Source: Candidatus Heimdallarchaeota archaeon (lineage in GTDB: Archaea > Asgardarchaeota > Heimdallarchaeia > Hodarchaeales > Hodarchaeaceae). From it: a DNA stretch of 19,460 bases. A model generated the notes under the pieces. It had not been told where the DNA came from. It did no database searches and worked only from the letters and a program-made list of their open reading frames with translations. A program made the translations under genes and the position numbers. Shown one piece after another: positions 1 to 19,460 of this stretch. How positions within the stretch are numbered: the first letter of the stretch is position 1; each line of letters opens with the position of its first letter. Where the stretch lies: contig JBHLSH010000074.1 in assembly GCA_048881705.1 (NCBI GenBank), positions 1 through 19,460 of the forward strand. Direction: 5' to 3'.

Positions 1-37
1 CTCCAACCAATCATAGAACAAGAAACTTAGAGTAACC

Positions 38-45
38 TTTATAAG
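38..45 (+). promoter_or_regulatory. Candidate archaeal TATA box of the histone gene
   Basis: TTTATAAG with a purine-rich stretch (AGAGTAAC) just upstream. It predicts a TSS near 67-70, about 75 nt before the ATG at 142. Confidence 0.55.
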
Positions 46-66
46 ACGTACATATATTTTGCCTCG

Positions 67-90
67 TGTGAGCGATAAAAAACGCTCACA
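67..90 (+). repeat. Perfect 8-bp inverted repeat (hairpin or operator) at the predicted histone TSS
   Basis: TGTGAGCG (67-74), loop ATAAAAAA (75-82), CGCTCACA (83-90). Confidence 0.85.
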
Positions 91-119
91 ACAAAAAATT
101 AGCACATAAAAACAACACT

Positions 120-132
120 AGGAGAAAAGGTG
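120..132 (+). promoter_or_regulatory. Shine-Dalgarno-like elements for the histone
   Basis: AGGAG at 120-124 and AGGTG at 128-132, the latter 9 nt before the ATG at 142. Confidence 0.6.
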
Positions 133-141
133 TAAAGAAAA

Positions 142-345
142 ATGTCTGGTTTTGCACGTGCAAGAGTAGAGAAAGTCATTCGTGATGCTGGCGCTCACCG
201 AGTTTCAGCAGATGCAATCAATCGCCTGAACGAAATCCTTACGGACAAAGGAATGGCTATTGCTAAGTACGCTGTAGAGATTGCCAAGCACTCTGGACGG
301 AAAACTGTCAAAGAATCTGACATCCGTCTTGCCTCTACCAAATAA
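142..345 (+). CDS. Archaeal histone (HMf-type histone fold, no N-terminal tail), 67 aa
   Basis: Histone-fold signature: RVEKVIRDAGAHRVS (AGA loop, RV motif) and AKHSGRKTVKESDIRLA (H, RKTV, D, L conserved as in HMfA/B). Confidence 0.97.
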   Translation: MSGFARARVEKVIRDAGAHRVSADAINRLNEILTDKGMAIAKYAVEIAKHSGRKTVKESDIRLASTK

Positions 346-366
346 GCACTCAAAATTGATTTCCTT

Positions 367-405
367 TGAAGACTTTAGGTCTTCACCCATTTTTTTTTCT
401 TTTTT
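367..405 (+). terminator. Hairpin plus U-tract terminator / 3' end element of the histone mRNA
   Basis: TGAAGAC-TTTAG-GTCTTCA stem-loop (367-385), then CCCA, T9 (390-398), C, T6 (400-405). Confidence 0.75.
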
Positions 406-592
406 CTCATTTGACTAGGTTAGGGAGAACCATTCATGTCTTGCGAATGCTAGAATTCTCGTTTGCTAGGTAAAATGAATATTGAACTCTTCTGGTTTAG
501 GTTCCATCTTTCCTCTCGGAGATATAATTTTAGTTTAAAGTGGCAAATATTAGCAGATAGATCTGTAATTAGTTAAAAATAGGAGAATTTAT

Positions 593-1378
593 TCATTTTG
601 CGAGCTTTGCTTGGTCTGCAACTTGCAGCATGGCCTTCTGAATTTCTTCTGGATTACCAAGATAATAATGAGGTTTAATGGGATGCATCTCTCCATTAAC
701 CCATTCCAGTTCATAAATGAGCGGGATTCCCGTTGGAATGTTTAATTTGAGAATCTCATCATTTGATACATCATCCAAATACTTGACGAGAGCACGAAGA
801 GAATTACCATGAGCTGAAACGAGGATTTTTTTTCCTGCCCTAAGAGAAGGGACAATCGTTTCGTGCCAATAGGGGAGAACTCGGGCGACAGTATCCTTTA
901 AGCATTCTGTAAGTGGTATATCATCAGGGTTGAGCATTTGATATCGTGGATCATGTCCGGGGTAGCGGGGATCACTTTTGGTGAGAGCAGGGGGTTGAAC
1001 ATCGTAGCTCCGTCTCCACATAAGCACTTGTTCTGCCCCATGTTTCTTCGCGGTCTCTTTTTTGTTTAAACCTTGAAGGGCCCCATAATGCCGTTCATTA
1101 AGGCGCCATGACCTTTGGACGGGTATCCACATGAGGTCCATCTCTTCAAGGACAATCCAAAGCGTGCGAATGGCTCGTTTAAGAACACTCGTAAAGGCCA
1201 GATCGAAGATGTAGCCTTCACCTCTCAGTATTTTGCCGGAATTTTGCGCTTCCCACACACCACGGTCTGATAGATCGACGTCCGTCCAACCAGAAAAAAG
1301 TCCCTCACTATTCCACGTAGATTCGCCATGTCTGAGAAGAACGATCTTGTAAATAATACTCTCCTCTCCTTTAATCAA
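593..1378 (-). CDS. gpmA: 2,3-bisphosphoglycerate-dependent phosphoglycerate mutase (dPGM); true start possibly ATT at 1354
   Basis: [10 protein letters not shown] phospho-His motif, [42 protein letters not shown] and [13 protein letters not shown]. Confidence 0.97.
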
Positions 1379-1796
1379 CCTTATATACCGTTTGGTTGTC
1401 CTTCCTTATTTCTTTCGTTATAAAACCATGCTTGGCTAGTTGATTCAAATAAATAATCTCTGTACTTTTCTTTCTCCGAGTCTTTCGGACTATATGTCCA
1501 GCAGTGACTGAACCAGAAAACTGTTTCAAGGCAAAAAATGTACGTCGAAGGAGTCGGGGAACCTCTGGAAGGGAATCTACTCTACTAACGGTAACAGAAG
1601 GTAGGGATTCCTTAATCCGATCTTTTATGGCTAATACAAGGCTGATGGTTTCCTCTACAGTTAAAATTTTCTCTTTATCTCTCCAAGTGGCTTTTAATTC
1701 TGCCACAATCTCATCCACAGGAATTTTGGAACCATTGATTACTTCCAGAGCTGATGGGGTAATTTCGAAGCCAAGTTCACGCAATTTGCGCAACAT
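1371..1796 (-). CDS. Two-domain protein: N-terminal helical domain resembling the PolD DP1 N-terminus, C-terminal winged helix-turn-helix, 141 aa
   Basis: ATG preceded by GGTG at 5 nt spacing, with an in-frame stop just upstream. N-terminus [16 protein letters not shown]; C-terminus LRRTFFAL...[32 protein letters not shown] has the wHTH pattern. Abuts gpmA. Confidence 0.8.
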
Positions 1797-2007
1797 CTCA
1801 ACACCATGAAATTGATTTAATCAGCCTCGTGGAAAATGTATCTATATTCTTTATAATTCTTCTTCCTCAACATAAAAAAAGAGTAAAAAATCGAGGTAAA
1901 ATCTTGACTCCTCCCGTGGAAACATCTAAAATGTTCCCGGAATAGGCGCTCCTTATAGAAAAAGCTTCTCACTTTCATTAAGTGTCGTTAGTGGGGTTCT
2001 GTCAGGC

Positions 2008-2529
2008 ATGAAAAGCTTCAGTTTGTTTCGTCGGGAGTGTGCGCTAAGAGATAACGAGAATTGTGAGTATTATCGAAAACCCACCCAGTGTCATCTCCTT
2101 AATTGCCCCGTTTTCGCGCCAGACACGCCGAAAAGGACCAAAGCTGCTATCTTACGTAGAATGAAAGATTCAGTTGTGTTTCATCCTTCGGACTTTGATT
2201 CTATGTCGCAAACTACCGTACAGGATTTGATGAATCAAGCTCGTGGCATCCCGAGAGAAGACACTTCCCCTCATTTATTGCAGCAGCCAGTTCATGCCGA
2301 AAAACCAGTTCAACGGTTGATATGCATGGTTTGTGAAGAACCGATCACTGATGATAGGTTTATCACGATCCGTGACCCAGCAGATATTATCATCTATCTT
2401 CACTCCAAAGGGAAATGTGAAGCTCGCTATGAGAATACAGAAAAAGTAAGACAAGATTTTCTCAATAGATATAAGCGCTTTCAAGAGAAAAGTAAAATTC
2501 CCGCACGTAAATCTAGAAAAAATAAGTAA
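2008..2529 (+). CDS. Hypothetical protein with two Cys/His metal-binding clusters, 173 aa
   Basis: C11-x7-C19-x8-C28-x4-C33 and C106-x2-C109-x22-H132-x4-C137; basic C-terminal tail; T-rich tract after the stop. Confidence 0.75.
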   Translation: MKSFSLFRRECALRDNENCEYYRKPTQCHLLNCPVFAPDTPKRTKAAILRRMKDSVVFHPSDFDSMSQTTVQDLMNQARGIPREDTSPHLLQQPVHAEKPVQRLICMVCEEPITDDRFITIRDPADIIIYLHSKGKCEARYENTEKVRQDFLNRYKRFQEKSKIPARKSRKNK

Positions 2530-2590
2530 ACGAGGATTTTCGGCCATTATAAGACTCCATAAAACTTTTAGGTTTTTTTCAGTGATTGGA

Positions 2591-4213
2591 ATGACCCCAG
2601 TAATCCATTGGCGGAGACCCCAGACTGGAAGATCTGCAATATATTCGAAGAACGGGCTAGTATCCTCCTCTCAGCCTCTAGCATCTTCTGCAGGAATTGA
2701 TGTTCTCAAAGCAGGGGGCTCGGCCTGCGACGCCGCAATTGCCATGGCCTCGGTTCTGAACGTCGTTGAACCCTTTTCGACGGGTATAGGGGGTGATGTA
2801 TTTGCCCTTATTTACATTCCTGGTGATCCTAGCCCACGCGCCATCAATGGATCTGGATTTGCACCCAAAAGCCTTGGCTACCAACAGTTAACAGAAGAAC
2901 TGGGCCTCACTCAAATTCCTGTTAGGGGGCCCCTACCAATCACGGTTCCAGGCGCAGTTAGTGCTTGGCAAGCTATCCATGACCAGTATGGTCGGCTACC
3001 CTGGGAGGATATATTGAAACCTGCGATACGATACGCACAGGAAGGTTTTCCTGTGTCTCCTGTGATTGCCCACGTATGGAGAGATCAGGTTACTGTTTTA
3101 AGATCTCATAAGGGGGCTGCGAGAACCTATCTGACAAATAACCACCAAAGCCCCCAAACGGGCGAAATCTGGAAACAACCTGCTCTAGCTGATACTCTAG
3201 GGCAGATTGCAAAAGAGGGAAGTACAGTCTTTTACAATGGCGAAATTGCCTTCCGGATCGAAGAATTCATGCAACAAGAAGGCGGATATCTACAAGAGAC
3301 AGATCTGTCAAATTATGAGGCTGAATGGACAGATCCTATTTCTCTAGAACTATATGACAATCTTCTGTGGGAACATGGACCCAACGGCCAAGGACTTACC
3401 ACATTATTGATTTTAGCCATAGCAAAGGAGCTAGAAATCCATCAGTATCCTGTAAATTCGGCTAAATATTTGCACTGCCTAATTGAAGCGAAAAAAATAG
3501 CCTTTTCTGATGCCTTTGCTTATATAGCAGATCCGAAATGGATGGACCCCAATTGGAAAATGCTTTTATCACCAGATTATGCTAACCAGCGAGCGTCATT
3601 TATAAAGATGGATCGCGTCCAGAGGACACCATCTCTTCCGTATCCGCTTTTGGGAGAGGATACAGTGTATTTGACGGCGGTGGACGGAGAGGGTTATGCC
3701 ATTTCTTTCATCAATTCCTTGTTTAATGGTTTTGGCTCTGGAATAGTTGACCCTCAGACGGGGATTGCTTTTCAAAACCGGGGATCATGTTTTAACCTTG
3801 TGAAAAACCATCCAAATCAGTACGAGCCTGGCAAACGTCCTTTTCATACCATTATTCCAGCAATGATCACATCTCTTGATGGAGAGCTGCTTTACTCGTT
3901 TGGAGTAATGGGGGGTCACCACCAGCCACAAGGCCAGGCGCAAGTTTATCTCAATCTTGTAGTACACAATATGAATCCGCAGCAAGCAATTGAAACCCCC
4001 CGATTCCATCATGATCAATATACAAATACCCTTGCTTTAGAATCCCCAATTAATATAGAAACAAGACTGGGGCTTAGGAATAGAGGTCATAGGATAATAG
4101 AAGAGGTAGGTGCAAATTTCGGCGGGGGTCAGATAATTCAACGTGATCCTAAAAGCGAAGTATACTGTGCGGGATCGGATCCACGGAAGGACGGGCAGGC
4201 TCAAGGTTTTTGA
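2591..4213 (+). CDS. ggt: Gamma-glutamyltransferase family (Ntn hydrolase, YwrD-like, no signal peptide); ORF caller start GTG 2582
   Basis: GGSACDAAIAMA, EPFSTGIGGD, TVPGAVSAW, nucleophile Thr in EDTVYLTAVD, QNRG, PGKRPFHTIIP, GVMGGHHQPQG and GSDPRKDGQA. The ATG at 2591 has GTGA 5 nt upstream. Confidence 0.95.
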   Translation: MTPVIHWRRPQTGRSAIYSKNGLVSSSQPLASSAGIDVLKAGGSACDAAIAMASVLNVVEPFSTGIGGDVFALIYIPGDPSPRAINGSGFAPKSLGYQQLTEELGLTQIPVRGPLPITVPGAVSAWQAIHDQYGRLPWEDILKPAIRYAQEGFPVSPVIAHVWRDQVTVLRSHKGAARTYLTNNHQSPQTGEIWKQPALADTLGQIAKEGSTVFYNGEIAFRIEEFMQQEGGYLQETDLSNYEAEWTDPISLELYDNLLWEHGPNGQGLTTLLILAIAKELEIHQYPVNSAKYLHCLIEAKKIAFSDAFAYIADPKWMDPNWKMLLSPDYANQRASFIKMDRVQRTPSLPYPLLGEDTVYLTAVDGEGYAISFINSLFNGFGSGIVDPQTGIAFQNRGSCFNLVKNHPNQYEPGKRPFHTIIPAMITSLDGELLYSFGVMGGHHQPQGQAQVYLNLVVHNMNPQQAIETPRFHHDQYTNTLALESPINIETRLGLRNRGHRIIEEVGANFGGGQIIQRDPKSEVYCAGSDPRKDGQAQGF

Positions 4214-4336
4214 ACACTAAATTCATGCGTAATAGCGTTATTATCTCGAAATGGTGAATAACATAAAGGCAAGTAGAATTTTGTCGACTCTCTCCTATAG
4301 AGACTGGTTCTCAGTATTTACAATTATTAGATAGAC

Positions 4337-4345
4337 TTTTTAAAA
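4337..4345 (+). promoter_or_regulatory. Candidate TATA box for the 4370 gene (possibly leaderless transcript)
   Basis: TTTTTAAAA about 25 nt upstream of GTG 4370; no SD motif seen. Confidence 0.35.
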
Positions 4346-4369
4346 TGTATACAACAACATCTAAACGAA

Positions 4370-5350
4370 GTGCTCCTGTTGAAGGATGAGAGATCTTCCA
4401 AAGGCGAAGCGGAACCTGACCCGACAAAACCTAGTCCGTCGGAGCCTAGTAAAACTGATCTCTTTGCGCAAGAAAGAATTTTTTTTCCAGGAAGGATAAG
4501 CTTACTAGAAAGCATTGAAGACCAGCTAAATACGGTGGGTGATGTCTGGATCCATCATGGCTTCCGTGTTCCCTACGAAGACCCAATAACGTTTGAAGAT
4601 GTCTATGATATACATTATCATGATACTGTTATGATTCCCAGTATTCTGCATACCCTCTTTGACAAGATCGGTGGCAAAAGAACAACCAGCATTGCAGCAT
4701 TGAGTGGGATGAAAACACCCGATATAATATTAGTACAAGATCCTGCCACCATGAATACAGCCGTTTTATTTCAAGGAAATCTTTGGATCACTGAAATTCT
4801 TCTTCGAGAAGCTTCCATGCTCGATCCACTGCCACTTGCACGAACAAATGCAGTTACAGATATATTATCTGATCCACAATTAGTTGAAACATCGCAAGAT
4901 GACATCTCCATCGAAATTAACGGTTTTCGTACAAATGAAGGGACAACTCTAAGCCAGATCATAATCCCGCTTGATAGTGAATACCGCCCAAGGATAGGTG
5001 GGACAAGAGATCCTGCCATCCGTCTGAAAAATCCCATCCAACATCTTCCCGAAGCTGCCGAGCTGGTCCTAATGATTTCTGATGCCGTAACATCCTCAGC
5101 AAAACTCTACCTTGGGACAGTAAACATCCGCCTGCGAGAAGATCGTCCTGCTCCAGAACTTCCAGAAGAAGTAAACATCATCTGTATGAAAATCTACCGT
5201 AGATATCTTGACATTATTGAGGTTGGATCTCGAGCGCAACCCAAACAGTTTGGCCTTCACCCTAGTTCCTTGTTAAAATTTAGAATTTTTAGGACTGAGG
5301 TAATTAAATCAATTAAAACCCTTTCAACTCTTTTACATTTAAACTCGTAG
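4370..5350 (+). CDS. Hypothetical protein, 326 aa; no family recognised
   Basis: Long ORF filling the gap between ggt and the ArsR gene, with globular composition after a P/S/E-rich N-terminus. Start uncertain. Confidence 0.75.
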   Translation: MLLLKDERSSKGEAEPDPTKPSPSEPSKTDLFAQERIFFPGRISLLESIEDQLNTVGDVWIHHGFRVPYEDPITFEDVYDIHYHDTVMIPSILHTLFDKIGGKRTTSIAALSGMKTPDIILVQDPATMNTAVLFQGNLWITEILLREASMLDPLPLARTNAVTDILSDPQLVETSQDDISIEINGFRTNEGTTLSQIIIPLDSEYRPRIGGTRDPAIRLKNPIQHLPEAAELVLMISDAVTSSAKLYLGTVNIRLREDRPAPELPEEVNIICMKIYRRYLDIIEVGSRAQPKQFGLHPSSLLKFRIFRTEVIKSIKTLSTLLHLNS

Positions 5351-5389
5351 GTCAAAGACAGACTTACAATAGACGGTTAAAACAGGATT

Positions 5390-5884
5390 TCATTTTTTCG
5401 CTGATTGGTGCTCATCAATGACCTTCTTGGCCTCTTCAATCCAGATACGGGTTAAATCCAACCCATCAAGCTCTTCCTTAGCTTTTAAAAACTCCTTCTT
5501 TTTAGCTTGATATTCAGCCGGCTTAATTCGGCCGAGAACAAATCCCCGTTCGAGTTCATCTAATTTAGCGGTCATGATGCCGTCCATGGACTGGAAAAAA
5601 GTAATCATTGCGATGTCGATTGCATCCATCATTTCAAGTCCCGGAATAGTAAGGTGATACACGAAATGGGGAGTCGGGAACGGCTCAACAGTACGTTCAC
5701 AGATATAATTGGATTGAAGCAGTTTCAGATGCTTTTCCACAGCTGGGCGGCTGATATTCAGATTATCTGCAAGCTCTGCTGGATTTAGGGGTTCCTTGCT
5801 GAGCATTGTTAGGATCTTACGGCGTGTTCCATCGCTGAGAACTTTCAAAATTTCTTCGATTCGGAGTTCTAGTATTTTTCTCAC
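5390..5884 (-). CDS. ArsR/SmtB-family winged-helix regulator with C-terminal SHOCT-like extension, 164 aa
   Basis: ILKVLSDGTRRKILTML...PAELADNLNISRPAVEKHLKLL is the ArsR HTH. C-terminal KLDELERGFVLGRIKPAEYQAKKKEFL is SHOCT-like. Confidence 0.9.
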   Translation of the reverse strand: MRKILELRIEEILKVLSDGTRRKILTMLSKEPLNPAELADNLNISRPAVEKHLKLLQSNYICERTVEPFPTPHFVYHLTIPGLEMMDAIDIAMITFFQSMDGIMTAKLDELERGFVLGRIKPAEYQAKKKEFLKAKEELDGLDLTRIWIEEAKKVIDEHQSAKK

Positions 5885-6099
5885 GAAAAAAACACCGTCC
5901 GTTGTCCTGCCCGATCAAAAAACTCACATATATCTTTTACTTACATCTTCCTTTGACATATATGGATTATCTTCAGTCTTAAAATCCTCAGTTAACCCAA
6001 CGGTTTAACGAGGAAACCTTCAGGTTTGACGCCCAAGCTGATCCGTTTAGGATGTTTTTTATTGTTTCGTCACCGAAGCTTAATCAGATAGAATAAAAG

Positions 6100-6951
6100 G
6101 TGAATGACGTGTCGCGGAAAGAGATTGAAGAGTTACAAACCTTATTAAAAGCGCTAGATATAAGACTCAAGAATGATGAAATCACCGAACATGAATATGA
6201 AACAATAAAAATGAAATATCAGGCCCAACTCGAAGAACAGATGGCCGTTGTTAAAGAGAACAGCTTTTTGAAGGATCTTTCCTACGTATCCATTTCGGGC
6301 TCAGGAAAGGTAACGGATTCGTATGTCTCTATTTCTGGTTCAGGACGAGTAGAAGGCTGGCGAGGGGGCTCAATTTCCATTTCAGGATCTGGAAAGATAA
6401 CAGATGATGAGATAAAAATCAGCGGATCAGGTTCACTTCCTGGTGATATGGTAACTCAGAAACTAAAAGTTTCAGGTGCATTAAAGGTAGGTGGAGCCTT
6501 AGAAACTGAACAACTCATGAGTTCTGGCTCTTTAAAGATCGAAGGGCCATTAACCGTTACGGAAAAGCTTTCTATTTCTGGTTCTGGCAAAATTGAAGGT
6601 GATATTAATGCGCATGGTGCAATGGTTAGTACTAGCGGCGCATTAAAGGCGGAAGGAAACTTGGCGTGCAATGAAGCAGAAATGAACGGCTCTTACACCA
6701 TCGAGGGTAATGTGGACTGTAGTGGTTCTTTTCGATCAGAACTCAGCGGAAAAAGCCGAATTGAGGGTCATCTTTCGGCAGACGGGGATGTATACATTGA
6801 GCAGGATCGTTCCTCGGCCTCCTTAAAGGTAGAAAGTATCTATGCGAAGGGAAAGGTGTATTTGGAAGGTGTTAAAGCCCAATTAGTGCAAGGAACGTCA
6901 GTGGAATTGGGGCCAGATTGTGTTATCGAAAAAGTCGAGGAAAAAGGATAA
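6100..6951 (+). CDS. Polymer-forming cytoskeletal (bactofilin-like, YhbE/YhbF-type) beta-helix protein with N-terminal SHOCT-like helices; start possibly GTG 6109
   Basis: SISGSG occurs four times plus KISGSG and degenerate copies. C-terminus VYLEGVKAQLVQGTSVELGPDCVIEKVE resembles the YhbE/F ending. AGGTGA SD at 6098-6103 favours GTG 6109. Confidence 0.8.
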   Translation: MNDVSRKEIEELQTLLKALDIRLKNDEITEHEYETIKMKYQAQLEEQMAVVKENSFLKDLSYVSISGSGKVTDSYVSISGSGRVEGWRGGSISISGSGKITDDEIKISGSGSLPGDMVTQKLKVSGALKVGGALETEQLMSSGSLKIEGPLTVTEKLSISGSGKIEGDINAHGAMVSTSGALKAEGNLACNEAEMNGSYTIEGNVDCSGSFRSELSGKSRIEGHLSADGDVYIEQDRSSASLKVESIYAKGKVYLEGVKAQLVQGTSVELGPDCVIEKVEEKG

Positions 6952-7011
6952 TATCGGACCCTCCCTCATATTTTATGCCGGAAAAGCACCCTCTATTACT
7001 GAAATGGAAAA

Positions 7012-7590
7012 TTATTGTCTTTCTTTATAGACCGAAATATACTCCTTAATTGTTCTTCCCAGCGATTGGAAAGCCTCGGTAACATTGAGTCCGGTCTTTG
7101 CTGAAGTATCAAGATAACTTATTTCGAAAGGGATATCTGAAATCTCGCCCTGGGAGGTTTTAATGAACTGTTCCAGGGCTCCATTGTCGATAGCATTTGG
7201 TAGATCTGCTTTATTTCCAAGTAGAATATACGGAATTTCTCGGCCAACGTTGGTAAAGAGTTCACTTTTCCAATTGGCAAGATTGTATAGTGATTCTGGA
7301 CGTGAACTATCGAAAACGAGAATAGCACCGTGGGAGCCTTTGTAATACAATGCCCTGACGGCACTGAACCTTTGTTGTCCCGCCAGATCCCAAATTTGGA
7401 ATTTATACTGCTGACCATCGATATTTAAATCTTGGACGGCAAAATCAGCACCAATGGTCAAAATATATCCACTTTGAAATCCTTTGCCTAGAAAGCGTTC
7501 TCTTAAAGAAGTCTTTCCGACCCCACCATCACCCAGAAGGCATATTTTATATAGAGGCACTTTAAATTCTCCTAGTTTAGACGTCGACAA
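7012..7590 (-). CDS. Ras-superfamily (Rab-like) small GTPase, 192 aa, TTG start
   Basis: G1 GDGGVGKT, G2 TIGADF, G3 WDLAGQ, Rab-like RFSAVRALYYKGSHGAILVFD, G4 NKAD, G5 TSAK. No C-terminal Cys. Confidence 0.96.
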   Translation of the reverse strand: MSTSKLGEFKVPLYKICLLGDGGVGKTSLRERFLGKGFQSGYILTIGADFAVQDLNIDGQQYKFQIWDLAGQQRFSAVRALYYKGSHGAILVFDSSRPESLYNLANWKSELFTNVGREIPYILLGNKADLPNAIDNGALEQFIKTSQGEISDIPFEISYLDTSAKTGLNVTEAFQSLGRTIKEYISVYKERQ

Positions 7591-7696
7591 ATAAAACGGA
7601 TCTTAGGGTGGATTTAGACGATTTGCATCTGATTTCTTACCATTCGACTCCAACCTTGCCAATATTTGAAGCCGTCTGGGGCTGTGGTGCGAAAGT

Positions 7697-7743
7697 TTAG
7701 AAAATGTTCTAATTGTTTTCGGTTGATTTTAGAACCCCTTCTA
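7697..7743. repeat. Two copies of the palindrome TAGAA-N4-TTCTA between pncB and the GTPase
   Basis: TTAGAA-AATG-TTCTAA (7697-7712) and TAGAA-CCCC-TTCTA (7730-7743), 32 bp apart. Confidence 0.6.
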
Positions 7744-7749
7744 GCCGCT

Positions 7750-9246
7750 TCAGGCATTTTGCCTGATATTTTTAATCATTCGCATTTTTGTCTCGAAAAG
7801 CAGCTCGCTAAGAGAAACTTTGAAGACATGTGGATTAAGCAAGCGTATGTATGTTGGATCTAAATACGCCAATTGGCTTTTCACATGCATTTGGCCCTGC
7901 TGCCAATCCTTTAGCGAAGTTTCTATCAGCTTCTTCCCCTTTTCCATGATTCGCAAAAGCAAAGGTTCGGAAGTAATGTCTCTTGGCAGTTTGAATTTTT
8001 TCATATGGTCAATTGGATGTCGAATCCAGGAATTTTCTGTTGGGGTAGCTTCTGATTCGAGACATAGGACATCTGCGATGTATTTTTGGGTTGTCATGTC
8101 TCTTATCCGCCATACGCTTTTTGCCCCTGGATTTATTGTTTTTGCAATGTTTTCACTAACCTTGATCCGGGGTTTTCCATCTAATTCCGTTAGTTTATAC
8201 ACCCCTCCCAGAGCTGCTTGTTCCCCCCCCGTTATAAGCTTTGTTCCTACACCATATACTAAATGCTTAACAGTTTCCTCCCTTAACACGAGATCTTCCT
8301 TTGTTTGGGCTCTGTTTCGCGTATCACGAATCTCATTCACAATGGATGTGATTGTATATTCGTCTAATTCGTTGGAGAGAACAATTTTGATATCAGGAAA
8401 ACCAGCTTCTCTAAAAGCTTCGTATACACGGATTGACAGGTATGCCAAATCCCCTGAATCGATTCTGACGCCAGCTAATTCCTTGCCTTTCTTTCGCAGA
8501 TCCAAGGCTATCTGCACCGCATTAGGAAGCCCAGATTCTAGCACATTATATGTATCAATTAGTAATAGGCATTTATCAGGAAAGACTTTAGCGTATTCTT
8601 GAAAAGCTTCAAATTCTGATGGAAAAGCTTGTACCCAACTGTGTGCTTGGGTACCGATGGGAGGACATTGCCACCGTCGGGCTCCATCAACAAAGGATGT
8701 GCCGACACACCCGCCTATCAAAGCTGCCCTCGTACCGAGATATGCACCATCGCCTTGAGCCCTACGTAGGCCAAATTCGACCACGTTTCCCCCACGCGCC
8801 GCATAAACAATTCGGACGGCTTTGGTGGCGATCAGACTTGAATAATTAATTATGTTAAGCAAAGTAGATTCAACAAGCTGAGCTTCAATAAGAGGTGCTG
8901 TCACCTTGAGGACTGGAGTCTGTGGAAAAACTATAGTTCCCTCCTTGACGCCTTCTACATCACCTGTAAACCTAACGGTTTCAAGATAGTCCAGGAAGTT
9001 TTGGCTGAATGTTTCAAGACTTTGGAGGTAATCGAGTTCTTCTGGGGAAAATTGGAGATTTTCAAGGTATTCCAAAGCTGGTGGTATCCCACATGCAACA
9101 GTAAACCCGCCGTTAAACGGATTAGATCGAAAAAAAAGATCAAATGTCGCGTTAACTTTTGATCCCACAGTGTTGAAATAACCTTGTGCCATTGTTAACT
9201 CATAAAAATCTGTGAAAAGCCCCCGTTCCTTAGTGTATCCGAACAT
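7750..9246 (-). CDS. pncB: Nicotinate phosphoribosyltransferase, 498 aa
   Basis: LFTDFYELTM, FFRSNPF, EFGLRRAQG, GTQAHSW (phospho-His), LIDTY, GVRIDSGDL, YGVGTKL and GGVYKL. Confidence 0.96.
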   Translation of the reverse strand: MFGYTKERGLFTDFYELTMAQGYFNTVGSKVNATFDLFFRSNPFNGGFTVACGIPPALEYLENLQFSPEELDYLQSLETFSQNFLDYLETVRFTGDVEGVKEGTIVFPQTPVLKVTAPLIEAQLVESTLLNIINYSSLIATKAVRIVYAARGGNVVEFGLRRAQGDGAYLGTRAALIGGCVGTSFVDGARRWQCPPIGTQAHSWVQAFPSEFEAFQEYAKVFPDKCLLLIDTYNVLESGLPNAVQIALDLRKKGKELAGVRIDSGDLAYLSIRVYEAFREAGFPDIKIVLSNELDEYTITSIVNEIRDTRNRAQTKEDLVLREETVKHLVYGVGTKLITGGEQAALGGVYKLTELDGKPRIKVSENIAKTINPGAKSVWRIRDMTTQKYIADVLCLESEATPTENSWIRHPIDHMKKFKLPRDITSEPLLLRIMEKGKKLIETSLKDWQQGQMHVKSQLAYLDPTYIRLLNPHVFKVSLSELLFETKMRMIKNIRQNA

Positions 9247-9351
9247 TATCGGTTTTTCTCCAGGATGTTCCTTTTGAGCAGCGTTTTAGAGAAAGGAAAG
9301 TTTTCAAAAAGATTTTGGATATATTTGGTCAAATGCATTAGGGTGTATTCC

Positions 9352-10020
9352 ATGGAAATTTCCCAAGTTGAACTAGCTTCTGATATTGAGGTGAAGGAGA
9401 AAGACGCGTTGATTGTAGTAGATATGCAAAATGATTTTCTACCAGGTGGGGCCCTCGCTGTGAGGGATGGAAATACTATCATTCGGGGTATTAATAGAAT
9501 CGGTACCCAATTCTCGAAAAACCCCATCATATTTACTCAGGATTGGCATCCGCCTGGTCATCAATCCTTTGCGAGCTCGCACGAAGGAAAAAAACCCTTT
9601 GATCTGTACGAGACACCAGGTATTGGCCCAGTTTTATGGCCTGACCATTGCGTCCAAGGTACGAAGGGTGCCGAGTTTTCTTCCGAACTAGACACGACCA
9701 TGGCCAACCTTATCATTCGGAAAGGATCTCGCCCTGCAATTGATTCATACTCGACCTTCCTTGAAAATGACAAGGTTACACAAACAGGCTTGCACGCCTT
9801 TCTAAAGGGCCTTAAGATAAATCGGGTTTTTCTGTGTGGTTTGGCTCTAGACTACTGTGTTTATTTCTCTGCTATTGATGCCAAGAAGTACGATTTCGAT
9901 GTTGTCCTCGTACTGGATCTTACCAAACCTGTGGCATCACCCGAGGATAGCGTGGATAATGCCCTCCAAGATATGATCAATAACAGAATCACCTTTATAA
10001 GTTCAGATATACTTTCATAA
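9352..10020 (+). CDS. pncA: Nicotinamidase/pyrazinamidase (isochorismatase family), about 222 aa; the upstream extension from 9265 is probably not translated
   Basis: VVDMQNDFLPGGALAV, TQDWHP, WPDHCVQGT, IRKG...DSYSTF and CGLALDYCV. The ATG at 9352 is preceded by GGGTG; divergent from pncB. Confidence 0.95.
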   Translation: MEISQVELASDIEVKEKDALIVVDMQNDFLPGGALAVRDGNTIIRGINRIGTQFSKNPIIFTQDWHPPGHQSFASSHEGKKPFDLYETPGIGPVLWPDHCVQGTKGAEFSSELDTTMANLIIRKGSRPAIDSYSTFLENDKVTQTGLHAFLKGLKINRVFLCGLALDYCVYFSAIDAKKYDFDVVLVLDLTKPVASPEDSVDNALQDMINNRITFISSDILS

Positions 10021-10057
10021 TCCCTTTGTACCTGAAAAAACGAAGCAGGATGTCAGG

Positions 10058-10510
10058 ATGCTTGTTTACTGGATCAATCGAAGTTACAATGCCCGGTTAG
10101 GAGGGGTCAATAGGCTGGACATTGCTGATGTTGGATTTCTGATAGGAACCAACTTGGCTGGAATAGTGTGTCTAGAGAAAGAGGCAAGTTCCCAGGAATT
10201 GGCTCAAATTCTTGGGGTATCATGGCTTCACATCCCTATGGTTGCTGGGAACCCGCCATCAGATGCAGAATTAAAGCAGATCGTAGATTTTGTCCACGAT
10301 TGTGAGAAAAATGGCACCAATCGCCCTATATTGTTCCATTCTGAATCGGATTGTTCCGGAACTATCCTCGCTGCCCTTTTAATCATTCTCGACGGATTAC
10401 CTCCCGATTTAGCCATAACTCGAATACGAGCTGTAAATCCTTTCGCTCTAAACAACCAAGCTGATTATAACTTTGTAAATACAATGAAACCTGGTTTCCT
10501 TAACCGATAG
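10058..10510 (+). CDS. Dual-specificity/PTP phosphatase-fold protein with degenerate active site (probable pseudophosphatase), 150 aa
   Basis: The pattern IVCLE, WLHIP...PPS..L..IV.F, ILFH...SGTILAA, AI..IR..NP follows small archaeal DSPs, but the P-loop reads HSESDCSGT instead of HCxxGxxRSGT. Confidence 0.75.
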   Translation: MLVYWINRSYNARLGGVNRLDIADVGFLIGTNLAGIVCLEKEASSQELAQILGVSWLHIPMVAGNPPSDAELKQIVDFVHDCEKNGTNRPILFHSESDCSGTILAALLIILDGLPPDLAITRIRAVNPFALNNQADYNFVNTMKPGFLNR

Positions 10511-10540
10511 GATAACCCTTAATATTTCTAGGGTAATAGT

Positions 10541-11134
10541 GTGGCTAGAGATTCAATGACAAATCGAAAGCTCACAAAGGGAACTATCCTAGGTATTATT
10601 GGATTTCTGCTTCCACAATGCGTTTTTTTGTATACGGGCACTAGCAGTAGCGTTACAATCTGGATTTTTCTCTCCTTTATTTACGCATTTGGATACTACG
10701 AGTTCCCTATCCTGTTTGGAACCGAATCTGACTTGGGATTTGACATCTTGAATCCGAATTGGTGGTTTAATCCAGGGGATATTGCGACCACTGCAAATTT
10801 CTTAACAGATGCGGATTTCTATATTCAAGCGTTTGCGACATTTCTTTACGGGGGTAGTTATGGCAATTCAAATCTCGATATTGGTGGAATTCTATTTGTT
10901 GTTGCAGGGATTTTTGGTATAGTGGGAATTTTACTGGGAATGAAATCCATTCGGCTCTCTGGGATAGTATTTATCGTTGCTGGCTTGATTTCTCTCCTGG
11001 CCGTCTTTATGGGATGGCAGAACGCGATCAGCCATCCGTGGTTTGGCGGATTCGTGGACTCTAACTTTCTGATGATTCCTCTTGGCAATATTATTTTGCT
11101 GTTGGGCGGGATCTTGAATGTTCGGGAAACGTAA
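10541..11134 (+). CDS. Multi-pass membrane protein of unknown function (about 4-5 TM helices), 197 aa; alternative ATG 10556
   Basis: Hydrophobic segments ILGIIGFLLPQCVFL, IWIFLSFIYAFGYY, GGILFVVAGIFGIVGILLG, GIVFIVAGLISLLAVF and IPLGNIILLLGGIL. Confidence 0.85.
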   Translation: MARDSMTNRKLTKGTILGIIGFLLPQCVFLYTGTSSSVTIWIFLSFIYAFGYYEFPILFGTESDLGFDILNPNWWFNPGDIATTANFLTDADFYIQAFATFLYGGSYGNSNLDIGGILFVVAGIFGIVGILLGMKSIRLSGIVFIVAGLISLLAVFMGWQNAISHPWFGGFVDSNFLMIPLGNIILLLGGILNVRET

Positions 11135-11226
11135 TCCCGTCCTATTGCACGATATTAAGAAAGAAGAATCATTAATTCTGAGATTATAATTCCAATATGC
11201 CATCAAGCGGACTAAAGTGACAGTTA

Positions 11227-11322
11227 ATGGGATTAGCAAATCCTGATGCAAATGAAACCTTTTCCGAATTTTTGGATCGAATCGATTCGGCACCTACTAA
11301 GAAATCCTTTGGCTTAAAATAA
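11227..11322 (+). CDS. Candidate 31-aa small protein MGLANPDANETFSEFLDRIDSAPTKKSFGLK (not in the ORF track)
   Basis: ATG...TAA inside a 340-bp gap; TTATAA at 11184-11189 and AAGTGA 6 nt before the ATG. Confidence 0.3.
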   Translation: MGLANPDANETFSEFLDRIDSAPTKKSFGLK

Positions 11323-11473
11323 ACTGCTGTTACCGCAGCTGAAAATTTTAGATATGTTGAAAAATCTGCCTCTTTATATTTCAGTCGGATGTTTTGGCCA
11401 AGAAAAAGCGGGCGAAAGATCAGAAAGTAGATTCGGAGGTCAAGTCGCGCTCAAAAATCTCCGAAATCGCGAT

Positions 11474-12628
11474 TTATTCGTCTTCTGGGGATGAGAGTGC
11501 GGTCTTTTTAAGAAATTCAAAGATAACTCGTTCTGCTTCAAGTACCTCTGCAATCGCAACGCGTTCATCAGCAATGTGAATTGCCTGAGGATCACCAGGC
11601 CCATAAATTACAAATGGAACAGGATTTTCTGATTCTCCCACTAACACGGCGGCATCGGTCCCATAATTAAGACCGATTACAGAGGATCGATCTGGGCGTT
11701 TGCCAAGCGTTATGAATTGTTTAACGAATTCATTATCTGGGGAGACGGAGAGAGGGGCCATTATTTGTCTCACAAGATGTGTAAACTTTGCTGGAGAACT
11801 TTGCATCTCAGATTTAAGTAAATCGGCAATCTTTTTTGCAAAACCCTGGGGATTTATGGGCGGGACCAGCCTATAATCACATTGTAGTTCAGCATACTCT
11901 GGTACCACATTAGCACTCTTGCCCCCTTGGATAACTCCAATGTTTAATGTGCTTTGGCCCAAAATAGGATCCTGAAGTTCTGGAAGGGCAGATCGCAGCA
12001 TAGGAAAGAGATCGGTTATAGCTTCAATAGCATTTATGCCTTTTTCTGGAGTCGATCCGTGCGCAGCTCTTCCTCTAGCTTGAATAGTCATCCATAAAAC
12101 CGCTTTTTCGGCTATTCCCACATTCAGTCCAGTTGGTTCAGCCACTAGAAGAAAATCTGCAGAATTCATAATTCCGCTTTTTACTGCATGCTTTGCACCT
12201 TCAAGGCCAATCTCTTCATCAGATGTCCCTAAAAACGTCACCATATAATCTAAATCCTTATTTTCAGATAACCGATTGAAATGCTTCACGGCACCTAGGC
12301 AAGCGGCAACTCCCGCTTTCATGTCAGCTGAACCCCTCCCATAGACATATCCATCAAGTTCCTGAGCACCTATGGGATCTTTGGTCCAGTTTGATCTTTT
12401 TCCAATCGGTACGGTATCTAGATGACCCGTAAGGACAAGAGAACGAGGGGCATCGCCAACAGAAAGGATAATGTTAGCCTTATCTGTATCATAATAGTCG
12501 CATTCGGAAGTAATTCCTTCTTCAGCCGCCCATTCCCGAATCCATTCCACTATATGTCTGGTATTTCCAGGGGGGTTTTCAGTGTTCCGTTCAATTAACG
12601 CTTTCAAAGTTTTTATTGTATCTGACAC
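11474..12628 (-). CDS. M20-family metallohydrolase (ArgE/DapE-like deacylase), 384 aa
   Basis: TGHLDTVP, YGRGSADMKAG, SDEEIG, AEPT, AHGSTP, GGKSANVVP, YGTDA and GPG...HIADE. Confidence 0.95.
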   Translation of the reverse strand: MSDTIKTLKALIERNTENPPGNTRHIVEWIREWAAEEGITSECDYYDTDKANIILSVGDAPRSLVLTGHLDTVPIGKRSNWTKDPIGAQELDGYVYGRGSADMKAGVAACLGAVKHFNRLSENKDLDYMVTFLGTSDEEIGLEGAKHAVKSGIMNSADFLLVAEPTGLNVGIAEKAVLWMTIQARGRAAHGSTPEKGINAIEAITDLFPMLRSALPELQDPILGQSTLNIGVIQGGKSANVVPEYAELQCDYRLVPPINPQGFAKKIADLLKSEMQSSPAKFTHLVRQIMAPLSVSPDNEFVKQFITLGKRPDRSSVIGLNYGTDAAVLVGESENPVPFVIYGPGDPQAIHIADERVAIAEVLEAERVIFEFLKKTALSSPEDE

Positions 12629-12634
12629 GTTTAG

Positions 12635-12892
12635 CTATGTCTCCTCTTTTTGTTTATGTTTTAGGTCAGTTGGATCTGGATTTTCTGAATCTAGCGATAT
12701 TTCTGCGAATATAGGGCCTTTATACCCGCAATACTCACAGTAATAGATAGGTGGCGCTATAAAGCTAAGAAACGACGGCAGACATTTGACATCTGAAAAA
12801 CACACGGGACAAACACTGAAGGTTATGGAATTTCCCTTGGGACGGCGAAGAAGTTGACGGATCTCTGATAGTGTCCGGAAAAAAGTTTTCAT
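12635..12892 (-). CDS. Small zinc-ribbon protein; start uncertain (ATG 12892 has an SD; alternatives ATG 12940 and TTG 12988)
   Basis: CPVC...PPIYYCEYCGYKGP two-knuckle pattern; GAGG 5 nt before ATG 12892; only 6 nt from the M20 gene, so probably co-transcribed. Confidence 0.75.
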   Translation of the reverse strand: MKTFFRTLSEIRQLLRRPKGNSITFSVCPVCFSDVKCLPSFLSFIAPPIYYCEYCGYKGPIFAEISLDSENPDPTDLKHKQKEET

Positions 12893-13116
12893 ACTATCCT
12901 CTTCATCAACTTCTGAAAAGTTTTTTATCTTTGGTCGCATAATTTTCGCATTGTTGGCAGTTTTTTGTTCATAGATAAAGATAAACAAAAAATCCGAAGT
13001 TTTTTCGGTGTATAGCGAATTTCAGGTTACGGAGGAAGCTTTTTTTATCCATGTTCAAGATTTGAACTGTACCCAAATAAGAGAAATTCTCATTGAATCC
13101 ATCGTTGTAGAAAGAA

Positions 13117-13692
13117 ATGGGCCTTCAATATAATTATCTGGCAAAAATCTTGTTGGTTGGGGAATTTAGAGTCGGGAAATCCTCCTTAGTACTGCGCTAC
13201 GTCGAGGGACGTTTCCCTGGGGATTACATGGCAACCATCGGGGCAAATTTCTTAGTTAAAACGGTTCGCTTAGAAAAAGATGGGGAAATATTCCGTGTTG
13301 GGTTACAGATCTGGGATATTGGAGGTCATGCACGATCCACTCAAGTTGGGCGAGTTTTTTTTCAAGGAGTCTCAGGTGCATTACTTGTATATGATCTAAC
13401 CAGGAAAGATACACTTGAAAAACTGCCATTGTGGGTAGAACAATTAAGAAAGTATTCGCCTGAGGCTAAATTATATCTTGTTGGAAATAAGGATGATTTA
13501 GAGGAGGAGCGGGTTATTACACAGGAAGAGGGAAGACATGCAGGAATGGATGAATTAGGTGCTGAGAACTTTTTTGAAACCAGCGCTAAAACGGGGCACC
13601 GTGTGGAGGAGACGTTCGAGGAACTTGCGGAATTATTAGTTAATGTCCATAAAGACAAGCTGGAACCAGTTGAAACAGACTCAGATCTCTGA
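13117..13692 (+). CDS. Second Ras-superfamily (Rab-like) small GTPase with atypical G1/G3, 191 aa
   Basis: G1 GEFRVGKS, G2 TIGANF, G3 WDIGGH, GALLVYD, G4 NKDD, G5 TSAK. No C-terminal Cys. Confidence 0.95.
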   Translation: MGLQYNYLAKILLVGEFRVGKSSLVLRYVEGRFPGDYMATIGANFLVKTVRLEKDGEIFRVGLQIWDIGGHARSTQVGRVFFQGVSGALLVYDLTRKDTLEKLPLWVEQLRKYSPEAKLYLVGNKDDLEEERVITQEEGRHAGMDELGAENFFETSAKTGHRVEETFEELAELLVNVHKDKLEPVETDSDL

Positions 13693-13803
13693 ATCAACCA
13701 AAAAGCGTGCGCTCGTCATGGTGAATTAGTAGGGCCCAAATGATTCGGATAAGATTCCCAAGAATATAGTGCCCTAGCTCCATAAAACGAGAAGTACCCT
13801 CCG

Positions 13804-14178
13804 TTACGACGCAGCACTCATCAACATCAGTTCTTTAACGCTGGATACGTCTTCGATAGTTGTCCTTAGGGTATTGGCCTCTTCGGATGAAACTTCCCGG
13901 TTTGCTTCAAGGTACTCTAGGATATCCAGGAATAATTCTTTTGCGTAAGGGAAATCTGTTGTTGCTTCGGGCATCGAAGAAAGGGCAAAGGTTAATTTAT
14001 CTGCTATCGAGGCCTCAGGCACCTGCAAGGCGTTTCTGACGGTTGATAGGTGGATTTGATCATCTGAAATCGATTGAGCAATTGATTTCCTTCTTTCGGC
14101 CTCTTGGGCGGCATCATGGTCGAGTACAGGGACAAAAAGTTTTTTGAAAAATCGTACTAACCGGACAACCCGACTCAT
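13804..14178 (-). CDS. Hypothetical helical protein with basic amphipathic N-terminus, 124 aa
   Basis: ATG-initiated ORF filling the gap; MSRVVRLVRFFKKLF N-terminus; acidic helical remainder. Confidence 0.7.
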   Translation of the reverse strand: MSRVVRLVRFFKKLFVPVLDHDAAQEAERRKSIAQSISDDQIHLSTVRNALQVPEASIADKLTFALSSMPEATTDFPYAKELFLDILEYLEANREVSSEEANTLRTTIEDVSSVKELMLMSAAS

Positions 14179-14379
14179 ATATTCAATCGCCTTCTTATGC
14201 TAGCTATAAGAAAAGCACGATAAAACCTTTGTCAGTTATGTTTTCAATCAAAAGGCTTTAAAAATCACAACCCTTTGATCTTAGTAAAGTCACAAACTGG
14301 ATTCTGATATATTCCTTCCGATTTATTCTGATAAACTCATTCTTTCCTGCAACTATCCATAATTAATGTGTGAACCGAG

Positions 14380-15420
14380 ATGAGCCATTCTGAAGCCATC
14401 GCCGGCGTACGAGTAAAACGGTTTCTCACACTTGCTATAATGAAACTAGCACAAGCTCTATTAAATCAATCGAACACGCCTGAGACCCGACAACTCTTAG
14501 AAACAACTATACTCGATTTAGTTAAATCCTCATTTGCTCTTACATCCACTGACAACCCTCTTTCGCAAGCCAAACTTTTTTTAGGGTCCTTGGGCTTTTC
14601 TCCATGCGAAGTTGAATGGGTTGAGGATGTAAGGATTGGAAAAGTTCTCCTTGGAAAAGGACGTCTGTGGAAACCAACCGATGATCAAGAAATGGAATTA
14701 ATGAAGCTGCTACTGCTTAGTATAATCAAAGGGATTGGTTATTCTTTCCTTAAAACCGAAGTTCGGGCCGATTTCATAGAAGAGGGTATGATTCCGCCCC
14801 GCTTCAGCTACGAAATTCAGTTTCGAGCATCCGAGGATGTTTTTGCTGAAACAATTCATAAGACCCGTGACGAATCCGATCAGCCCGAAGAAGAATCTGA
14901 TGTCTTGCTTACAGCTGGAGATTTGCTTTCTCCGATACTAGGAACGGGAGTTCGCATTCAAGATGCAACCCGATATATGGTCGAGGCGACTCGAGGTGTG
15001 ATCGAAGAATTTAGTCCTGAGTTACTGGATCGACAAGACATCAGGGCCTATCCACTTAAATTGGTGGAGGTTTTGTATCTAAAGTTAGAGGACAGCAGCA
15101 AAGAAGAACAATTTAAATACGCCCATGCCATTGGATGCGAAATCGCAAGATTATTACGTGATGAATTCCCCAGCCTTAAAAATCACCAAATTTTGAAGGG
15201 AATAGGGTTACTTCCGCCCGAAGAGATCGATGAACTTATGTTTTATGGGAAACATCAAACAACTCCTGAGTTCTGTAGATTCCTAGGTTATATCTGGAGC
15301 GGATATGCCTCCGAGGTGTTGGGTAAGCAGTTCCAAATGTCCGAGGATCCCTTATGTGACCAGGGAGGGCGTGGTAACTGTATTTTTACGCTGGATGAAG
15401 TTTCCCACCAAACAAATTAA
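14380..15420 (+). CDS. V4R-domain protein with an N-terminal Bet3/TRAPPC3-like domain, 346 aa
   Basis: C-terminal FC299RFLGYIWSGYASEVLG...C326DQGGRGNC334IF is the V4R Cys pattern. The N-terminal half has the same fold pattern without the Cys. GTGA precedes the ATG. Confidence 0.7.
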   Translation: MSHSEAIAGVRVKRFLTLAIMKLAQALLNQSNTPETRQLLETTILDLVKSSFALTSTDNPLSQAKLFLGSLGFSPCEVEWVEDVRIGKVLLGKGRLWKPTDDQEMELMKLLLLSIIKGIGYSFLKTEVRADFIEEGMIPPRFSYEIQFRASEDVFAETIHKTRDESDQPEEESDVLLTAGDLLSPILGTGVRIQDATRYMVEATRGVIEEFSPELLDRQDIRAYPLKLVEVLYLKLEDSSKEEQFKYAHAIGCEIARLLRDEFPSLKNHQILKGIGLLPPEEIDELMFYGKHQTTPEFCRFLGYIWSGYASEVLGKQFQMSEDPLCDQGGRGNCIFTLDEVSHQTN

Positions 15421-15513
15421 ATGAAAACTTATCTTCATTATAGGGAGGTTACTGTTAGCCTCCAGTCTCTAATATCTTCTCCCACCTTATCATACTCCAT
15501 GAAATCCTTTTAG

Positions 15514-15533
15514 AAAAAAAAAGAGAGAAAAAA
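15514..15533 (-). terminator. U-rich terminator downstream of the dehydrogenase
   Basis: Minus strand T6-CTCTC-T9, 3 nt after the stop. Confidence 0.6.
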
Positions 15534-15536
15534 TGA

Positions 15537-16730
15537 TTATTGGTAACTTTTCCATCTCTCTTCTAGGTTAGGGTCCTGGAGAGTTTCGATTATATACTTC
15601 CCCATTTCCTCACCAGTAGCTCCAGTTTTTCGTCCTGTCACTGTTAGTTTTCTTTCATATTGTGAACAGATCTCGATAGCTTTGTCTAATTTCTCTGATT
15701 CTTCTGTAAAGCCAATGTGATTTAGAAGCATTGATGCTGCTTTGATAATACTTGTTGGATCCGCATAATTAATTCGACCCTCTTCAACCATTCTAAGAGC
15801 TGAGCCATGAACTGCCTCGAACATAGAATATCTTTTGCCAATGTTGGCAGCTCCAGCAGTTCCCAGGCCGCCTTGAATCTGTGCGGCTTCATCAGTTACG
15901 ATGTCACCATACAGGTTGGGTGCTGTAATTACTCGGAAAGAACTTTGTCGCGCTGGATCAATCAGTTTCGCTGTCATGATATCAATATACCAATCATCCC
16001 ATTCCACTTCAGGATAATCTTTGGCTACTTGTTCCGCAATTGCTAGAAATTTGCCGTCTGTTTTTTTCACGACATTGGCCTTGGTAACCACGGTGACTTT
16101 GTTGATCTTATTCTTCCTTGCATATTCAAACGCGGCACGAATTATTCTGGCACTACCTTGGTTTGTAATAACTTTGAAATCCATAGCTAGGTCGTCTGAA
16201 ACTTCTATGCCTTTGGAGCCAAGGATGTATGCCCCCTCAGTATTTTCACGGTAGAACATCCAATCAATGTTTTTTTCTGGAACTCTAACTGGTCTAACAT
16301 TCGCAAATAAATCCAGTTCTCGACGCATAGCTACGTTTGCCGATTCAATGTTAGGCCAAGGAGATCCTTTCCACGGGGTGGTTGTTGGTCCTTTTAAAAT
16401 GACATGGCACTTCTTCAGTTCTGCTAAGACATCATCTGGAATTGCTTTCATAACTTTAACCCGGTTTTCGATGGTCAATCCTTCTATCATCCTAATTTCG
16501 ACATTACCGGACGCTATTTCTTTCTCTAGTAGGAAATTTAGGACATTAACCGCATGCTCAGTGATTTTAGGTCCAATACCATCACCACCACATGCACCGA
16601 TGATAATGGGGTGAAGGGTACTATAATCTGTCCAATCAGGTTCGTTCTTTAGGCGTTCGACACGTTCGAGTTGCTCTGTGACAATTCCTCGGAAGTGTTC
16701 GATCGCATTTTCTATTACTTCGTTATTCAT
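15537..16730 (-). CDS. Isocitrate/isopropylmalate dehydrogenase family, probably isocitrate dehydrogenase, 397 aa
   Basis: GGDGIGP, LKGPTTTP, ESANVAMRRELDLFANVRP (SxN as in isocitrate-specific enzymes), YRENTEGAY, KANVVK, PNLYGDIVTD and FEAVHGSA. Confidence 0.9.
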   Translation of the reverse strand: MNNEVIENAIEHFRGIVTEQLERVERLKNEPDWTDYSTLHPIIIGACGGDGIGPKITEHAVNVLNFLLEKEIASGNVEIRMIEGLTIENRVKVMKAIPDDVLAELKKCHVILKGPTTTPWKGSPWPNIESANVAMRRELDLFANVRPVRVPEKNIDWMFYRENTEGAYILGSKGIEVSDDLAMDFKVITNQGSARIIRAAFEYARKNKINKVTVVTKANVVKKTDGKFLAIAEQVAKDYPEVEWDDWYIDIMTAKLIDPARQSSFRVITAPNLYGDIVTDEAAQIQGGLGTAGAANIGKRYSMFEAVHGSALRMVEEGRINYADPTSIIKAASMLLNHIGFTEESEKLDKAIEICSQYERKLTVTGRKTGATGEEMGKYIIETLQDPNLEERWKSYQ

Positions 16731-16924
16731 ATCAGATCGCCATTCTAATCTACTGCATGTATTCTTAGATACATCTCACTTGCCGTGATTCATAGCTTCT
16801 GCTGTCTACAATCGGTATCACGGCCAAGAGGCCTCCACCTTCTCTTATGGCTGCCCTGTCAAAAGAATTGTGGCTTACAAGATAGTTATATCAGGGAATT
16901 AGTATCATTTGAAATCCGTTATTC

Positions 16925-16935
16925 TGGGTTTAAAG
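16925..16935 (+). repeat. Left copy of the 11-bp direct repeat TGGGTTTAAAG flanking the helicase
   Basis: Identical 11-mer at 18567-18577. Confidence 0.5.
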
Positions 16936-17054
16936 GCCAAAAGCATGCCCTTTCCTTAATCCCTAATAAAGGGGAAAGATGGCTCCAGGGAAAAGATTAA
17001 ATGAAAAGAATCTTGAACCTGCTCACTTTTACATTCAGTGTTATAATGATTCGA

Positions 17055-18284
17055 CTAAACAGAATACCGTGATAACGGTTTCTTGTTACTAATACGCCTT
17101 TTTATGTTATTACGACGTCCTCTAGGGTTATTCTTTGTTTTAAGTCGATTTGTAGGTATTTTTTGAATCTTCGGTACCTTTCCCTTTTGAATCTCATTTC
17201 TACTATGTTGAAACAACTGAAAAAACCTCTCATTGTCTCTTTGGGAAACTAGTGTTATCGCTTTTCCAGTCTTGCCTGCTCGCGCGGTTCTTCCGATTCG
17301 ATGAATATACTGTTTTCGATTCTCTGGGAGGTCGTAATTATAAACATCCGTTACTTTAGGAATATCCAATCCTCGGGCAGCGACATCGGTCGCTACTAAA
17401 ACCTTACTTCGGTGGTTCTTAAAATTGGATAATCGACTTTCCCTTGTTCTTTGCGAAAATCCGCCATGTAGTGCCGTTGCGGGTATACCCGCTTCATTCA
17501 GATTGTGAACCAAAAAATCCACATTCATTCGTGTGTTACTAAAGATGAGGGTAAGTCCATCCCCATTTCTTTCTTTTAATAGATGTGCAAGCAATGAGAA
17601 CTTCAGAGAATCGTTTACAGGGCCAAAATAGTATTGCGTTAATTTTTCTGGATCCACAAAGGGAGTAGCGTCGACTTCGACCGGATCTTTCATATATTGC
17701 AATGCGAGGCGACTCACTTCAAATGGTACTGTCGCAGAATATAGAAGCGTTTGTCGACGCTTTGGAAGAATGTTAATTATTCGTTCGACATCGGGCAAAA
17801 AGCCCATATCGAGAAGTCTATCACATTCATCAAGGACTAAAATCTTTGTGTTTCCAAGATCAATAGTTCTCCGGGTAATGTGATCTATAAGACGACCCGG
17901 TGTTGCAATAACGACATCTGCTTTCCTCAAATCACGGATTTGCGGATTTATTGAGACTCCACCATAAATTGTATGAATTCTCAATGGTTTGTATTTTGAA
18001 AGGAGCTGAATCATTTCGGTAACTTGTAAAGCAAGTTCTCTTGTTGGTGTAATAACCAAAGCCTGAACTCCTTTTCCACGAACTACACGTTTTATGATTC
18101 CTGACGCAAAGGCAAGAGTCTTTCCACTTCCCGTAGCAGCTTCTCCAATAACGTCCTTGTTTTCAAGAACGTGCGGTATAGATTTTGTCTGGATTTCGGT
18201 AGGCCTAGTATAATTTTGTTCAGCGCAAACTCGAAGAATAGGCTCTATAATCCCGAGATCTTTAAAATTCGTAATATTTGTCAT
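17055..18284 (-). CDS. DEAD-box-family RNA helicase (CshA/DeaD-like) with DECD in motif II, 409 aa
   Basis: Q motif FKDLG...PTEIQ, motif I ATGSGKT, Ia PTRELA, Ib TPGRL, II DECD, III SAT, V TDVAARGLD and VI HRIGRTAR. Confidence 0.96.
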   Translation of the reverse strand: MTNITNFKDLGIIEPILRVCAEQNYTRPTEIQTKSIPHVLENKDVIGEAATGSGKTLAFASGIIKRVVRGKGVQALVITPTRELALQVTEMIQLLSKYKPLRIHTIYGGVSINPQIRDLRKADVVIATPGRLIDHITRRTIDLGNTKILVLDECDRLLDMGFLPDVERIINILPKRRQTLLYSATVPFEVSRLALQYMKDPVEVDATPFVDPEKLTQYYFGPVNDSLKFSLLAHLLKERNGDGLTLIFSNTRMNVDFLVHNLNEAGIPATALHGGFSQRTRESRLSNFKNHRSKVLVATDVAARGLDIPKVTDVYNYDLPENRKQYIHRIGRTARAGKTGKAITLVSQRDNERFFQLFQHSRNEIQKGKVPKIQKIPTNRLKTKNNPRGRRNNIKRRISNKKPLSRYSV

Positions 18285-18423
18285 AAGAAGTCATCTATAT
18301 AATAAAATGTTATTAGGGTTGATATTTTGTCTTGATATTAAAATTAAAAGGTGTGAATAACTCCGAATGAATCCCCACAACTTCTAATCTCTTATCTACT
18401 TCTGATTTACACTTCAGGTTTCC

Positions 18424-18433
18424 CTTTATAAAG
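18424..18433 (-). promoter_or_regulatory. Candidate TATA box for the helicase (implies a 5' UTR of roughly 115 nt)
   Basis: Palindromic CTTTATAAAG in an AT-rich intergenic region. Confidence 0.4.
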
Positions 18434-18566
18434 ACAACCTTTTGGTTGTATTAATTAATCATTAATATTTCTGTTTTCATACATATTAGCGAAATTAGAA
18501 AAAATATCTTCATCAAATATGGTAGTTGGCAATATTACGATGAAATCAAAATAATTTGGATAGATA

Positions 18567-18577
18567 TGGGTTTAAAG
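18567..18577 (+). repeat. Right copy of the 11-bp direct repeat TGGGTTTAAAG
   Basis: Identical 11-mer at 16925-16935. Confidence 0.5.
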
Positions 18578-18628
18578 CCCAAATAATTCGCAACAAAGTA
18601 TCTTCGAACCTTCCATATTATACAATAG

Positions 18629-18642
18629 AAAAAAGAGAGAAA
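18629..18642 (-). terminator. U-rich terminator downstream of ATP-citrate lyase
   Basis: Minus strand TTT-CTCTC-T6, 10 nt after the stop. Confidence 0.55.
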
Positions 18643-18652
18643 TGCAGAGATC

Positions 18653-19460
18653 TCATTCTGCAAAGAGAATTTCATCCCACGGTTGTCTGTAAAGCCCTGC
18701 TCGCTGGCGTTTTTGATCGAATACGTGCCCCATCATCCCAATTGAACGACCAAGTACAAAGAGTCCGTTTAATACTTCGCTGTCGATTACATCCTGCTTT
18801 TCTTCTGGAGTCATATCGAGATTTTCCATAAGATCCAGGAAAGTTATACCGATACAGCCGTCAACATTGAGAATCAGATTATTGCGTTTTTGGGTTGTTA
18901 GTAACTCGACCTCGAGGGCAAAATCAAGATAGGGATGTTTTTCAAAGTTTTCGAACACAAACTCTTTAAGTAGCTGTACACGGACATCTGGATTTTGAAG
19001 TGATTTGATACGGTGCCCGATTCCTGGAATATTGATTCCAACTACATTCTTCATATAATCTACAAATTCAATCGGATGCATTTCTTTATCACGTCCTTCC
19101 TTAAAGTACCGCGCCGCTCCCGCAATTGCACCACCGAATCTTGGGCCTATTGCTAGAATACCCGTCGCAAGAGATGACATTAGGTCTTTTCCGGCTCGGG
19201 CCGTTACGATTGCATTGTGAGCTCCCGAGACTGCGGGCCCATGGTCAGAGGTTAACTTCACAGTCATCTCAATGTAGTCTTGAGCGAACTGTGGAAGTTC
19301 ACGCTTTAACCATAAAAGCCCAATCACATATCCGATGGATTTTTTCTCACGTACAATTGTGTCTAAGCCTACTCCTGAGAACATCGGAACATCTCCCCGC
19401 TCGTCACTGATTGTACATACTACATCAGTAGGACGCCGCACGATACCTAATCTAGATGCT
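18653..19460 (-). CDS. aclA: ATP-citrate lyase, C-terminal citrate-synthase-homology (citryl-CoA lyase) region; 5'-truncated by the window edge
   Basis: The frame stays open to the edge (ASRLGIVRRPTDVVCTISDERG), so GTG 19441 is not the start. Motifs DHGPAVSGAHN, IGPRFGGA, IPGIGHRIKS, NVDGCIG, GRSIGMMGHVFDQKR and LYRQPWDEI. Confidence 0.92.
   Translation of the reverse strand, partial: ASRLGIVRRPTDVVCTISDERGDVPMFSGVGLDTIVREKKSIGYVIGLLWLKRELPQFAQDYIEMTVKLTSDHGPAVSGAHNAIVTARAGKDLMSSLATGILAIGPRFGGAIAGAARYFKEGRDKEMHPIEFVDYMKNVVGINIPGIGHRIKSLQNPDVRVQLLKEFVFENFEKHPYLDFALEVELLTTQKRNNLILNVDGCIGITFLDLMENLDMTPEEKQDVIDSEVLNGLFVLGRSIGMMGHVFDQKRQRAGLYRQPWDEILFAE

Follow-up and report, generated by a model that had tools for sequence, protein, structure and literature searches.

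A divergent ArsR-type regulator and bactofilin-domain beta-helix gene pair with SHOCT-like hairpins in Heimdallarchaeia

In a MAG of the Hodarchaeales (Heimdallarchaeia, Asgard), the gene for an ArsR-type regulator and that for a long beta-helix protein lie head-to-head, about 215 bp apart, and each product carries at one end a short helical hairpin of SHOCT-like pattern. Why would a regulator and the scaffold-like protein encoded beside it bear similar hairpins, and could the scaffold act on its own regulator through them? We know of no account of how archaea regulate bactofilin-type scaffolds, and no function is known to us for SHOCT, although the domain is widespread and dates from 2013. 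We analyzed the locus in its window, the whole 19,460-nt stretch of DNA that an earlier note had read from its letters.

The two proteins

Both open reading frames were present at the coordinates and on the strands that the earlier note had given, and the length of the head-to-head spacer was verified (Table 1). Its motif coordinates were also right (regulator residues 107–132, nt 5489–5566; beta-helix protein residues 15–40, nt 6142–6219), and its gapless alignment of the two 26-residue segments was reproduced, with 6 of the 26 aligned positions identical. The true start of the beta-helix gene is probably the GTG at 6109, to which most orthologues and the 280-aa database gene call P0114 point; the protein would then have 280 aa and the spacer 224 bp.

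Table 1. Features of the regulator/beta-helix locus, in window coordinates.
Feature	Position	Strand	Details and basis
ArsR/SmtB-type winged-helix regulator	5390..5884	-	164 aa; Pfam, AlphaFold, Foldseek, PDB profile search
Regulator C-terminal helical hairpin (residues ~100-140)	5465..5587	-	AlphaFold model; orthologue domain matches; hhalign
wHTH DNA-binding domain (residues 1-78)	5651..5884	-	AlphaFold model; invariant recognition-helix block S45-K54
Divergent intergenic control region	5885..6099	.	215 bp
Candidate operator dyad 1 (AACY-N4-RGTT)	5994..6005	.	conserved across loci
Candidate operator dyad 2	6015..6026	.	21 bp (two helical turns) from dyad 1
T/A-rich block before the beta-helix gene (putative BRE/TATA)	6046..6064	+	conserved columns T.TTAG.A...T.T.TAAC, genus spacer alignment
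SHOCT-like hairpin and long bactofilin-domain beta-helix protein	6100..6951	+	283 aa; Pfam, AlphaFold
N-terminal helical hairpin (helix 2-24, turn 25-29, helix 30-53)	6103..6258	+	AlphaFold model; orthologue SHOCT matches
Right-handed beta-helix (residues 62-281)	6283..6942	+	strands in AlphaFold model

The regulator matched Pfam HTH_5 (PF01022; 4.7e-10, 39.6 bits against a cut-off of 22) and HTH_20 (PF12840; 5.2e-10, 39.6 bits against a cut-off of 27). Its AlphaFold model (pLDDT 90.6) was matched by Foldseek to CzrA/SmtB (TM 0.78, 30% identity) and to the archaeal Phr 2p4w, which was also found in a profile search of the PDB (7.5e-10). In the model, the winged-helix domain comprises helices 2–16, 19–30, 35–42 and 46–58 and a beta-wing at 62–78, and the hairpin is formed by the end of a long helix (80–116), a turn (117–121) and a helix at 122–140. 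Residues E112 and Y125 of the hairpin were invariant in the 23 orthologues. No conserved Cys or His metal ligands were found among the invariant columns of these orthologues, the sole invariant residue of either kind being H52 of the recognition helix, and the NCBIfam HTH_metalloreg model scored 46 bits, under its cut-off of 55. Judged from its sequence, the regulator has the ArsR fold yet is no canonical metal sensor.

The beta-helix protein was matched in four stretches by Pfam Bactofilin (PF04519; 3.3e-13, 50.1 bits against a cut-off of 27.9), as were 28 of its 29 homologues, 11 of which also matched DUF2807 at ≤ 0.01; the window protein itself scored 15.6 bits against DUF2807, below the cut-off of 24.2. 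The AlphaFold model (pLDDT 90.5) predicts a core of ~220 residues, about double a bactofilin domain, as one continuous helix. Foldseek returned nothing for this model from the PDB at E ≤ 0.001, and VIA-align matched it to generic beta-helices only, including the DUF2807/Toastrack-type structures 3ljy and 3jx8 (Z 11). The best PDB match by sequence was 3lyc (1.5e-4), which is of DUF2807 type and not a bactofilin, and none of the solved bactofilins was matched by sequence or was among the top structural matches. The fold search of the model did not discriminate between bactofilin and Toastrack.

Similarity of the two hairpins

Near one terminus, both window proteins are predicted by AlphaFold to form a pair of short helices with a tight turn between them, as in SHOCT, and the turn occupies the same place in the motif in the two models. 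The similarity is nevertheless not visible to every method. BLASTP of the regulator against the beta-helix protein found nothing (E 53). Neither window protein, whole or as segments, was matched by Pfam SHOCT at E ≤ 10, nor was either found there in a six-frame scan of the genome; the SHOCT search proposed in the earlier note was negative for the window copies, and its results for members of the family are described below. Each window protein gave a weak match to the GvpG model, and both matches fell in one and the same C-terminal stretch of that model. The motif pattern written in the earlier note occurred only in these two of the 7,668 ORFs of at least 80 aa, and a relaxed form occurred five times, although that pattern was post hoc and its rarity count is a less fair test than a profile comparison. 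With about three other ORFs of this proteome bearing the motif, it is not so common that its adjacency here would be expected, a finding that the earlier note had named as one that would refute it.

Profile comparison of the orthologue alignments with hhalign aligned beta-helix protein residues 16–46 with regulator residues 108–138 (P 6e-4 and 1.7e-4), in the same register as the earlier alignment. The score of 24.2 was reached by none of 200 column shuffles (mean 10.3, SD 2.2, maximum 20.5), and the reversed alignment scored 11.1. The similarity between these profiles appears weak but order-specific. An HMM of the regulator hairpin ranked the neighboring beta-helix protein 4th of 23,731 ORFs (E 1.3), and the HMM of the beta-helix protein hairpin failed to retrieve the regulator from the ORFs of the same genome.

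A relation to SHOCT itself was seen among the beta-helix orthologues, 18 of 24 of which matched positions 3–26 of the 28 in the SHOCT model, at 14–25 bits (best 1.2e-5) and all below the Pfam gathering score of 27 bits. Six-frame scans of 61 genomes gave the same recurrent sub-threshold match and one homologue above the cut-off, at 28.8 bits; the regulator hairpin was absent among the SHOCT matches listed from these scans. Among the 23 regulator orthologues, the C-terminal part of GvpG was matched in 13, SHOCT in one (E 0.056) and the SHOCT-like DUF1707 in one. In the more distant pairs, described in the next section, the hairpins are near-canonical SHOCT-like on both partners, the beta-helix N-terminus aligned with the regulator C-terminus at P 3e-6 (hhalign), and two of nine distant regulators matched the whole SHOCT model at 16–17 bits. 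The window regulator hairpin appears homologous to those near-canonical C-termini (hhalign P 3e-7, probability 93%), and the SHOCT link of the regulator is thus one of profile–profile similarity. The shared motif is, at the level of these profiles, weak in the window copy and real in the family, and SHOCT-like hairpins appear to be a family-wide, ancestral feature of both proteins. We consider it likely that the C-terminal hairpin of the regulator and the N-terminal hairpin of the beta-helix protein have a common origin.

Two premises of the earlier note required revision. It had taken SHOCT to be an established oligomerisation module, and the paper that defined the domain tested oligomerisation, found it unsupported and saw no self-association (PMC3581485). 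It had also held that ArsR regulators and bactofilins normally lack SHOCT, and this archaeal family regularly has it; homologue P0168 carries precomputed PF09851 together with PF04519, and in bacteria SHOCT-like modules are known fused to HTH and to beta-helix domains (PMC11237479).

The hairpin was also found beyond the pair. The profile of the beta-helix hairpin picked the C-terminal tail of an SPFH/Band_7_1 protein in this genome, the same tag occurs on its E2-like and ribophorin-like proteins and on further proteins in other Asgard lineages, and paralogues of the beta-helix protein have the hairpin and no adjacent regulator. The tag is therefore generic, and apparently not a dedicated docking pair, because it is borne by paralogues without a regulator and by unrelated proteins.

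Conservation of the pair and its candidate operator

Within the genus, the upstream gene, the regulator gene, the beta-helix gene and a Ras-like GTPase gene stand together in 20 of 21 loci, and a second family, at 25–38% identity, keeps the pair alone, with a regulator that stops directly after its hairpin. Across Heimdallarchaeia species the pair was found in 39 of 49 loci, both hairpins being present in all 39, and it was present in all 14 distant metagenome loci found with a narrow alignment as query (a first metagenome scan with a single-protein query returned nothing). The conserved divergent pair proposed in the earlier note is thus borne out. In nine species loci the regulator had no adjacent beta-helix gene, which lay elsewhere in five of those genomes; the regulator kept its hairpin even where the genes were unlinked. 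Strict co-occurrence of hairpin and regulator is ruled out by these nine loci and by the regulator-less paralogues. A third conserved gene of the module was also rejected, as the Ras-like GTPase and a 326-aa protein are syntenic within the genus only and the pair alone is common to both families. In Heimdallarchaeaceae the regulator adjoins a 169-aa protein and a 654-aa ORF instead, the latter of which we take, from its sequence, to be aCPSF1-like.

Within the genus, the spacer is conserved in the half that adjoins the beta-helix gene and variable in the half that adjoins the regulator. At least one dyad was present in 20 of 20 genus loci, six of eight second-family loci and 35 of the 39 paired species loci, and in most of the genus loci two dyads again lie 21 bp apart. 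The distant metagenome loci have the same dyad core, in the form TTCAAC-N6-GTTGAA. In the five genomes examined in which the regulator gene was unlinked, the dyad lay upstream of the beta-helix gene in two and as a degenerate copy in a third. There are 258 single dyad sites in the 3.96 Mb of this genome, and the only exact tandem is that of the spacer; a search of the genome for a wider regulon with the tandem-dyad pattern found the exact pattern nowhere else and gave a single loose match, on contig C21. The locus is an old two-gene module of a regulator and its probable target, ancient in archaea, because the pair, the hairpins and the dyad core are kept in distant loci.

Possible coupling of scaffold and regulator

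Very probably, the regulator binds the two AACY-N4-RGTT dyads and controls the beta-helix gene and, probably, its own; we infer both the binding and the sign of the regulation. As we envisage it, a dimeric ArsR-type regulator would occupy both dyads, and an assembled or localised scaffold would dock the regulator via the hairpins and take it off the DNA, so that transcription of the scaffold gene would report the amount of free scaffold. This would be a partner switch resembling that of BacR with BacE/F in Bacillus. Conservation of the pair, the tags and the candidate operator across distant archaea suggests that the scaffold may act back on the regulator. Docking through the hairpins is plausible by analogy, and we hold only tentatively, at somewhat less than an even chance, that they couple the two proteins physically and that the docked regulator leaves the DNA. 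The stricter version, in which the hairpins are a dedicated docking pair and the polymerised or localised scaffold captures the regulator by hairpin–hairpin contact and releases it when free subunits are scarce, appears rather unlikely.

The locus could also be an ordinary local regulator and its target with no cross-talk between hairpins, a serious alternative that we nonetheless think doubtful. The regulator hairpin would then extend the dimer interface (ArsR alpha-5) or build a tetramer that bridges the dyads, and the hairpin of the beta-helix protein would function in the assembly of that protein or in its attachment to the membrane. C-terminal helices do mediate dimerisation of ArsR/SmtB and archaeal Phr-type regulators, and the structural matches include CzrA, SmtB and Phr 2p4w, although most of the ArsR family forms dimers and has no such hairpin. 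The spacing of the dyads by two helical turns suits a dimer of dimers, and the paralogues without a neighboring regulator and the lack of SHOCT self-association in experiments (PMC3581485) fit as well. However, such a reading has to accommodate a short motif that both partners retain at their far ends across very large distances and that is more alike between them in distant lineages, and a regulator that retains its hairpin where the genes are unlinked.

Quite unlikely, in our estimate, is that the hairpins target both proteins to a third site, the inner membrane face or an SPFH/Band-7 platform with the same tail, and that the regulator is kept off DNA by its location and not by the scaffold. 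We know of no membrane-binding test for SHOCT, and this reading rests on prediction: SHOCT-like domains are predicted to anchor a variety of domains to the inner leaflet and to build sub-membrane signaling complexes in which Toastrack beta-helices and HTH regulators take part (PMC11237479). The tagged SPFH/Band_7_1, E2-like and ribophorin-like proteins of this genome and the membrane localisation of BacR (PMC13649987) agree with it, but it leaves unexplained why this regulator, among many, pairs so tightly with this gene. We consider it very unlikely that two amphipathic E/K/L-rich helix-turn-helix segments with an aromatic residue after the turn came to resemble each other and SHOCT/GvpG without common descent or function. 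The modules are of ~30 residues and biased composition, all Pfam hairpin matches in the window's own proteins were sub-threshold, and BLASTP was negative; against this, the shuffle and reversal controls fell short of the observed profile score, register and turn position agree, and in distant pairs the motif is near-canonical in either partner.

With regard to docking of the regulator on the scaffold, several observations count against it: the regulator's helix 80–116 and hairpin could simply be its own dimer or tetramer interface, no self-association of a SHOCT domain was found in the defining paper (PMC3581485), the regulator hairpin was absent among the SHOCT matches listed from 61 genomes and was missed by the HMM of the beta-helix hairpin, and the tag is generic, with paralogues that have no adjacent regulator. 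Filament formation by the long beta-helix, a polymerisation that we infer, is likewise putative; the solved structure that its sequence matched best is of DUF2807 type and not a bactofilin. Counting for docking are the conservation of the pair, the operator, the similarity of the hairpins and the precedent of BacR with BacE/F.

Comparison with known systems

The closest precedent is BacR (YhbD, DUF4004) with BacE/BacF of Bacillus subtilis and Geobacillus, likewise a small DNA-binding regulator that is encoded with bactofilin genes and controls them; the bactofilins bind BacR, lower its DNA binding and relocate it from the nucleoid to the membrane (PMC13649987). The regulator families are, however, unrelated (the ArsR-type protein had no DUF4004 match in the domain search), the bacterial genes form an operon and not a divergent pair, and the archaeal beta-helix is much longer. 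No shared SHOCT-like tag is reported for the BacR system and no specific operator was found, in contrast to the conserved dyads here (PMC13649987). The archaeal module may work like the BacR switch without belonging to that system.

In bacteria, DUF2089 (zinc ribbon-HTH-SHOCT-like) regulators and SHOCT-like-Toastrack beta-helix proteins (e.g., B. subtilis CAB15517.1) share operons, with the hairpin N-terminal on the beta-helix and C-terminal on the neighboring HTH regulator, as in our pair, and are predicted to form sub-membrane signaling complexes with transcriptional output (PMC11237479). The description of the locus as a candidate new system was too strong, because SHOCT-like HTH and beta-helix proteins had thus already been described. 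That work is bacterial and computational only (PMC11237479), and the parts differ: the Toastrack beta-helix is DUF4097/DUF2154/DUF2807 whereas the archaeal one is Pfam Bactofilin with weak DUF2807 affinity, the regulator is ZnR-HTH and not ArsR, and the PspC/LiaF-type membrane partners of Toastrack contexts are absent at the archaeal locus.

SHOCT (PF09851) is likewise a short two-helix terminal module with promiscuous partners, most commonly SPFH-type proteins, and a core of G-x-I-x3-E-[FY]-x3-K (PMC3581485), but both window copies fall under the 27-bit cut-off and that of the regulator is barely detected. In canonical bactofilins (BacA, TtBac) and the archaeal halofilins HalA/HalB, too, terminal extensions flank a beta-helix core of the Pfam Bactofilin type, and the helical hairpin of HalA targets the membrane and affects polymerisation (PMC11459167); it is internal, between two subdomains, whereas the hairpin of our scaffold is N-terminal and SHOCT-like. 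The canonical bactofilin domain is about half the length of the archaeal core.

If the hairpins dock, SHOCT-like domains would gain a function as general hetero-association tags, and the partner switch known from BacR would reach beyond Firmicutes into archaea, where the regulator is of an unrelated family, so that its logic would be either convergent or very old. Archaea, including Hodarchaeales relatives of eukaryotes, would then have a sensor of cytoskeleton state wired straight to transcription, and there would be a first handle on how a cytoskeleton-like protein is regulated in Asgard archaea. If the hairpins do not dock, the locus would still be a clean archaeal example of a regulator, its target and an operator with a defined dyad motif. 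As a test case it is compact, conserved and genetically simple: a gene pair with a single defined operator and, on each protein, a small tag that could be deleted or swapped.

The divergent regulator and beta-helix genes

The window is contig C74 of a genome of 3.96 Mb in 155 contigs, placed in the Heimdallarchaeia, order Hodarchaeales, by the names that databases give to near-identical and related proteins. The coordinates of both divergent ORFs in the earlier note were correct. Judging by orthologues and a public gene call (P0114, 280 aa), the beta-helix gene probably starts at the GTG at 6109, which would lengthen the spacer between the head-to-head genes from 215 to 224 bp.

The regulator has an ArsR/SmtB fold (CzrA/SmtB TM 0.78; the archaeal Phr, 2p4w, was also matched). 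It is not a canonical metal sensor, because its orthologues have no conserved metal ligands and its score lies under the NCBIfam metalloregulator cut-off. In its model the wing is followed by a 37-residue helix (80-116), then a hairpin and a last helix. The model of the beta-helix protein is one continuous right-handed beta-helix of ~220 residues, and the canonical bactofilin domain is half that length. The protein has a weak DUF2807 match in Pfam, and among 29 homologues Bactofilin was matched by 28 and DUF2807 by 11. The closest solved relative by sequence was the DUF2807-type 3lyc (1.5e-4), no bactofilin chain was found in the sequence search of solved structures, and structure searches returned generic beta-helices only (Toastrack-type 3ljy and 3jx8 at Z 11). 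We file it as a bactofilin-domain protein with putative polymerisation.

Features of the locus and of tag-bearing genes elsewhere in the genome; positions without a contig name are on C74
Feature	Position	Strand	Remarks
326-aa protein	4370-5350	+	behind regulator gene, convergent
ArsR-type winged-helix regulator, 164 aa	5390-5884	-	Pfam HTH_5 4.7e-10, HTH_20 5.2e-10
Dyad 1, AACY-N4-RGTT	5994-6005		putative operator in conserved spacer half
Dyad 2, AACY-N4-RGTT	6015-6026		21 bp from dyad 1
T/A-rich block, conserved	6046-6064	+	putative beta-helix gene promoter
Beta-helix protein, 283-aa ORF	6100-6951	+	Pfam Bactofilin 50.1 bits (threshold 27.9)
Ras/Rab-like small GTPase, canonical	7012-7590	-	Pfam Ras 2e-44; convergent with beta-helix gene
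E2/UBC homologue, 256 aa (L192)	C15:7419-8186	-	Pfam UQ_con 53 bits
SPFH/Band_7_1 protein (L193)	C72:11773-12672	+	C-terminal SHOCT-like hairpin
Ribophorin I-like protein, 700 aa (L194)	C73:5332-7431	+	two C-terminal SHOCT-like hairpins

Similarity of the two hairpins and their relation to SHOCT

The claim of a shared SHOCT-like module was based on aligning regulator residues 107-132 with beta-helix protein residues 15-40 without gaps, and this alignment is correct. Between the window's own two proteins the motif signal is weak (6/26 positions identical) and BLASTP gave no match; both segments have sub-threshold matches to one and the same C-terminal stretch of the GvpG model. When orthologues were gathered into alignments (A1-A4) for profile-profile comparison, the beta-helix N-termini met the regulators in exactly this register (P 6e-4), and against the regulator C-termini alone the score was 24.2 (P 1.7e-4), compared with a mean of 10.3 (SD 2.2, maximum 20.5) for 200 column shuffles and 11.1 for a reversed alignment. 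An HMM of the regulator hairpin placed the neighbouring beta-helix protein fourth among the genome's 23,731 ORFs, but at E 1.3, and the reverse HMM did not retrieve the regulator from these ORFs. Two AlphaFold models, each built from its own alignment (pLDDT 90.5 for the beta-helix protein, 90.6 for the regulator), have a helix-turn-helix hairpin with its turn at the same motif position (residues 25-29 and 117-121, respectively).

As to SHOCT itself, neither window protein reaches the Pfam model, even at E 10. The beta-helix hairpin appears largely to be SHOCT: 18 of 24 orthologous N-termini matched model positions 3-26 of 28 (best E 1.2e-5), all under the 27-bit cut-off. When 61 related genomes were scanned in all six frames, these N-termini turned up repeatedly among SHOCT matches below threshold, with one family member above the cut-off at 28.8 bits, and the homologue P0168 has precomputed PF09851 and PF04519 assignments. 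The hairpin profile also retrieves the C-terminal tail of the same genome's SPFH/Band_7_1 protein; the paper that defined the domain names this as its most frequent architecture (PMC3581485). Direct sequence evidence for the regulator hairpin is thin, its orthologues matching GvpG in 13/23, SHOCT in 1/23 and the SHOCT-like DUF1707 in 1/23 cases, with no regulator C-terminus among the SHOCT matches listed from the 61 genomes. Most same-genus genomes have SHOCT domains over the Pfam cut-off in small ORFs of 160-200 aa; none was found in the window's genome (91% complete) or its closest relative.

Outside the Heimdallarchaeia, full-length homologues with both hairpin and beta-helix came to light among 1.84 billion representatives searched; one is labelled Thermoplasmatota and one Lokiarchaeota. 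Each of the 14 metagenome loci encoding a homologue of this kind, which bear no taxonomy, has a divergent ArsR-like gene upstream. There the C-terminus of the regulator and the N-terminus of the beta-helix protein are both near-canonical SHOCT-like; of nine distant regulators, two matched SHOCT over the full length of the model, at 16-17 bits. In hhalign the two hairpin types within the distant loci matched at P 3e-6 (probability 88%), Heimdallarchaeia beta-helix hairpins matched distant regulator hairpins at P 1.4e-5, and window-type regulator hairpins matched distant ones at P 3e-7 (probability 93%). These near-canonical hairpins and scores therefore indicate that a SHOCT-like hairpin common to both partners is ancestral to the pair, and the window's regulator hairpin is, by these comparisons, its most diverged copy.

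Conservation of the pair and its spacer

The beta-helix gene is present in all 21 genomes of the genus, and in 20 of the 21 genus loci fetched it lies between the regulator and Ras-like GTPase genes, with the gene for the 326-aa protein on the far side of the regulator gene. A second family of the class (Heimdallarchaeaceae, by names) retains the divergent pair alone, at 25-38% identity; a third gene common to both sets of loci was sought and none found. Adjacency to the GTPase gene, kept in the 20 genus loci extending that far and absent in Heimdallarchaeaceae, is probably genus-level synteny and not part of the module. The 326-aa protein, without a match in Pfam or NCBIfam, holds the same position throughout the genus at ~50% identity.

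The pair is present in 39 of 49 species-representative loci of the regulator subfamily, with hairpins on both proteins in 39/39; these counts are not independent, since the genomes are kin. Of the 10 unpaired loci, one borders the end of its contig; nine have a different gene in the upstream slot, while the regulator keeps its usual downstream neighbours. Five of these nine genomes have the beta-helix gene elsewhere with its hairpin retained and, in 3/5, a recognisable dyad; in three or more of them it adjoins an apparent tRNA 3' end, which hints that gene and operator relocated near a tRNA. At L102, L103 and L105, where the regulator is unlinked, the beta-helix gene lies directly downstream of the apparent tRNA 3' end, which terminates CCCCGCACCA.

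The genus as a whole conserves the spacer half closest to the beta-helix gene, and the 21-bp dyad spacing is found again in most of its loci. The 3.96 Mb of the genome contain 258 matches to the single pattern, but the exact tandem occurs in this spacer only. Of the 39 paired loci, 35 have one dyad or more, and an identical core, set in the longer palindrome TTCAAC-N6-GTTGAA, lies between the two genes in the distant metagenome loci. That the operator core persists while protein identity falls to ~30% is strong indirect evidence that the regulator binds the predicted operator and controls the pair; the binding itself and its sign, be it repression or activation, are inferred. The T/A-rich block is a candidate promoter for the beta-helix gene, and if it acts as one, the dyads lie upstream of it.

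Possible roles of the shared tag

We propose that the regulator, as a dimer or dimer of dimers, would occupy the tandem dyads and control how far the scaffold gene, and probably its own gene, is transcribed; this step is well supported. Of three readings of the hairpins we tentatively favour, as somewhat short of probable, that they make contact with one another or with the scaffold, through which the assembled scaffold would titrate the regulator. This is because the same tag is retained on both partners across very large evolutionary distances, and because Bacillus subtilis bactofilins bind the regulator BacR, reduce its DNA binding and relocate it (PMC13649987). The mechanism that the earlier note put forward, a filament sequestering its own regulator, has an experimental bacterial precedent, in which BacR is unrelated to this ArsR type and no common tag is reported for the partners. 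A matching architecture, in which a beta-helix scaffold bearing N-terminal SHOCT-like domains stands next to an HTH regulator (DUF2089) that carries one at its C-terminus, is known from computational work on bacterial Toastrack neighbourhoods (PMC11237479). A full-text literature search found no paper mentioning bactofilin together with SHOCT; new here are the archaeal, ArsR-based setting, the bactofilin-domain scaffold and a defined and conserved putative operator.

Alternatively, both hairpins may direct their proteins to a common site, or each may serve its own protein alone. A localisation-tag role was predicted for the SHOCT-like domains of Toastrack systems (PMC11237479), and the tag, apparently a promiscuous terminal module in this genome, can be seen in its E2-like, SPFH and ribophorin-like proteins too, and other Asgard lineages have it on other proteins. 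This spread across unrelated proteins would fit a generic localisation tag and counts against titration of the regulator, as do the sole SHOCT-domain experiment, which found no self-association (PMC3581485), and the existence of hairpin-bearing beta-helix paralogues without a regulator, frequently in tandem with a hairpin-less paralogue. At L033 and L036-L040 (Heimdallarchaeaceae) a second hairpin-bearing paralogue is followed by a hairpin-less one with no regulator nearby, a tandem that resembles the paired bacterial bactofilin genes BacE/BacF. The E2/UBC homologue has its C-terminal SHOCT-like hairpin at residues 215-245, and such a localisation or association tag on an Asgard E2 may merit attention.
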